Shown here piece after piece: positions 1 to 64,000 of a DNA stretch of 64,000 nt. The first letter of the stretch is position 1; each line of letters starts with the position of its first letter. The notes under the pieces were generated by a model that saw only the letters and a program-made list of their open reading frames with translations, did no database searches and had not been told where the DNA came from. Both the position numbers and the translations under genes were made by a program. The DNA is from an uncultured Nitrospiraceae bacterium (lineage in GTDB: Bacteria; Nitrospirota; Thermodesulfovibrionia; Thermodesulfovibrionales; SM23-35). The stretch is from contig CAVSHB010000004.1 of assembly GCA_963727775.1 (NCBI GenBank), positions 160,001-224,000 on the forward strand, written 5' to 3'.

Positions 1-6
1 CTATTC

Positions 7-948
7 TCAGTCCTGTTTTATTGTTACGGAAGCCCTTTCCCATAGTACTTTCATCCATTCATTGAACATTTTTTCTCTTTTCCGGGTATATAAATTACTT
101 TTTATCTCACCCCGCACTTCATCAAACGGCTTAATAATCTCGGGGCTTCTGCCGATGCGCTTAAGAATATAGACCCCTTCGCTCACCCAAACAGGTTCGC
201 TTATCTCGCCTTCTTTCATCGAAAAAGCTTTATTATCCAGGGTCGGCACCAGAGCCCCTTTCGCAAAGCTGCCCAATAACCCTCCGTGGCTTCTCAACGG
301 CTCATCTGAAATTTCTTCTGCGAGGATGTCGAAATTATCGACCTCATGCAATTGAGCGGCCATTTTCAAAGCTCTTAACTTGAGGTCCGTTATTTCAGTT
401 AACGAGGCTTCTTCGCGTAATCTGATGAAAATGGCTTTCAGTTCCAACTTTTCCGGACTGCTCAGGAATTCCTTTTGGTTCGCCTTGTAATAATCACTGA
501 TTTCTTTATCGATCACAACAACCTTTGAATCAATATTTTCATCCACAAGTTTTGACGATATTACTTCATCTTTTATTCTCGCTCTGTAATTCTTGATGTC
601 CATACCCTCTTCTTTGAGGAGCCTTTCGACATCCTCCTGCGACACCCTGTTTTTTTCTTTGAACTCATCGATCTTTTTGTCAACTTCTGCGGCGCTCGCC
701 TCTATGCCCTTTCTTTTGGCCTCCTGAAAAATTATTCTGCTCTCGATTAACCTTTTCAGTAGTTTCTCATTAACCGTCTCACTGTTTTCACCCTCATCGG
801 CAGCAACTTTTACAAACTGCCGATAATCTGCAAAAGTAATTACTTCATCACCAACGGTTGCAAGAATCCGGTCCATAGTGCGTCCGTGGGATATGCCGGT
901 TGAAAGCAGGAAAGTTATGAAGACAAAAAGCTTTAAAGCCTGTTTCAT
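7..948 (-). CDS. SurA/PpiC-type peptidyl-prolyl isomerase (exported chaperone)
   Basis: Signal peptide; DRILATVGDEVIT SurA N-domain; parvulin motif GGLLGSF...AFSMKEGEISEPV. Confidence 0.85.
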   Translation of the reverse strand: MKQALKLFVFITFLLSTGISHGRTMDRILATVGDEVITFADYRQFVKVAADEGENSETVNEKLLKRLIESRIIFQEAKRKGIEASAAEVDKKIDEFKEKNRVSQEDVERLLKEEGMDIKNYRARIKDEVISSKLVDENIDSKVVVIDKEISDYYKANQKEFLSSPEKLELKAIFIRLREEASLTEITDLKLRALKMAAQLHEVDNFDILAEEISDEPLRSHGGLLGSFAKGALVPTLDNKAFSMKEGEISEPVWVSEGVYILKRIGRSPEIIKPFDEVRGEIKSNLYTRKREKMFNEWMKVLWERASVTIKQD

Positions 949-1008
949 GGTATGTATTTTAGTGTACCGTATAAATGATACAGATAGTCAAGGAGGATGC
1001 ATACCGAA

Positions 1009-1758
1009 CTATGAGGGTCTGTCCTTATTTCCGAGGAGTTCCAGCGCCTTCTGTGCGTCACTCCATGTCAGCCATTTGTCTTTAGGGTTCCTTATCAAAT
1101 AGGCAGGATGAAACGTAGGCACCAGATGAATACCTCTGTAATCAAAGAGCTTGCCTCGTATTGCGGTTATTTTTTTTGTTGTGTCCTCTATGAGCGTGAA
1201 AGTGGAAATCCTACCCAAGGACATTATCACATCCGGATTTATGATCTCGATCTGTTTCTCCACAAACCCCCTGCATTTTTCTATCTCATCAATCTCAGGA
1301 TCACGGTTCATCGGGGGTCTGCACTTCACTATATTGGCGATATAAACATCCTCTCTTTTAAAACCCATTTTTTCTATAAGCTTTGTAAGGAGAATACCAG
1401 CGTCTCCCACAAACGGCCTTGCCTTCAGGTCCTCCTCCCTACCGGGGGCTTCACCAATGAACATAAGCCGGGCATCCGGATTTCCCTCGCCAAACACAAT
1501 ATTGGTTCTTTTGCCCCAAAGTTTACATCTTCTGCAATCTCCGATATCTGCTCTCAAAGCCTTTAATGCTTCGTCCTTTTCTTGTGCCGTGCGATCGCTC
1601 ACAAGTCTTAATGCCTGGACCCTATTGGATTTCCTGCCGGAACTTTTCCCCCTGACTGCGTGCCGGCTCCGACTTTTTAATTTTATCGGGAGCCTTTCAA
1701 ACCCAAGTGCCCGGTAGAACTCGAGAGCATTTTTTATGTCCTCTACAATATTTGCCAT
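1009..1758 (-). CDS. Uracil-DNA glycosylase, family 4 (Fe-S)
   Basis: CRRC..VFGEG..IGEAPG, NIVKCRPP, TFHPAY motifs. Confidence 0.9.
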   Translation of the reverse strand: MANIVEDIKNALEFYRALGFERLPIKLKSRSRHAVRGKSSGRKSNRVQALRLVSDRTAQEKDEALKALRADIGDCRRCKLWGKRTNIVFGEGNPDARLMFIGEAPGREEDLKARPFVGDAGILLTKLIEKMGFKREDVYIANIVKCRPPMNRDPEIDEIEKCRGFVEKQIEIINPDVIMSLGRISTFTLIEDTTKKITAIRGKLFDYRGIHLVPTFHPAYLIRNPKDKWLTWSDAQKALELLGNKDRPS

Positions 1759-1790
1759 TTTATCTTTTCATATTTATTTTTAATTTATAA

Positions 1791-2645
1791 TTATCGTTCT
1801 CCCCATTTCAATTTTGTCCTGAGGATCTCGAAATAGTCTCTTTCACACGGGGTGAAAAATTTAGCCTTAAAGCCGGCTTTTTTAACTTCGACGATGTCAT
1901 TCTGTTTTAAAGAAAAACCGACCTGACCGTCGATTGTAAGAAAAACGTCTTCATTCTCCGATTTCAAGACGATTTCCACCAGGACGCTGTCAGGCAATAC
2001 AATCGGTCTGTTTGTAAGTGTGTGAGGACATATCGGGGCAAGCACGATGTTGTTTAAGGTCGGATAAAGAATCGGGCCGCCTGCAGACAAGGCATACGCC
2101 GTGGAACCTGTGGGAGTGGACACAATCAGCCCGTCCGCTTTAAAAGTTGCAACGTAACTGCGGTCTATATACGTTTCAAGGTCTATTATTCTCGCTAAAG
2201 CTCCTTTGTTCACTACAACATCGTTCACAACAGAATACTCTGAAATACATTCACTATGCCTGAATACACATGCTGAAAGCATAATCCGCTCTTCCACGGG
2301 ACACTTTCCGGTAAGCACTTTTTCAAGAACTTCATAAATCTCATCCTTATGGACAGCAGTCAGAAATCCGAGGCCACCGATGTTCACCCCGAGTATCGGA
2401 ATTTCCTTATCTCCCACAAGCCTTGATACGCTGAGCATTGTACCATCTCCGCCAAGCACAAGTATAATCTCCACTAAGGAAGGTATCTGTGAACGCGGAG
2501 AACCTTCTATACTCAGCAATGAGGCAGTTTCCTTGTCAACATAAACCTCGCAACCTTTTCGCTTCAACCAGGGTAATAGCCCTTTAGCCAATTCAGCGGG
2601 TTCAGGTTTCCCAGTCTTACTGATTATCCCTATTTTTTTCATCAA
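1791..2645 (-). CDS. nadK: NAD(+) kinase
   Basis: LGGDGT, GGLGFL, ND, DGLIVSTPTGSTAYALSAGGP. Confidence 0.95.
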   Translation of the reverse strand: MMKKIGIISKTGKPEPAELAKGLLPWLKRKGCEVYVDKETASLLSIEGSPRSQIPSLVEIILVLGGDGTMLSVSRLVGDKEIPILGVNIGGLGFLTAVHKDEIYEVLEKVLTGKCPVEERIMLSACVFRHSECISEYSVVNDVVVNKGALARIIDLETYIDRSYVATFKADGLIVSTPTGSTAYALSAGGPILYPTLNNIVLAPICPHTLTNRPIVLPDSVLVEIVLKSENEDVFLTIDGQVGFSLKQNDIVEVKKAGFKAKFFTPCERDYFEILRTKLKWGER

Positions 2646-3060
2646 TACCCTCTATATTTATTTCTCTTCTATTTTCATCGACAGGTTTTATCTTGACCTT
2701 AATCGCGCCGTCCGGGAATTCTCCTTCCGCCTTTTCAGCCCATTCAATAACCGAAATATTGTCGTTTTCTGTCTGGTCCCATAGTCCGAGTTCGGCAAGC
2801 TCGGCATCATTTTCAATCCTGTATAAATCTATATGGACAAAAGGAGGTGTTGTATTATAACCTGAAATGATCGTAAAACTGGCGCTTACAACATCTCTCT
2901 CAGCAATCCCGAATGCACCCGCAATCCCTTTTACCAGGGTAGTTTTCCCGGCGCCTAATTCGCCGTACAGTCCGACGACATTTCCCGGTTTTAAAAGTTT
3001 TCCCAGCCTGAAGCCTATATCCTTGGTTTCGTCAGGTCCGTTACTTATATATTTTATCAT
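2617..3060 (-). CDS. tsaE: tRNA threonylcarbamoyladenosine biosynthesis ATPase
   Basis: GELGAGKTT, SASFTI, HIDLYR, IEWAE. Confidence 0.93.
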   Translation of the reverse strand: MIKYISNGPDETKDIGFRLGKLLKPGNVVGLYGELGAGKTTLVKGIAGAFGIAERDVVSASFTIISGYNTTPPFVHIDLYRIENDAELAELGLWDQTENDNISVIEWAEKAEGEFPDGAIKVKIKPVDENRREINIEGIDEKNRDNQ

Positions 3061-3740
3061 TTTAATATTCCGATAAACCCTCCCTGCCTGCCTGCGTGGT
3101 CCTTATGATACCTGTACGAATGATACGCATGCGGATTACAATGTGTACATTCCGTTGAACTCCATATGTTCTTTGCAGAGACACCCAAAGACAGCGCCTG
3201 AAGCATATTTGCGGAAGGAAGGTCTATGCAGTACTTCCCATTTTTCAATGCATAATAATAATCTCCATCGCCTGTAGCCCTGAGCACAGCCTCCTTAACT
3301 TCGTCGTCAACGTAATAGCAGTCCCCCTTAATACTCGGCCCCTGGGCCATCAGTATGTCTCCCGGCAATGAATTAAAATGTTCCATCATTATTTTAATGG
3401 TTTTTTTTACTATCTTTGCCGCAGTGCCCCGCCATCCCGCATGCACGGCGCCAAGAACGCCTTTTTGTTTATCATAAAGCAGCACCGGGACACAATCAGC
3501 AACCTGGACGCCGATTACTATCCCCTTTCTTTTTGTAACAACAGCATCAGCTATTTTCGGACCGCGATCCGAATCGAGTATCAGGACATTGTCCGTATGT
3601 CTCTGTATCGGGAGATAGATGTTCTCCCTCCGAATAGATAACATGGCGCAGATCTTCTCAATCTCCGCGCCTAAGGTCTTCCCGGTAAAAAAGGCCGTCA
3701 CATCATTGTTAAATATTCCGGGATAAATCAGTTTATCCAT
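3057..3740 (-). CDS. pgeF: PgeF/YfiH peptidoglycan editing factor (purine nucleoside phosphorylase-like)
   Basis: Q.H, ADCVPVLL, VHAGWRG, CTHC..SYR. Confidence 0.9.
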   Translation of the reverse strand: MDKLIYPGIFNNDVTAFFTGKTLGAEIEKICAMLSIRRENIYLPIQRHTDNVLILDSDRGPKIADAVVTKRKGIVIGVQVADCVPVLLYDKQKGVLGAVHAGWRGTAAKIVKKTIKIMMEHFNSLPGDILMAQGPSIKGDCYYVDDEVKEAVLRATGDGDYYYALKNGKYCIDLPSANMLQALSLGVSAKNIWSSTECTHCNPHAYHSYRYHKDHAGRQGGFIGILK

Positions 3741-3759
3741 CCACTCACGATGCTTAGGT

Positions 3760-3881
3760 TATGTAATGGCGGACACAGTATTTTCGCGGATTTAAATTCT
3801 GTGAAGATTTATCGAAACAGAATTTACCTCGGAGGGCGATAGCCCGAGAATGAGCGAAAATACTGTGTCCGCCATTACATA
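3760..3881. repeat. Intergenic 122-bp element with perfect 28-bp terminal inverted repeats (MITE/REPIN-like)
   Basis: TATGTAATGGCGGACACAGTATTTTCGC (3760-3787) and its exact reverse complement (3854-3881); internal hairpins TAAATTCTGT/ACAGAATTTA and GGGC-GATA-GCCC. Confidence 0.8.
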
Positions 3882-3901
3882 GGAGCGCGTCAAATAAATT
3901 T

Positions 3902-5467
3902 TCAAACAATGTCTTTATCGTCCTGTTGCAAATAATGGAAAGCAGCCGGTATCTTGTCGATTATATCCGTTGCGATCAGCCCATGTTCCCCTTTTTCGGT
4001 TTTTGCGATATCCCCTGCAAGGCCGTGCAGATATACTCCCAGTATACTCGCATCAAGCGGATTGCGATTCTGTCCCAGCAATCCTGAAATAATTCCGGTA
4101 AGCACGTCCCCTGTTCCGCCAGTAGCCATTCCCGGATTTCCTGTGGGATTGATAAAAGCCCTTCCATCAGGCGCTGCGATGACACTCGGAACACCCTTCA
4201 GCGCCAGAAAGGTCCCTGTTTCTTCTGCAAAGCGCAGAGCCGCATGGATCCTATCTTTTTCGATATCCTTGACAGTTAATCCTTTATCCATGCATAATCC
4301 CGCCATTTCGCCGGGATGCGGCGTAAGGACTACAGGCGACTTCGACTTTGCAAATATACCTGTATCTCCATTGATTGAATTTATTCCATCCGCATCAATA
4401 AGCAGCGGCTTTGTTGAATGCTTGATGAGATTTCTTAAGAGTTTTTTAATATCAGCGGTTACACCCAAGCCAGGGCCGACAGCGAGAAGATCGGCCTTTT
4501 CATGTAAAAAGTCAAGTATCATGTCTGAAGCTTTCCCCGATAGGGTGCCGTCTCCTTTATCCGGCAGGATTAAGGTCATCTCCTCGGTCACGCGTGACTG
4601 AAATATGCCGGCCAGGGATTCGGGAACACCTAAAGTAACAAGACCCGCCCCTGATCTCAGGCAAGCTTTTGCGGCCATGAATGCAGCGCCTGTTTTTCCC
4701 CTTGACCCTGCAACAATAAGCACGTGGCCGTAATTGCCTTTATGCGAATACCTGGGCCTCCCCGGTATTAAAGCGGAAACATAACTCTTATCAAGAAGTT
4801 CAACCTTTATTTTTTCAGAGCCCATCAAATCAGGAGGGAACCCGATATCTTCGATAAAAAGTTTTCCGCAAAATCCTGCTCCGGGGAACAAAAGGTGCCC
4901 CTTTTTGGGCAAGCCGAAAGTAATGGTATAATCCGCCCTTACGGCAGTTCCCATTACCTGCCCATTGTCAGAAGAAATGCCGGATGGGATGTCTACCGAT
5001 ACTATCGGTAATCTTGAATTATTAAGCAAGGTAACGATCTCTGAAAGCCTCCCCGAAATCTCTGTGTTCAGGCCGGTACCGAAAATAGCGTCTACAATAA
5101 GAGAATGCCTGCCGAAGCCTGATGTCCGGTGGACAAAAAGTTCTTCTATCGGTTTTATCTGCACCCCGGATTTTACGGCAGTATTATATTCAGATAAGGC
5201 ATCTCCTTTAAGTTTTTCAGGGTTTGCGGCCAAAAACACTTTGACTTCCCAGCCTTCATTGTGGAGATTCCTTGCAATAACCAGACCGTCCCCGCCGTTA
5301 TTTCCGGTACTGGATACAACAATGATTTTCTTACGACCGAACACTTCTTTTATCTTAGAAACAACTGCAAGCCCGGCCCTCTCCATTAGTACAAGGCCGG
5401 AGATACCGAATTCCTCGATAGTCCTCTTATCAATCTCCTGCATCTCGGCAGCAGTAACGACCTTCAC
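3902..5467 (-). CDS. nnr: Bifunctional NAD(P)HX epimerase/dehydratase
   Basis: GNNGGDG, DAIFGTG, HKGNYG, TPHPGE, GGTGDVL. Confidence 0.95.
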   Translation of the reverse strand: MKVVTAAEMQEIDKRTIEEFGISGLVLMERAGLAVVSKIKEVFGRKKIIVVSSTGNNGGDGLVIARNLHNEGWEVKVFLAANPEKLKGDALSEYNTAVKSGVQIKPIEELFVHRTSGFGRHSLIVDAIFGTGLNTEISGRLSEIVTLLNNSRLPIVSVDIPSGISSDNGQVMGTAVRADYTITFGLPKKGHLLFPGAGFCGKLFIEDIGFPPDLMGSEKIKVELLDKSYVSALIPGRPRYSHKGNYGHVLIVAGSRGKTGAAFMAAKACLRSGAGLVTLGVPESLAGIFQSRVTEEMTLILPDKGDGTLSGKASDMILDFLHEKADLLAVGPGLGVTADIKKLLRNLIKHSTKPLLIDADGINSINGDTGIFAKSKSPVVLTPHPGEMAGLCMDKGLTVKDIEKDRIHAALRFAEETGTFLALKGVPSVIAAPDGRAFINPTGNPGMATGGTGDVLTGIISGLLGQNRNPLDASILGVYLHGLAGDIAKTEKGEHGLIATDIIDKIPAAFHYLQQDDKDIV

Positions 5468-5678
5468 GCCTTTCTCAACCTCCGGGTTACAAACTACGTG
5501 GGACTAAGACAGCACCCACATGCTTAAAAGTCAAGCACCGCATAATCCGTCATATGAAAAAATAACCATAATAAAATTATAGCATCGCTTTAATAATTAT
5601 TCATATTTTGCTTATAAGATTACAGGTTATTCGCCTTAAGATGTTTGACAAAAACAAAAAAACGTGTTAGATAATAGC

Positions 5679-7241
5679 ATGCCGGTTATTGGTAAAAAGA
5701 AGCAGCGTCTCGGTGAACTTCTTGTTGAACACGGCCTGATAAATACGAACCAACTGAAAGAAGCGCTGAAAAGACAGGCCCAGGTTGGCGGACAGTTAGG
5801 GTCTATCCTGGTTGAAATGGGAATTATCACCAATGAGGACCTATTGATTTTTCTCAGCCAACAGCTCGGAATCCCCGCAACAAATCTCTTCAAACTGAAT
5901 ATAGAACCGGATATCCTGAAGCTTTTGCCCATAGAGAAGATTAAGGCAATGAAAGTTATCCCTGTCAGCATCGACGAAAGCACAGTCACCCTGGCAATGG
6001 TAAACCCGAAGGATATGCTTTCGATCAGGGATATTGAGTTTTCTCTCGGAAAAAAAGTAAAGCCGGTTGTGGTCCCCGCCTCACAGATGGACGCTGCCAT
6101 TCAAAGCCTCCTATCAAACCCTGAAATCGGTCTTACAGGAGAAAATGTTGAAAAGGAGGCGCATAAAGTTGAACCGACAAAAGCGCCTCCTTTAATGTCC
6201 TTACTGAAATATCTGATAACCTCTCCTGCTACGGATATGCTGCTTACCGCAGGGGTAGCGCCTTCAATAAAGCTGAGCAATGATATTAAAAGGGCTTCCA
6301 TGAACACTCTGACACCTTTTGATTGCGAAAGATATGCGCGGGAGCTGGTTTCCGAAAAGGACTGGGAAATATTTATAAAAAAAGGCGACTATGATTTTGC
6401 GGTAACATATCCCGAATTCGGCCGGTTTAGGGTGAATCTGTACAGGCAGCGAAATTCAGTTTCGATCACGATACGTCATATTCAGGATATACTGCCGTCT
6501 TTGGAAGAACTCAACCTGCCTGAATGGATAGGAGAACTTGTGTTGTCGCCGCAGGGACTTATCATTGTTTCCGGACCCGCTGGTCATGGAAAAACTACAA
6601 CCCTTGCTGCCATGGTCGACATTATAAACTCCAATAAGAAATGCAATGTTATAACCCTCGAAGACCCGATCGAATACCTGCACAAGCATAAAAAAAGCAA
6701 TGTGAACCAAAGGGACATCGGGATAGATACAGAGTCCTTCTATGAAGGGCTGAAGCACATTTTCAGACAGGACCCAGATGTAATCGTGATTGGGGAGATG
6801 AGGGATGCCGACAGCTGCGCTATTGCCCTGCAGGCTGCGGACACCGGACATCTTGTGATAACTACTGTGCATGCAAGCACTTCGGCTTCAACGATAGAGA
6901 GGATAATTAATATGTTTCCTCCTCATCAGCAAGGGCTGATCAGGACACGGATTGCGGACAGCCTGCTATTTGTCTTTGCGCAGAGGCTGATACCTATGAA
7001 GAGCGGCGAAGGAAGGCTACTTGCCTATGAGAAGATCATAAACAGCCACAGCATAAAGAATCTTATCAGAGAGGGTAAAACCTTTCAGATTAAATCGCAG
7101 ATGTTGAGCGGTTCAGAGGATTTCACCTCCCTGGAAGCATCACTGGCAAAGCTCTATTTATCAGGCCTGATTAATTTCGAAGCCGGTCTTCTTTATTCGG
7201 AAAACAAACAATTTTACAAAGAACTTACAAAAGGCGCGTAG
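5679..7241 (+). CDS. PilT/PilU-family type IV pilus ATPase with N-terminal MshEN/GspE-N domain
   Basis: Tandem MshEN motif RLGELLVEHGLI...QLGSILVEMGII; Walker A GPAGHGKTTT, EDPIE, RQDPDVIVIGEMRD, PilT-like SIKNLIRE; ATG 5679 preferred over GTG 5664. Confidence 0.85.
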   Translation: MPVIGKKKQRLGELLVEHGLINTNQLKEALKRQAQVGGQLGSILVEMGIITNEDLLIFLSQQLGIPATNLFKLNIEPDILKLLPIEKIKAMKVIPVSIDESTVTLAMVNPKDMLSIRDIEFSLGKKVKPVVVPASQMDAAIQSLLSNPEIGLTGENVEKEAHKVEPTKAPPLMSLLKYLITSPATDMLLTAGVAPSIKLSNDIKRASMNTLTPFDCERYARELVSEKDWEIFIKKGDYDFAVTYPEFGRFRVNLYRQRNSVSITIRHIQDILPSLEELNLPEWIGELVLSPQGLIIVSGPAGHGKTTTLAAMVDIINSNKKCNVITLEDPIEYLHKHKKSNVNQRDIGIDTESFYEGLKHIFRQDPDVIVIGEMRDADSCAIALQAADTGHLVITTVHASTSASTIERIINMFPPHQQGLIRTRIADSLLFVFAQRLIPMKSGEGRLLAYEKIINSHSIKNLIREGKTFQIKSQMLSGSEDFTSLEASLAKLYLSGLINFEAGLLYSENKQFYKELTKGA

Positions 7242-7393
7242 GACCGGATATTTCAATACTTAAGTTCCGTCAATTAATTTCCTGTTTAAACCTGATTCAT
7301 GCCTGCAGACTATTTACCCTTACAATAACCCTGAACCTTGTCTTATCGTCAGGAAAATATTAGAATAATATTAGATTAACGAGGAGATATAAA

Positions 7394-8824
7394 TTGGAGC
7401 AGGAGAAAAACAAGACATATGCAGATAAACTCTGGGACTTTTTAGCGTCCGTAAGACTCGCTATTATTATCTTTGCATTAATTTCCCTTACATCGATTGT
7501 CGGAACAATTATAGAACAAAGGGCTGAACCGGCTAAAAATATTCAGGTATTAAGCAGACTATTCAGCGAATCTCTGGCCCCAAGCTTGTATACCGTATTC
7601 GATAACCTCGGGTTTATGGATATGTACAATTCATGGTGGTTCACGGCTCTACTGATCCTTTTTTCAGTCAATCTTATCGTTTGCTCTTTAGAGAGGCTGC
7701 CGAAGATATGGAAGCTCATCAAAGACCCGATGGTACCCATGTCTGAAGAAAGACTTAAGAAATTTTCCATTAATCGGGAGATTGTCCTGAAAGGGAAACC
7801 TGACGCAGTCAAAAACACCGTTACAGGTGCAATAAAAACTGCACGATTCGATTATTCTGAGGCACGGGAAGAGAAGGGATATCAGTTCTATTCCCAGAAA
7901 GGCAATTACAGCAGGATCGGCGTATATTTGACCCATTTCAGCATACTTATAATACTGATAGGTGCGATTATAGGAGTCCGCCTTGGATTTAAAGGTTTCC
8001 TGAACCTGCCGGAAGGCGACGTATCAAATGCCTTTATTTCGAACTTAGATAAAGAAATACCCCTGGGCTTTGACATAAGGTGCGATAATTTTAACGTTGA
8101 TTTTTACGGCGGTTCCGATATGCCTAAGGAATACAGGAGCAGGCTTACCATACTAAAAAACGGCAGGGAAGTCCTGACAAAATCGATAGTAGTGAACGAT
8201 CCTTTGACCTATGAAGGCATTACATTTTATCAGGCAAGCTTTGGTATGATGCCGGATGCCGCAACCAGAGCAGTATTTAAATTTAATGTAATTTCAGCCG
8301 GCGGGAATAAGGCGACTCTTAATCTTAAGTTGGGAGACACCTTTCAGATACCGGATACGAATATCTCCGGAAAGGTCCTGGATTTCAGCCCGGCCTTAAG
8401 AATAGACGAAAACGGACAGGCTTCTACTTATTCGAATCAAATGACCAATCCCGCGGTCTTTATTGATCTTTCAGCGTCGGGCGCGCATAAGGTTTCAGGA
8501 TGGATATTGAAAAGACATCCGGAGACTTGGCAACTGCCCGGCGGGCAGAGAGTCGAATTTATTGATACTTGGGGAATTCAATATACCGGATTGCAGGTTA
8601 GAAAAGACCCTGGTGTATGGGTTGTATACTTCGGATGTATTGCCATGAGCATAGGCCTTTTTATCGCTTTCTTCATGAGTCATCGAAGGATATGGGTAAA
8701 AATGGTCGAAGAAAAAAACAATACGAGGGTAATTATCGGAGCGACATCCAATAAAAACAGGGCAGCTTTTGAAAGAACTATAGACAAAATAGTCTTCGTC
8801 CTCAATAAAAAACAGGAAGGGTAA
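7394..8824 (+). CDS. resB: Cytochrome c biogenesis system II protein ResB/Ccs1
   Basis: GTIIEQ, YNSWWF, VNDPL, YQAS, GLQVRKDPG; TTG start after GAGGAG. Confidence 0.9.
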   Translation: MEQEKNKTYADKLWDFLASVRLAIIIFALISLTSIVGTIIEQRAEPAKNIQVLSRLFSESLAPSLYTVFDNLGFMDMYNSWWFTALLILFSVNLIVCSLERLPKIWKLIKDPMVPMSEERLKKFSINREIVLKGKPDAVKNTVTGAIKTARFDYSEAREEKGYQFYSQKGNYSRIGVYLTHFSILIILIGAIIGVRLGFKGFLNLPEGDVSNAFISNLDKEIPLGFDIRCDNFNVDFYGGSDMPKEYRSRLTILKNGREVLTKSIVVNDPLTYEGITFYQASFGMMPDAATRAVFKFNVISAGGNKATLNLKLGDTFQIPDTNISGKVLDFSPALRIDENGQASTYSNQMTNPAVFIDLSASGAHKVSGWILKRHPETWQLPGGQRVEFIDTWGIQYTGLQVRKDPGVWVVYFGCIAMSIGLFIAFFMSHRRIWVKMVEEKNNTRVIIGATSNKNRAAFERTIDKIVFVLNKKQEG

Positions 8825-8829
8825 AATAA

Positions 8830-9912
8830 ATGAACAGTTCATTTTTCTTCGGTTTATCAACAATGGCTTACATCCTCGCCATGATAACCTACATTACATA
8901 TATAGCCTTTAGAAAAAACCAGGTCGGCATAATGGCTACGACAATAACAATCATGGGGTTTGTATCCCAGACATTCGCAATTTTCATGAGATGGAAGGAA
9001 TTCTCCAACTTGAGCGGCATGGGGTTTTTAAGGTCGGTCCCCCTTACAAATCTTTATGAATCCCTCATATTCTTTGTATGGTGTCTGATATTGGGCTATC
9101 TGATCATCGAGTTTAGATTCAAAAACCGGTCCTTCGGAGCATTTATCACTCCTATCGCAGGTCTTGTATTGGCATTCATCGATTTGACAGGGGTGTCGAA
9201 AGAGATTCAACCCTTAGTCCCTGCTTTGAAAAGCAATTGGCTACTGGCCCATGTGACGATGAGTTTTATAGCTTACGCGGCCTTTTCCGTATCTTTCAGC
9301 ACAGGCCTTATGTACCTTATCATGAAATCGGAACAAAGGAACGAGTTGTCATATTTGTTTTGGACAATCACCTTCGGTGTCTTTGTAATACTTTTCGTCA
9401 CGATGGGGATCGATTTTCTTTCTTTCAAAGTCGCGGTGAGACCTGAAGTATTCATTAAAAGCTACCTGTTTAAGACCTCGTTCCTGAACCCGTCCGCAGG
9501 TATCAAAATCCTGAGCTGGACAGCGGCATTCATCGCCCTATTTATCATCTGGCGGTATGGACATATACTGAAGACCGTGATAGAAAAATTTAACGTCACT
9601 GCCGATATGTTGGATGAAATCACTTATAAGAGTATTGCCATAGGGTTTCCCATCTTCACCCTCGGCGGCCTGATCTTCGGTGCTATCTGGGCCAATCAGG
9701 CCTGGGGCGTTTACTGGAGCTGGGACCCGAAAGAGACATGGTCGCTGATAACATGGTTCATTTATGCCTTCTATCTTCACAGTCGGATGATGAGGGGATG
9801 GAGAGGAAAAAAGGTGGCGATGGTCGCCGTAATAGGTTTCATGGCGGTGATATTCACTTATCTTGGCGTCAACCTACTGCTCTCGGGTCTGCACGCATAT
9901 GGTTCGCAGTAA
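8830..9912 (+). CDS. ccsA: Cytochrome c biogenesis system II heme-attaching protein CcsA/ResC
   Basis: WWD motif GAIWANQAWGVYWSWDPKE; C-terminal SGLHAY. Confidence 0.92.
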   Translation: MNSSFFFGLSTMAYILAMITYITYIAFRKNQVGIMATTITIMGFVSQTFAIFMRWKEFSNLSGMGFLRSVPLTNLYESLIFFVWCLILGYLIIEFRFKNRSFGAFITPIAGLVLAFIDLTGVSKEIQPLVPALKSNWLLAHVTMSFIAYAAFSVSFSTGLMYLIMKSEQRNELSYLFWTITFGVFVILFVTMGIDFLSFKVAVRPEVFIKSYLFKTSFLNPSAGIKILSWTAAFIALFIIWRYGHILKTVIEKFNVTADMLDEITYKSIAIGFPIFTLGGLIFGAIWANQAWGVYWSWDPKETWSLITWFIYAFYLHSRMMRGWRGKKVAMVAVIGFMAVIFTYLGVNLLLSGLHAYGSQ

Positions 9913-9991
9913 AGTCATGAAACCGGTTTTTTTTAGAAATAAGATTAGAAACAATAAGAACTGAACAACATACGGAGGAAAAAATAATCCT

Positions 9992-10834
9992 ATGAATAAT
10001 GTAAAAACACTTGTTCTGCTCGTGACATTAACTCTTGTTCTTGTCTGGGCAGGGGCTGCTTTAGGCGGCAAACAAGGGATGACAATAGCCTTGATATTTG
10101 CGCTTGGGATGAACTTTTTCGCATACTGGTTCAGCGATAAGATAGTCCTCAGGATGTATGGCGCCAAGGAAATCAGTGAGTCTGAAGCACCGCAGCTTTA
10201 CGGCATTATACGGAGGCTGGCCCAAAAAGCGGAACTTCCCATGCCGAAGGTTTACATGATAGATGAGGAACAACCTAACGCGTTTGCAACGGGTAGAAAC
10301 CCTGAGCATGCTGCAGTTGCCGTAACTACCGGTATTCTGCGGCTTCTAAGCCCCGAAGAGCTGCAGGGCGTTATCGGCCACGAGCTTGCGCATGTCAAAC
10401 ACAGAGACATTCTGATCAGCACCATCGCCGCGACTATTGCAGGCGCGATCAGTTACCTTGCGCAGATGGCGCAATGGGCAATGATATTCGGCGGTCACAG
10501 GGGGGACGACGATGAAGGAGGGAGTCCTGTTGCCGCCATCGTGATGATGATCGTCGGACCGATCGCTGCAATGATTATTCAGATGGCAATATCAAGGTCA
10601 CGGGAATATTCCGCGGATCAGGGCGGAGCCCGCATTACCGGCAACCCGAGGTACCTTGCCGGGGCGCTCAGAAAACTCCAATTGGCGTCGCAGAAAATTC
10701 CTATGGACGCAAACCCGGCAACTTCGCATATGTTTATCGTTAACCCATTATCAGGGGGAGGCATATTGAAACTCTTCAGCACACACCCGCCGATTGAGGA
10801 AAGGATATCAAGGCTCGAGTCCATGAGCCTTTAA
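9992..10834 (+). CDS. htpX: Zinc metalloprotease HtpX
   Basis: [28 protein letters not shown]. Confidence 0.95.
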
Positions 10835-10901
10835 TCAGACCGGAGCAGATTAATTTGGACTTGACTCTAATTACACTCATTCCTCAAAATATTGCCATCC
10901 C

Positions 10902-11864
10902 ATGAATGCTCTGGTAACAGGAGCTACAGGCTTTATAGGAAGCCATCTATGCGAAGCACTCATTCAGAGAGGTTACAAGGTTACCTGTCTGTCCAGAACT
11001 ACCTCCAACCTCAAATGGATCGAAAACCTCGATGTCAGGTTATGCAAAGGCGACTGCACCGATAGTAATTCGTTGCTCAGCGCAGTCGAGGACGCCGATT
11101 ACATCTTCCACCTCGCCGGACTTACAAAGGCGACTTCAGAGCATGATTTTTTCTGCATCAATGCAAAGGGCACGGAGAACCTGGTTAAGGCCGTCTCCGA
11201 CAGAAATCCGGGACTGAAAAGGTTTGTCTACTTGAGCAGTCTCGCCGCAGCAGGACCCAGCAGAGACGGATCACCCATACGTGAGGACACAAACCCCGCT
11301 CCGGTATCGAGCTACGGCAACAGCAAACTGGAAGGTGAAAAAGCGGTCTTGAGTTTTAAGAATTCGATCCCCGTGACCATACTCAGACCCCCGGCTGTAT
11401 ACGGGCCGAGAGACAGGGACATGCTTGTCATGTTCAGGATGATCAAAAAAGGGGTTTTCTTTGATCTGGGGAAATGTTATTATTCATTGCTTTATGTTGA
11501 TGACCTCATTCAGGGTATAATATTGTGTGCAGAAAACAAGAAGGCCGAAGGTAAGGTATACTTTTTATCGGACGCCAAATTTTATACAGGAGAGCAGATA
11601 GCGATGGAAATATGCTCCGCGCTTGATGTAAAAGCGCTGCCGCTGAAGGTTCCTAAATTCGCTATGCCCTTTTTTGCGTTTATAGGAGAAATAATCAACA
11701 AAAAGGGGATTATCAACAGAGACAGGATTAAAGATTTTAGACACTCGCGCTGGATATGCGATCCCCAAAAGGTGAGAGAGGAAATCGGCTTTATTCCAAA
11801 AGTTGGACTAAAGGAAGGGATAAAATGGACGGCAGATTGGTACAGGATTCACAGATGGCTGTAA
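10902..11864 (+). CDS. NAD-dependent epimerase/dehydratase (extended SDR); candidate oxo-ceramide/ketosphinganine reductase
   Basis: [23 protein letters not shown]; overlaps the following SPT-like gene. Confidence 0.75.
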
Positions 11865-13054
11865 ACAAATCAACAGACTTATTTGATAAGTGTTTAAAAT
11901 TCCATAAGGCTAAGGACCTTATTTCCCATGGTTTGTATCCTTATTTCAGGACTATCGAAAGCGCCCAGGACCCGGAGATAGTCATGAACGGGCGCAAAAT
12001 GATTATGGTCGGATCGAACAATTACCTAGGACTTACGAGTCATCCGAAAGTCAAAGAGGCCGCGATTGAGGCAATAAAAAAATACGGTACCGGCTGCGCC
12101 GGTTCCAGGTTTCTCAACGGCACACTCGACATACACGTGCAGCTTGAAGAAAAGCTCGCCCGCTTTATGCGCAAAGAAGCCGCGCTTATCTTTTCCACCG
12201 GCTTCCAGGTCAACCTGGGCGTCATATCTTCCATTATCGGCAAAGACGACATTGCCGTAATCGACAAGATGGACCATGCGAGTATTATCGATGGCTGCAG
12301 GCTGTCCTTCGGCGATATCAAGAAATACCGGCACAACGACATGGGAGACCTCGAAAGACTTCTGAGTGAATACGAAGACAAAGACAAACTGGTAGTCGTC
12401 GACGGCGTTTTCAGTATGGAAGGCGACATCGCTCCCCTGCCGGAGATAATCACCCTTTCCAAAAAATACGGAGCGCGGTTGATGGTCGATGACGCTCACG
12501 GCATAGGGGTCCTCGGAAACACAGGGAGGGGCACGGCGGAGCATTTCGGGCTTGAAGACGAGGTAGATCTGATAATGGGTACGTACAGCAAATCCCTCGC
12601 TTCCATCGGAGGTTTTATTTCCGGATCCGCGGATGTTATCCATTATATAAAACATACCGCAAGGCCCTTGATATTCAGCGCAAGCCCTCCTCCGGCATCC
12701 GTCGCTTCTGTAAGCGCCGCCTTAGACATCATCGAGAATGAACCGGAAAGAAGAGAGCAACTGTGGAAAAACACTACAAAGATGCTGAACGGCTTTAAGG
12801 CACTAGGCTTTCAGACCGGCCACAGTGAGACCCCGATCATTCCCGTTATCGTAGGTGAAGATGAGAAGGCTTTTGTTATGGCCATAATGCTTCAGGACGA
12901 GGGAGTATTTGCCAATGCAACGGTCACCCCCGCAGTGCCTACCGGCATGGCCCTCATAAGGACGAGTTATATGGCTACCCATACTGATGAACATCTCGAT
13001 ATCGTGCTCAGCGCATTCGAGAAGATCGGGAGGAGACTGGGCATCATCGGATGA
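11855..13054 (+). CDS. spt: PLP-dependent alpha-oxoamine synthase, most likely serine palmitoyltransferase
   Basis: [47 protein letters not shown]; neighbours fit sphingolipid rather than biotin synthesis; start ATG 11855. Confidence 0.75.
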
Positions 13055-14157
13055 TTGAGGTTGTTGAGGTTAAAACCCGTAAAGACCTCGAAGCCTTTAT
13101 TAAAGTGCCCTTCTCTCTCTATGCAAAGGACAGGTTCTACGTACCTCCTCTCATAAAAGAGCTGCGCAAACACTTTTCAGATGAGAACCCCTTCTTTCAC
13201 CACTCAAAGGTAAGATATTTCCTCGCAAAAAAAGGCGGCAAGATCGAGGGAAGAATCGTATCGATAGTCAATCAACAGCATATCGAGTTTCATAAGGAAA
13301 AGGCCGGGTTCTTCGGCTTCTTCGAAACGTCAAATGATTATGAAATCGCCTCAGCCCTTCTTGACACGGCTTCTAAAGCGCTCAGAGAAGAAGGTATGGA
13401 TATCATGCGGGGACCTATGAATTTCTCTACAAACGAGGAGTGTGGTTTTCTGATAGAAGGTTCTGATAGTCCTCCCATGCTCATGATGCCCTATAATCCT
13501 ATCTATTACAATACCCTTATGGAAAGATGCGGGATGGAGAAGGCAAAAGACCTATATGCATATATCCTTGACATGCCTGAAGAACCCCCGAAAAAAATCC
13601 TCAGGGTCGCGGGAATAGCAGAAAAAACCGGGATAAGCGCCAGACCGCTCGACAAGAAGAATTTCGATTCCGACATGAAAGTATTTCAGGCGGTATATAA
13701 TTCGGCTTGGGGAAAAAACTGGGGTTTTATACCGCTGGATAACGACGAACTCGCCTATATGGGCAAAAACTTAAAGCCCGTTATAGTCCCGGAGCTGACA
13801 TGGATTGCGGAAAAAGACGGTACCCCCGTAGGCTTCCTCGGATTATTGCCTGATTTCAACTTCGTTCTGAAACACATGAACGGTAAGATAAACCCTTTAA
13901 GTTTGATTAAAGCGCTTTACTATTCAAAAAGTATAAAAGACCTCAGACTCCTCCTTCTCGGCATTAAAGCCGAATACAGAAACAAAGGCGTTGACGCCCT
14001 ACTCTTCCGTGAAGGGTTCTATAAAGTGAAAAAAGGGGGATACAAACGGGTCGAATTCTCCTGGATACTCGAAGACAATATCCCGACCCAGAGGCTCGTT
14101 GAGATGATCGGCGGAAAGCTATACAAGAAATACCGGATTTATGAAAAGAGTTTATGA
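13051..14157 (+). CDS. GNAT-fold acyltransferase, bacterial ceramide synthase (bCerS/YghO)-like
   Basis: [48 protein letters not shown] overlap with spt. Confidence 0.72.
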
Positions 14158-14188
14158 AAGATCCCCTGTCTGAGTTTTTTCAGGTCTG

Positions 14189-14401
14189 CTAAGCCGCTCT
14201 CTTTTTATTCATGCCTCTGGTGCTGAACTCGAGTTTTGATGATTTGGACTTTTCAACGGGGTCGATTCCAGTGCACGCCAGGCAGATTTCATCAATATTG
14301 TTTTCAGCCCTTTTCTTGCAGAAATCCGGGTTATTGAATTTGCATTCATATTTTATGCACAAGAAACCCGACGGGATTTTCTCTCTGAACTTATGTGTCA
14401 T
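14189..14401 (-). CDS. Small Cys-rich hypothetical protein
   Basis: 70 aa with five Cys including CLAC; GAGGT RBS upstream of ATG. Confidence 0.45.
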   Translation of the reverse strand: MTHKFREKIPSGFLCIKYECKFNNPDFCKKRAENNIDEICLACTGIDPVEKSKSSKLEFSTRGMNKKRAA

Positions 14402-14566
14402 GGTCTACCTCTTAATTTATTCAATAATTTTATGATTTATTATAAATAACTTTTTCTGGTTATTTCAAGGTCATTTTGTATTCTGTCAAGTTGCATTCCT
14501 GGCATCCGCACTTATGATATACTTTCAGATTGAATATTTTAAATTACATAGTGGGAGAGGCAAACA

Positions 14567-15247
14567 ATGACCGGACTTAAAACTGAAAAAGCGCTTTTTA
14601 CGTGGAGCGGCGGCAAAGACAGTACTATGGCCCTGCATGACCTGCAGATAAGTCATGGCTATGAGATAGCAGCATTATTGACAACAATAACAGAGGATTA
14701 TGACAGAGTCAGCATGCACGGTGTGCGTCGGGTTTTACTGGAACAGCAGGCGGAATCTTTAGGAATCCCTCTTGAGAAAGTTTTTATCTCGAGAAACGCT
14801 TCTAATGAAGAATTTGAGAATAAAATAGAAGTTGTCCTTGGAAAATATCTGGCGCTTGGGGTATCCTCCGTGGTTTTTGGCGACATCTTTTTAGAAGATT
14901 TAAGAAGGTATCGTGAGAACAATCTTTTGAAGTCGGGGATGAAGCCACTTTTTCCTGTTTGGAAAAGGGACACCGCTGAACTTGCCCGGACATTCATAGG
15001 TTTAGGATTTAAAGCTGTTATTACCTGTGTTGATTCGAATGTCCTTGGAAAGAATTTTGTCGGCAGGGAATTTAACGAGCAATTTTTAGCCGAACTCCCT
15101 TCACCAACAGATCCCTGCGGTGAAAATGGAGAATTTCATTCATTTGTATATGACGGACCTTTATTTCATCAAAGGATATCACATAAAAAGGGGGATGTTA
15201 TTTTGAGGGACAACCGTTTTTTCTATTGTGATTTGATCCCCGCCTGA
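14567..15247 (+). CDS. PP-loop ATP-binding protein, Dph6/MJ0570 family
   Basis: WSGGKDS, VFGDIF, DPCGENGEFHSFV. Confidence 0.88.
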   Translation: MTGLKTEKALFTWSGGKDSTMALHDLQISHGYEIAALLTTITEDYDRVSMHGVRRVLLEQQAESLGIPLEKVFISRNASNEEFENKIEVVLGKYLALGVSSVVFGDIFLEDLRRYRENNLLKSGMKPLFPVWKRDTAELARTFIGLGFKAVITCVDSNVLGKNFVGREFNEQFLAELPSPTDPCGENGEFHSFVYDGPLFHQRISHKKGDVILRDNRFFYCDLIPA

Positions 15248-15654
15248 TATAAGACTTCCTGCATGTCCTGCACCCTGTGCATATTCCGGTGAAACCTGCC
15301 ACCTATTCCGGGAAATCTGCCACCATTTCCGACGAGAGCCTGCATAGAGGCCGGGGATATCTTGACACCGCGAATTATGTTTGGTCCGCCCCGTAATACG
15401 CACAGCTCGTTTGTGGATATCATCTACTTATCCGCACTTTCAAAACATTGCAATTCCATGAAGAGTACGTTCGGAAATTAAGCCCGTTGGAAAAACCTGA
15501 GGACATTTGTTTCAGCCATTATGTAGAGTTCCCCGTTATGTGAAGTAGTAACCTTAACTCCTCATTAAATAAGTATTCTGCCAAAATTTACTCCACATAA
15601 TAATAAGTTGATAATAGATATACTCCTCACTGAAATATCTAAATTAATGAGGAG

Positions 15655-16593
15655 GTGCATATGGTTGTGTCTCAAGAGCAAAAGGAATGTATCTGCGTTG
15701 GGGCGTACCAATCGAAGCTGCTCAGTGAGTATCTGGATTTCTTGTTCAAGCATCGGGGCATTTCAGAAAAGACCATCCGTTTTCGAAGGAATGATGTTGG
15801 GCCTTTTCTGAGATCACTGAGACTACAAAATGATTCGGAAGATATCGGGAAGATATCAGGAAAGGAGATTCACGATTACGTTATCAAGACGGCTAAACAC
15901 ATGAACCGTCCAAGTCAAAAACATGTTGTTACATCAATTCGAAGCTTCTTAAAGTTTTGCCATTTCAAAGGATATGTCCATCAAAACCTTACAGACGCTG
16001 TCCCAGTTATTGTAACCCCCAAATTAGGGAGAGTTCCTCGCAGTATCCCATGGGAGTCTGTCGAAAAACTTCTTGATAGTACCGATCGTGAAACTCATCG
16101 TGGCAGAAGGACTTATGCAGTATTACAACTATTGGCGACATATGGGGTGCGAATAGGTCAGGTAGTAAAACTCCTGTTGCAGGACATAAACTGGCGTAAA
16201 GGCTTAATCCATATTCAGCCGAGCAAGGGCGGTAACCCTTTAACTTTCCCTCTTTACCCAAAGGTTGCAGATGCGCTGCTTGCCTATATACGGGAAACAC
16301 GTGGTAAGGCTACCTATCCAGAAGTGTTTCTTACTATTGATAACCTTATGCCTCTGAGGGCCGTTGCTCTTTCGGTCTTAATGCAGAGATTTTTCCGTAG
16401 TGCAGGTATCGCTGCGAGTGCACATGCCATACGGCATGCCTTTGCGACACGACTGATGGAACATGAAACCCCTATCAAGACGATAGCTGATTTGTTGGGG
16501 CATAAATCTATAAACACCACCTTCATCTATACAAAAGTCGATCTCAAACACCTTCGTCTTGTGGCGTGTGAATGGCTGGAGGTTTTGTCATGA
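15655..16593 (+). CDS. Tyrosine recombinase, RIT element first subunit-like
   Basis: GVRIG, HAIRHAF, LLGH, TFIY catalytic set; GGAGG RBS; ATGA coupling to the next recombinase. Confidence 0.88.
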   Translation: MHMVVSQEQKECICVGAYQSKLLSEYLDFLFKHRGISEKTIRFRRNDVGPFLRSLRLQNDSEDIGKISGKEIHDYVIKTAKHMNRPSQKHVVTSIRSFLKFCHFKGYVHQNLTDAVPVIVTPKLGRVPRSIPWESVEKLLDSTDRETHRGRRTYAVLQLLATYGVRIGQVVKLLLQDINWRKGLIHIQPSKGGNPLTFPLYPKVADALLAYIRETRGKATYPEVFLTIDNLMPLRAVALSVLMQRFFRSAGIAASAHAIRHAFATRLMEHETPIKTIADLLGHKSINTTFIYTKVDLKHLRLVACEWLEVLS

Positions 16594-17087
16594 AAAAACT
16601 ATCAAACGGACCATTCAGTATTTTTATTAACCAATATCTGCAGCTGCGCCGGTCACTTGGCCGTATTCTTAAAGACGCCGAGTACACCCTGAATAAATTC
16701 AATTTCTATTTAGCCCGATACTTTCCAGATGCGAAAACTGTGACGAAGCCAATGATAGTCAGCTACCTTCAAGCGGCCAAACACCTGCATGCATCTACCT
16801 TATATCTTCGGTTTATACATTTGCGCCAGTTCTGCCGGTTCCTATTTCAGCTCAACCCGGATAATTACGTTCCAGAATCAAGATTGATTAAACGAGGGCC
16901 AACTATCAGACCGCCCCATATCTATACGACTGAAGAGGCAATGAAATTGATCAGGTTGGCAAGAATGCTTAATCCTCGTGGTTCATTGCGCCCCCACACC
17001 TATAGCACATTGATTTCGCTTTTGTGGGTATCCGGCCTGCGGATTAGAGAAGCTCTGAAGCTGAATTTAGAAGACGTTTTGTGCTAA
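16590..17087 (+). pseudogene. Truncated second RIT tyrosine recombinase
   Basis: PHIYT, LRPHTY, SGLRIREAL, then cut at 17080 by the IS end; lacks HxxR/H/Y. Confidence 0.85.
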
Positions 17088-17164
17088 CGACCAGATAATG
17101 ATACCAAAGATTTGAGGAAATAGGGTGACACTCCAAGTTTAGGTTAACGAAAGGAGTGTCATAG

Positions 17165-18727
17165 ATGGAACCAGCAGAGGGTGTACAAAAGAGCAGTACA
17201 AAGAGGAAGTTTCCGAAGCGAAGCAATCGTTACGGGCCCGATTTCAAGCTTCAAATAGTCAAGAAGTACGTTGAGGAGAGCGTTCCCGTTCCGGTGATCC
17301 GGCAGGAATGCGGAGTGAGCAGTAATTCGGTAAGACGCTGGGTACGTGCCTATCGTCGTGAGGGCGAAGCCGGACTATCGATGAGGTACACCGGTAAGGG
17401 ACGCAGCCTTCCCACTCCAGTGAAAGAGAAGATCGTCGAAATCAAAGAAGGCAACCCGCTTTTCGGTATCAAGCGCATTTCGCAACTATTAAAGAGAGTG
17501 TTTTTCCTTTCCGCCAGCCCTGAGACGGTCCGTAAGACACTGCATGAATCATCCCTCATGACGGCCCCACCCAAGAAGCGGCAGCGTAATATTACCCGTC
17601 CCCGGTTTTTCGAGCGATCAACACCGAACCAGCTTTGGCAGACGGATATCTTTACGTTTCGACTTGGGGGCCGCTATGCGTTTCTGATCGGCTATATAGA
17701 CGATTATTCCCGCTACATAACGGGGCTTGAGCTTTTCCGCAGCCAAACGGCGCAGAATGTTATAGAGGTATACCGTCGGGCGGCCTCCGAGTACAACCCG
17801 CCCAAAGAGATGCTTACGGATAATGGGCGGCAGTATACGAGCTGGCGCGGCAACAGCCGCTTCGAACTGGAGTTAAAGAAAGACAAAATCCACCACATCA
17901 AATCGCAGCCTCACCACCCGATGACATTAGGGAAGATAGAGCGATTCTGGAAGACGATTTTTCTGGAGTTCCTAAGCCGAGCCCAGTTCGGTAGCTTTGA
18001 AGATGCGGTTGAGCGGATACGTCAGTGGGTGAAGTATTACAACCATAAAAGGCCGCATCAGGGTATCGGCGGCTTGTGTCCCGCAGACCGGTATTTTGAG
18101 ATCCAGAGCGAGCTTAGAAAGACCATCGAGCAGGGCATCCAGGACAACCTCCTTGAGATGGCGCTAAGGGGCAAGCCGCGCCTGCCGTTTTACATGGTGG
18201 GCCGGATGGAGGGGCAGTCGGTGGTGCTGCGTGCGGAAAAGGGCAGGCTGAGGTTGTCGGTTGACGCCGAAAACGACGACATTACGCAGGAAGTAGTTTA
18301 CAATCTAAATGAGAAAGGACATGACAATGGAGAAGACGGAGAAGATAAAGAGCGAGAAGAAGCGGCAGCCGATGAACTACGGGGCAATGGAAAAGTGCAA
18401 GGCGGTACTGTCTGTATGGACGGAGAGGCGCAGACCGGCGGAGATATGCCGGGAGCTGTCGATCCCCTGGATGGCGCTTGCGCACTGGCAGAGGCGGGCG
18501 ATGGAGGGGATGCTCCAGGCGCTGGAGCCGAGGGTGAGCCTGGACAGGGGGCCAGCGCTTTCTCCCCGCTTGCAGGCGTTGCTGGAGAAGAAGCGTCTGA
18601 CGCTCTTGACGAGCACAGTGCAGGGCAGACTGGAAAGGACGCTATCAAAGGCACAGGAAGCAAGGAAAGCGGAGACGCCTCAGTCGAAGGAGATAAAACC
18701 CTCCGGCGAAGCCTTGCGGAAAACTGA
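17165..18727 (+). CDS. IS481/rve-family DDE transposase with acidic C-terminal tail
   Basis: N-terminal HTH; WQTD, DDYSR, TDNG, GKIERF, YNHKRPH. Confidence 0.88.
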   Translation: MEPAEGVQKSSTKRKFPKRSNRYGPDFKLQIVKKYVEESVPVPVIRQECGVSSNSVRRWVRAYRREGEAGLSMRYTGKGRSLPTPVKEKIVEIKEGNPLFGIKRISQLLKRVFFLSASPETVRKTLHESSLMTAPPKKRQRNITRPRFFERSTPNQLWQTDIFTFRLGGRYAFLIGYIDDYSRYITGLELFRSQTAQNVIEVYRRAASEYNPPKEMLTDNGRQYTSWRGNSRFELELKKDKIHHIKSQPHHPMTLGKIERFWKTIFLEFLSRAQFGSFEDAVERIRQWVKYYNHKRPHQGIGGLCPADRYFEIQSELRKTIEQGIQDNLLEMALRGKPRLPFYMVGRMEGQSVVLRAEKGRLRLSVDAENDDITQEVVYNLNEKGHDNGEDGEDKEREEAAADELRGNGKVQGGTVCMDGEAQTGGDMPGAVDPLDGACALAEAGDGGDAPGAGAEGEPGQGASAFSPLAGVAGEEASDALDEHSAGQTGKDAIKGTGSKESGDASVEGDKTLRRSLAEN

Positions 18728-18737
18728 GAAACCGTAG
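18327..18737 (+). CDS. Small HTH protein overlapping the transposase tail out of frame
   Basis: AAAGGA RBS; KCKAVLSVW...AEICRELSIPW..LAHWQ HTH-like; basic. Confidence 0.6.
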   Translation: MEKTEKIKSEKKRQPMNYGAMEKCKAVLSVWTERRRPAEICRELSIPWMALAHWQRRAMEGMLQALEPRVSLDRGPALSPRLQALLEKKRLTLLTSTVQGRLERTLSKAQEARKAETPQSKEIKPSGEALRKTEKP

Positions 18738-18881
18738 CGTAGAGACATCCTAATAATGGGGCAAGGCAGAAAACGGGTGATGGTTAAATATGGACCGAGT
18801 TGAGAAAATCGATTGTAGGGCTTCTGAGGAAGGCGATTTTCTCTCAATCCGAAGATTTTTAGTTGTTAAAGGGAGTGTGCT

Positions 18882-19268
18882 ATGAGCGACTCAAAGGATA
18901 AGGAGCGTGCCCGCCAAAGAGCAGCGGTGGTGTTTGCCGTGCGCAGCGGCCAGATAACAGCCGAGGAGGGTGCGCGCCGACTGGGCGTGTCCCGCAAGAC
19001 CTACTACGAATGGGAAAGCCGGGCATTACAGGCGATGACAGAAGCCATGGAAAACAAATCTGCCGGCAGACCGAACATGCCGCAGGACGAGGAGAAGCAG
19101 CGTTTACAGGAGGAGGTTACCGAACTCCGGAAGAAGTTGTTTGTCGCTGAAAAGACGGTAGAAGTGCGGGATATGTTGCATGCGTATGAGTTGCAGAATG
19201 CCGGTGATAAGAAAAGCGTCCCGACAAATCGGGAGGAAAAAAAACGAAAGCAAAGGAAGAAACGATAA
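18882..19268 (+). CDS. HTH/coiled-coil OrfA-like protein
   Basis: TAEEGARRLGVSRKTYYEWE HTH; A-run slippery site near 3' end. Confidence 0.75.
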   Translation: MSDSKDKERARQRAAVVFAVRSGQITAEEGARRLGVSRKTYYEWESRALQAMTEAMENKSAGRPNMPQDEEKQRLQEEVTELRKKLFVAEKTVEVRDMLHAYELQNAGDKKSVPTNREEKKRKQRKKR

Positions 19269-19273
19269 CTCGT

Positions 19274-20317
19274 ATGCTTGCCATGATTGACCAGATCAGG
19301 GAGAGGACCGGGATGCCCTACAGAGCGATCTGCTATGCCGTAAGACTGCCCTACCCGAGTTTTATGCGGTGGCGCATACGGCGCAAAAAAGATACGCCCT
19401 TGGTGCGGCAACCTGGTCCTCCCAAGGTCAAGCCACCGGATTTTGGCAAGATTGAGCAGGATATAGCACAGTTATCTCACGGGCACAATCGCACGCAGGG
19501 AACCGGGGCGTTATATGTTCGCTACGGATCCACCGTATCAAGGCGGAAGCTGCATACAATGGTAGCAATGGCGCGGCACGATCTCAATACCTACCATCGT
19601 CAGAATCTGCGGCGCATCCGCTGGAACGTGCCGAACGTCGCCTGGTCCATGGACCCCTGCGAATACGAACAGCGTGACGCAACTGGTGCAAAGGTATACC
19701 TGAACCAGATGCAAGATCTCGCGTCACGCTATAAGTTTAATCCCATGACGGGAGAAGTTCCCTGCGGCGAAGAGATATCCGGCTATCTTGCGGCAACCTT
19801 CAATCGGTTTGGAGCACCCCTGTTCCTAAAACGGGACAATGGAGGTAACCTCAATCATGCAGCTGTCAATGACGTGCTTGCCGATTATTTTGTCCTACCG
19901 GTGAATAGCCCGGTCCATTATCCGCCTTATAACGGTGCGATCGAAGAGGCGCAAACCGAGCTGAAAAATGGGCTTGCCGCTAAGCTCTCGTACAGGCCCT
20001 TTTGCCCACGAGAACACATAGAGGCATACGCCTCGACGGTTGAGCATGATCTTAATCACCAACCTCGTCCGTGCTTGAACGGTAACAACGCCTGCAGGGT
20101 GTACTTCATCGGAAAAAGAGCTTTTTCCAAATGGGAAAGGAGGGATGCCTATGTTTGGATAACGACCTTGCAGAGTGATATACTTTGCAGTGAAGGGGTT
20201 CAGCCCCAGGCGGCTTGGCGCATCGCCGTGGAGGCATGGCTGAACATGAAAGGCTTTATTACGATTACGATTAATGGAAAAGTGTTACCCAATTTTTTCT
20301 CATTTCGGTATCATTAA
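19274..20317 (+). CDS. Second integrase-core (DDE) transposase, OrfB-like
   Basis: WSMD, QDLASRY, KRDNG, YNGAIE. Confidence 0.78.
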   Translation: MLAMIDQIRERTGMPYRAICYAVRLPYPSFMRWRIRRKKDTPLVRQPGPPKVKPPDFGKIEQDIAQLSHGHNRTQGTGALYVRYGSTVSRRKLHTMVAMARHDLNTYHRQNLRRIRWNVPNVAWSMDPCEYEQRDATGAKVYLNQMQDLASRYKFNPMTGEVPCGEEISGYLAATFNRFGAPLFLKRDNGGNLNHAAVNDVLADYFVLPVNSPVHYPPYNGAIEEAQTELKNGLAAKLSYRPFCPREHIEAYASTVEHDLNHQPRPCLNGNNACRVYFIGKRAFSKWERRDAYVWITTLQSDILCSEGVQPQAAWRIAVEAWLNMKGFITITINGKVLPNFFSFRYH

Positions 20318-20332
20318 CTCTTGGCGTGCACA

Positions 20333-20479
20333 AGTACTACGAAGAACGATATCGGCAGCGTGTAGTCTATAACTTGAACAAAAAAGCTGCCGCCATGGGT
20401 TTCGTTCTCATGCCAGCGGGAGAAAGGACTGTTGAAATATAATCGACATCTGCTGCTACAAGAGTTTGTTTCTTGAGAG
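20333..20479 (+). pseudogene. 3' remnant of an IS110-family transposase and its right end
   Basis: YYEERYRQRVVYNLNKKAAAMGFVLMP...stop (20442) resembles the IS110 C-terminus; followed by GTTTCTTGAGAG. Confidence 0.6.
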
Positions 20480-20758
20480 GTGCATGAAGCATTTCAGGTG
20501 ATCTGTTTAGTATATCAAGTATAGGGAGAACTAAACGCCACTTTTAAATTCTCGAATCCGTTTGTTAGGAATGGCTATACTCCTCAGATATCAAGAAGTG
20601 AAACTCGCGTTGATTACAGGGAGTACATCTCCGTGCATGTTTAGGATCGAAGTCGAGACTTTCCCCTGCAGAGTGGCAGGTTTGTTTCGGAACAGGTGGC
20701 AGGATTGGATCGGAATCTGCACCCTGCAGTTAAGCTGTGATATTAATATAAAGCAGTG

Positions 20759-21634
20759 TTATTTATGAACTTCCTGATGATTAGTTCTTTTCTTTCTCTT
20801 TAAATGATAACCAGACCCAAGCGCTGCAAGCAGTACAACAATTATTATGACCCATTCCGTTATTGTCAGATCAGGTACTATGCTTGCAAAAAATATATAT
20901 GCCGAACCCTTGCTGATATTTTTACCTATGTTGCTTTCAGGCAACCCAACCAAGAACGTTTTTCCAACCTTGCTGATTGAAACAGACCACCCTAAACGGT
21001 CAAATGTCCTGCCCCCCGAAGCGACCAGTTTCCGCTGTTGAGCCCATTTCCCGTTGCTTCTTGAAAATACATATGCTGAACCCTGTTCGGTCCTGTTGTT
21101 GATTTTAGAGTTAGGCGCCCCGACAACTATAGTGTTTCCGTCTTTGCTGATTGAGGCGGACCATCCGAAGTGATCAATCGTTGCGCCGTCCGAAGCGACA
21201 AGTTTCTGCTGCTGGACCCATTTCCCATCGCTCCTTTCAAACACATATGCCGAACCCTGTTCGGTCCTGTTGTTGATTTTAGAGTAAGGTGATCCAATTA
21301 CTAAGGTACTGCCATCGTCGCTGGATGAAACAGACCATCCGAACCGATCAAATGAGGCTCCGTCTGAAGAAGTCAGCTTTTGCTGCTGAGTCCATTCTCC
21401 ATTTTTCCTCACAAATACATCTGCCGAACCTTGGTCGATATTGCCGTTTATATCGCCATAAGGCGTTCCAACCAATGAAGTATTCCCGGCGCCGCTGATT
21501 GATACAGACCATCCTGAACGGTCAAATGAACCTCCGTCTGAGGGAGTCAGTTTCTGCTGTTGTACAGATCCAACGGCAATCGCCTGCCCTAGCGCTAATG
21601 ACACCAAAATAAAAAAAACTGCTTTCTTAACCAT
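20759..21634 (-). CDS. Exported FG-GAP repeat (beta-propeller) protein with IPTL-CTERM-like tail
   Basis: Signal peptide; 58-aa repeats KL.ASDG...FGWSVSIS..VGAP..GSAYVF; tail VPDLTITEW + TM helix + KRKKR. Confidence 0.8.
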   Translation of the reverse strand: MVKKAVFFILVSLALGQAIAVGSVQQQKLTPSDGGSFDRSGWSVSISGAGNTSLVGTPYGDINGNIDQGSADVFVRKNGEWTQQQKLTSSDGASFDRFGWSVSSSDDGSTLVIGSPYSKINNRTEQGSAYVFERSDGKWVQQQKLVASDGATIDHFGWSASISKDGNTIVVGAPNSKINNRTEQGSAYVFSRSNGKWAQQRKLVASGGRTFDRLGWSVSISKVGKTFLVGLPESNIGKNISKGSAYIFFASIVPDLTITEWVIIIVVLLAALGSGYHLKRKKRTNHQEVHK

Positions 21635-21642
21635 TTTTCCTT

Positions 21643-22764
21643 TTATTCAAAAATCACGTAGTCCTTAATCTTACCGAGTCTTTGCCCCTTTATGCCGAGT
21701 TCTTCAAGACGCGCGATCCTCTTTTCTTTTCGCAGTTTCAAAATTCTGCTTGCCGTATCCAGACCGAGACCGGGCACTCTTAATAACACCTTTGAGTCCG
21801 ATGTGTTGATTCTGACCGGAAAATATTCCGGATGGCTGTCAGCCCATATTTCTTTGGGGTCTTTGTCCAGCCTCAGATTACCTGTTGCCTCAAGCGGAAT
21901 ATCTTCACTGTTAAAGCCGTATTTTCGGATAAGAAAATCTACCTGGTACAGGCGGTGTTCACGCATGAAAGGTCCGGCATGATTTGAAAGAAAGCGCCTC
22001 TCACCCGGGATGTCAGGATGTCCGAGGCCTTTCTGATAAGCAGAAAAATAGACCCTTTTAAAATTCAGGCGCTTATAAAGTCCGAACATGTAATGTATAA
22101 TCTCGGAGTCTTTCTCGTCGGATGCTCCGACAATAAATTGGGTAGTGCATTTGACCCTGGAAAACCTCATGCCTTTCCCTGTGAGTCTGCCGATCAGTTT
22201 CAGCGGATGCAAAATATCTTTATCGTAATCCTTTTCCCTTGAAAGGACGGAGAAATGTTCTTTGCCCGGCGTTTCGATATTGAGAGACACCGCTGTAGCC
22301 AGAGACATAGCATCTTCTACAGCTGCATCCGACGCACCGGGGATGATCTTCAAGTGTATGTACCCCCTAAAATTATGTTTGTATCTGAGAATACGGGCAG
22401 CCGTATTGATCTTGTTCATGGTGTAATCAGCATTATTGATCACAGCGGAACTCAGGAACAGGCCAAATACCTTTTTCCTTCTCTGATATTCCATGAAAAT
22501 ACGGGCGACCTCCTCAGGTTGCAGTGTACAGCGCCGCACATTCGTTTCGGAGCGGAGTGGACAATATTTGCAGTCGTTTGCACAGGCGTTGGAGAGCAAC
22601 GTCTTAAGAAGTACGGTATAGCCTCCCTGCGGAAGGGCAACCGGATAAAGCCATTTTCCGTCAGGTCCTCTCTTGCGATGTTCTTCCTTTCGGGTACCGC
22701 ATGCACAGGCCAGATCATACTGGGAATCTTCGGAAAGCAATTTTAATTTTTCGATAGTGTCCAT
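21643..22764 (-). CDS. Putative DNA modification/repair radical SAM protein (TIGR03916-like)
   Basis: CANDCKYC, YIHLKIIPG, REHRLYQ.DFL, C-terminal HhH LLRVPGLG. Confidence 0.85.
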   Translation of the reverse strand: MDTIEKLKLLSEDSQYDLACACGTRKEEHRKRGPDGKWLYPVALPQGGYTVLLKTLLSNACANDCKYCPLRSETNVRRCTLQPEEVARIFMEYQRRKKVFGLFLSSAVINNADYTMNKINTAARILRYKHNFRGYIHLKIIPGASDAAVEDAMSLATAVSLNIETPGKEHFSVLSREKDYDKDILHPLKLIGRLTGKGMRFSRVKCTTQFIVGASDEKDSEIIHYMFGLYKRLNFKRVYFSAYQKGLGHPDIPGERRFLSNHAGPFMREHRLYQVDFLIRKYGFNSEDIPLEATGNLRLDKDPKEIWADSHPEYFPVRINTSDSKVLLRVPGLGLDTASRILKLRKEKRIARLEELGIKGQRLGKIKDYVIFE

Positions 22765-22904
22765 GAGAAAGCTTTAAGAATTATATCATAGACATGACGT
22801 AATGTTTGAACAGCAGATAAGTCGGGGGACCCTATATCCTCACCCCAACGGGAACAATGCCTCACCGACAGGGAATATCGCCCCAATCAGCCACAGGTTC
22901 GCTC

Positions 22905-23642
22905 TCAGGCTTGAGGCAAAGCCGCGGACTGTTTGGCGGGATTTATCACCCAAATATTCCCGAACTCTTTGTCCTGATACGCCCTGGCAAGCCCGAGCCT
23001 GATGAGTTCAAGCAGGGCGACAAACGTAACGACTAACTGCATTTTTGTTATACCGTCTCTGAAAAGATCTTCAAACCTGACAGTCTCCTGCCCTTCGATT
23101 ATTTCCATTATCACGGACATCCTGTCCTTCACCGTCAGGGTTTCTTTTGTTATTGAAGCAATTTCAGGAGGCGCCTTATCGAGAATTTTTTTGAACGCGT
23201 CAATAAGGTCAAACAGGCTGATGTCAAAAAGGGAAAGCTCTGCATCGTCTTCATCCGGTGAGAAAGGTTCCCGGCGGAATACATTCATCCAGTTCTCCTC
23301 TCTATTTCTGAAGTCGCCTGCCGCTTCCTTAAACCTCTGATATTCGAGCAGCCTCTGGACGAGTTCAAGCCTCGGGTCTTCCTGTTCCTCTGAAGGCGCC
23401 TCTTCATCAGGCGGGATCAACATCCTTGATTTGATATGGATCAAGGTCGCGGCCATAACGATGAATTCGCCGGCTATCTCAAGGTTGAGTTCCTTCATCA
23501 TTTCGATATATTGAAGGTACCGGCCCGTAATCTCGGCAATAGGGATGTCGTAGATATCAACCTTATTGTCCCTAATAAGATGCAGTAGAAGATCAAACGG
23601 CCCCTCAAATACAGGAACCTTTATATTTATAATATCTTCCAT
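22905..23642 (-). CDS. scpA: Segregation and condensation protein A
   Basis: FEGPFDLLLHLI, EFIVMAATL..IKSRML, VVTFVALLEL. Confidence 0.93.
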   Translation of the reverse strand: MEDIINIKVPVFEGPFDLLLHLIRDNKVDIYDIPIAEITGRYLQYIEMMKELNLEIAGEFIVMAATLIHIKSRMLIPPDEEAPSEEQEDPRLELVQRLLEYQRFKEAAGDFRNREENWMNVFRREPFSPDEDDAELSLFDISLFDLIDAFKKILDKAPPEIASITKETLTVKDRMSVIMEIIEGQETVRFEDLFRDGITKMQLVVTFVALLELIRLGLARAYQDKEFGNIWVINPAKQSAALPQA

Positions 23643-23718
23643 CTGTTCCGTTATTATACATCAAAGGATGGATCCGGCGGCGATCCAAAGACAGTATTCC
23701 GAATATGATTGCAGCGCC

Positions 23719-23747
23719 TTGACAAAATTATAAAATATGCTTATATT
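23719..23747 (+). promoter_or_regulatory. Sigma70-type promoter of the ArsR-selenoprotein operon, overlapped by a candidate operator
   Basis: TTGACA-17 bp-TATATT; palindrome AATAT-N4-ATATT overlaps the -10 box. Confidence 0.65.
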
Positions 23748-23782
23748 CGAAAGTAAGAATGTATTTCAATAGGAGGAATGAC

Positions 23783-24124
23783 ATGCTTTCTATGGGTCAA
23801 AGAATAGAACTCTTGAAAATTATTGCTCATCCCGTGAGAATCCGTATCCTTGAAGAACTTTCAAAGGGTGTCAAATGCGTGAGCGATTTCGAGGAGTTCC
23901 TTGACATAAGACAACCTAATGTATCGCAGCATCTTTCGCTTCTGAGACATTACGGCATAGTGGATTACTATATGGACGGAAGGCTTAGGTGCTATTTTCT
24001 TATTAACCCGATCATACCTGATCTTCTCGAACTGCTCAGAAAGGATTACCGCGAATCACTTCCGCGTCCTGCGTGTTGTCCAATAACCAAGAAGGGCGTG
24101 TATCCGGGGAACAGGGCAAGATAA
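23783..24124 (+). CDS. ArsR/SmtB-family transcriptional regulator
   Basis: AHPVRIRIL, KCVSD, QPNVSQHLSLLR; C-terminal ACCP; AGGAGG RBS. Confidence 0.9.
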   Translation: MLSMGQRIELLKIIAHPVRIRILEELSKGVKCVSDFEEFLDIRQPNVSQHLSLLRHYGIVDYYMDGRLRCYFLINPIIPDLLELLRKDYRESLPRPACCPITKKGVYPGNRAR

Positions 24125-24174
24125 TAATATCAGCAAGATAGTTTCAAGATTTAAAGGATACAAGGAGGCAAAAG

Positions 24175-24501
24175 ATGAAAATTGGGATTCTTATTTCAAC
24201 AGGTGACGCAGAGACGGTCTGGAATGCCTTCCGTTTTGCGAACCTCTGTCTGAACACAGACGTGACCAACGAAGTGTCGATTTTTATGCATGCAAAGGCA
24301 GTCGAATACGAAAGCTGCAACTCTGAGAAGTTCAACATCAAAGAGCTTGCAAAAATGTTTGTCCTGAGTGACGGAAAATTGCTCGCATGCGGCAAATGTT
24401 TGGGCTTCAGGGGATTAGAAGATAATGATATCTGCCGTAAGGGCAGTCAGAAAGATCTGTACGAAATGGTCACCACGAGCGACAAGCTTGTCTGCTTCTG
24501 A
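24175..24501 (+). CDS. DsrE/YchN-family sulfur relay protein
   Basis: ETVWNAFRFAN, LLACGKCL..RG, SDKLVCF. Confidence 0.85.
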   Translation: MKIGILISTGDAETVWNAFRFANLCLNTDVTNEVSIFMHAKAVEYESCNSEKFNIKELAKMFVLSDGKLLACGKCLGFRGLEDNDICRKGSQKDLYEMVTTSDKLVCF

Positions 24502-24545
24502 GATGTCATTGGAATGTCAGCTCTGAGAAAGGGAGGTGAATTATT

Positions 24546-24797
24546 TTGGTAAAAATAACAATCTATTCCAATCGACCCGCCGGAAAGCGGTGAACCAATC
24601 TCTGTGCTTTGGCCGGGAAAGTCAAAGAAAAATATCCCAAAGATGTAGAAGTGGAAACGGTCTATTCCGGTTTCCTTGGTCTTGGTCATAAAGGAGATGC
24701 CGTCAAGCCCCCTAACATAGCCGTTGACGACACAATACTTGGAGGCGAAGCCACTTTTGAAGACATTGAAAAAGCTGTTATGGGAAAACTGTCTTAG
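24546..24797 (+). CDS. Small thioredoxin-like selenoprotein (NxPxGxxU motif), 83 aa
   Basis: GGGAGGTGA RBS, TTG start, MVKITIYSNRPAGKR-TGA(24591-24593)-TNLCALAGKV..., in frame with the 24609 ORF; SECIS-like hairpin CTTTGGC/GTCAAAG. Confidence 0.75.
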
Positions 24798-24822
24798 AGA
24801 AGACGATGGAGGTGCGGATGTT

Positions 24823-26559
24823 ATGAAAAGAATAATATATGCGGGAGTCCTGTTTTTAGTCTTTGTGAGTTGTGTCTCTCTGGCGCAGGCAGAAATCCAA
24901 AATGCAGACCGCGTTCGGGGCCAGATTGTCGCTGAGGCAAAAAAGGGAGGATATCAGCTCATCACACCTGAGGAACTCAAAAAGGAATATCTAAAAGATT
25001 CATCCGCGTTTCTTCTTGTAGATACAAGGCAGGAGTGGTCGTATCAGATGCAGCATATCAAGGGGTCCTTACATATTGACTTTGCTCCGACCTGGTGGAA
25101 TCAATACTCACCTATGATGCGGTCGGAGATGAAAGCCCTTCTCGGTACTGAAAAAAATAAGAAAATTGTCTTTTATTGAGACGGTTTAACGTGAGTGCGA
25201 AGTCACGGTGCGGCCAGTTTGGCTGTAAAACTTGGATATAAGAATATATACCGTTTCGCTGAGGGCCTTCCGACATGGAAAGAGATGGGATTGCCTCTTG
25301 AGGCGGGTCGCGCATCTTATGGAGCGTCCGGAGGACAGAAAGGTATTTCGACTGTTATTGGCACGGGCTTGATCCTGACACTTCTCGGAGTATTTATAGG
25401 GGGAATAGCCCTTAATCTTACTCCCTGTGTTTATCCTCTGATCCCAATTACAGCTTCCTATTTTGGCGGTAGGAGTGAAACAGGTGAACGTCAGGGATAT
25501 CTTCTTCTCCACGGCCTTCTCTATATTCTCGGGCTATCTGTCATGAATTCTGCCATTGGAGTTTCAGCAGCATTCACTGGCAGGCTCATGGGCTCATTTC
25601 TTCAGCATCCTGCTGTGCTTATTTTTGTCTCATCTGTATTGCTCCTAATGGCGCTTAACTTCTTTGGCTTATGGGAACTCCGGCTGCCAAGCTTCCTGAG
25701 TTCCGTTGTATCAAAATCCCACACCGGTTATGTCCAGTCACTCTTCATGGGACTGACACTCGGTATAATTGCTGCTCCCTGTATCGGTCCGTTTATTATA
25801 GGGCTTCTGACCATGGTTGCCCAGAGGGGTGATCCCTGGTACGGTTTTCTCATATTCTTTACTCTGAGCATCGGCCTCGGATTACCGCTATTTATTCTAT
25901 CGATATTTGCCGGAAATGTAAGCAAGCTCCCCCGATCAGGTGAATGGTTGATATGGATCAGGAATCTTTTCGGATGGATCATGCTTGCCATGGCTGTATA
26001 TTTTGTAAAACCATTGTTACCGTGGCATGATGCCGGAACTTACATGCTGGCATTAATTGCTTTGGCTTCAGGAGTTCATCTGGGCTTCGTTAGTAAGACA
26101 GGTAAAAATTTGAGAACTTTCACTATTATCAAAAGAAGCATAGGTATTCTTGTGATAGGATTATCTATCTTTCTTGCAGGCTCCGTCCTCTTACGGGGAC
26201 CAGGGGTATCCTGGCGGCCATATTCTCAAGACACGTTCTCAAAAGCGATGGCTTCAAATAAACCGATAATCATTGACTTCTATGCGGATTGGTGTACACC
26301 GTGCGGTCAGTTGGACAAAAAAACATTTCATGACAAGGAAGTTGTTAAGGAATCCGCTAAATTCAGCATGATCAAAGTTGATCTGACGAAGGAAGCTAAT
26401 CCCGATGTTCTGCAACTGTTGAAAAAATATGATGTCAAGGGTGTGCCGACGGTTATATTCCTTGATCCTCGCGGTCAGGAAATAAAGGAATTGGAGATTG
26501 TGGACTACATCCCCGGTAATGAATTTTTGCCGAGAATGAAAAAGGCATTAGGAGAATAA
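24823..26559 (+). CDS. Exported rhodanese-DsbD(beta-gamma) fusion selenoprotein with two Sec, 578 aa
   Basis: Signal peptide; rhodanese LVDTR...HIKGS...VFY-TGA(25177)-DGLT-TGA(25192)-VRSHGAA...GLPTW; DsbD LTPCVYP, AAPCIGP, WCTPC; all one frame. Confidence 0.85.
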
Positions 26560-26566
26560 CCGAGTA

Positions 26567-27277
26567 ATGAAACTAAAAAAAATAGTCGTCTTGATCGTTA
26601 TTTCCGCCTTAATCGTGGCAGTTAAGGTATTTCACCTCGACCAGTTCCTCACTCTTTCATATCTGAAGGGATCATTGGATAAGCTGAAAGCCCTCTATGA
26701 AAACCACAGGGTGCTGGTCATTGCAGGCTATTTTGTCATTTACGTTCTTACAACCTCTATTTCCTTGCCCGGAGCTTCTCCGTTAGGTATCGCTGGAGGA
26801 GCGCTGTTCGGTTTCTGGACAGCGACAATCGTGGTCTCTTTCGCAAGCTCTATCGGCGCCACACTGGCATGTTTAGTTTCCCGCTATCTACTAAGGGACT
26901 GGATACAAAGTAAATTCGGTGACAAGATTGCAAAGATCAACGAAGGTATCGAAAAAGAAGGCGCGTTCTATTTATTCACCCTGCGGTTGATTCCGGTATT
27001 CCCTTTCTGGATGATCAACCTCACTATGGGTCTGACAAAAATGTCCCTTATTAAATTCTATTGGGTATCACAGATAGGAATGCTTCCCGGAACTATGGTT
27101 TTTGTTAACGCCGGAAAGGAACTTGCAAAGATTGATTCTCTCAAGGGAATTTCCTCTCCAGGCCTGATCATTTCATTTGCACTCATCGGCATATTTCCCA
27201 TAGCGGTAAAGAAACTGGTGGCTTTATACCGTTCCAGGATGAAGAAGACCGCTGGCGATGCCGGAAATATTTCCTGA
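26567..27277 (+). CDS. TVP38/TMEM64 (DedA/SNARE-associated) membrane protein
   Basis: SLPGA, GGALFG, LRLIPVFPFW.IN, SQIGMLPG. Confidence 0.88.
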   Translation: MKLKKIVVLIVISALIVAVKVFHLDQFLTLSYLKGSLDKLKALYENHRVLVIAGYFVIYVLTTSISLPGASPLGIAGGALFGFWTATIVVSFASSIGATLACLVSRYLLRDWIQSKFGDKIAKINEGIEKEGAFYLFTLRLIPVFPFWMINLTMGLTKMSLIKFYWVSQIGMLPGTMVFVNAGKELAKIDSLKGISSPGLIISFALIGIFPIAVKKLVALYRSRMKKTAGDAGNIS

Positions 27278-27285
27278 GGGCATCC

Positions 27286-27603
27286 ATGGGAAGGTATGAA
27301 GAAATAACAGACGCGCTACAAATCCTCGGATTATATGAATCCGCAACAGTAAAGGAAATCAAGAACAAGTATCGGGAATTGCTCAAAGAATGGCACCCTG
27401 ACTTATGTAAGGAAAATGAACATATTAGAAAAGAAAGAACTATTGAGATCATCAATGCGCACAGAACAATAATGGATTATTGTGAGCAATATAGATTTTC
27501 GTTCTCCAGGGAAGAAGTTGAAAAATATGTATCTCCTGAAGAACTTTGGGCAAAACAATTTGGAAAAGACCCAATATGGGGAAACTATCAAGATGATGGA
27601 TAA
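27286..27603 (+). CDS. Small DnaJ-domain protein
   Basis: ILGL...EIKNKYRELLKEWHPD. Confidence 0.82.
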   Translation: MGRYEEITDALQILGLYESATVKEIKNKYRELLKEWHPDLCKENEHIRKERTIEIINAHRTIMDYCEQYRFSFSREEVEKYVSPEELWAKQFGKDPIWGNYQDDG

Positions 27604-28237
27604 GATAACTATATTTGATAAATATGCCGAAGAATATGATAGATGGTTTGATACGAATTCATTGGTGTATCAATCAGAAGTGCGGGCAGTGAGAATGCTG
27701 CTGCCTCAAAATGGCCAGGGGGTTGAAATAGGAGCTGGTACAGGAAGGTTTTCAGTTCCATTGGGAATAACACTCGGCGTTGAACCTTCAAGAGCAATGG
27801 CCGAAATTGCAAGAAGCAGAGGAATGACGGTATATGATTCAAAAGCAGAGAATCTACCATTTGATGATAATACATTTGATTTTGTATTAATGGTCACAAC
27901 AATCTGCTTTCTTGAAGATCCGTTGCAAGCAATAAAGGAAATCAGAAGGATTCTTTGTCCTTCGGGAAAGCTCATCATCGGTATGCTTGACAAAGATAGT
28001 CCTCCTGGAAAGGAGTCTCTCTCTAAAAAGAAGAACAGCAAGTTTTATCAGTATGCCAATTTTTATTCGGTCAACCGTGTCTTGAACTGGCTTAAGATAT
28101 CAGGATACAATCATATTCATGTTCTCCAAACAATCTTTAAGAAACCGGAAGAAATAATTGTCTTAGAGCCGATAAGAGAGGGATATGGAGAGGGATTGTT
28201 TGTTGTAATTTCTGCTCAAAAAGGAAAGACAATTTGA
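27593..28237 (+). CDS. Class I SAM-dependent methyltransferase
   Basis: FDKYAEEYDRWF, EIGAGTGRF, LPFDDNTFD. Confidence 0.88.
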   Translation: MMDKITIFDKYAEEYDRWFDTNSLVYQSEVRAVRMLLPQNGQGVEIGAGTGRFSVPLGITLGVEPSRAMAEIARSRGMTVYDSKAENLPFDDNTFDFVLMVTTICFLEDPLQAIKEIRRILCPSGKLIIGMLDKDSPPGKESLSKKKNSKFYQYANFYSVNRVLNWLKISGYNHIHVLQTIFKKPEEIIVLEPIREGYGEGLFVVISAQKGKTI

Positions 28238-28331
28238 AAAGGTTAGTTCAGTTGGTAAGGTACCGTCATCGCTTAATCGTCAGATGGCCTACCCGTCATC
28301 GAAGAAATCAATTAATATCTCGAAGAACTTT

Positions 28332-29381
28332 CTACAAAATCCTGATACAGGGAGTTGGATTTGATATCGCGTTCCCAATTATTGAGGCAGTTTCCATCCC
28401 TGCAGTTTTCAATTCATTAACTAATTGGTCCGCCTGGGATTCAGGAACCGACAGGAGAAGACCCCCCGATGTCTGTGGATCAAAGAGTAATTCCGCCTCT
28501 TTCTCTGACAACTTTGTAATTATTTCCAGACGTCCTTCTGATAATTTCCTGTTTGCCTTATTGCTGCCGGTGGTTTCACCTTTACGATACATCTCAAGAG
28601 AATGAGGATAAAACGGCAGTTCATTATAGAAAAGATCTATTTGTACTCCACTTCCCGTTGCCATCTCCAATGAATGTCCAACAATGCCGAACCCCGTTAT
28701 ATCGGTACATGCATGGATGTCGAAACTCAGTGCTGTATCAAGAGCCTTTTTATTAAGGGCTGCTACGCGAGGCAGGATAACTTCCAGTTCTTTGAAGGAT
28801 AGTTTCCCCGATCTACACGCATTAAACAATACACCGGTGCCCAAAGGTTTTGTGAGGACCAAGACATCCCCTTCCTGAACTGCGCAGTTTGTCAGTATTT
28901 TATCGGGATGAACGACTCCCGTAACCGCAAGGCCGTACTTGGGCTCATTGTCATCTACAGAATGTCCGCCGGCCATAGAAGCACCGGCTTCGTTGACTTT
29001 GTCATTCCCGCCACGGAGTATTTCTTTCAAAACACTCTTGTCAAGTTTCTTGGGGGGAAACATGACGAGGTTCAAGGCAGTGAGAGGTTTGCCCCCCATG
29101 GCATAGATGTCCGAGAGAGAATTCGCTGCAGCGATTTGTCCAAACCAATACGGATCATCCACCGGCGGTGTAATAAAATCGACGGTACTGATAAAGGCCA
29201 TCTCGTCTGATAGGCGGTACACTGCCGCATCGTCACAAGTATTGAACCCGACAAGCAGGTTCGGATCGTTAGAAGCGCTTAGTGCCTTGAGTGCTTCCGC
29301 CAGATCTGACGGACCTATTTTAGCTGCTCAGCCGCATGTCCGGGAGAGTCCTGTAAGAGTTCTTTTCTTGAAGAGACGCAT
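28332..29381 (-). CDS. selD: Selenide, water dikinase (selenophosphate synthetase), Sec-containing
   Basis: MRLFKKRTLTGLSRTCG-TGA(29330-29328)-AAKIGP...DDAAVY in frame with the 29222 ORF; TVDFITP, AANSLSD.YAMGG, TKPLG, DPQTSGGLL; SECIS-like hairpin TCCGTCA-GATC-TGGCGGA. Confidence 0.93.
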
Positions 29382-29650
29382 TTTCTTTTTTTACTTTGGG
29401 CTTTCAGTCGCTTTGATGTCCAATATTTCTTTTCTATCGATGCCCTATGATATATAGAAAATATCTATTTATAGCATTGCATTCAAGAAAAGGATATATT
29501 GCCAGTTGGGCAGCCAATATTGACTGCAATGGAAGGTCTTAAGCTACAATCACACAATTTCGAGAATTTCTGAAGGTACACCGCACCTCTCAAAGCATGT
29601 CCGATGTGCAAACTTGATGAGGGATTCGATATATTTTCAGCGCCCCAAAT

Positions 29651-31705
29651 TTATGCCGAAACTGCCTTTTCCGTCTCTTTTAGCCACAAAATCCTTGACC
29701 CGTTGATTACTGAGGCATTGACGGATTCAATCAATTCGTTGGGAGATATGTGAAACTTCTCTTTTTCAACAAACGGGCTGAATGACAATTTTGTCTTTGC
29801 CTTTGCCGCCTTATTGATTTCAGATTCCGTAGGTCTTTTTATAACAGCTCCCATGGCCTTTGCCAATGCGATGAAAATATCCCTGTGGCTCTTTGATTCT
29901 CCCTGAGGTTCAATAACTTTCGGAAGATATTTCAGCCTTCCGGCATAATCTATTATCGTGCCGGCGGACTCAAGGAAGGTTGCCGAAGGCAGGACAACAT
30001 CCGCCTGTTTTGCGAGCTCTGTAAGATGTGAATTCTGCACTATCAGAAATTCAACTCCAGCCGGTCTTTTCTTTAACGGAACCTCACCAACGGCATACAG
30101 AAGCTTTACAGCGCCCGGTACGCTTTGCCCTTTACTCAAGGCAGAGCCGGTCATCTCCAGATAAGTTTTCCCTTCCGTTGTCAGCCCCATTAAGGAAACA
30201 CCCCTCGCATTGCTTTCAAGCCCGACGGATATTACTTTCCCCTTAATTAATGCTATATTGGCTGACGCGTCAAACAATGAAGGAGAAGTGAAAAAGAGCG
30301 CTTCTTTGGCGCCGGCAATGATGGTAGCTGCCTTTTCGCTTTCTTCAGCGATCTCGACGTCTTTTACGGCAGCGGCAATTTTACTTTCAGCCTTAAGCCC
30401 TTTTGATATCAAAGCCTTGGCAATTTGTTTAAGAATCGATATCTCATCACCTTTAAGATTTAAAGCTGCAACATCCGCAATCTTTGTATCAGCAATGTTT
30501 ATGACAATAAGCTTGGCCCCCCTGTTCACCCTTCTTCTTATAGCGGCGTCGAGGGCTGGCAAGACCCTCTCCCACTGTGACGGATTCAGATCAACAAGGA
30601 CAAACAGGTCGGCCTTATCGATCTCCGCTTTCTGAGAGTTCTTTAATGAATGCGCGTCTGAATAGAGGCTCGCGGTCGTATCATAATTTTCCGTTTTTAC
30701 AATATCCCTTGCAAGCTTTTTCAGAGCCAATGCATCCTCATTCTCTATTCCCGCGACACTTATAAAACCTGCGTTCTTGCCGGCCTGCTTAAGCCTATCG
30801 GCAATTATGCCGAGCGCGTCTTCCCAGGTCGTTTCTTTGAGTCCGCCGTCTGTTCTTTTCATCGGAGACGTAAGACGCGCCTCCGCCTCAATGCAGTCAA
30901 AACCGAATCTGCCGTAAGCGCAAAGATACTTCTCAGCCGAGCCCGCATCCGCCCCCGAATTGATCTTTTGTATCCTGCCATCTTTTGTGCTCACGGTAAT
31001 GTCACAGCCGTTTCCGCACAAAAGACAGACCGATTTTGTTTTCTCGTACTCCCATTCACGGCCCTTGCGGTACCTGTCCGACTCAAGCAATGCGTTTACA
31101 GGACATGCATCGACGCAGCTCCCGCAGAACGTACATCCGGATTCCTGGAGAGGTTTGTCGTTTGCAGTCAGGACCTTTGATTCAATCCCCCTTCCCATGA
31201 ATTCAAGTACATTCGTGCCCTGTTCCTTGCAGACCCTCACACACCGTCCGCACAGGATGCAGTATTCAGGATCCCTCTTTATAAAAGGGTTCGCCTCATC
31301 GGTCGGGTAACCAAACTGCTTCCTTGTAAAGGTTGATTCCTTAAGCCCGAAATCGTACGCGTATTGCTGGAGGTTGCACATTCCGGCCTTTGTGCATGTC
31401 ATACAGTCAAGCGGGTGCATGGACAGGATAAGGTCTATGACGAACTTTCTGACTTCCTGCAACTTCTCAGTCTTCGTGTTGACGTTCATGCCGTCTTTAA
31501 CTTTCGTATTGCATGCTATTACAGGTGCCTTCAGTCCCTGGATTTCAACAAGGCAAAGTCTGCATGCCCCAACGCCTTTCATGCCTTTGAGATAACAGAG
31601 GTTAGGGATATGAACACCGGCAAGCTCTGCGGCGTCTATAAGATTCGTACCGGCCGGGACCTCAATCTCTTTTCCGTCTATTTTAAGTTCAACCAATTCC
31701 TCCAT
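29651..31705 (-). CDS. NuoG/HydA/FdhA-like Fe-S subunit with a non-catalytic molybdopterin-oxidoreductase fold
   Basis: 2Fe-2S (IPNLC, GACRLC), HPLDCMTC, two 4Fe-4S (CILCGRC, CTFCGSC), CLLCGNGC; the FDH ARLC/UH loop is replaced by TASLYS. Confidence 0.82.
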   Translation of the reverse strand: MEELVELKIDGKEIEVPAGTNLIDAAELAGVHIPNLCYLKGMKGVGACRLCLVEIQGLKAPVIACNTKVKDGMNVNTKTEKLQEVRKFVIDLILSMHPLDCMTCTKAGMCNLQQYAYDFGLKESTFTRKQFGYPTDEANPFIKRDPEYCILCGRCVRVCKEQGTNVLEFMGRGIESKVLTANDKPLQESGCTFCGSCVDACPVNALLESDRYRKGREWEYEKTKSVCLLCGNGCDITVSTKDGRIQKINSGADAGSAEKYLCAYGRFGFDCIEAEARLTSPMKRTDGGLKETTWEDALGIIADRLKQAGKNAGFISVAGIENEDALALKKLARDIVKTENYDTTASLYSDAHSLKNSQKAEIDKADLFVLVDLNPSQWERVLPALDAAIRRRVNRGAKLIVINIADTKIADVAALNLKGDEISILKQIAKALISKGLKAESKIAAAVKDVEIAEESEKAATIIAGAKEALFFTSPSLFDASANIALIKGKVISVGLESNARGVSLMGLTTEGKTYLEMTGSALSKGQSVPGAVKLLYAVGEVPLKKRPAGVEFLIVQNSHLTELAKQADVVLPSATFLESAGTIIDYAGRLKYLPKVIEPQGESKSHRDIFIALAKAMGAVIKRPTESEINKAAKAKTKLSFSPFVEKEKFHISPNELIESVNASVINGSRILWLKETEKAVSA

Positions 31706-31730
31706 CCAAAGCCTCCTATATATTCTGAAG

Positions 31731-32348
31731 TTATTCTTTGCCTACCAATTCTTCTTTATGTTTCCTTATGACCTCTATCGCCCCTTCAGGACAGACCTTA
31801 AGGCACTCCCCGCATTTTGTACATCTCCTTTGCCTGATCTCGAAGGGCAAATACCCGGAAAGATAGAGTTGTTTCTTTTCACCTATTATTGCGCCGTATT
31901 TACATACCTCCGAACATTTGCCGCACATTGAGCAGAGTCCGGGGTTGATTGTATATTCTACAAGACTGATACATTCCTTTTTAGAGCATATGCCGGACAA
32001 ATGTTGTCTGAATTCTTCCTCCGAAGCGGCCAATATATCGACGATGAACTTGCCTGTATCTTTTCCTTTCTTGCAGAATGAACCCTCCATCATGGATAGA
32101 CCTATTCTTCTCACCGCATCAATATCAGACTCATCAGCATTCCTTGAATATCCGCTGATCTTCATTAATCTGATGTCCGCCTCCCCTGTCCCAAGTGAAC
32201 ACGGATAACACTTACCACACATCGGTCCTGTAATGAACTCTTTGATAAAATAGAGCACCCTTTGAACGGGACAGTCCTTCTCTTCAGCGTCTTTTCTTAT
32301 ATCTTCGAGTTTTCTCTCTTTTCCATCTTGTAGACCTTCTTCACGCAT
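31731..32348 (-). CDS. Stand-alone HydB/NuoF C-terminal Fe-S module plus 2x[4Fe-4S] ferredoxin
   Basis: CGKCYPC..GSFC, QHLSGIC..KEC, CSMCGKC, CTKCGEC; no FMN/NADH domain. Confidence 0.8.
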   Translation of the reverse strand: MREEGLQDGKERKLEDIRKDAEEKDCPVQRVLYFIKEFITGPMCGKCYPCSLGTGEADIRLMKISGYSRNADESDIDAVRRIGLSMMEGSFCKKGKDTGKFIVDILAASEEEFRQHLSGICSKKECISLVEYTINPGLCSMCGKCSEVCKYGAIIGEKKQLYLSGYLPFEIRQRRCTKCGECLKVCPEGAIEVIRKHKEELVGKE

Positions 32349-32371
32349 ATCTCCTCCAGGCGCATTCAGGA

Positions 32372-32560
32372 GTCAACTACCACCGACCTTGTCGGTGGCT
32401 TGTTTTGCGGCAAGACTACGGACAATGTCCTTCGCCTTGCCTACATAAGGATGTAATTTTTGTCCGTATGTATGGCTCACCGACCTCGTCGGTTCGCTAA
32501 AGGTGTTGGGCCTCCGCCCCCACACCCCACCACTGACATTGTCAGTGGCTTAGATGGTGA
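32372..32560 (-). mobile_element. Non-autonomous IS200/IS605-type palindromic element (PATE-like)
   Basis: Three related hairpins (CCACCGAC/GTCGGTGG, ACCGAC/GTCGGT, CCACTGAC/GTCAGTGG); on the minus strand it follows TTGAC and ends GGTAGTTGAC. Confidence 0.68.
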
Positions 32561-32593
32561 GTCAAATATCTGTTTATATTTCGATTGCCCATA

Positions 32594-34948
32594 TCAATAC
32601 ATTGTTTCTGCCATATAACAAATTTCCGGAAGCAGATATGAGACCAGGTCTCTAAACGTAACCATCCCGATTATCTTGTCCCCTTCAACAACGGGCAGGT
32701 GCCTTATCTTCTTCCTGGATGCGATTGAAATCGCTGAGCTGACTTCAGTCGATGGATCAAAGGTTGCGATATCACGCATTGCGAGATGGTCAATGATCTC
32801 AATGGTCGGGGTATTATTAAAAACGCACCTTACAATATCTCTTTCAGTAAATATGCTCACTAACTTGTTATTTTCATCGACTACAAATAATCCGCTTACG
32901 TTCTTCTCACTCATAAGTTTGACCGCATCCGAAATTGTGCTCCCTTTGTTAATGGATACTATTTCATAAGGCCTTGATTCCAGGATATCCTTTAATGTCA
33001 TTTTGCGCCTCCTTTCAATGACCTCCAACTGCTCTGAGGGTATCTTCAGCTCCTCTTCAAGCCTCTCATACATCTTCCTTATTATCTTTACCGCATTTAC
33101 AGGGCAGGCATAATAACATGCCTTGCATTTTGTGCAATAGTCCCTGTCGATAATGAAACTCCTTCTCGTCTCCTTTACCGCATCAAAGGCACAGGCCTGC
33201 TTGCACAGGCCGCAGAGTATGCACTCATCCTGGACTATTACAAGTATACCGAGGTTGCATGCCTTTGCCCTGCAGTATTTATCATAAATATGTTCTTCAT
33301 ATTCTTCACGGAAATATTTGATCGTTGTAAGCACGGGGTTAGGCGCGCTCTGGCCGAGCCCGCAGAGAGAGCCCGCTTTTACAAGCTTGCCGAGACGCTC
33401 AAGCTTCTCTATGTCCCCTTCCTCTCCGTTGCCGGTCGCTATCTTCTCAAGTATCTGCAGCATCTGGTATGTCCCGATCCTGCACGGAGGACATTTCCCA
33501 CATGACTCGGCCTGCGTAAATGACAGAAAAAACTTGGCGATGTCGACCATGCAGTTGTCTTCGTCCATGACAACCATTCCGCCGGAACCCATGATAGACC
33601 CCACCTTTGTCAGAGAGTCAAAATCAACGGGCAGATCAAGATATTTCTCGGGGATACACCCCCCCGATGGACCCCCGGTCTGGACCGCCTTGATTTTCTT
33701 ACCGCCCATGATACCGCCGCCGATATCGAACACTATCTCCCGCAGGGTTATCCCCATTGGGACTTCAACAAGTCCCGTGTTCTTGACTTTACCTGTCAGC
33801 GCGAATACTTTAGTGCCGGGAGAGTTTTCAGTGCCGATGCCGAGGAACCAATCCGCGCCTTTCTCGATAATCGGGGGAACACACGCATAGGTCTCGACGT
33901 TATTCAGATTCGCAGGATATCCCCACGGTCCCCCGCCGGGTTCCGAAACCCTCGGCGGTCTTGCGTGAGGGAAACCCCTTCTGCCTTCGATTGAGGCAAC
34001 CAAGGCCGTGGCCTCTCCACAAATAAACGCCCCCGCGCCTTCCCTGATACTAACCGTAAAATCAAATCCGGTGCCGAGGATGTTTTCTCCCAATAGCCCG
34101 ATTTCCTCTGCCTGTTTAATAGCTGTCCTTAAATTTCTTACTGCGAGGGGATATTCATGTCTGACGTAGATAAATCCATAGTGTGCGTCCACTGCGTATG
34201 CGCAGATAAGCATTCCTTCAAGAAGGCTGTGGGGGTCGCCTTCCATTATCGACCTGTCCATAAATGCGCCGGGGTCGCCTTCGTCTCCATTTGCAATAAC
34301 TATTTTGATGTCTCCGGGCGCTTTTCTGGTATGCGCCCATTTCACGCCCGCCGGGAATCCGGCGCCTCCCCTGCCCCGGAGATTAGACTTCTTTATCTCC
34401 TCTATCACCTGCTCAGGGCCCATTGAGGAAAATATCTTTTCCGCAGCCCTGTACCCGCCGACTGTAATATAATGGCATATATTCGTTGGGTCGATTGTTC
34501 CGTTATTCCTGAGCGCAATCCTCATTTGTTTTTTATAAAAGGGCACTTCCTCCATCATCTCAACAGGCTTATCAAGAAAAGTGCCCTTATAGAGGAGATT
34601 TCTTACGGGGCTGTCCGCCAAATATGTGGTGGAAAGGATCTCATTTACATTCTCCTGTTTCACTCTCTGGTAAAAATACCCGTATGGCTCTATCTTCATA
34701 ACAGGACCTTTCTGGCATAGACCCTGACAACCTGTTTCAACCACTTCAATCTCTATCTCGTTCCTGCGGGCTTCCTTTTTTAACTGTTCCACCAATTTAA
34801 GAGATTCATTTGCACGGCACCCTGTGCCGCAACAAACGCTTATCCTTTTCTTGCCGGGAGCTAAAACACCTTCCCTGGCGAGAAGTTCACGAAAGGCAAT
34901 AAGATCATCAATACTTTTAAGCTTTTGTATGGTGTTTATTTCTAACAT
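32594..34948 (-). CDS. HydB/NuoF-like FMN/NADH Fe-S subunit with C-terminal CBS pair (paralogue 2)
   Basis: CCGTGC..GCQGLC, RGRGGAGFP, GDEGDPGAFM, GAFICGE, GGPSGG, ESCGKCPPC, two ferredoxin motifs, CBS (IRHLPVVEG..GMVTFRD). Confidence 0.9.
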   Translation of the reverse strand: MLEINTIQKLKSIDDLIAFRELLAREGVLAPGKKRISVCCGTGCRANESLKLVEQLKKEARRNEIEIEVVETGCQGLCQKGPVMKIEPYGYFYQRVKQENVNEILSTTYLADSPVRNLLYKGTFLDKPVEMMEEVPFYKKQMRIALRNNGTIDPTNICHYITVGGYRAAEKIFSSMGPEQVIEEIKKSNLRGRGGAGFPAGVKWAHTRKAPGDIKIVIANGDEGDPGAFMDRSIMEGDPHSLLEGMLICAYAVDAHYGFIYVRHEYPLAVRNLRTAIKQAEEIGLLGENILGTGFDFTVSIREGAGAFICGEATALVASIEGRRGFPHARPPRVSEPGGGPWGYPANLNNVETYACVPPIIEKGADWFLGIGTENSPGTKVFALTGKVKNTGLVEVPMGITLREIVFDIGGGIMGGKKIKAVQTGGPSGGCIPEKYLDLPVDFDSLTKVGSIMGSGGMVVMDEDNCMVDIAKFFLSFTQAESCGKCPPCRIGTYQMLQILEKIATGNGEEGDIEKLERLGKLVKAGSLCGLGQSAPNPVLTTIKYFREEYEEHIYDKYCRAKACNLGILVIVQDECILCGLCKQACAFDAVKETRRSFIIDRDYCTKCKACYYACPVNAVKIIRKMYERLEEELKIPSEQLEVIERRRKMTLKDILESRPYEIVSINKGSTISDAVKLMSEKNVSGLFVVDENNKLVSIFTERDIVRCVFNNTPTIEIIDHLAMRDIATFDPSTEVSSAISIASRKKIRHLPVVEGDKIIGMVTFRDLVSYLLPEICYMAETMY

Positions 34949-36760
34949 TTAATCCCCATCGCCAAATGTTGTCATCTTAATAATCAATTAATACGTATTT
35001 TCCGCCATATAACAGATTTCCGGAAGCAGATATGCAACCAGGTCCCTATATGTAATCATGCCGATTATCCTGTCTCCTTCAACAACAGGAAGATGCCTGA
35101 TTTTTTCCCTTGAGGCTATTGCGATTGCAGAGCTTATTTCTGTAGAAGGGTCGAAGGATGTGATGTCCCGCATCGGTATATTTTCCAATTTTTCGTCAAA
35201 AGACGTTCCGTTAAACACACAACGCACAATGTCTCTCTCGGTAAAAAGCCTCATTAATTTATTGTTTTCATCAACCACGAAGACCCCGCTGATATTCTTC
35301 TCTGTCATGATATGCACCGCGTCAGCAATAGTATTATCTTTACTGACAGAAACTACATCATGAGGTCTCGATTCAAGAATATCTCTTAAAGCCGTCCTCC
35401 GCCTCATTTCAATGACTTCCAGCTGTTCCGAAGGTATCTTCAGCTCCTCTTCAAGCCTCTCATACATCTTCCTTATTATCTTTACCGCATTTACAGGGCA
35501 GGCATAATAACATGCCTTGCATTTTGTGCAATAATCCCTGTCGATAAAGAAACTCCTTCTCGTCTCCTTCACAGCATCAAAGGCGCAGGCCTGCTTGCAC
35601 AGGCCGCAGAGTATGCACTCATCCTGGACTATTACAAGTATACCGAGGTTGCATGCCTTCGCCCTGCAGTATTTATCATAAATATGTTCTTCATATTCTT
35701 CACGGAAATATTTGATCGTTGTAAGCACGGGGTTAGGCGCGCTCTGGCCGAGCCCGCAGAGAGAGCCCGCTTTTACAAGCTTGCCGAGACGCTCAAGCTT
35801 CTCTATGTCCCCTTCCTCTCCGTTGCCGGTCGCTATCTTCTCAAGTATCTGCAGCATCTGGTATGTCCCGATCCTGCACGGAGGACATTTCCCACATGAC
35901 TCGGCCTGCGTAAATGACAGAAAAAACTTGGCGATGTCGACCATGCAGTTGTCTTCGTCCATGACAACCATTCCGCCGGAACCCATGATAGACCCCACCT
36001 TTGTCAGAGAGTCAAAATCAACGGGCAGATCAAGATATTTCTCGGGGATACACCCCCCCGATGGACCCCCGGTCTGGACCGCCTTGATTTTCTTACCGCC
36101 TATGATACCGCCGCCGATATCGAACACTATCTCCCGCAGGGTTATCCCCATTGGGACTTCAACAAGTCCCGTGTTGTTGACTTTACCTGCCAGAGAAAAA
36201 ACCTTTGTCCCGGATGACCCGGGAGTGCCGATGCCGAGGAACCAATCCGCGCCTTTCTCGATAATCGGGGGAACACACGCATAGGTCTCGACGTTATTCA
36301 GATTCGCAGGATATCCCCACGGTCCCCCGCCGGGTTCCGAAACCCTCGGCGGTCTTGCGTGAGGGAAACCCCTTCTGCCTTCGATTGAGGCAACCAAGGC
36401 CGTGGCCTCTCCGCATACAAAAGCGCCTGCCCCTTCTTTGATATTAACCGTAAAATCAAATCCGGTGCCGAGGATGTTTTCTCCCAATAACCCGATTTCT
36501 TCTGCCTGTTTAATGGCGTTTTTCAATGTTTTGATGGCCAACGGATATTCATGTCTGACGTAGATAAACCCATAGTGTGCATCCACTGCGTATGCGCAGA
36601 TAAGCATTCCCTCAAGAAGGCTGTGGGGGTCGCCTTCCATTATCGACCTGTCCATAAATGCGCCGGGGTCGCCTTCGTCTCCATTTGCAATAACTATTTT
36701 GATGTCTCCGGGCGCTTTTCTGGTATGCGCCCATTTTACGCCTGCCGGGAATCCGGCGCC
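33040..36760. repeat. Near-identical ~1.3-kb direct repeat (33040-34366 vs 35434-36760)
   Basis: Constant 2394-bp offset; even the antisense ORFs 33290-33505 and 35684-35899 translate identically. Confidence 0.9.
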
Positions 36761-37321
36761 CCCTCTCCCTCTCAGGTTGGCATTTCTTACCTCTTCAAGG
36801 ACCTGCTCGGGCATCATGGATGAAAACATTTTTTCAACAGCTTTATACCCGCCGGCCGCTATATAATGACGGATGTCGAAAGGGTCGATGTTCCCGGTAT
36901 TCCTGAGCGCGATCTTCACCTGCTTTGCATAAAAAGGAACTTCTTCCAGTAAGGCCTTCGGCGCTTCAAGTATGGAATCTCTGTATATCAGTTCTCTCAA
37001 CGGCTGTCCGGTTGAGTAAGTGGAAGAAATAATCTCATGTGCTTTTTCAGCTTGGACCTTTTGATAGAAAAATCCATACGGCTCAATCTGTATAATGGGC
37101 CCCTTCTGACACAGCCCCTGACAACCGGTCTTCACAATATATACCTGCGCATTGGAATTTGAAGCCTCTTCTTCCAGCGCCTGAACGACTTTTTGAGAGC
37201 CCAGAGTGCTGCACGGCAGGCCGCAGCAGACCTTCAAAGCATTTCTACCGGTCCTGAACATCTCCCCGCCAAGGAGTTCTCTGAGGCCGCTTAGCGCCTT
37301 TATATTGTCTAATCTATTCAT
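34988..37321 (-). CDS. HydB/NuoF-like FMN/NADH Fe-S subunit with C-terminal CBS pair (paralogue 1)
   Basis: Same motifs as paralogue 2; N-terminal CCGLPC. Confidence 0.9.
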   Translation of the reverse strand: MNRLDNIKALSGLRELLGGEMFRTGRNALKVCCGLPCSTLGSQKVVQALEEEASNSNAQVYIVKTGCQGLCQKGPIIQIEPYGFFYQKVQAEKAHEIISSTYSTGQPLRELIYRDSILEAPKALLEEVPFYAKQVKIALRNTGNIDPFDIRHYIAAGGYKAVEKMFSSMMPEQVLEEVRNANLRGRGGAGFPAGVKWAHTRKAPGDIKIVIANGDEGDPGAFMDRSIMEGDPHSLLEGMLICAYAVDAHYGFIYVRHEYPLAIKTLKNAIKQAEEIGLLGENILGTGFDFTVNIKEGAGAFVCGEATALVASIEGRRGFPHARPPRVSEPGGGPWGYPANLNNVETYACVPPIIEKGADWFLGIGTPGSSGTKVFSLAGKVNNTGLVEVPMGITLREIVFDIGGGIIGGKKIKAVQTGGPSGGCIPEKYLDLPVDFDSLTKVGSIMGSGGMVVMDEDNCMVDIAKFFLSFTQAESCGKCPPCRIGTYQMLQILEKIATGNGEEGDIEKLERLGKLVKAGSLCGLGQSAPNPVLTTIKYFREEYEEHIYDKYCRAKACNLGILVIVQDECILCGLCKQACAFDAVKETRRSFFIDRDYCTKCKACYYACPVNAVKIIRKMYERLEEELKIPSEQLEVIEMRRRTALRDILESRPHDVVSVSKDNTIADAVHIMTEKNISGVFVVDENNKLMRLFTERDIVRCVFNGTSFDEKLENIPMRDITSFDPSTEISSAIAIASREKIRHLPVVEGDRIIGMITYRDLVAYLLPEICYMAENTY

Positions 37322-37361
37322 AAATGCTGCATCCCTTTTAGCTGCTTTTCATATAACGATA

Positions 37362-37850
37362 TTAATCTTCTTTGATCGATCTGATTAATACCTCCAACTT
37401 TTTTTCGCCTATTATTTCCCCGACAACCTCATCGTTGACCGTTGCGACAGGCGCAAGGCCGCAGCACCCCACGCACCCTACCGTCTCAAGCGTCATAGCG
37501 CGATCGGCTGTCGTCTCTCCCATGCGTATTCCAAACTCGGTTTCGAGCGCATTAAGGACCTTCTTAGACCCCCTGACATAACAGGCTGTGCCGAGACATA
37601 CCTTCACAACCTTCTTTCCGCGAGGTTTAAAGTGGAACATTTTGTAAAAACTTGCAACACTGTATATTTCAGATAAGGGGATACTCAGGTTTTGAGAGAG
37701 CTTTCTCAATACGTCTTCCGGCAGATACCCGTTATCTTCCTGGATCCGGTGGAGTACATGAATAAGTATCCCTCTCTTCCTGTCCTGCTCGCCGATAATT
37801 CCTCCAACTTCGCCTATCTGCTCAGCAATGTCGATCTCATCCAATTTCAT
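37362..37850 (-). CDS. HydC/NuoE-like 2Fe-2S subunit
   Basis: VASFY, VCLGTACYVRG, GCVGCCGLAP; GGAGG before ATG 37850. Confidence 0.9.
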   Translation of the reverse strand: MKLDEIDIAEQIGEVGGIIGEQDRKRGILIHVLHRIQEDNGYLPEDVLRKLSQNLSIPLSEIYSVASFYKMFHFKPRGKKVVKVCLGTACYVRGSKKVLNALETEFGIRMGETTADRAMTLETVGCVGCCGLAPVATVNDEVVGEIIGEKKLEVLIRSIKED

Positions 37851-37932
37851 AGACCCTCCATAAGTAGCTGCGACACGAACTTTTTCGGGGTCGGCACGCA
37901 ATAATTCAGCGCACCTAATAGCCGCCGCTACA

Positions 37933-39918
37933 CTAATAAATCCCTATATGCGGTTTTGCCACCCGCTCAATATCCCGCCTTGCGGCCATATCCATCAATA
38001 CCCTCTCCGCGCCGAACTTGCCGGGTTCATATTTTCTCAGTTTCAACGCCTCCCTTGCTTTATCTATAAAATCAAGGGCAAGCGCCAATATCTTCTCGGG
38101 GTCCGGTTCAAAATGCAGCGAGCCCCTGAATCTCTCGAACCATACGTCGGTCATTATCTTCGTCACTTCCTTGCTCGCCCCTACGGGTGATTCTCCCCCG
38201 AAGATTACGGGAAACCCCGAGGCCGCGAAATAACACCCTATCGCAACTGCTTTTTCGGACATCCACTCGGGCGCGATACCTACGGCAGGCATGCCGCCTA
38301 TCTCATCGGAGAGGCCTCCTTCTTCGGCCATCGCAGTCGCTATCGTCAATATCCTCGAATTATCCACACAAGAACCGACGTGCAAGATCGGCGGTATCCC
38401 TATGGCCTCACATACCTCCCTTAAACCTGGTCCTGCATTTTCAAGTGCCATCTCGGGCGTCAGAAAGCCCGCGGTACCGCATGCGGCTGATCCGCAGCCT
38501 GTCGACACGATGAGCACGTCATTCCTAATCAGCTCAGTCGCAAGAAAACGATGAAGTCCCTGGGATGGCACCCTCGGGTTATCGCATCCCGCAAGGCCGA
38601 CCACACCCCGAATCCTGCCTGCAATTATTGCATCGTTAAGGGGTCTGAAGGACGCCCTCCATCTCCCGCCCTGCATATATTCTATGTATTCCTGGGAAAA
38701 CCCGGCGATGACCGGGACTTTATCAGTAATGTAACTTCCCTCTTTTTTCCTGTTGGAATAATTATCGATAGCGGTCCTTACGATCTGTCTCGCTATATCC
38801 TTTGCCCTGTGTTCGTCATATTCTATATGGATGGCGCCCTGAATCTTGGCTTTATAGGAAGTAGTGATCACCTTTGTGTGAAACTTCTTCGAAAGCTCGG
38901 TCAACGCGGGCATGATACACTGTACATCCACGGTTATCGCATCAACAAGCCCGGTCATGATCGCAAGCTCCTGATTTGTAAAACCACCTGCGGTAGGAAT
39001 GCCGTGTCTCATCAGTACCTCATTGGCGGTACAACACATTCCGCCGAGGTTTATGCCCTTCGCGCCCTTTGACTTTGCATATTCTATCAGCTCGGGCTCA
39101 TTCACCACATCCACGATCATCTCCGCGAGTGACGGCTCATGTCCGTGCACAACAAGGTTGACTTCGTCCTCTTTAAAGATGCCGAAGCTTGCCTCTGCCT
39201 TCACGGGCCTGGGTGTACCGAAGAGGATATCGGTGATGTCGGTGGAGATCATACAGCCTCCCCATCCGTCGGCGAGAGAGACCTTAAGAACACTCAGAAG
39301 AAGATTATCCGGTTCATGATCCACACCCATATGGGTGCGGTGCATGGCCTCAGTTATTTCCCTGTCCACGCCTCTGGGGACTATCCCCCACTTTCTCCAT
39401 CTCTCCTGAGTCTTCTTCGGCGCCCTTTTGATATAATTCAGTTCGCCTTTCTGGCGACCAAAGTCCTCTATAAGTTTTGTCGCCACATCCCTGGCAACAT
39501 CATTCACCGGACGACCTTCAAATTCTATTTCAAGGATGCCGGCGACCTTATATAGTTTTTTCACATCCGTTATCTTGAAGTCACTTGTTTCACCATTTGC
39601 TACTGCGAGCAGTAAAAAAGCCATGTCCCTTGCATGGTCTGAATGGGCAGCTGTTCCGGCAACCGCCATCCTGAGCAGGTTCCTCGAAGCTACTGTGGGC
39701 AATGTTGCCCCGCATACTCCTCTCGCATCTTCCTCCGCGTTCTGGCCGACAAAACGGCAAGGCCCCATATGGCAGACCTTGCAGCACGCGCCGGAGACAC
39801 CGACGGGACACGGCTTCATCTTCTCCGCCCTATCAAAGCACGTCTCTATCTTTTGGGCCTCGCCCCATTCTATAATCTGCTCTGCGGACTTATTTGCACT
39901 CTTTACTACTTTTTCCAT
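37933..39918 (-). CDS. cooS: Anaerobic Ni-CO dehydrogenase catalytic subunit (AcsA/CooS)
   Basis: CCKVCHMGPC, AHSDH, HGHEP, CCTANE, DVQC, GCDNP, GSCVD, EWMSEKA. Confidence 0.95.
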   Translation of the reverse strand: MEKVVKSANKSAEQIIEWGEAQKIETCFDRAEKMKPCPVGVSGACCKVCHMGPCRFVGQNAEEDARGVCGATLPTVASRNLLRMAVAGTAAHSDHARDMAFLLLAVANGETSDFKITDVKKLYKVAGILEIEFEGRPVNDVARDVATKLIEDFGRQKGELNYIKRAPKKTQERWRKWGIVPRGVDREITEAMHRTHMGVDHEPDNLLLSVLKVSLADGWGGCMISTDITDILFGTPRPVKAEASFGIFKEDEVNLVVHGHEPSLAEMIVDVVNEPELIEYAKSKGAKGINLGGMCCTANEVLMRHGIPTAGGFTNQELAIMTGLVDAITVDVQCIMPALTELSKKFHTKVITTSYKAKIQGAIHIEYDEHRAKDIARQIVRTAIDNYSNRKKEGSYITDKVPVIAGFSQEYIEYMQGGRWRASFRPLNDAIIAGRIRGVVGLAGCDNPRVPSQGLHRFLATELIRNDVLIVSTGCGSAACGTAGFLTPEMALENAGPGLREVCEAIGIPPILHVGSCVDNSRILTIATAMAEEGGLSDEIGGMPAVGIAPEWMSEKAVAIGCYFAASGFPVIFGGESPVGASKEVTKIMTDVWFERFRGSLHFEPDPEKILALALDFIDKAREALKLRKYEPGKFGAERVLMDMAARRDIERVAKPHIGIY

Positions 39919-39942
39919 GTATCCTCCATACTTCGTTTGCAC

Positions 39943-40000
39943 TGTAGCCGCAGGCTTTAGCCTGCGTTCAACTCATCGCACCCTAAAGGGTGCGGCTACA
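39943..40000. repeat. GTAG-family REP doublet
   Basis: TGTAGCCGCAGGCTTTAGCCTGCG ... CGCACCCTAAAGGGTGCGGCTACA (inverted pair). Confidence 0.8.
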
Positions 40001-40001
40001 T

Positions 40002-42201
40002 CTATAGTATCGGCTCCATCTCAAGCGCCGGATGTCCGACACCTGCAAGGAACTCGAGTAATTTCTCGGAATCTTCACAGATAGTTTCATCCGCTATCTT
40101 GTCAAAGAGATCGGGAATACCTTCCTCCGCCGACCTCTGTGCTAAAGTCTCTTTCAGACTCTCTTTCAGGTTTTTAGTCATCCAGACAATCCGCTTAATC
40201 CCACCGTCCCCGGCAAGAAATTTTTTGCTGATTATGAAATTCCTGCCGATCCCCATGAAGCCGGGGTTCTGCGTGCCGCCGCCGACGGTCCCTGCCAACG
40301 AGGAGAATTTCATCCCTATCGGCGTCATACCGGTATGTCCGCGCTGGACGATCATGATGCCGTTCGCCTCGGGAATGATCGCAACTATACACTCGAAGCA
40401 TCCGCAGGAAGTCATGGGGTTTTCCATAATAGTGTAAAGATTCAGACGTCTCGACGGCTCCGCCCGACGCCTTCTTCAGATAATCATCGATGCCGGTATA
40501 TCTGCCGAATCTTGCATCAATAAGGTCTCCCTTTGGAATAGGCTGGTTTCCGCCTGTCGGGTCTATCTCGAATGCGGCTTTGCAGTCAAGCCAGTTGTAC
40601 GCTCCGCAGAGACCGAGCCTTTCAGGGCTGATGACACAGACATGGGAAGGAGCAAAAGACTGACAGAGAAGGCATGAATAGAAGGTGTCCACTGCTTCAT
40701 CAACCAATCCACCGAGTCTCTGGTCACGCTCTTTGTATGAGCTCCTCGCTTCTTCCTGGACCCTTAATACATCTTCCTCTTCTGTATAAATCGTCACCTG
40801 TACTTTATCCACAATAGACTTGAACCTGTGGTGGGTCATAGTAGCGTTGATTATCCCGAGATGCTCAAGTGTAAACCCTTCTTTCTTTGCATTGTGGTTG
40901 ATCCTTATCCAGTTGATATCACGCTGGCCCATGTGCCATATACCCTGGGCCTCATTAATATTGTGATGGATTTTTCTTTCTATAACAGACTCAAAATCCT
41001 TCTGCATCTTTCTGCCTGCCACGTCTATAACAATGGCGAGCGGCATCTTTCCGCCCTGCTCATATTTTTCCTGCCAGTTATTTCCGACAATACTTATCTT
41101 GCCGTCTTCTATCTCTTCCATTTCCCTCATCCTCACCCATTCAAATGAAGGAGTGCGCGCCCCGCCGAACTCGATAAACATATCTTCTTTCCGGATTCTC
41201 TCGCCCTCAAACGCGGGACCGTATGAAACGGGGATTGGAGGCTTTTCGACAGTAATCTTTAACCCCCTTACTTCGATCGCTTTCTGAACAATCTTATTAT
41301 GGTCGAACTCTTTTTCAACCTCTTCATAGATACAAACGCCGGAAGGATGAATAACAGGGATATCAGTATCACAGATCGCGGGGTACCCCATATTTATTGC
41401 GCCCGCTCCGGTAGTCCACTTGATCTCATCCAACTCGCCGAGCACAAGTGCGAAGGCAAAGACCCTGTCCTTCGTGTATTTGAGATGGGCATTGAAATCG
41501 CCGGGCTTTTTTCCTCCAAAGATCAAAGATGCCCTCACAGACCAGCCCAATGGGTATATGGTGTGTTCCGTGTCGGGTCCCACGGGGACTATCCTCGTGT
41601 CCCAGCCGAGTTCGATCCCTTTTCTGAGAAGCTGTTTCGTAACGCTGTTGCCGTTCGTATGGCCCGAAAGGAAGGTAAGGATGTTCTTTTCCTGAAGCTC
41701 CCGCACAATCTTTACTGCGGTATCATCGTCAGGGGCTGCACCAATGATTGCAGCAAAACCGGGCATTGTCCCGTCAACCAGCTGTATTCCCAAACTTCTT
41801 TGGATGGTGTCGGTAATAAAACCATTATATACATACCCTGTTTCCAGGTCCACTGCAGGCTCAAGGCCGTTGATGTATCTTACGGCCATGATTATCTCTT
41901 CAGCAAACATCGTTGCCATACCGGAATCAAGCGCTTCGCCTAAATAAGGTTTCCATAGGTGCTCCTCAGGCTCCGCATGAAGCAATTCCTTTGCCATCCC
42001 CAGCGCAACCTTCATATCCGAGAGGGTCTTCACGGAAAAGCCGGTCATGGCATATATCATGGGGAGATAATACGCAGTATCGGGAAACTCGAAATTAAAA
42101 TCTCCGCCTCTCTCAGTAATAGCCTTTTCAAGCGTCTCCTCGGCATGATTTACCAGTTTGTGCGCCCCTTTGATGGCTGCTGAGGCTATTAACTTGGACA
42201 T
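40002..42201 (-). CDS. acsB: Acetyl-CoA synthase; frameshifted at ~40446 (assembly error or pseudogene)
   Basis: FPDTAYYLP, GPAFEGERIRK, CLLCQSFAP...LGLCGA in one frame; PMTSCGCFEC in the next frame; removing one base restores AVETLNLYTIMENP. Confidence 0.9.
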
Positions 42202-42282
42202 TCCTACCTCCTCTTTATTCCAGATAATATTTTTCTATATATTATAATATATTTAACATAATAACTTGCTTTAACTATCCAT

Positions 42283-43626
42283 TTATGCCGTCCGTGATTT
42301 TAAGAATGCGGGCAGACCGTTTGCCTCTCGCGGCCCGACGGTAATCTTCCAGCCTTCGAGTTTGTCCTCTATCGCGCCGCTTAGTATCGCTACATAGCCG
42401 GGAATAATAAGCTCCCTGTGTTTTATGTTGCCCTCTACTCCGCTTTCTTTGATGAACTGCGCGATTTTTGATGCCGTGAATTTACCCGCCGCCCATGCCG
42501 TAAGCACCGAGAGACCTTCGCAATCCATCACAGCGAGATAACCCGGCACTCTGCTGTTTTCGAGCTCGCCGGATACGATAAAATACGTGAGCGAGAAATT
42601 TGTCGTAATGAACAACGGAGAATCGGATGTCGGCTCGCCGACTTTGTAGACCTTTTGCTCGACCTGCATCGGTACCTGCGGGTCAGTGTAGATGTTCTGC
42701 CTTAGCGTGAAAAGGGCAAGGTTCTTCCATTTTTCGATGCTGCTCAAAACAACTATGGAAGAATATTTTGCCACTGCGACTGACGCCACGAGTGTTTCCA
42801 CAAGGCTGTCTTCCCTCTGCGCAAAAGTTATCACCGGATAGCCGAGCGGCTTAAAGTTCTTCTTTACCGCAGACCTTCTGATTAATGTGTTATGCTCCAG
42901 GATTTCCTTTGCCTTTCTTGCTCCGGAGTCTATGACCATATCTTCTACCCCGAGGGACTTTACCTTTTCCGTAAGATTAACAAGTTCGTCGAGGCCGTTC
43001 GCTGTAACGCCGAGTGTCGCTTTGTATGTTTTTGCAAGGTTGCCCATAAGGTCTATATTCGCCGTATTCGCTCCGTAAATAACCGGCTTCTTTTCAGAAA
43101 ACAATTTTACCGCGGCCTCGGCAGCCTGAGGATTATCGGTACAGATGATCACCGGCACTCCAGGCGCATTTGATGAAATAATCCCGGCGGCTGATTCGAA
43201 CTTGCCGGCGTCACCCGAAGCATTGACCAATGCTATTGAATCAATCCTGAGCTTTTGACCTACCCTGTCTATCTCAGAGTTAAGAATTTCTTCGACCTTG
43301 TCCTTTATATCAGGCTCCGACAAAGTATCCTTAATCTCCATTGCAAAAACGCACGGATTAACAAACCTTTTGTCATGCCGGAAAAGCACCGTCTCTTCTC
43401 CCATCTTGACGGCTTTTTCGCCCGTGCCGATCGTAATAGGTCTCACGGGCGGAGCGGATGCCGCACCCAGTTTCTGTTTCGCGTCCTCTGAAACGTCCGG
43501 ACATGATTCCAGGGAAGCCTGTCTCTGCGCAAGTTTCATTGCAAAGGCAAGGCATGTTGGGAAACCGCATTTTTTACAATTTGTTTTCGGCAGAAGCTTA
43601 AAAATCTCAACACCGGTTAAAGCCAT
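42283..43626 (-). CDS. acsC: Corrinoid Fe-S protein large subunit
   Basis: LPKTNCKKCGFPTCLAFA, YTDPQ, TTNFSLTY, SVLTAWAAGK. Confidence 0.95.
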   Translation of the reverse strand: MALTGVEIFKLLPKTNCKKCGFPTCLAFAMKLAQRQASLESCPDVSEDAKQKLGAASAPPVRPITIGTGEKAVKMGEETVLFRHDKRFVNPCVFAMEIKDTLSEPDIKDKVEEILNSEIDRVGQKLRIDSIALVNASGDAGKFESAAGIISSNAPGVPVIICTDNPQAAEAAVKLFSEKKPVIYGANTANIDLMGNLAKTYKATLGVTANGLDELVNLTEKVKSLGVEDMVIDSGARKAKEILEHNTLIRRSAVKKNFKPLGYPVITFAQREDSLVETLVASVAVAKYSSIVVLSSIEKWKNLALFTLRQNIYTDPQVPMQVEQKVYKVGEPTSDSPLFITTNFSLTYFIVSGELENSRVPGYLAVMDCEGLSVLTAWAAGKFTASKIAQFIKESGVEGNIKHRELIIPGYVAILSGAIEDKLEGWKITVGPREANGLPAFLKSRTA

Positions 43627-43719
43627 AGTAACCCTCCAGACAATATTAGATAAACTTCAAAGGCAAAGGCAAAGAAAAACTATTTCGTGTCTAAACCTTT
43701 ACCTGGAACTTTATCCTTG

Positions 43720-44662
43720 CTATGTTAATTCCTCAATCACTTTCCCTACTGCCTCAATAGCCTTCGGATGTCTCATGATAAGAATCTCAGCACCGGCAAT
43801 CAGGAGGGAGATGGCAGTAACAGCCTCCCAGGCAACGCTTCTTTCACTCTACACCGCCCCATTGCGGAACATCAGTCTCTTTGGCCTGCGTCTCCTTAAC
43901 TTTCCATACATACATCCCTACATCTCCCAACAGAGGCTGCTGCATCGTGGCATCATTCTGGGCAAGCGCGGCAAGTCTTATCCTCTCCATGACGGAATAA
44001 GTATATTCAAGACCATACCCGAGGGCGGAACACATAGGGTCTGTAATGATCCTCTCCTTCTCAAAGCCCATCTGGGAGATGAGAATGTTCAACTGCTTCG
44101 AGAGATTGATATCAAGCTCCGACATTGCAATCAGTTTATGGTTATTCGCCATTGCGGCTGCCGCAATGGTCTTGTAATTGGCCTCCTGCGCCTTGCCGAT
44201 TATACAATTCCGGTCTTTCGCGGCTTCAGCAGCAGCGACCAGGACAGATGCGTCCTTCTCGGTATGGTTGCTGCCGAGTATGATTAAAGGCACATCTATC
44301 GAAGAAAGAACATCTTTGACAATCTTTGCAGCCTCTTCAGGGGAGCGGTTTTCCCTGTCAGGATGAGTACCCATAAGCCTGAGAGCAATCGCCTCAGCCT
44401 TTAAGGTATCCTTGCAGAACTTTGCCCACGTTACCGGATCATTCGAGACATCATTATAGGGTTTCTGTACTTCTTCGGGCCAATCATTAGGCGGAACATC
44501 CTGTATTTCATAAGCTATTACCGGCTTGTTCTGTGACGCTCCTTCAAAGGCATGAAAAGGAAGTACGTTTTCGCCTCCAAAGGTAACTTCTTTGGCGCCG
44601 GTGCCGATGCTTACAGAATAAATCTTACCCGGATACGTCTCTTTCGGCGGTACAAATGCCAT
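43720..44662 (-). CDS. acsD: Corrinoid Fe-S protein small subunit; frameshifted at ~43846
   Basis: GGENVLPF, DINLSKQLN, ALGYGLEYTYSVMERIR; conserved tail ERSVAWEAVTA...IMRHP in the shifted frame to TAG 43720. Confidence 0.9.
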
Positions 44663-44713
44663 GTCTTATCCTCCTTGCTGTAAAAGGGTCCGAAAGGCCT
44701 TGAACCCTAAATT

Positions 44714-45496
44714 TCACAGTTCCATATATGAATGCGCATAAAGTGTTCTACCCATTATCACATCAATAGTCTTGACAGTCGGCACAACTTCATGCGGATC
44801 CGCTATAGCCGCAGTCAACCCCTCATATATCAACAGAGAAAGATAATAATTGTTCAGTACTGGTCTCAACTGCTTCGGACATCCGTTCGATATATTGCTG
44901 AGGCCCACAACGGTCTTCATTGGCGGATCATTCAGTTCCTGGAACATCTTCACTGCCTTTATGACCTTTAACGCATGGTCTTGAGAAGTGGCTACCTGAA
45001 GGACCAATGGATCAAGATATAAGTCTTCCAGCGGGACTCCGGATTCCCCAGCCCTTGCCATAATCTCCGCCGCAATGGCCGCCCTTTCTTCGGCGTCTGC
45101 TGGCAATCCCCCCCTACCGACTGTAAGACCGATTATCTGAGAATTATATTTTGCCGCAAGCTCAAGAATTGCAAATCTGTCGGGATCATTTGATGTAGAA
45201 TTTATCAAAGGTCTTCCCCATTGGTTGTTATGGACTTTGAGGCCCGCCTCAATTGCGCTGTAGTTTGTTGTATCAAGGCATACAGGCAAGGGGACCACCT
45301 CCTGTATCGATGTTACCATCCATTGCATTAGGTCCTCACCGCCATCCTCCGCAGGTCCGATATTGGCGTCTATCATTCCTGCGCCTGCTTTCCATTGGGC
45401 AACTGCGATTTCCTGCACAGGGCCTTTGTCCTTTTTCATCATCGCTTCTCTGACCCTCTTTGCTATTATGCTCAGCTTTTCACCGATAATTAACAT
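44714..45496 (-). CDS. acsE: Methyltetrahydrofolate:corrinoid Fe-S protein methyltransferase
   Basis: LIIGEK, IDANIGP, LDTTN, LINS, DPL, VGLSNISNG. Confidence 0.92.
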   Translation of the reverse strand: MLIIGEKLSIIAKRVREAMMKKDKGPVQEIAVAQWKAGAGMIDANIGPAEDGGEDLMQWMVTSIQEVVPLPVCLDTTNYSAIEAGLKVHNNQWGRPLINSTSNDPDRFAILELAAKYNSQIIGLTVGRGGLPADAEERAAIAAEIMARAGESGVPLEDLYLDPLVLQVATSQDHALKVIKAVKMFQELNDPPMKTVVGLSNISNGCPKQLRPVLNNYYLSLLIYEGLTAAIADPHEVVPTVKTIDVIMGRTLYAHSYMEL

Positions 45497-45762
45497 TCGC
45501 TTATAACTCCTTTCTGACTATAAAGGGCGATTCGTTTTATAATTTTCAGAATCGCCCCGCTATTATATTATTATGATAAAAGCGACCGCCTTTTCCCCTG
45601 AGATTTTCGCCCATAGGAATATGATTATTGAAAACAATAACATAAATTTATTTTTCAGGTAAAGATTATTCTAAATCAAATGCTAAAATTTTTAATTGTT
45701 GCCTTGCTCAAAAAACACTTGATTTTTAGAAATATAAGGTATAAAATTTTCGTTAATTAAGG

Positions 45763-45791
45763 TTGACAAAGTTTTCGCGTTATACTATCTT
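45763..45791 (+). promoter_or_regulatory. Candidate sigma70 promoter of the small lipoprotein gene
   Basis: TTGACA-17 bp-TATCTT. Confidence 0.5.
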
Positions 45792-45836
45792 TTTAAGATT
45801 AGTAAAGATTTACTAAGGGAGGGAGGTGAGAATTTA

Positions 45837-46031
45837 ATGAAGAAGATTTTAGCGTTAGTATTATCATTAATGTTATTGGTGGCATTTACCGTTGGCTGCA
45901 AACCGGCTGAAACACCAAAGCCAGAGGCGCCAAAACCGGCTGCTGAAGCTCCGGCCCCAGCACCGGCACCAGAGAAACCAGCTGAAGCTCCGGCACAGGC
46001 ACCAGCGCCAGAGAAACCGGCGAGCAAGTAG
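45837..46031 (+). CDS. Small Pro/Ala-rich lipoprotein
   Basis: GGGAGGTGA RBS; signal peptide with lipobox TVGC; repeated PEKPAEAPA; own terminator. Confidence 0.72.
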   Translation: MKKILALVLSLMLLVAFTVGCKPAETPKPEAPKPAAEAPAPAPAPEKPAEAPAQAPAPEKPASK

Positions 46032-46042
46032 GATTTTATATT

Positions 46043-46080
46043 TTCAGGGGATAGGTTCATGTAACTTATCCCCTGAATTT
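46043..46080 (+). terminator. Intrinsic terminator
   Basis: TTCAGGGGATAGG / CTTATCCCCTGAA hairpin followed by T-rich sequence. Confidence 0.65.
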
Positions 46081-46137
46081 GCTTTTTGCGGTCGGTAACT
46101 GGTATATTTTCTTGAACAATCCTGTAGTTTTAATTCG

Positions 46138-46161
46138 AAGAGTGGGTAGTCCCACTCTTTT
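46138..46161 (+). promoter_or_regulatory. rimP leader hairpin (attenuator-like)
   Basis: AAGAGTGGG-TAGT-CCCACTCTTTT upstream of rimP, matching the widely conserved rimP-leader motif. Confidence 0.7.
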
Positions 46162-46241
46162 GTTTTATGGGGTTTTTTTATGCACGATAAAGTGCGCTAC
46201 CTTTAAGGTAAAGCCTTAATGGAGTTGTCTTAGCATAGATT

Positions 46242-46697
46242 ATGAACGGTGATATTAAACAGAAGGTTTTGGATTTGGCGAACGATGTCGCTGAAGGACA
46301 AGGTCTGCAAATCTTTGACATCGAATTATTAGGAAGGGGCAGGATATTGCTCAGGGTTATTATTGACAGAGAAAGCGGGGTTACTCTCGATGACTGTGAA
46401 AGGTTCAGTAAAGCCTTCGGGGCTGCGCTTGACGTTGAAAACCCTTTGCCACGCTCATATAACCTTGAGGTTTCTTCGCCGGGACTTGACAGGCCGCTGA
46501 GGAAATTAAAGGATTTTGAAAAGAACATCGGCAAACTCGCACGCATAACAACCGCCGAAAAAATTGAGAACCAGAATTTTCTTATCGGCAGGATAACGGA
46601 AGTCAGTGATGATTCCGTCAGACTTATGATAAAAGAACTTGAAATAAATATACCTTTTGATAAAATTAGCAAAGCAAGACTGGAGATAGAGCTTTAA
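46242..46697 (+). CDS. rimP: Ribosome maturation factor RimP
   Basis: LRVIID, LDDC, YNLEVSSPGLDRPL. Confidence 0.95.
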   Translation: MNGDIKQKVLDLANDVAEGQGLQIFDIELLGRGRILLRVIIDRESGVTLDDCERFSKAFGAALDVENPLPRSYNLEVSSPGLDRPLRKLKDFEKNIGKLARITTAEKIENQNFLIGRITEVSDDSVRLMIKELEINIPFDKISKARLEIEL

Positions 46698-47788
46698 TGG
46701 CAAAAGAACTCTGCTATGTCGTAGACCAGATAAGTAGAGAAAAGGGGATTCCGAGAGAAGTATTGATCGAAACCCTGCGCTCGGCATTGCTTTCTGCAAC
46801 AAGAAAGAAATTCGGGGGACGGACAAACATAGATCTCAAGATTGATCTGAAGACGTGCGACATCTCAGTCTTTGAAACAAAACAAATTGTCTCGGCGGTA
46901 TCGAACAAAGATGAAGAAATATCTATCGATGAAGCCGCGAAGATTTCCCCTGATGCAGTTGAGGGCGGGACTCTGGATATGCCATTGGACCTTCACGATT
47001 TCAGCAGGATTGCCGCACAGACAGCAAAACAGGTTATCTTTCAGAGGGTAAGAGAAGCCGAACGTGATGTTATTTTTAATGAATTTAAAGACAAGATCGG
47101 CCTGATTGTGAGCGGAGTGGTCATGAGAAAAGAAAAAGGGGTATACTTCCTTAACCTCGGCAAGACAGAGGCGATACTTTCTATAAAGGAAACACTTCCT
47201 AATGAGAATCTTAAAAGAGGAGACACTGTAAGGGCATATATAGAAGACGTAAGAATTACGCCCAAAGGGCCTGCGATTATGGTGACAAGATCCAGCCCTA
47301 ATTTTGTTGCCGCCCTGTTCAAAATGGAAGTCCCTGAGATCAACGACGGGCTTGTTATTGTTAAAGATATTGTAAGAGAACCGGGAGAAAGGACAAAACT
47401 CGCGGTGTTTTCCAAAAATCCGGCTATTGACCCGGTCGGCGCGTGCGTAGGGATGAAAGGGACAAGGGTACAGTCAATCGTTCGCGAGCTCAGGGGCGAG
47501 AGAATAGACATCATACCCTGGAGTGACGATCCAAGGCAGCTTGTCGCGAGGGCATTAAGCCCTGCTACAGTCGACAGGATCGGAATCAATGAAGAATCAA
47601 AAACAGCCATGGTAGTTGTAAACGACCAGCAGCTCTCTCTTGCTATCGGCAAAAGAGGCCAGAATGTCAGGCTTGCGATGAAACTCACAGGCTGGGACAT
47701 TGACATACTGAGTGAAACCGAATATTCCAAGATCAGAGTAGAAGAAGCAGAGAAGACATTCTCTCCTCCTCCTTCTTCTGATGGTTAA
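46697..47788 (+). CDS. nusA: Transcription factor NusA (no AR domains)
   Basis: RIAAQTAKQVI, EVPEI, DPVGACVG, AIGKRGQNVRLA. Confidence 0.96.
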   Translation: MAKELCYVVDQISREKGIPREVLIETLRSALLSATRKKFGGRTNIDLKIDLKTCDISVFETKQIVSAVSNKDEEISIDEAAKISPDAVEGGTLDMPLDLHDFSRIAAQTAKQVIFQRVREAERDVIFNEFKDKIGLIVSGVVMRKEKGVYFLNLGKTEAILSIKETLPNENLKRGDTVRAYIEDVRITPKGPAIMVTRSSPNFVAALFKMEVPEINDGLVIVKDIVREPGERTKLAVFSKNPAIDPVGACVGMKGTRVQSIVRELRGERIDIIPWSDDPRQLVARALSPATVDRIGINEESKTAMVVVNDQQLSLAIGKRGQNVRLAMKLTGWDIDILSETEYSKIRVEEAEKTFSPPPSSDG

Positions 47789-49871
47789 AGACCTATCAGA
47801 CCTTCAGATCCAATATATTAAAGGTGTAGGTCCCCACAGAGCAGGATTGCTCAACCGCCTCGGAATCAAAACAGTCAAAGACTCCTTATTTTACCTCCCT
47901 TATAGATACGAAGACAGAAGAAGCATCAAAAAAATAAGCGATCTCATTTACGGAAATACAGAGATTGCTGCAGGGAAAGTAGTCTCTGCCGAAGTAATAA
48001 AACTCCGCGGGAAAAACCTGAAATTATTCGAACTCACAATCAATGACGGCAGCGGACTCTTAAAGGGCAAATGGTTCAATCAGCCTTTCATGAAAAGAAA
48101 CTTTAAGGTCGGGCAGGAGGTCCTCCTTTGTGGGGTCGTCAAAAAAAATGCATACAGCGGCATCGGCTGCGAGATGGACAACCCCGATTATGAGATCATG
48201 CGTGACGATGAGGATTCGTTTATCCATATGAACAGGATTGTGCCTGTATACAGAGTGACCAGCGGATTGACCGTAAGACAGATGCGCTCCATCATGTTCA
48301 ATATTATTACCATATACATCAAGGAAGTAAGCGATGCGGTCCCCGAAGAAATCCTAAAGAGGAATGCCATGCCCAGCCTGTCTGAAAGTCTCTCGAACAT
48401 ACACTTCCCGGATGCAAAAACCGACATCGGACTTTTGAACAGCGGCGTAAGCACTTTCCATGAAAGGCTCTCTTTCGATGAGCTTTTTATGCTTGAACTC
48501 GGACTTGCAGTAATAAAGAAAGGGAGCGCGCTCGAAAAAGGGATGTCCTTTAACCCTGAAGGGAGACTCCTGAAAAAGTTTATAAATATGCTTTCATTTA
48601 AACTGACAAAAGCGCAGGAAAGAGTATTCGATGACATATCCGGCGACATGAAAAGGCATTACCCTATGAACAGGCTCATACAGGGCGATGTCGGATGCGG
48701 CAAAACGGTCATAGCGCTCATGGCGATGATAGTCGCAGCAGAAAGCGGATTTCAATCAGCACTGATGGCGCCGACCGAAATCCTAGCCGAGCAGCATTAT
48801 ATAAACATCCGCCGTATCATGGAAGATATCGGGCTGAAGGTATGCCTTTTGACCGCGAGCAAGAAGGAACGGCCTCTCCACGAGATTGCCGCAGGAGAGA
48901 TCGATATGGTTGTAGGTACCCATGCGCTCATCCAGGAAGGCGTAGTATTCAAAAACCTTGGACTCGCGGTAATAGACGAGCAGCACAGGTTCGGTGTAAT
49001 GCAGAGGGCGCTACTCCGCAAAAAGGCGATCAACCCGGATGTACTGGTCATGACAGCCACCCCGATACCAAGGACTTTGGCGCTCACCCTATACGGCGAC
49101 CTTGATTACTCTGTGATTGATGAACTGCCCCCTGACAGGAGGCCTGTGACTACCCTCCTGTTTCACCCCAAACAGAAGGACTCTGTATACGAACTTATCA
49201 GGGAAGAAATAAAAAAGGGAAGACAGGTATATGTTGTTTATCCGCTCATCGAAGAGTCTGAAAAAACCGACCTCAGGTCGGCAACAATAGGTAAAAATGC
49301 CTTTGAGAAGTTTTTCCCTGAATTCAGGGTCGGGCTGATTCACGGTAGGATGAAGGCGCAGGAACGGGAACAGATAATGGCTTCCTTTAAACAGGGGGAT
49401 TTAGACCTACTGGTAAGCACGACCGTCATAGAAGTGGGCGTAGACGTGCCAAACGCTGCGTTGATGATTATAATACATGCTGAGAGGTTCGGACTCTCGC
49501 AGCTCCATCAGTTAAGAGGAAGGATCGGCAGAGGTCCGCACCAATCATATTGTATATTGCTTGCGTATGAGCCCTACAGTCATGAAGCAAGGCGAAGACT
49601 CAATATAATGGTAAAAAGCAGTGACGGTTTCAGGATAGCAGAAGAAGACCTGGCGATAAGGGGACCGGGTGAATTCTTTGGAACCCGTCAGTCAGGCATC
49701 CCGGACCTGAAGATAGCCGATATTGTCAGGGATGCAATTCTACTTAATGAAGCGAGGAAAGAGGCCTTTGACATAATCGACAGAGACCCGGAATTGAAGG
49801 GTCATCCCTCGCTGAAGAAATCCCTTGAGGATTTCTGGAGAGGAAAGATTGAGCTTTATAAGACCGGCTGA
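47781..49871 (+). CDS. recG: ATP-dependent DNA helicase RecG
   Basis: QGDVGCGKT, DEQHRFG, MTATPIPRT, QLHQLRGRIGR, DGFRIAE.DL..RGPGE. Confidence 0.96.
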   Translation: MVKDLSDLQIQYIKGVGPHRAGLLNRLGIKTVKDSLFYLPYRYEDRRSIKKISDLIYGNTEIAAGKVVSAEVIKLRGKNLKLFELTINDGSGLLKGKWFNQPFMKRNFKVGQEVLLCGVVKKNAYSGIGCEMDNPDYEIMRDDEDSFIHMNRIVPVYRVTSGLTVRQMRSIMFNIITIYIKEVSDAVPEEILKRNAMPSLSESLSNIHFPDAKTDIGLLNSGVSTFHERLSFDELFMLELGLAVIKKGSALEKGMSFNPEGRLLKKFINMLSFKLTKAQERVFDDISGDMKRHYPMNRLIQGDVGCGKTVIALMAMIVAAESGFQSALMAPTEILAEQHYINIRRIMEDIGLKVCLLTASKKERPLHEIAAGEIDMVVGTHALIQEGVVFKNLGLAVIDEQHRFGVMQRALLRKKAINPDVLVMTATPIPRTLALTLYGDLDYSVIDELPPDRRPVTTLLFHPKQKDSVYELIREEIKKGRQVYVVYPLIEESEKTDLRSATIGKNAFEKFFPEFRVGLIHGRMKAQEREQIMASFKQGDLDLLVSTTVIEVGVDVPNAALMIIIHAERFGLSQLHQLRGRIGRGPHQSYCILLAYEPYSHEARRRLNIMVKSSDGFRIAEEDLAIRGPGEFFGTRQSGIPDLKIADIVRDAILLNEARKEAFDIIDRDPELKGHPSLKKSLEDFWRGKIELYKTG

Positions 49872-50055
49872 TTTCCAAAGTGAGGACATTTTCATAACAG
49901 TTCCCCCACGTCCTTTAATAACCGCCTTGTGATATAATTTGTTCATGCAAAATGCAATCCGCCATCGCGAGTCGGCGCACGAATCTTACAATGCCGAAGC
50001 AAGGGAAGACTTTGGTAAAAAGATTGAACTTTAATAAGACCGGCTGAAGGATATT

Positions 50056-50376
50056 ATGTTTAGAAAACTGAAAAATAATTTTGACAATGGCATCGAGAAG
50101 ATAAAATGGTTTTCATCACTGTTTTCGGACAGGTTGAAGATCGAAATTTCGGTGATGAAACTGCTTTTCCAATCAGAGCAGATGGAGAAGAAAAGGGACG
50201 AATTAATGAAAACAATCGGCCGGCGTGTCTATGAACTAAAGGAGCATACTGACAGGCTCATACTGAAAGACAGGGTCATCATGGATACCTTCAGCGAAAT
50301 CGAAAAAATAAGTAATGACATAGAAGCAACAAAAAAGAAGGCATCGGAAATCAGTAACATAGAGGGGCAACCATAA
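50056..50376 (+). CDS. Hypothetical coiled-coil protein
   Basis: 106-aa ORF, AAGGA RBS, helical charged composition. Confidence 0.6.
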   Translation: MFRKLKNNFDNGIEKIKWFSSLFSDRLKIEISVMKLLFQSEQMEKKRDELMKTIGRRVYELKEHTDRLILKDRVIMDTFSEIEKISNDIEATKKKASEISNIEGQP

Positions 50377-50435
50377 ACAGGGAATAATCCGTTAGCTCAT
50401 TCTCAAGGGTTATTCACTCTCTATAGTTCGTAATA

Positions 50436-51212
50436 ATGCATAATACATTTTTATATATCATTGTCTTTCTATTCGGTTCTGTTGTCGGCTCATTCCTTAA
50501 TGTATGCATATACAGAATGCCGAGAAAACTGTCGATAATCTTACCGTCATCTATGTGTCCTTCCTGCAACATGCCCATCAAGCCCTATGATAATATCCCA
50601 TTATTGAGCTTTCTGTTCCTGGGAGGCAGGTGCAGGGTATGCAAGGCCGGCATACCGTTCAGATACCCTCTGGTTGAGTTCCTGAACGCGGCATTATATG
50701 TTTTAGTGCTGTGGAGATTCGCGTTCGGCCTGCATACCGCTGTGTACTTTGTATTCTGTTCGGCCCTTATCGTGATAACCTTCATAGATCTTGATTTTCA
50801 GATCATACCCGACAGAATTACCTTACCGGGTATCCCGATAGGACTTATAGCCGGGTCTTTTCTTTTGCCTGATCCGTTTATGAGATATTCTCTGCTTGGA
50901 TACAAGGCCTCAATTATCGGGTTTTTAATAGGAGGCGGTCTATTCTATGCTGTTGCTGTTTTGAGCAGAGGCGGCATGGGAGGCGGAGACATCAAGATGA
51001 TGGCAATGGTCGGCTCTTTGATGGGCTGGAAATCGGTGCTCCTGACAACGTTTCTCGGCAGCCTTACGGGGGCTGTTCTCGGAGTATCCCTTATGGTCTT
51101 TAAGGGCAAAGGGAGAAAGACAAAGATCCCGTTCGGTCCGTTTCTTGCCTTCGGTGCGCTTGTTACGCTTTTCTACGGGCAGGAAATACTTTACTGGTAT
51201 TTAAACAGGTAA
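50436..51212 (+). CDS. pilD: Prepilin peptidase/N-methyltransferase
   Basis: GSFLNV, CPSC, CRVC, FIDLD, GGGDIK, PFGPFL. Confidence 0.93.
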   Translation: MHNTFLYIIVFLFGSVVGSFLNVCIYRMPRKLSIILPSSMCPSCNMPIKPYDNIPLLSFLFLGGRCRVCKAGIPFRYPLVEFLNAALYVLVLWRFAFGLHTAVYFVFCSALIVITFIDLDFQIIPDRITLPGIPIGLIAGSFLLPDPFMRYSLLGYKASIIGFLIGGGLFYAVAVLSRGGMGGGDIKMMAMVGSLMGWKSVLLTTFLGSLTGAVLGVSLMVFKGKGRKTKIPFGPFLAFGALVTLFYGQEILYWYLNR

Positions 51213-51220
51213 GAATTCAG

Positions 51221-52453
51221 GTGAATGCAGAGATACTTTTATATTCTTCCATACTCCTTATCGCTGGCATAATTTTTCTTTACTTCCTCAGACTGTTTCT
51301 CAGGCTTTACAGGACAAAGAAAAACGAGGAGAAGAAGGATGTGTCCCAGGTCGGCTTTGTCGTTGACACCTTTCATGATCTCGTGTCCCAGCTTAAAGAC
51401 AAAGAGAGAGAGCTTGAAATCCTCAAAAAAAAAGCTGAAGACAGGGCTATAGCAATCGAAGGGTACAATGAAAATATTCTGCAGAGTGTACCAAGCGGCG
51501 TAATCAGTTTCGATGATGAAATGAGAATTACAAAAATGAACATGTCCGCGGAGAAAATACTTGAGGTTAACATTGATAAGGTCATTGGGAAACATTATAC
51601 CGACATATTAAACAAGCCCATAACCGATTTCCTTACGGAAAAGAAAACCATCGAAAGGGGCGAGACCGTTTATACAACATCGTCCGGCAAACGTATATGG
51701 CTGGGGCTTACCCTCTCTCCGTTAAAAAACAGTGAGGGCTCAACTATAGGCCGGATACTGATTTTTACGGATCTTACACATCTCAAGGCAATCGAGTCTC
51801 AGATAGCGCTGAGGGACAAGCTGTCTAGTCTCGGCGAGATATCCGCCGGGATCGCGCATGAGTTAAGAAACCCCATGGCAGTGATAGCCGGCTATACAAA
51901 GATTTTATCAAAAAAAGCGGATACATCGTTAAAACCCTCTGTTGATGCCATATCAAAAGAGATCATCGTAATGGACAGGATCATCTCCGACTTTCTTTCA
52001 TTTGCAAAACCCGCCGAGCTCAGTATCTTCAATATCGACCTGAAAACCATGATCGAAAGCTGCGCTTCATCAGTTACGGGAGACAGGAAAGATATCGTCC
52101 TGAAACTAGAGATTGACACCCTGCCCTCAATAAAAGGTGATGAGGTATTGCTGCGGCAGGCGTTTATAAATCTTATGCAGAATTCGATCGAAGCCATGCC
52201 ACAGGGCGGCGTTCTAACTATAAAGGCAATTAGAGGCGATTTCCTGGATATATTCATTTCTGATACGGGGCATGGCGTTTCAGAAAATATGCAAGATAAG
52301 ATATTCCTGCCTTTCTTTACCACAAAGGAAAAAGGAACCGGCCTCGGACTTGCAATAGTTCACAAGATTATCGTGTCCCACGGCGGCAGCATTACCGTTG
52401 AAAGCAACGAAAAAGGAACGACATTCAGGATACGGTTGCCTTTGTTGGAATAA
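51221..52453 (+). CDS. Membrane-anchored PAS sensor histidine kinase (NtrB/PilS-like)
   Basis: TM helix, PAS, AHELRNP, NL..N, DTG.G, PFFTTK, GTGLGL. Confidence 0.9.
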   Translation: MNAEILLYSSILLIAGIIFLYFLRLFLRLYRTKKNEEKKDVSQVGFVVDTFHDLVSQLKDKERELEILKKKAEDRAIAIEGYNENILQSVPSGVISFDDEMRITKMNMSAEKILEVNIDKVIGKHYTDILNKPITDFLTEKKTIERGETVYTTSSGKRIWLGLTLSPLKNSEGSTIGRILIFTDLTHLKAIESQIALRDKLSSLGEISAGIAHELRNPMAVIAGYTKILSKKADTSLKPSVDAISKEIIVMDRIISDFLSFAKPAELSIFNIDLKTMIESCASSVTGDRKDIVLKLEIDTLPSIKGDEVLLRQAFINLMQNSIEAMPQGGVLTIKAIRGDFLDIFISDTGHGVSENMQDKIFLPFFTTKEKGTGLGLAIVHKIIVSHGGSITVESNEKGTTFRIRLPLLE

Positions 52454-52618
52454 ACACTCACGAACCGATTCGATTTTTTTGATTCCTCTTGTACTCGGAA
52501 AGCTCTGAATTATAATATCCTCGTAACCTGAGGTAACCCGGCTTATTTTCGGCGTACCATACAGACAGAACTGGTCTGGTAAGATTTTACGGACTCCTTG
52601 AATATTTGGAAGAGCACT

Positions 52619-54205
52619 TCACTGTAAAACACCTGTAAGCAGATTCCTTGCTACACGAAATTCAAGAAGCGGCTTGTCATCGGTGTTGAGTGGTATACCA
52701 GTCAGATTTCTTAAGAAATCCCGCGTTTGATCCGGGTCTTTTGATAAAACAAAGTCCAGAGGAAAACCGCTATTGTTAAGCACTTCAACGCGCCGAATAA
52801 TCTCTTCGGAATTATATGCAAAAGGATTATTGGATCCGACCAGAAGAATATCCAGAGAATGCTTTACCGCCCAGACATATACATATTTGAATGCCGTACC
52901 GAAGGTCTTTACCATCATGCTTACGTCGGCGTCTCTAAGCTGATAATAGGGCAGCCACTGGCAATAGACGCCGCCGGGATTCAGCTTTGAGGAGGCCAGC
53001 TCGTAAAAGTCTTTTGTGAAAAGGTTGCCGACGGACGATTCCGTAGGGTAGGAAGGTTCCGAGGATATGATATCGAATTTCTTATCTGTAAGGAGCAGAA
53101 AATTACGGGCGTCATTGACTGAAATCTGAACGTTATCGAGAATTCCAGGTGGACCAAATCTTCCGACGGCCTCAAGAACTCCGCGATTGATTTCAACCAA
53201 ATATGTGTCTTTCACATGTTGCTTAGCCGCATTCAGCGTTACGCCGGCCCCCAATCCGATCGTGAGAAATGACTCGGGTCCCCGGTGGGATGCAATCGGA
53301 AGATACGCAAGTAAAAGGGTATTGACCATGTCGATTAAGGAAGTTCCTTCGATCTTCCCTCCCACCTGCAATACAAGAAATCCGCCTTCATTTCTCCATA
53401 GCTTAACCCTGCCCTCCATGAAGTCTTTGTCCATGAGAACAGTCGATCCTGCGCGTTCTTCTTCCAACTGTTTGTAATCTTGATATCGCTGAGCTATATA
53501 GTATGTCATAGTCCACTTGTCTTCCCGGGAAATAAGCGCAGCCGACAAAGGCGCAGCCACAAGGATTATTAACCCTACAATCAAAGCGCCTTTCAACCTG
53601 GCTCTTGACAAGCCGGTCATGGTCAAAGCGACGAAAATATTGATGCATGCCGCCGTAACTGCGGCCATTCTTGTGCCGAAAACAGGCATAAGAATAAACC
53701 CGGCGCAAAAGGATCCAATAATTGCGCCGAATGTATTGAAGGAATATGCATTGCCAACTCCCCTGCCCACCTCATCGATAGATGTGGTTACCTTCTTGCT
53801 AACTACGGGAAAAGTTGCACCCATCAAAGTGGTTGGGATAATCATGACAATAGCGCATAGTAAAAACTGAAAGAAAAAGTAGATGGATGGTGTAAGATGG
53901 AATGCTTTATAAATCTTAAAGTAAAGTGGCGGGAGTAGATGAATGAGAGGAATCGTGACAAGACCGAAGATGCCGATGCCGAGTTCAAGAAGTCCAAAAA
54001 TCAGCAAGAGATTCTTGCCCCTGTCTGCAAGCTTTCCGCCTATGAACCCACCTAACGCTAAACCGGCCATAAATGTCGAAAGGAGTGTAGATAACGCATA
54101 AGTCGTAGATCCCAGAATTATTGACAGTGCCCGGGTCCATACGACTTCATAGATAAGGGCGGCAGCGCCGGAGAAACCAAATGCGACAAGTAAAATCCAT
54201 CTCAT
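52619..54205 (-). CDS. Fused membrane domain/spermidine synthase-like protein
   Basis: SGAAALIYEVVW TM region; IGLGAGVT, VEIN, DAR, FDIISSEP. Confidence 0.85.
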   Translation of the reverse strand: MRWILLVAFGFSGAAALIYEVVWTRALSIILGSTTYALSTLLSTFMAGLALGGFIGGKLADRGKNLLLIFGLLELGIGIFGLVTIPLIHLLPPLYFKIYKAFHLTPSIYFFFQFLLCAIVMIIPTTLMGATFPVVSKKVTTSIDEVGRGVGNAYSFNTFGAIIGSFCAGFILMPVFGTRMAAVTAACINIFVALTMTGLSRARLKGALIVGLIILVAAPLSAALISREDKWTMTYYIAQRYQDYKQLEEERAGSTVLMDKDFMEGRVKLWRNEGGFLVLQVGGKIEGTSLIDMVNTLLLAYLPIASHRGPESFLTIGLGAGVTLNAAKQHVKDTYLVEINRGVLEAVGRFGPPGILDNVQISVNDARNFLLLTDKKFDIISSEPSYPTESSVGNLFTKDFYELASSKLNPGGVYCQWLPYYQLRDADVSMMVKTFGTAFKYVYVWAVKHSLDILLVGSNNPFAYNSEEIIRRVEVLNNSGFPLDFVLSKDPDQTRDFLRNLTGIPLNTDDKPLLEFRVARNLLTGVLQ

Positions 54206-54775
54206 ATTAATTTTTAGTTTAGTTCACCTTTAAGTTTTTAAGCAACTCAAATTGTTCTTTAATTCGTCTTTTTTTCTACGGTACCAAAAAAGGAGAAGAC
54301 ATCAAGTAGAAAAGATTTTATTTTTTTAACGCTCCCTCACCAGTACCCCAGACTAACCCTATTCTTAGTTTAGAATTATCATGATGAACCTTATCTATCC
54401 ATTTCTGGACTAATATTAAGTCTGCAGTCATAATGACTGCCTTCTTAAATTGTGGTAATTCGGCGCCCATCTCTACATAACATTACACTTGGAAATCAAT
54501 AAAAAATAGTAATATAGCCCAAAAATCGTAGAATATAAGAAAGACACTGCTCTCTTGGTTGAGCCCTGTTAACGCTCTAAAATGTCTTGCCCGGCGATAT
54601 AGGTAGTCCTTCCGTGAGCTTCGCTCAAACTTTTTTCGCAACTATGTATATACTGAAAAGTATAAAATATAGATGCTTCTTCTTTTGACACCTGTTTCAG
54701 CACAAGTTTTCCAAAGTCTAAATCTCTTGGCCAACCGTCTTGTTCCACTTCACTCTGCAAGATACTTGCACAGTA

Positions 54776-56049
54776 TGATGTAGGATGGAAAAAGTGGACA
54801 CCAAAGTCAGATAAAATAAATGAAAGACGGAGGTGTCAGAATGAAAGGGATTCCGCAGGGACGTTACACGAAGGAGTTTCGTGGGGAGGCAGTGAAGATG
54901 GTGTTAGCCGGGGGTATATCGTTGCTGGAGGCAGCTCACCGGCTGTCATTGCCGCCCTCGACGTTAGGGAACTGGGTCAAGGCGCATAAAGCTGGCAAGC
55001 TGGAAGATATAGGCAAGACACAGAAGCCACTGACGGAGCTAGAGATGGAACTGGCAAGGGTAAAGAAAGAGCTGGTAGAGACGAGAATGGAGCGTGATCT
55101 GCTAAAAAAAGCTGCCGCGTACTTTGCGAAGGAGTCGCTGCCCGGTACGCGCTAATGAAAGAAATGCGACTTCAATATTCAGTGCCGCTGATGTGCCGGA
55201 TATATAACGTATCGGCAAGCGGATACTATGCACACGTGACAAGGCCGCTTTCTAAGCGGGGGCAGGAAGACGCCCGCTTGGAGGTTGAGATTAAGGCTGC
55301 ACATAAGAGGACACGGCGGGTATGCGGCGCTGAGAGATTACAGAAGGATTTGGCAGACAACGGTATTGCAGTGGGTGTTTGCCGGATCAAGCGACTCAGG
55401 AAGAAGCTCGGTATACGCTGTAAGCAGACGAAGAAATTCAAAACTACAACTGACTCAAAACATACGCTTCCGGTGGCTGAGAACCTACTGGACCAGCAGT
55501 TTGAAGTATCCAGGCCGAACATGGCATGGTTGAGCGATATAACATATGTTTGGACCGATGAAGGATGGCTGTACCTTGCCGCGCACAAGGATCTTTTTAA
55601 CGGTGAGATAGTCGGATACGCAATGGGAGAACGGATAACGAAGAGCCTTGTAAGTCAGTCTTTATTCCGTGCCGTTGCAGCGAAGCGTCCAGGGAAGGGG
55701 CTGATTCATCACTCGGATCGCGGGAGCCAATATTGTGCTCATGATTATCGGAAGCTTCTTAATCAGTTCGGCATGACGGCATCAATGAGTAGAAAAGGGA
55801 ATTGCTACGACAATGCCCCGATGGAGAGTTTCTGGGGCACGCTGAAGCAGGAGCTTGTCCATCACAGACGCTACAGGAACAGACAAGAGGCAGTGCAGGA
55901 TATCACGGAATATATCGAGATCTTCTACAACAGGCAGCGCCGACAGGCAAGACTTGGATATCTATCCCCAGTTGCTTATGAGTATCAATTCTATGCACGA
56001 GAGCTGGCAGCATGAAAGGTTTGGTGTCCACTATTGACATCCGAGGTCA
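54776..56049 (+). mobile_element. IS3-family insertion sequence
   Basis: 30-bp IRs TGATGTAGGATGGAAAAAGTGGACACCAAA / TGACCTCGGATGTCAATAGTGGACACCAAA; flanks GTA/GTC. Confidence 0.92.
54841..56015 (+). CDS. IS3 transposase OrfA (54841-55155) / OrfB (-1 frame), frameshift at the A7 run 55104-55110
   Basis: RYTKEF HTH, LKKAAAYFAK; WLSDITY, HSDRGSQY, DNAPMESF. Confidence 0.92.
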
Positions 56050-56659
56050 GTCAACTATTCTATAGCCCGTTCCGGAAAAGAGTTTGAATATCTCATTCCA
56101 TGTAAAAAAACGAATGTGAGTAGAGTCCATGAGTCCATATTTGGTATAGCACCAATTTCCGTTTATCAATTGCAGAATAAGTGAAATATTTTGTGTATTG
56201 GGAATACTTGAAAGTATTTTGCCTTCAGGTTTTAGTATATAGCATTTTCCAGGGATCATAAAGATGCTCTAACACATCAGCGCAAACAATTAAATCAATA
56301 AATTTACGTTGCAGGTCCAGTTAGTTGTGCGAGCTCAACCTTTTCAATGTCACATAGCACAACTCGGTCAAGGCGAGTATCAGCAACAGTGACCGCACTT
56401 TTGTCTGATTCCACGCCGATGTAATGCGTACTTGGATATTTTTTCTTGACGAGCTCGCCAAAGGCACCTCTACCACAACCAATTTCGAGTACTTTCTTAG
56501 GTGCCTTTTCAATGAATTCAAGAAGCTCGCTGCGAGGATTATCACCGTAATCGCCGGGATGTTCTTTTAAAGGCGAATAGTAAGGTTTCATTTTATAGGC
56601 TCTATCCAAAAATTTTATTCAATCTGCCAAAAAAGAAGAAATATTCATCCGGCAATACC

Positions 56660-58087
56660 CTATTGTTCATGTCCGATAGAAAGAGGAAGCGACTTCTTGC
56701 AGATAAAAGCCCAGTATTCATCCGGCCCTGCCATAACTTGAAACTTCATTTTTATTTGATCAACTATTTCGAATCCCGTCCTCGAAATTAGCTATCCCCA
56801 CATCTCTTCCGTTAGAACGCTGTAATGATTCACATTTGTCTCATGATGACAGGCAGTATTTGGTGCCGGAACTTCAATATAAAGATAAGAACCGCCCTTT
56901 AATACACGATAAAATTCAGACAAGGTGAAGAATGGGAAGATGCTGTGTTCGATGCAGTGTCGCGCCCAGATGAAATTGAAAGATTCATCAGAAAAATCCA
57001 AAAACGACTGGTCCATGTTATAAACTTCATGCCCTTTTCCCTTACATGCTTGAACGTCGTCATCACTTATAGTTATCCCGACTGCTTCATATCCCTTTGC
57101 CTTAAATAAGTCTAAAGCGGGGTCCTGTCCGCATCCGACATCGAGTATTTTTGCATCTTCCGAGATGTAATGCTTGCTTGAAAAATTTTCAAGCATTTGT
57201 TGGGTTATTTGCGAATGCAAGATGCTTGGAACCTCCGGATAAGCTTGCCCTTGAATTTTTCTTATGAAATCTGAAAGCCGTTTAATGCCTTCTGCCTGTG
57301 CATCAGGTGCCAACCGATTCCCACTTAGACTTTTCTCAATCGATTTCTTCATGCTATTTTGCGAGATAATCGGATGCCATTTTGCTATAAATTTTCTTCT
57401 GTTTTCCGAATATATATCATTTCGATGAACCTCTTTTCCAAAATAGTTAATTGTTAAATCCGGGTTTGCGGAGATTCCCCAATGATGTTCAAACTCTACT
57501 ACTGGAACTGCATAACAAGCAAGCCCATTTTGCATCAGCTGCAGCCCTATGTCCCACTCCTCAAAAAAACATGGGCTGAAGCGAACGTCAAACATCAGAT
57601 TATGTTCCAAAAATCGGTCAAGATGGACAGCGAAAAAGAATCCCGAAACGGCATGGCACTCTATCGGCTGATCAAAAGTACCTTTATTAAAATACCTCAA
57701 ATCACATAGATTTTGAAAATCAATGTGCGCCCCTTGCGGGCCTACAATTGCGGCCCTGTCCAAAGAGAAAAGATAGGATTCGATTTCTGTAATCGCTTTT
57801 GGCAGCACGTGGAGATCGGCATTGAGAATAAATACAGCCTTACCTTCAGCCAAATTAAGACCGATATTCCATGACCTGCTCACTCCCGCATTGAGATTGT
57901 TATAGCAGTATTTATCTATCCGCTCGTGTGAGTAAAGTTCCTGGTAAACCTCGTGACTGTTGAAAATGCAGATGACTTCACCTGATACATGCTTAAGGTC
58001 TTCGAGCAATGTCCTTATATTATATGGACTGTGCGGAGAGAAGTCCAGAACGGGAATAACAAAACTTCTTTGTATCTTAGTTTTCAT
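56660..58087 (-). pseudogene. GT2 glycosyltransferase-methyltransferase fusion with premature TAG at 56794-56792
   Basis: NAGVSRSWN, LNAD, FFEEWD; LDVGCG, RHCIEHS; frame continues past TAG as LISRTGFEI...DEYWAFICKK. Confidence 0.7.
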
Positions 58088-58233
58088 AAACTACTCTTTT
58101 CTATCAGAAGCATATGTAAGACTTCACTATTTTGAGGTTGTTTCTTTAATATTTTTCTGTATAGAGATTCTGCTTGTTGTAAGTTTCCTGCTTGATGATG
58201 CTCTAAAGCGGATTGGATTGCCTTATTGATATC
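58084..58233 (-). pseudogene. TPR N-terminal fragment
   Basis: MDINKAIQSALEHHQAGNLQQAESLYRKIL, paralogous to the start of the 58722 ORF, truncated. Confidence 0.6.
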
Positions 58234-58721
58234 CATTAGTTCAAATGATGCAAATGAAGAAAAGTAATGTCGATTACCAGCCAAAACATATAATATTTTA
58301 ACAAATTTTGGCTTTTGCGTGTTACACCTCTGGGGACAAGAAAGCGTTTACGCATCCGGCGGAATCATTATTAAGAAAATTAAAAAAGATAAAGAAGAGC
58401 AAAGTAGAAAACAAAACACAAACAACTGTCGAGGGAGTTCGATTTGAGGAAGCTGAATATTTGTATGGAAGAGGGCTTGACTTACAGGAGAAAGGTCTCT
58501 TTAACGAAGCATTGCTTGTGACATAAGGTGCCCGCAGCAGAGACTGCAGGGTATATGAATTAATCTAACTTATAGAAGTCGAGGTTCAACATCTCACCCT
58601 TTTTTGTGTGTAGTTCCCGCAGTCAACATATGATAATTTGTCAAGAATATTGTATATTTCTAATGATAACTAATAAACCACAACTTTTTTTAAAATTATT
58701 ATTTATAGAAAAAGATAACCG

Positions 58722-60851
58722 ATGAATCTTAATAATGCAATCAAATCAGCTTTAGAAAATTTTCATGCAGGTAATTTACAACAAGCAGAAATTCTCTTTA
58801 AGAAAATACTAAAAGTTCAGTCAAAAAACTGTGCTGTTCTCAATTTTCTTGGAGTTATAAATTATCAACTCAAAAATTATGATTCTTCAATAGATTATTA
58901 CAGAGAAGCACTTCGATGTGCTCCCACAAATGCCGATCTATATTACAATCTTGGGAAATCTTACCAGGCCAAAGGACAACTCGATGACGCTGTAATGTTT
59001 TATCAAAAGGCAATACAGCTCAACCCAAGCCTTGTTGAAGCATATTACAATTTAGGTACAGTTTGCCAAGACAAAGGACGACTCGATGACGCTATAATTT
59101 CTTATTCAAAAGCACTAACGTTCAACCCAAACCTTGCAGCTGCATATTACAATTTAGGTACAGTTTACCAAGACAAAGGACAACTTGATGATGCTATAAT
59201 GTTTTATCAAAAAGCACTACAGCTCAACCCAAACCTTGTTGAAGCATATTGCAATCTAGGAGCCACACTTAGAGACAAAGGACAACTTGATGATGCTATA
59301 AAATATTTACAGAAAGCTTTACAGATTAACCCAGGCTTTACTGATGCATATTACAATTTAGGTTTGGCATTAATTGAGCATGGAAAGTTGGAAGAAGCAA
59401 TAGCTGCTTTTGATATGTCTCTTTACCATAAACCTGATTATATCAAAGCTCTATGGGCAAAATGCATATCACATATCCCAATAATTTATATAGCACAATC
59501 GGAAATCTCAACTTCTCGTAATCATTATTATAATGACTTGATAAAATTACGACAAACGATAAACCTTAGTATTAAGCAAGATATTGAAGATGCCGCAGAA
59601 GTTGTTTGTAATATACAGCCTTATAATTTGCCCTACCAGGGCTTAAATGATAAAGAACTGCAACGACTTTATGGTGAATTAGTCTGTAAAATAATGGCCG
59701 CGAGATATCCAGACTATGCAAATCCACCTAATATCCCACCTCCCTTATCTGGAGAATCATTAAGGATTGGAATTGCATCTGGCTTTTTTTATCTCCATTC
59801 AAATTGGAAAATTCCTATCAAAGGTTGGATCGAGAACATTGATAAAAAGCGTTTTGATCTTTATGGATACCATACTGGAAAAATTAAGGACAAAGCGACT
59901 GACGATGCAAAGCACTCATTTACTCACTTCATTGAGGACATCTATTCTTTTGAAGAATTGTGTAAGACCATCAGAAAAGATAATCTTCATGTATTGATCT
60001 ATCCAGAAGTTGGCATGGATCCAATGATCGTAAGGCTTGCAGCATTACGCCTCGCTCCTATTCAGTGTCTTTCATGGGGGCATCCTAATACTTCGGGCTT
60101 TCCGACTGTCGACTACTTCCTCAGTAGCGATCTCATGGAACCTCCTGATGCTGACGATCATTATACTGAAAAGCTTATTCGCTTATCAAATTTATCCATA
60201 TATTACACACCCTTAGATTTTACTATTACAGAGGTTAATCGTGAAACCTTTGGTCTTCGTCAAAAGTCCATCCTTTATCTTTCTTGTCAGTCCTTGTTTA
60301 AATATCTACCGCAATATGATGAGATATATCCACGTATTGCCAATGAGGTTGGCGACTGTCAGTTTTTATTTATTTCTCATAAAAGCAACTATATTACAGA
60401 ACGATTCCGATATCGTATCTCTCAATCGTTTAATAAGTTTGGCCTGACTGCTGATGATTATATTGTTTTTCTGCCTCAACTTGACGCAGGTCGATATAAT
60501 GCAATTAATTCTTTGTCTGATGTCTACCTTGACAGCATTGGGTGGTCGGGATGCAACTCTACTTTCGAGGCTATTGCCCATAATTTACCAATATTGACTC
60601 TTCCCGGTGAATTGATGCGTGGACGGCACAGTTCAGCAATTCTTGCCATGATGGGTGTGACGGAAACGATTGCTTCTACACAAGATGAATATATAGAACT
60701 GGCAGTTCGTTTGGGGTTAGATTCAGAATGCCGCAAACAGATATCTGATAAAATTGCCACAAATAAGCATCGTGTGTATCGAGATAAAAAATGTATTACA
60801 GCTCTTGAGGACTTTCTCGAACGTATTGTCAAAGAAAAGCTTAAGCAATGA
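58722..60851 (+). CDS. TPR protein with GT41 (O-GlcNAc transferase/SPINDLY-like) domain
   Basis: 34-aa TPRs; HSNWK, YPEVGMDP, RLAPIQ..WGHP.TSG, DVYLDS..WSG.NST. Confidence 0.88.
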   Translation: MNLNNAIKSALENFHAGNLQQAEILFKKILKVQSKNCAVLNFLGVINYQLKNYDSSIDYYREALRCAPTNADLYYNLGKSYQAKGQLDDAVMFYQKAIQLNPSLVEAYYNLGTVCQDKGRLDDAIISYSKALTFNPNLAAAYYNLGTVYQDKGQLDDAIMFYQKALQLNPNLVEAYCNLGATLRDKGQLDDAIKYLQKALQINPGFTDAYYNLGLALIEHGKLEEAIAAFDMSLYHKPDYIKALWAKCISHIPIIYIAQSEISTSRNHYYNDLIKLRQTINLSIKQDIEDAAEVVCNIQPYNLPYQGLNDKELQRLYGELVCKIMAARYPDYANPPNIPPPLSGESLRIGIASGFFYLHSNWKIPIKGWIENIDKKRFDLYGYHTGKIKDKATDDAKHSFTHFIEDIYSFEELCKTIRKDNLHVLIYPEVGMDPMIVRLAALRLAPIQCLSWGHPNTSGFPTVDYFLSSDLMEPPDADDHYTEKLIRLSNLSIYYTPLDFTITEVNRETFGLRQKSILYLSCQSLFKYLPQYDEIYPRIANEVGDCQFLFISHKSNYITERFRYRISQSFNKFGLTADDYIVFLPQLDAGRYNAINSLSDVYLDSIGWSGCNSTFEAIAHNLPILTLPGELMRGRHSSAILAMMGVTETIASTQDEYIELAVRLGLDSECRKQISDKIATNKHRVYRDKKCITALEDFLERIVKEKLKQ

Positions 60852-62692
60852 CTATTAATGACAAATTTCAATTAGCTATTGAGTACTATCAAGAAGGAAA
60901 ATTAAAACAAGCCGAAAATATCCTTGGTGAAATAGTAAATCTTGAACCTGAAAATGCCGCTGCTCTACATTTTCTTGGAATAATACATTATTACTTTAGA
61001 AACTATGATTCCGCTGAAAAATATATTGAAAAGTCATTGTATTTGAAGCCAAATGAGGCTATTGCATATTTTAATCTCGCAAATACTTTCAGGGATGAGA
61101 AAAAAATTGATGAAGCGATAACTAACTATAAAAAAGCACTCGAAATCAATCCAAATCTCAGTGATGCATACTATAATTTAGCTATTATTTTTGAAGGAAA
61201 AGGTCAAATTGATGAAGCTGTAACCTGCTATGGGAAAGCTATACAAATTGCCCCTAACGACGCCGCTTCATACAATAATCTTGGAGTTGTTCTTCAGAAG
61301 AAGGGTCAAATCGATGATGCTATAGCTTGTTTTGAAAAAGCACTTCGAATTAAGCCAGATAATGCTAAAACCTATAATAATCTGGGAATTGCCCTTCATG
61401 AGAGAAAACAATTTGATGAAGCAATAACCAACTATAAGAGAGCTATCCAGCTTGACCCGAACCTTTCCGACGCACATAACAACCTCGGGAATTCGCTAAA
61501 AGAAAAAGGATTATTTGATGAAGCGGTGACTTGTTACACAAAGGCCTTACAAATGACTCCTGATCGTGCAGATGTCTATTATAACTTAGGCATCGTTCTT
61601 AAAGAAAAAGGTTCCGTTGATGAAGCTATTGATAACTATATGAAAGCCATACAGTTTTACCCGGGTTATATTGACGCATATAACAATTTAGGAATTGCTT
61701 TCAAAGAAAATGGGCAACTTGATAAAGCCATCAATTGTTTTAAAGATGCCCTGCAGATTAATTCAAATGATGTCGTTACACACTGGAACTTGTCTCTCGT
61801 TTTGTTGTTGTCCGGCAATTTCAAAGAAGGTTGGAAGGAGTATGAATGGCGGCTGAAAGTAAAAGATTTTTATCATCCTGATTTTTGTTGTCCCATTTCG
61901 AACGAATCTGATATGGAAGGTCGTACTATTTTACTCCATGCCGAACAAGGCTTTGGAGACACCATTCAATTCATCCGTTATGCTCCTTTGGTTGCACAAC
62001 GTGGAGCAGAAGTTATCGTTCGCTGTCAAAAAGAATTGGCGTCATTATTACAAGGGGTTAAAGGCATAGCTATGGTTATAGATTATGATAAACAACTTCC
62101 TGACTTCGACTTCTACTGTCCATTGCTTAGTCTCCCTTTGTTTTTCGGTACAACTCTTGAGAATGTTCCTGGGGAAACACCATATATTAACGCTGATCGA
62201 ATTTTAGTTCAGAAATGGAAAAACAGAATTAAGGATGCCGACCCTAAACTGAAAGTTGGGTTAGTGTGGGCTGGTAGAGAGCAGCGTTCCTTTTCACTTG
62301 AGTTTTTTTTACCGCTTTTAGAGATTGGAAATATTTGTTTTTACAGCCTGCAAAAAGGGGAAGCTGCAAAACAGGCAAAAAATTCTCCTTATGATTTGAA
62401 ACTTATCGATTATACAGAAGAATTAAATGACTTTTCTGATACCGCCGCATTACTTGATAATCTTGATCTAATTATCAGTATCGATACGGCGGTTGCCCAT
62501 TTAGCTGGCGCACTCGGAAAATCCGTTTGGACGTTATTGCCCTTTGCTCCTGACTGGAGGTGGATGTTAAACAGAGGATATAGTCCTTGGTACGCAACTA
62601 TGAGACTTTTTCGTCAACCGTCAAATGGAGATTGGAAATCAGTAATATCCAAGATTATAGTTGAACTTCAAAATAGATTATTGAATGGATAG
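60848..62692 (+). CDS. TPR protein with GT9-like glycosyltransferase domain
   Basis: TPRs; EYEWR, EQGFGDTIQF.RY, VGLVWAG, DLIISIDTAVAHLAGA, DWRW. Confidence 0.88.
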   Translation: MTINDKFQLAIEYYQEGKLKQAENILGEIVNLEPENAAALHFLGIIHYYFRNYDSAEKYIEKSLYLKPNEAIAYFNLANTFRDEKKIDEAITNYKKALEINPNLSDAYYNLAIIFEGKGQIDEAVTCYGKAIQIAPNDAASYNNLGVVLQKKGQIDDAIACFEKALRIKPDNAKTYNNLGIALHERKQFDEAITNYKRAIQLDPNLSDAHNNLGNSLKEKGLFDEAVTCYTKALQMTPDRADVYYNLGIVLKEKGSVDEAIDNYMKAIQFYPGYIDAYNNLGIAFKENGQLDKAINCFKDALQINSNDVVTHWNLSLVLLLSGNFKEGWKEYEWRLKVKDFYHPDFCCPISNESDMEGRTILLHAEQGFGDTIQFIRYAPLVAQRGAEVIVRCQKELASLLQGVKGIAMVIDYDKQLPDFDFYCPLLSLPLFFGTTLENVPGETPYINADRILVQKWKNRIKDADPKLKVGLVWAGREQRSFSLEFFLPLLEIGNICFYSLQKGEAAKQAKNSPYDLKLIDYTEELNDFSDTAALLDNLDLIISIDTAVAHLAGALGKSVWTLLPFAPDWRWMLNRGYSPWYATMRLFRQPSNGDWKSVISKIIVELQNRLLNG

Positions 62693-62730
62693 TAGGACAC
62701 TTAAGATTCCATATTTCAAACAATATCCCC

Positions 62731-63384
62731 ATGTTTGTGAACTCAATGATCAATAATGAATATATTAACAATACATTTCAGACGGCTCTTGGATATTATC
62801 AAGCAGGGAATTTATTAAAGGCCGAATCTTCCTGCAGAGAAATATTAGAAATTCAACCAGGCAATGCTGATATCTTGCATTTTCTCGGAATTATCTATTA
62901 TCAACTTGGGAATAATGATTCTGCCATAGCACATATTAAAAAAGCACTAATTCTCAATCCAGCTATTCCGGATGCTTATTATAATCTTGGAGTTATTTTT
63001 CATGATAAAAAACAGCTTGATGAAGCAATAACCTATTATCAGAAATCTCTTGATCTTAATCCAAACCATGTTGATGCATACTGCAATTTAGGAGTTGCAC
63101 TGAGCACATTTGATAGAATAGATGAAGCGTTAACCGTATTTGATAAAGCTCTTCAACTCAATCCGGCCCACCTTTTATCCTTGTGGGCACGGTGCATGTC
63201 ACAACTGTTTATCATTTATCCAGACCAAAAGAGCATCCATATCTCTCGTCACCGCTATCAGGATGATCTTATAAAAATAAAAGAACTCATATCTCTCGGG
63301 ATATCGTCGAAAGATCTCGAAACTTTGGTTGATGCAATCAGTAAACTGGCACCTTTCTATCTGGCGTATCAAGGTTTCAATGAT
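62731..63384 (+). pseudogene. Second TPR-GT41 protein truncated by IS256
   Basis: Paralogous to the 58722 ORF up to FYLAYQGFND, then IS sequence. Confidence 0.75.
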
Positions 63385-64000
63385 GATAGCGTAAGATCAA
63401 TTCTGCAAATATGAATCAGGGTATAATTCTCAATGGAAAAAGCAATCTCTCAAAGAGAGAAAGGAGAATTATACCCATGAGAAGAATTTTATCAAAGAAG
63501 GCGAAAAAAGTCATTGAGGATGGAGTGCAGGAGTTTATGGCGATGCCCCCGTTAGCGGAGTTGACGAGGATCGGAGCGAGGATGATGTTAGAGTCGGCGA
63601 TGGAAGAAGAAGTGACGGCATATCTTCAGAGAGACTATTATGAGAGGAATGCCTGCGCTAAAGGAAGCCGGAGTGGATCGAAGCCCAGAACCGTGAAGAT
63701 CGGTAGCGGTGATATAGGGCTAAAGATGCCGCAGGTAAGGAATGCCGGTGGCCCATTTCATTCCCGGATATTGCCGCCACGGATGACCCAGATGGATGAA
63801 ATACAGGAAATCATCCCTCTTTTGTATATGAACGGCCTGTCCAGCAGGAAGGTAAAGAAAGCTGTGGGTAAACTCATAGGCAAGAAAGGCCTGAGCCATC
63901 AGAATGTCATAAGGATCAGCGGCAGGATCGTCGATGAGTTCAATGCATGGAAGAAGCGGGACTTATCGATGCTGCAGGTGGTGTATCTTGTTCTGGACGG
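63385..64000 (+). mobile_element. IS256-family element, 5' part; transposase from ATG 63477 runs off the window
   Basis: End GATAGCGTAAGA; LESAMEEEVTAYLQRDYYER..SRSG..PRTVK..G.I.LKMPQVR..LYMNGLSSRKV..LVLDG. Confidence 0.85.

Follow-up and report, generated by a model that had tools for sequence, protein, structure and literature searches.

The closest described relative of the locus studied here is the three selenoprotein operon (Tso), which is listed in a 2026 review. Its families TsoR (NF045707), TsoA (NF045695), TsoB (NF045694) and TsoC (NF045708) are those of Haft & Tolstoy 2025, as described in PMC13188914, where the UxxxxU motif of TsoB is given. Periplasmic selenocysteine chemistry on polysulfide or selenite has been described in overlapping taxa for MccSep, a periplasmic selenoprotein polysulfide reductase also present in Thermodesulfovibrionia (PMC13510729), but MccSep is an unrelated multiheme protein and serves as a functional precedent only. 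A candidate likeness extends to the DsrEFH type II sulfur transferase of sulfate reducers, a DsrE/F/H trio also present in Nitrospirota (PMC13293266); the main text of that paper uses 'selenocysteine' and 'ArsR' 0 times each.

The island described below lies in a 64,000-nt stretch of DNA (the window) and was called an uncharacterised system in the original prediction. Because its TsoB passes the family cutoff and Tso appears in the 2026 review, the system is not unnamed; a literature search of titles and abstract openings found no tested function for Tso. Judged from its sequence, the island is a rearranged variant of the already named Tso operon in one Nitrospirota family of the Thermodesulfovibrionales type.

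Gene content of the island and comparison with Tso

The island has seven tightly spaced, co-oriented genes on the plus strand, in the order arsR, dsrE, tsoC-like, tsoB, dedA, J-domain and methyltransferase, with selD convergent on the opposite strand (Table 1). The gaps along the operon are 50, 44, 25, 7 and 8 nt, the last pair of genes overlaps by 8 nt, and the stop codons of the methyltransferase gene and selD are 94 nt apart. This layout was found where it had been predicted and the predicted gene identities are supported, except that the 'DnaJ' is a lone J-domain and not a full DnaJ. Insertion elements occur 3-8 kb upstream of the island, and ResB and cytochrome c assembly genes are found elsewhere in the window. 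An Rfam scan of the window gave 0 matches, and no tRNA genes were found in it.

Table 1. Features of the tso island (positions in the window)
Feature	Position	Strand	Remarks
Sigma70-type promoter, -35 TTGACA (23719-24), -10 TATATT (23742-47)	23719..23747	+	11/12 match
Candidate ArsR operator core, ATATTC-N8-GAAT(A/G)T	23743..23762		Sits over the -10 box
ArsR/SmtB repressor, 113 aa, Cys32/70/98/99	23783..24124	+	Not TsoR, not BigR
DsrE-family protein, 108 aa, CxxC	24175..24501	+	Relatives behind the same ArsR carry UxxC
Divergent TsoC-like thioredoxin-fold selenoprotein (predicted), 83 aa	24546..24797	+	U16 (TGA 24591-93), Cys20
TsoB, 578 aa	24823..26559	+	838.6 bits vs NF045694 cutoff 805
Two tandem SECIS-like hairpins	25190..25226	+	First overlaps the second tsoB UGA
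DedA/VTT-domain membrane protein, 236 aa	26567..27277	+	Usual tsoB companion
Lone J-domain protein, 105 aa, HPD motif	27286..27603	+	Accessory
Class I SAM methyltransferase, 213 aa	27596..28237	+	One conserved Cys; accessory; not ArsM-like
Sec-containing SelD (U18, TGA 29330-28)	28332..29381	-	Convergent, outside the operon; downstream hairpin

TsoB carries the UxxxxU motif with two Sec residues (FYUDGLTUVRS) in a rhodanese/DsbD fusion. It contains a signal-like helix, a rhodanese domain with U119/U124, a DsbD membrane domain with C202/C320 and a thioredoxin domain with C491/C494 in a WCTPC motif, and it has eight hydrophobic segments. In the predicted structure the domain folds match DsbD-gamma and a rhodanese, and U119/U124 lie in a loop between strand 114-118 and helix 126-136; the full-length model has a pTM of 0.44, so domain contacts cannot be read from it. 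Cys-type homologues have Cys at the U119/U124 positions. This anatomy supports the trans-membrane reducing architecture proposed earlier. TsoB resembles the DsbD/ScsB/CcdA proteins in its membrane domain, which holds a Cys pair, and in its periplasmic thioredoxin domain. Unlike in DsbD, the two-Sec rhodanese replaces the N-terminal Ig-like alpha domain, and TsoB scores 235.7 bits against the DsbD model NF001419 (cutoff 330). The protein is patchy, occurring in 16 of 57 genomes of the family and over cutoff in 1 of 301 genomes of a phylum sample. A FastTree tree of 60 rows, built on the DsbD part, groups the family's 15 rows as one clade whose sister lacks resolution, so that no donor is named. 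Gene callers split TsoB at its UGA codons, and the rhodanese domain is missing in nearly all of the 120 matches listed.

The small Sec protein, encoded from a TTG start and with no signal peptide seen, is a predicted divergent TsoC homologue of the UxxxC type. It scores 26.1 bits against NF045708, below the cutoff of 45 (canonical TsoC of locus L017, as control, 149.9 bits), and has the motif NRPAGKRU, not NEPxGxxU. Alignment with canonical TsoC by hhalign gave 96.9% over 80 columns (E 1.3e-10), with Sec in the same column. The structural model (pLDDT 89) matches thioredoxins with probability 1.0, but with E of at least 4e-3, and the thioredoxin fold predicted earlier is borne out by it.

Compared with Tso as described in PMC13188914, the island likewise has TsoB with UxxxxU adjoining a TsoC-type Sec thioredoxin, an ArsR-family gene at the head, and dedA downstream, as is often the case. 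On the other hand, TsoA is absent here, the regulator is not TsoR and the host belongs to Nitrospirota; the tsoC-like gene stands upstream of tsoB; a DsrE gene is added, a selD paralogue lies nearby, and only two selenoproteins (TsoC-like and TsoB) are encoded within the operon itself. A profile search found TsoA neither in this genome nor in any of 54 genomes of the family (0/54), while the same model, as a control, gave matches in 17 of 301 genomes of the order and scored 203.5 on L047. Since TsoA and TsoR are dispensable here, TsoB with TsoC would be the minimal unit to reconstitute.

The tsoB loci vary both in gene order and in their accessory genes. Conservation of the neighbourhood holds for dedA, which is kept at 14/16 Nitrospirota tsoB loci (16/43 others), but not for the J-domain gene (5/16 and 2/43) or for the methyltransferase, with full-length matches at 4 of the 16 related Nitrospirota loci and 5 of the 43 others. 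ArsM arsenite methyltransferases have several conserved Cys residues. The methyltransferase of the island was rejected as an ArsM, as it scores 16-26 bits against cutoffs of 240-575 and has one conserved Cys in 9 aligned homologues. With this Cys count and such sparse occurrence, chalcogen or metalloid methylation, earlier thought to be possibly part of the system, is unsupported as a core role.

Selenocysteine codons and SECIS-like hairpins

Three genes together contain four in-frame TGA codons, which correspond to U16 in the 83-aa protein, U119 (25177-79) and U124 (25192-94) of TsoB, and U18 of SelD. As originally predicted, we assign them as selenocysteine codons rather than stops arising by chance. 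By pattern, 49 of 51 loci have the two TsoB TGAs; the two-Sec rhodanese loop is invariant, and the host genome encodes selA, selB and tRNA-Sec. A pseudogene or split-gene reading was rejected. Direct reading found both TGAs also at locus L057, and the rhodanese domain is absent at L062.

The hairpin after the second TsoB UGA is paired in 99% of cells (49 sequences), and sliding the pairing partners as a control lowered whole-structure pairing from 92% to 25-55%. Single-sequence z-scores of the tsoB hairpins are modest (-1.3 to -1.6). For the tsoC-like SECIS, z is 0.41, not significant alone, and 6 of 10 sequences share the stem in their predicted folds.

The ArsR repressor, its candidate operator and its downstream cargo

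The promoter is the best of 12 promoter matches, a total that equals the shuffle mean of 12.0; TTGACA and the 17-nt spacing are found again upstream of homologous arsR genes. The candidate operator core (ATATTC-N8-GAATAT with up to 2 mismatches) precedes 23 of 30 homologous arsR genes, compared with 2.5% of shuffles, while the wider imperfect palindrome (23727-23770) is only 72% complementary. The consensus promoter overlapped by a palindrome was correctly predicted. The motif alone is not rare; its 42 genome sites at up to 1 mismatch are too common to define a regulon.

All four Cys residues of the repressor are kept in 30/30 homologues. It was rejected as TsoR (31.9 bits vs cutoff 115; controls L025 and L031, 164.7 and 169.7 bits) and as SqrR/BigR (48.1 bits vs NF040642 cutoff 155). 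The persulfide-sensing SqrR/BigR repressors have a pair of Cys residues in alpha2 and alpha5, which differs from the pattern found here. The ArsR fold is shared with SqrR/BigR, and operons led by homologues of this ArsR include SQR-like, rhodanese, TauE and DsrE genes. A search of titles and abstract openings found no description of this four-cysteine branch. Of 301 genomes of the order, 190 carry it and 274 carry selA, which makes a comparison of the two distributions uninformative.

We examined 74 arsR loci, top-ranked or hand-picked, from related genomes. A gene with a Sec motif lies downstream of arsR in 66 of them, compared with 7 of 1522 windows of this genome. The cassettes are of the type Sec-DsrE/DsrF/DsrH with an SQR-like gene, selD-TauE, or tso, and within 4.5 kb downstream we counted DsrE at 49 loci, DsrF at 34, DsrH at 34, SQR-like at 25, TauE at 21, selD at 20, tsoB at 12 and YedF at 2. 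What this ArsR mainly heads in other genomes is the DsrE/F/H trio, whereas the window has a single DsrE-family gene. None of the Acr3, ArsC and ArsM families was found among 53 further neighbours of ArsR.

An extra SelD paralogue

SelD of the island passes TIGR00476 (376.8 vs cutoff 125) and has the N-terminal motif CGUAAK. A housekeeping-type selD was found elsewhere in the genome, and the island gene is an extra paralogue. In a quick tree, its clade occurs in 9 of 16 TsoB-positive but only 1 of 41 TsoB-negative genomes of the family (Fisher p 1e-5, for kin that are not independent), so that 9 of 10 carriers have TsoB. Given its convergent orientation, and since only 5 of 10 carriers have it next to the island and the other 5 at a distance, we rejected selD as a co-transcribed member. 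The earlier idea that the system is bundled with its own selenophosphate supply holds for co-distribution with TsoB and fails for operon membership.

Proposed function

The best mechanism we can offer, with about an even chance of being right, is an inducible relay that would start at a cytoplasmic Sec-thioredoxin and run via DsbD to a two-Sec rhodanese in the periplasm, where polysulfide-type species would be turned over. By analogy with DsbD chemistry, electrons would pass from TsoC (U16/C20) to the membrane Cys pair C202/C320 of TsoB, from there to the periplasmic CxxC domain, and then to the U119/U124 pair of the rhodanese, which would occupy the usual place of DsbD-alpha. The rhodanese may take up and reductively release sulfane sulfur of polysulfide or S0-derived species, and perhaps selenium analogues. 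In the cytoplasm, persulfide would travel on DsrE; the four-Cys ArsR would leave the operator once reactive species modify its thiols, and the extra SelD may add selenophosphate capacity, with DedA, the J-domain protein and the methyltransferase as putative helpers.

The domain anatomy, Sec sites, gene order, conserved operator and ArsR cargo are the established part of this proposal. In its favor are the TsoB score and domain folds, the thioredoxin fold of the TsoC-like protein, the ArsR cargo with no Acr3, ArsC or ArsM among the 53 neighbours, dsrA in the host genome, and the functional precedent of MccSep as described. Several points count against it: ArsR is without the BigR signature, hence persulfide sensing is a proposal, arsenosugar genes directly follow the cassette in 4 of 16 Nitrospirota loci, the full-length TsoB model does not fix the domain contacts, and the 74 arsR loci are a selected set from kindred genomes. 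Since canonical Tso has another regulator, the ArsR cargo may also reflect capture of an unrelated cassette.

A broader reading, possible but doubtful, is that the order-wide ArsR is a reactive sulfur or selenium sensor and that the selenoprotein cassettes which it heads in Thermodesulfovibrionales can replace one another (Sec-DsrE/F/H with an SQR-like enzyme and an exporter, selD-TauE, or tsoC-tsoB). Its capture of tsoBC would then mark TsoB as a periplasmic diselenide rhodanese supplied through DsbD. Such a protein would be a novel type of terminal reductase for polysulfide (or selenium), and the SelD paralogue would travel along with it. The core Tso family is already catalogued, and the gain from the Nitrospirota variant is incremental. 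An ArsR that heads sulfur- and selenium-carrier genes elsewhere nevertheless hints at the purpose of the Tso operon, and the same repressor and operator at tsoBC give a contextual handle on it; one binding assay on the 113-aa protein would point to the signal for the whole cassette set.

This ArsR is followed by selD in 20 of the 74 loci, frequently together with TauE and in two cases with YedF. That arrangement, the association of the island's selD clade with TsoB, and a selenoprotein in almost every cassette would also fit selenium acquisition or homeostasis. In such a scheme ArsR would sense a Se species, periplasmic selenite or Se0-derived species would be reduced by TsoB, and Se would be carried by DsrE and activated by SelD. 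We consider this unlikely: the commonest ArsR cargo, DsrE/F/H with an SQR-like flavoprotein, points to sulfide chemistry, ArsR is absent in 21 of 21 genomes of family f11, 17 of which have selA, and scavenging Se via proteins that cost three Sec would be awkward.

Arsenic handling, with ArsR sensing As(III) or thioarsenicals through its C-terminal Cys pair and TsoB/TsoC feeding reductant to arsenic methylation or arsenosugar synthesis, seems distinctly improbable. The vicinal pair, which we take to resemble the Acidithiobacillus ArsR site, has only weak PDB matches. In L017 and L147 the gene after dedA encodes ArsS or an ArsS-ArsM fusion, L015 and L142 have a TIGR04282 glycosyltransferase gene further downstream, arsS stands 7.8 kb off on the opposite strand in L014, and a Sec-type ArsS is encoded elsewhere in the host genome. 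However, tsoB loci outside Nitrospirota have the glycosyltransferase in only 1/43 and arsS in 0/43, another ArsR, which has an ELCVCD site, is encoded next to a permease in the host genome, and both the ArsR neighbours lacking Acr3, ArsC and ArsM and the single conserved Cys and low ArsM scores of the methyltransferase argue against an arsenic role.

A general role in periplasmic redox maintenance, be it in disulfide repair, under oxidative stress or in cytochrome c maturation, beside a loose set of mobile stress genes is very unlikely. In its favor, the core of the protein is an ordinary DsbD, loci differ in gene order and in accessory genes, and insertion elements lie upstream. Against it, TsoB is patchy, its two-Sec loop is invariant, and the ResB and cytochrome c assembly genes are found in another part of the window.

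The selenoprotein operon encodes a TsoB protein

When TGA was read as selenocysteine (Sec), the predicted gene set, the convergent selD and the in-frame UGA codons were all recovered.

Genes of the island in the window, read with TGA as Sec
Gene or protein	Position	Strand	Pfam domain
arsR	23783-24124	+	HTH_5
dsrE	24175-24501	+	DsrE
83-aa protein, U16	24546-24797	+	no Pfam family
578-aa protein, U119 and U124	24823-26559	+	Rhodanese, DsbD_TM, Thioredoxin
dedA	26567-27277	+	VTT
J-domain gene	27286-27603	+	DnaJ
methyltransferase	27596-28237	+	Methyltransf_11
selD, U18	28332-29381	opposite	AIRS

The 578-aa protein scored 838.6 against the cutoff of 805 for NCBIfam NF045694 (TsoB), which places the central protein of the operon in a catalogued family. 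A 2026 review, with reference to Haft & Tolstoy 2025, calls Tso the 'three selenoprotein operon' and lists TsoA, TsoB (UxxxxU), TsoC, TsoX and TsoY (PMC13188914). Because the central protein passes the TsoB cutoff and Tso is already named, the system is not uncharacterised in the sense of unnamed, as had been proposed.

The best 80 of at least 592 matches, counting rows with a rhodanese domain, yielded 43 full-length tsoB loci in other lineages, mostly Thermodesulfobacteriota. Their companions were tsoC (39), tsoA (27), an ArsR-type match (23) and dedA (16); the two regulators tested from such loci both scored above the TsoR cutoff. The window operon is real and well conserved, but it departs from canonical Tso in lacking TsoA and TsoR and in having a TsoC below cutoff. 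Its ArsR scored 31.9 bits against the TsoR cutoff of 115 and was ruled out as TsoR. The 83-aa protein fell under the TsoC cutoff, yet it reached 96.9% by profile comparison, has a thioredoxin fold, and carries an extra Cys four residues past Sec; it is a divergent TsoC. A model search found no TsoA in the host genome or in 54 genomes of its family. Across the order it matched in 17 of 301 genomes, all outside the host family, where distant TsoA-like genes with one TGA score below cutoff (L197-L201). The window operon probably works like canonical Tso.

TsoB was found in 16 of the 57 family genomes, in 15 above cutoff, always with at least two TGA codons, and the family's TsoB rows in the tree form a single clade. 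The host genome was the sole one passing the TsoB cutoff in the phylum sample of 301 genomes, and the names of close homologues among the matches listed suggest Thermodesulfovibrionales. All seven genes occur together again in two related loci, L142 and L146. Companions in the 16 related Nitrospirota loci were tsoC (15; nine divergent, six canonical), dedA (14), arsR (13), dsrE (10), selD (6), J-domain (5), methyltransferase (4) and TauE (4), counts that are minima because four contigs end near tsoB. The low count of the methyltransferase speaks against methylation as a core step. In one related locus (L014, genome G006), selD and dedA are apparently frameshifted and the methyltransferase is a mere fragment, which suggests decay or an assembly error.

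UGA codons and the SelD paralogue

The in-frame UGA codons of the island are Sec codons. The host genome (3.43 Mb, 96.8% complete) carries selA, tRNA-Sec and two genes that pass the curated selB cutoff (G000:C3:368296-370146 and G000:C1:1564881-1566725). Both tsoB TGAs were found by pattern in 49 of 51 loci, L018 being excluded because it repeats a locus already in the count; L057 has both on direct reading, and L062 lacks the rhodanese domain. Cys occupies both Sec columns in four of five full-length database homologues. Two tandem hairpins 3' of the tsoB UGAs pair in 92% of cells across 49 sequences, a level matched by none of 500 shuffles (slid controls, 25-55%); their compensatory changes represent few independent events, since they mostly divide two lineages, as does a C-G to G-C change. 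Within 25177-25226 of the window, the hairpin behind the first TsoB UGA overlaps the second UGA, so the recoding signals are nested.

The SelD clade of the window (73-90% identity, against 38-51% for SelDs outside it) was present in 10 of 57 family genomes, seven of which have a second selD. The idea of a bundled selenophosphate supply holds as co-inheritance, nine of the ten carriers being TsoB-positive, and not as operon membership, because selD adjoins the island in only five: upstream and co-oriented in four, convergent in the window. In the other five, including the closest relative, it lies elsewhere. The anticipated second selD of the host is Sec-type (49% identity) and lies a few kb from genes whose translations read as yedF-like and cysteine desulfurase-like. 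The second selB (on C1) is about 17 kb from it.

The ArsR regulator and its cargo

The arsR promoter was the top match of 12 in the region, and as chance expectation was 12.0, its support is position and conservation. Of 30 homologous arsR genes, 23 are preceded by a candidate operator core, ATATTC-N8-GAATAT with up to two mismatches, versus 2.5% of shuffles, an optimistic figure because the motif was derived from those very loci.

The regulator, with its implication for Tso function, is the part deserving follow-up. Among 301 genomes of the order, 190 have an ArsR of the window type, which is thus much more widespread than TsoB, and Cys32/70/98/99 are kept in 30 of 30 homologues. Its cargo was surveyed at 74 loci (the 30 best matches, four picked for tsoB, and 40 hand-picked along the ranking for their downstream stretch of contig). 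At 66 of these 74 loci, or 63 of 70 once the tsoB-picked four are set aside, the next 4.5 kb held a co-oriented Sec motif, against 7 of 1522 windows of the host genome; one of the eight loci without a motif stops 22 nt past the gene. The motifs were Sec-DsrE (35), Sec-SelD (20), TsoC (19, three without similarity support) and TsoB (11). The neighbours included 90 unassigned ORFs at 45 loci, of which 53 were searched against Pfam after those resembling shadow frames or housekeeping genes were dropped; three were rhodaneses. At several loci (L111, L115, L158, L184 and others) ArsR is followed by a UxxC DsrE, DsrF, DsrH, an SQR-like flavoprotein and an MMPL transporter; gene callers shorten this DsrE. 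DsrEFH type II is described in Nitrospirota in an article whose main text mentions neither selenocysteine nor ArsR (PMC13293266).

A possible route and substrate for TsoB

TsoB begins with a signal-like helix and a rhodanese whose active-site loop holds the Sec pair; its membrane part, which contains C202 and C320, has eight hydrophobic segments, and its WCTPC domain is DsbD-gamma-like. By analogy with DsbD chemistry, electrons would pass from TsoC to the membrane Cys pair, the gamma domain, the rhodanese diselenide and finally a periplasmic substrate. Judged from the cargo of ArsR, there is an even chance that this substrate is polysulfide or persulfide. Periplasmic Sec enzymes that reduce polysulfide and selenite are described in overlapping taxa for MccSep (PMC13510729). 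What speaks against the polysulfide reading is that the ArsR does not resemble BigR and that in 4 of 16 Nitrospirota loci the cassette is followed by arsenosugar genes (ArsS, an ArsS-ArsM fusion, a TIGR04282 glycosyltransferase). Selenium handling is a less probable alternative. Arsenic handling, to which those arsenosugar genes would belong, is somewhat less probable; no Acr3, ArsC or ArsM was among the 53 Pfam-searched neighbours of ArsR, and elsewhere the host genome has, next to a permease, an ArsR of conventional type that bears an ELCVCD site. A general redox role is the least probable.

Genomic surroundings

An ArsS-ArsM fusion lies immediately downstream of tsoB-dedA in one related locus (L017:12094-14076), and the host has a Sec-type ArsS radical SAM gene with a single in-frame TGA (G000:C1:769805-770707). 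A dedA paralogue with 68% identity to the window dedA (G000:C1:811050-813225) is downstream of msrB/msrA-like genes and followed by a flavoprotein reductase gene broken by a TAG stop. An insertion-sequence block at 15655-20317 of the window (integrase, HTH, 347-aa ORF without Pfam match) recurs at G000:C4:52466-55618, there adjoining a distant dedA paralogue. A tandem pair of NuoF-like near-duplicates, both with CBS domains at the C-terminus (window 32594-34948 and 34988-37321), adjoins a CODH/acetyl-CoA synthase cluster.

Follow-up and report, generated by a model that had tools for sequence, protein, structure and literature searches.

The window, the whole stretch of 64,000 nucleotides analysed here from an uncultured Nitrospiraceae bacterium, contains a single frame of 578 codons that runs from ATG 24823 to TAA 26557-26559 and holds only two in-frame stops, TGA 25177-25179 (codon 119) and TGA 25192-25194 (codon 124). 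Calling of open reading frames with table 11 cuts this frame into 24724-25179 (151 aa) and 25195-26559 (454 aa). Translation confirmed the original prediction that both parts belong to one frame, which reads KIVFY-U-DGLT-U-VRSHGAA around the two TGAs. The NCBI family of Sec rhodanese/DsbD fusions named in the original prediction, TsoB, proved to be the right one, with the read-through protein matching NF045694 in an NCBIfam HMM scan at 838.6 bits (cut-off 805) over model positions 2-571 of 572, and at 826.4 bits when the genome was searched with stops read through. The window gene is therefore a further member of an already catalogued family, not a new kind. The gene and its neighbours are arranged as follows.

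23759..24124, + strand: ArsR/SmtB-type regulator, upstream, weakly TsoR-like (NF033788, 68.9 bits, cut-off 55)
24175..24501, + strand: DsrE-like protein of 108 aa with a CGKC motif and an ordinary TGA stop (Pfam PF02635, 43.1 bits)
24546..24797, + strand: divergent TsoC-like small selenoprotein, UGA at codon 16 (24591-24593), motif NRPAGKRU-TNLC (NF045708, 26.1 bits)
24823..26559, + strand: tsoB coding sequence, 578 codons, two UGA (Sec) codons read through (translation; NCBIfam NF045694)
26567..27277, + strand: DedA/VTT-family membrane protein, directly 3' of tsoB (Pfam PF09335, 90.1 bits)
27286..27603, + strand: small J-domain protein (Pfam PF00226, 41 bits)
27482..28237, + strand: class I SAM methyltransferase (Pfam PF08241, 68 bits)
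28332..29381, - strand: selD with its own in-frame UGA, codon 18, 29328-29330 (TIGR00476, 376.8 bits, cut-off 125, TGA read through)

Domain architecture and operon context

The signal peptide, the TPC/APC pair and the WCTPC thioredoxin domain named in the original prediction were all present in TsoB, the signal peptide (MKRIIYAGVLFLVFVSCVSLAQA/E) being judged by sequence and hydropathy. By hydropathy, the stretch that separates the rhodanese from the thioredoxin domain holds eight hydrophobic segments (residues 178-457).

24823..24891, + strand: signal-peptide-like N-terminus, residues 1-23, AQA/E (read from sequence; hydropathy peak 4-22, H = 2.22)
24964..25284, + strand: rhodanese domain, residues 48-154 (Pfam PF00581, 55.5 bits)
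25177..25179, + strand: UGA codon 119 (Sec), canonical rhodanese catalytic position (translation; 6mxv alignment; TGA in every TsoB locus examined)
25192..25194, + strand: UGA codon 124 (Sec), within a two-residue insertion of the active-site loop (translation; 6mxv alignment)
25372..26016, + strand: DsbD-type transmembrane domain with C202 (TPC) and C320 (APC) (Pfam PF02683 at residues 184-398, 154 bits)
26212..26529, + strand: C-terminal thioredoxin-like domain, WCTPC, C491 and C494 (Pfam PF13098, PF00085 and PF13899 at 464-569)

Within an alignment of 42 sequences exactly six columns were conserved as Cys or Sec (41-42 of 42), namely 119, 124, 202, 320, 491 and 494; position 124 was Cys or Sec in all 42, C202, C320, C491 and C494 were each present in all 42, and no further column reached 50% Cys. 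Against the DsbD model NF001419 (PRK00293) the protein scored 235.7 bits, below the cut-off of 330, and matched over residues 183-574 only. The DsbD_N alpha domain (PF11412) gave no match in a Pfam scan of TsoB, and is carried in the place of the rhodanese by the nearest non-TsoB relatives (8 of 8 scanned). These results bear out the proposed replacement of the alpha domain, and TsoB is, as far as can be read from domain content, a DsbD whose alpha domain was swapped for a rhodanese.

The position of the window gene within its family was examined by means of a tree and a comparison of loci. Nitrospirota-type TsoB proteins formed a separate branch with full support (100/100) and a long stem, and scored about 803-848 bits against NF045694, compared with about 850-1012 bits for proteins from a second phylum. 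The links of tsoB with DedA, the J-domain protein and TsoC or a TsoC-like protein are conserved across the two phyla. The DedA gene comes next after tsoB in 10 of 11 Nitrospirota-type loci, the eleventh ending inside tsoB, and is found downstream of tsoB in many second-phylum loci. A J-domain homologue with 49% identity lies inside the canonical operon of locus L036, and methyltransferase homologues occur downstream in related loci. The methyltransferase ORF in the window overlaps the J-domain gene at its start, thus the true start is probably later.

Upstream of tsoB the resemblance to canonical tso operons is looser. The regulator, whose position is kept in related loci and whose CC motif near the C-terminus is conserved (PACCP in the window, PECCP in locus L031), scored 31.7 bits against the TsoR model NF045707 (cut-off 115) and is a generic ArsR/SmtB member. 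The TsoC-like protein fell below the cut-off of 45 bits for NF045708 (NEPxGxxU), which it matched over residues 2-38 only, and shares 33% identity with canonical TsoC over 39 residues with the U aligned; it is homologous to the TsoC N-terminus, and its TGA is kept in 17 of 17 loci. TsoA (NF045695) gave no match at E ≤ 10 in the whole genome, which is 96.8% complete, and the operon is also without TsoX and TsoY; among five genomes of the second phylum, TsoA adjoins TsoB in three. In the place that TsoA takes in canonical operons lies the DsrE-like gene, found in 7 of 11 Nitrospirota-type loci and absent from canonical tso operons. Two other identities for its product were ruled out: a disguised TsoA (BLASTP E = 1.8), and a read-through selenoprotein, given that relatives match only the 108 residues before the TGA stop. 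A search of sequencing runs found no RNA run matching the locus and eight DNA runs, each sharing at most 0.11 of its words.

Conservation and decoding of the two UGA codons

Both TGAs were kept in all ten TsoB matches from the 61 related genomes searched, and in 30 of 30 above-cut-off matches from 401 genomes of the second phylum. They occupy identical codons in every TsoB found in the two phyla, within a protein that is otherwise about 50% divergent. In an alignment to PDB 6mxv (FYCGGG-FRS), U119 falls on the catalytic Cys and T123-U124 forms an insertion, making the active-site loop of TsoB two residues longer than that of sulfurtransferases. In related rhodaneses both TGAs align with Cys in the pattern C-x4-C-x-R-S, in agreement with the Cys positions originally proposed. 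Cys/Cys forms comprised a fusion homologue of 578 aa (P0002, FYCAGPDCVRSD), standalone exported rhodaneses with the motif VFYCGxxxCxRSH, and a paralogue in the same genome. Comparison of homologues, advanced in the original prediction as a check for C or U at each TGA, held for the second position, where all 14 homologues in alignment A2 have Cys, and largely for the first, which was C in Cys-form homologues, with G or S in a few. These exceptions, next to an unvarying second Cys, show that the two residues need not always work together. Within the sampled tree, Sec/Sec is ancestral and the Cys forms are nested inside.

The original prediction had called for selA, selB and selC to be confirmed in the genome, and profile and tRNA searches located all of them, with selA, two copies of selB, a tRNA-Sec gene (G000:C3:290654-290751) and a Sec-containing selD, the last lying 1.8 kb from tsoB. 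A tie between the second selB and TsoB was considered and dropped; at least two selB genes were present in 5 of 10 TsoB-positive and 8 of 27 TsoB-negative genomes of the same family, which are kin and hence not independent. Global recoding of TGA was ruled out, as TGA also serves as an ordinary stop, ending 14 of the 36 long ORFs of the window and 470 of the 1380 of the genome.

If the TGAs were instead real stops or damage, the locus would be a pseudogene or, as most public gene calls imply, two genes, one for a rhodanese fragment of 118 residues and one for a DsbD-like protein of 454 aa: 52 of 53 database matches to the rhodanese region are 446-461-aa calls beginning after the second TGA, and called proteins of 116-120 aa, representing N-terminal fragments, end just 5' of the first. 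Such stops would, however, sever the rhodanese fold within its active-site loop, at codons where homologues have Cys, in a genome with complete Sec machinery and in a family whose curated model, NF045694, spans the full length across both; their conservation at the same codons in two phyla comes close to refuting this extremely improbable reading. The window gene almost certainly encodes a genuine double selenoprotein of the TsoB family, and the cutting of nearly all public gene calls of this family at the second UGA amounts to a systematic annotation error.

A hairpin had been predicted to follow each TGA. Both exist; the second is strong and conserved, and the first is weak.

25190..25207, + strand: hairpin 1, 5-bp stem containing UGA-124, apical loop from about 16 nt after UGA-119 (stems 25190-94/25203-07; -7.3 kcal/mol)
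25209..25227, + strand: hairpin 2, 8-bp stem, loop GUU, candidate SECIS (stems 25209-16/25220-27; -10.2 kcal/mol)

The bSECIS rules, as quoted in PMC13188914, ask for a loop of 3-9 nt with G in the first two loop positions, a spacing of 16-37 nt and an energy of -7.5 kcal/mol or lower. Hairpin 2, at spacings of 22 nt (UGA-124) and 37 nt (UGA-119), agreed with all of these rules for both UGAs when checked by hand. Across 16 sequences 95.5% of its cells were paired, its energy lay between -9.6 and -12.9 kcal/mol in 16 of 17 loci, and pair 39-51 covaried at synonymous third positions (AU in ten sequences, GC in five and GU in one), the compensatory changes each stemming from one split between two clades. 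Hairpin 1 has a G-first loop 15-17 nt after UGA-119 and falls just short of the energy limit. It was present in this register in 11 of 16 aligned sequences, the other five, from the second phylum, having a hairpin shifted by 2 nt; of 17 loci, 12 gave it an energy of -5.5 to -7.3 kcal/mol and two an energy of -8.6 kcal/mol. The stability of the two-hairpin fold as a whole was unremarkable (z = -1.51, with an equally good fold in 18 of 200 shuffles), and an Rfam scan of 23500-29600 at E ≤ 5 returned no SECIS family and only two chance-level matches. Hairpin 2 is the main SECIS candidate, and the weaker hairpin 1, which contains UGA-124, may help at UGA-119. The earlier description of the two UGAs as a demanding decoding case should be softened, as bacterial UxxU selenoproteins listed in PMC13188914 provide a precedent.

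A putative relay and its substrate

The signal peptide would place the rhodanese domain in the periplasm, where the thioredoxin-like domain would also lie. By analogy with DsbD, cytoplasmic thioredoxin would supply electrons to the membrane Cys pair, which would hand them by way of the C-terminal CxxC to the rhodanese loop for the reduction of a U119-U124 selenenylselenide or an Se-X-Se adduct. A chalcogen or metalloid atom would be taken up by U119, which holds the canonical catalytic position, and the adduct would be resolved by U124 of the two-residue loop insertion, after which the relay would reset the pair. A DsbD-like relay of this kind probably feeds the rhodanese loop, and U119 and U124 may form a diselenide. 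The redox potential of a diselenide is much lower than that of a thioredoxin-type dithiol, so reduction of the U-U pair by the CxxC domain would be uphill. Prediction of a complex between the thioredoxin and rhodanese domains of the Cys-form P0002 (A4, A3) returned a score of 0.00, which weighs neither way.

For the substrate, the basis is the gene neighbours only. An ArsR-type regulator, a TsoC-like selenoprotein, DedA, a methyltransferase and selD nearby favour a Se/Te/As-type substrate over housekeeping sulfur, and a DedA protein is described in PMC11422209 as involved in selenite uptake in Ralstonia metallidurans. A metalloid or selenium substrate is on these grounds plausible, if somewhat doubtful. 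The DsrE-like neighbour and a weak PDB match (1qxn, E = 0.0031) to Sud, which bears the deposited name "sulfide dehydrogenase", are pointers to sulfur and against a Se/Te/As substrate.

The same relay could act on sulfur, TsoB then being a Sud-like periplasmic polysulfide/thiosulfate sulfurtransferase or reductase of a sulfate- or sulfur-respiring organism in which Sec only raises the rate. The rhodanese fold is classically that of a sulfurtransferase, thiosulfate sulfurtransferases were weakly matched in the PDB alongside Sud, and close relatives carry the database name Thermodesulfovibrionales. The DsrE-like gene, of a sulfur-relay family, lies two genes upstream and recurs in related loci, but canonical tso operons do without it, and the partners kept across two phyla are DedA, the TsoC selenoprotein and the J-domain protein rather than Dsr, Psr or Phs. 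Given also that the regulator is of the ArsR/SmtB metalloregulator type, and that an ArsS/ArsM fusion lies nearby in L031 and a chromate-type ChrA transporter nearby in L036, a sulfur substrate is considered unlikely.

Alternatively, the U-x4-U loop may not cycle as a pair and may provide a soft-ligand site for a metal or metalloid (Hg, As(III), Te, Cd), with the DsbD module keeping the selenols reduced and TsoB serving as a periplasmic trap or chaperone that hands its ligand on, for example to the DedA protein. The conserved CC motif of the regulator and the lengthened active-site loop are compatible with this, as is the chemical expectation that a CxxC would hardly reduce a diselenide. Other close double-Sec proteins, a UxxU putative mercuric reductase and MbdU, are listed as metal-binding in PMC13188914. 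However, the three conserved pairs of TsoB mirror the three-pair electron cascade of DsbD, U119 stands at the catalytic, persulfide-carrying position, and some Cys homologues are without the first ligand, which two-ligand chelation would not easily tolerate. This ligand site was given a small chance of being correct.

In the preferred reading TsoB is a three-module exported, membrane-bound selenoprotein with three conserved redox pairs that would reduce or carry a chalcogen or metalloid in the periplasm; taken whole, with its mechanism, this is slightly favoured as the best explanation. A bolder extension, decidedly unlikely as it stands, is that the reduced tso-like module of this branch (TsoC-like protein, TsoB, DedA, J-domain protein and methyltransferase, plus the nearby selD) forms a line for Se/Te acquisition or detoxification, in which the DsbD-driven selenenylselenide would free Se or Te from its insoluble or oxidised states for transfer into the cell, and a single SECIS would be shared by both Sec codons. 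If true, no periplasmic reductant so far described would have a lower potential than the selenenylselenide in the rhodanese loop, and one SECIS hairpin would operate at both ends of the allowed range of spacings (22 and 37 nt).

Comparison with known systems

The window protein has the same three domains and the same two-Sec UxxxxU motif as the TsoB of NF045694. Within the literature covered, a search found no experimental study of TsoB and turned up only a 2026 review (PMC13188914), in a table of which TsoB appears as a two-Sec UxxxxU selenoprotein, as a predicted family only, and is credited to Haft & Tolstoy 2025; that work lay outside the scope of the search and may overlap with the present analysis. 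Relative to the canonical tso operon (TsoA, TsoB, TsoC, TsoR), the locus has no TsoA, its TsoR and TsoC counterparts score below cut-off and a DsrE-like gene is added, whereas the links of tsoB to DedA and the J-domain protein are common to both. The TsoB family thus reaches Nitrospirota-type genomes as a distinct branch with a remodelled operon.

With DsbD/ScsB-type reductases TsoB shares the DsbD_TM domain with two membrane Cys, the C-terminal CxxC, the eight hydrophobic segments and the three redox pairs. It differs in having a rhodanese instead of the Ig-like alpha domain and a terminal pair that is Sec/Sec, not Cys/Cys. Exported single-domain rhodaneses have the loop spacing and flanks (VFYCGxxxCxRSH against VFYUDGLTUVRSH) and the signal peptide in common with TsoB, at 31-37% identity to the rhodanese domain of the window (A2) and 29-41% to the Cys-form fusion P0002 (A3). 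They too have a redox-type membrane protein as partner, in the case of the paralogue of this genome an adjoining MauE/DoxX membrane protein, but have Cys for Sec and are not fused to the reductase.

TsoB is among very few proteins with two selenocysteines in one catalytic loop, and opens to experiment both a membrane-fed selenoenzyme of the periplasm and the decoding of UGAs 15 nt apart. A UxxU diselenide is found in the eukaryotic SelL. In the bacterial UxxU families of PMC13188914, as in TsoB, two Sec residues share one short motif, and these families are a precedent for the decoding of nearby UGAs; the UxxU motif, however, belongs to a thioredoxin fold with a spacing of two residues, whereas that of TsoB lies in a rhodanese loop with a spacing of four.

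Reading frame and in-frame TGA codons of tsoB

The tsoB gene (24823–26559, + strand) comprises 578 codons in a single frame, and its only internal stops are TGA 25177–25179 and TGA 25192–25194, in agreement with the original prediction. Read through, the region gives …KKIVFY-U-DGLT-U-VRSHGAASLAV…, and ORF calling under table 11 cuts the gene into the 151-aa and 454-aa ORFs already noted. The N-terminus (MKRIIYAGVLFLVFVSCVSLAQA/E) resembles a cleavable signal peptide by eye and by hydropathy, consistent with the export first proposed. The genome (G000; 4 contigs, 96.8% complete) uses TGA as an ordinary stop in 14 of 36 long ORFs within the window; genome-wide TGA reassignment was ruled out, as TGA ends 470 of 1380 long ORFs of the genome.

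Two TGAs were present in 10/10 TsoB matches from 61 related genomes searched (10 genomes with a match) and in 30/30 above-cut-off matches, from 26 genomes, among 401 sampled genomes of the second phylum, which holds the canonical TsoB members. The motif FYU.GL.UVRS was found in 17/17 loci checked. Cys occupies both positions in P0002, a 578-aa fusion (FYCAGPDCVRSD), in exported single-domain rhodaneses (VFYCGxxxCxRSH) and in a paralogue within the window genome (CGFTKCGRSH). Pointing the other way, a few homologues have Gly (P0108) or Ser (P0076 and P0080) at the first position, while the second-position Cys is invariant. It is very unlikely that the TGAs of tsoB represent stops or damage, and a reading of the locus as two genes or a pseudogene is close to excluded. 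The predicted finding is real and was correctly interpreted. A search of sequencing runs turned up no RNA data, which weighs neither way.

TsoB annotations are systematically truncated, with almost all public gene calls shortened. Among public protein calls, 52 of 53 matches to the rhodanese region begin after the second UGA (446–461 aa), and the truncated calls bear the names DsbD, CcdA or thioredoxin-domain protein. In the second-phylum genome G789, a TsoB homologue (G789:C14:444866–446519) is seemingly split into two overlapping frames, with two TGAs in the N-part and one further TGA in the C-part, possibly through a frameshift or assembly error.

Selenocysteine machinery and candidate SECIS elements

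The Sec machinery of the window genome is complete, and the selA, selB and selC genes sought were all found: selA (619 bits), a tRNA-Sec with UCA anticodon (G000 C3:290654–290751), selD, and two selB copies outside the window, both exceeding the curated threshold at 371.5 and 350 bits.

Sec machinery genes and tsoB hairpins
G000:C3:368296–370146, + strand: selB copy
G000:C1:1564881–1566725, − strand: selB copy
28332–29381, − strand: selD, which contains an in-frame UGA (29328–29330); 1.8 kb from tsoB
25190–94 / 25203–07: hairpin 1, 5-bp stem whose 5' arm includes the second UGA, −7.3 kcal/mol
25209–16 / 25220–27: hairpin 2, 8-bp stem with loop GUU, −10.2 kcal/mol

At least two selB copies occur in 13/37 genomes of the same family versus 0/24 outside it, with no clear link between duplication and TsoB within that family (5/10 TsoB-positive and 8/27 TsoB-negative genomes). 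The selD gene (…SRTCG-U-AAKIGP…) in turn encodes a selenoprotein and runs convergently to the tsoB cluster; in the related locus L024, part of a selD occurs at the locus edge as well.

RNA folding of the TGA region recovered two adjacent hairpins, one after each TGA as described previously. The loop of hairpin 1 begins 15–17 nt past the first UGA, and in homologues its energy ranges from −5.5 to −8.6 kcal/mol; its register in one phylum is shifted by 2 nt relative to the other, and three apical pairs alone are common to both. Hairpin 2 folds at −9.6 to −12.9 kcal/mol in 16/17 loci (−2.9 in L023), with 95.5% of cells paired across 16 sequences. One apical pair of hairpin 1 varies as GC:10/CG:5, and one pair of hairpin 2 as AU:10/GC:5/GU:1 at synonymous third codon positions, each compensatory change being a single event between two clades. 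Both hairpins were compared with the bSECIS rules (loop of 3–9 nt, G in the first two loop positions, 16–37 nt spacing, energy ≤ −7.5 kcal/mol; PMC13188914). Hairpin 2 satisfies them for the second UGA at 22 nt, and its distance of 37 nt to the first UGA is exactly the upper limit. Because this spacing fits both UGAs, the candidates may act as a tandem pair, or a single element may serve both. The whole two-hairpin fold has a z-score of −1.51, with 18/200 shuffles folding equally well, and an Rfam scan of the tsoB region gave no match. Of the demanding decoding case originally envisaged, the two closely spaced UGAs stand, but they do not lack precedent, as bacterial UxxU proteins appear in the table of PMC13188914.

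Operon context and distribution

The gene order is ArsR-type regulator, DsrE-like protein (CGKC motif, ordinary TGA stop), small selenoprotein, tsoB, DedA/VTT protein, small J-domain protein, SAM methyltransferase and convergent selD.

Small selenoprotein upstream of tsoB
24546–24797, + strand: TsoC-variant small selenoprotein, NRPAGKRU-TNLC, TTG start

This protein is homologous to the TsoC N-terminus with its Sec aligned, and has an extra Cys four residues past the Sec. In the window genome TsoC reaches 26.1 bits versus an NCBIfam cut-off of 45, and TsoR 31.7 bits versus 115; TsoA, TsoX and TsoY were not found in this genome (96.8% complete). The variant is common to 7 branch loci, with canonical TsoC in 4 (L025 and L031 being identical in sequence), and the TGA of TsoC or its variant is present in 17/17 loci. 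A canonical second-phylum operon (L036) consists of TsoR (157 bits), TsoA (225), J-domain protein, TsoB, TsoC (146) and DedA/VTT, with a ChrA-type transporter nearby. ArsR, TsoC or a TsoC-like gene, tsoB and DedA are kept across related loci, and the DsrE-like gene is found in 7/11.

The ArsR-type regulator (23759–24124, + strand) has a conserved C-terminal …P-x-CC-P-[IV]-TKKG… motif (PACCP here, PECCP in L031), which may be a sensing site. The first ~120 nt of the methyltransferase ORF, from GTG 27482, coincide with the J-domain gene (27482–27603), and a start at an internal Met near 27593 is more likely. In L031, from a related Nitrospirota MAG, DedA is directly followed by a 660-aa ArsS/ArsM fusion (L031:8706–10688, + strand), in which an arsenite methyltransferase domain is joined to a radical SAM (seleno)protein of the ArsS type (377.7 bits).

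A tree of the TsoB membrane and thioredoxin portions, built from 47 distinct rows after removal of duplicates and of rows shorter than 380 residues, resolved the branch with the present tsoB as a single clade (100/100) set on a long stem, with second-phylum sequences forming the remainder. Because the two Cys-form fusions nest at two separate places within the Sec-bearing clade, this tree, rooted at its midpoint only and with P0108 as a long branch, suggests that Sec/Sec is the older state and was replaced twice. The closest public relatives are labelled Nitrospirota or Nitrospiraceae MAGs (Thermodesulfovibrionales in database names), and TsoB scored above cut-off in 2/401 sampled genomes of the window's own phylum.

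The TsoB family, correctly named in the original prediction, has already been curated and appears in print as a predicted family; it is entered as "UxxxxU, 2 Sec" in a 2026 review (PMC13188914), which also describes "Tso (three selenoprotein operon)" and cites Haft & Tolstoy 2025. A literature search found no experimental work on TsoB. New here are a separate branch whose operon has been remodelled (TsoA missing, a DsrE-like gene added and TsoC in variant form), explicit evidence both for the exchange of the alpha domain for a rhodanese and for exactly three conserved pairs, and the SECIS geometry of tsoB.

Domain architecture, possible mechanism and substrate

Pfam domains of TsoB
Residues 48–154: rhodanese
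Residues 184–398: DsbD_TM
Residues 464–569: thioredoxin-like

Hydropathy places eight hydrophobic segments within residues 178–457; an exported N-terminus with an even number of spans would make the thioredoxin domain periplasmic also, as in DsbD. Mature TsoB contains just six Cys/Sec residues (U119, U124, C202, C320, C491 and C494), the last four in the TPC, APC and WCTPC motifs noted at the outset. This architecture is conserved: across 42 aligned sequences (40 TsoB and two Cys-form fusions) the six columns are kept in 41–42, and every other column is below 50% Cys. Of the nearest relatives whose match to the TsoB model is confined to its membrane and thioredoxin parts, 8/8 scanned begin with the DsbD alpha domain (PF11412), which supports the earlier proposal that a rhodanese took the place of this domain. 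From the HMMER alignment to PDB 6mxv (FYC-DGL-TC-VRS versus FYC-GGG----FRS), U119 falls on the canonical catalytic position and T123-U124 adds two residues to the active-site cradle as an insertion. In the window genome, the Cys paralogue nearest to the TsoB rhodanese domain is the exported Cys/Cys rhodanese (CGFTKCGRSH) of L002 (L002:933–1971; G000:C1:1538673–1539711), which is encoded after a MauE/DoxX membrane protein gene; a 2-hydroxyglutaryl-CoA dehydratase D-component-like gene follows the pair.

In DsbD, electrons pass from thioredoxin to the beta, gamma and alpha domains in turn. In the reading favoured here, a similar relay in TsoB would terminate on the rhodanese loop, where U119 would take up a chalcogen or metalloid atom, U124 would resolve the adduct to a selenenylselenide, and the CxxC domain would reset the U119/U124 pair. 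The substrate context tilts to Se, Te or As, because the ArsR-type regulator, DedA, the methyltransferase and selD lie nearby and a relative encodes the ArsS/ArsM fusion; DedA has been linked to selenite uptake (PMC11422209). Sulfur as the substrate is instead suggested by the DsrE-like gene and by weak similarity to Sud (1qxn, entry name "sulfide dehydrogenase"). The loop could also be a static soft-metal binding site. Diselenides have a very low potential, so that reduction by a dithiol would not be easy, which somewhat favours such a site. The proposed relay is comparable to DsbD, which has three essential pairs; TsoB follows the same logic, with one Cys/Sec pair per module.
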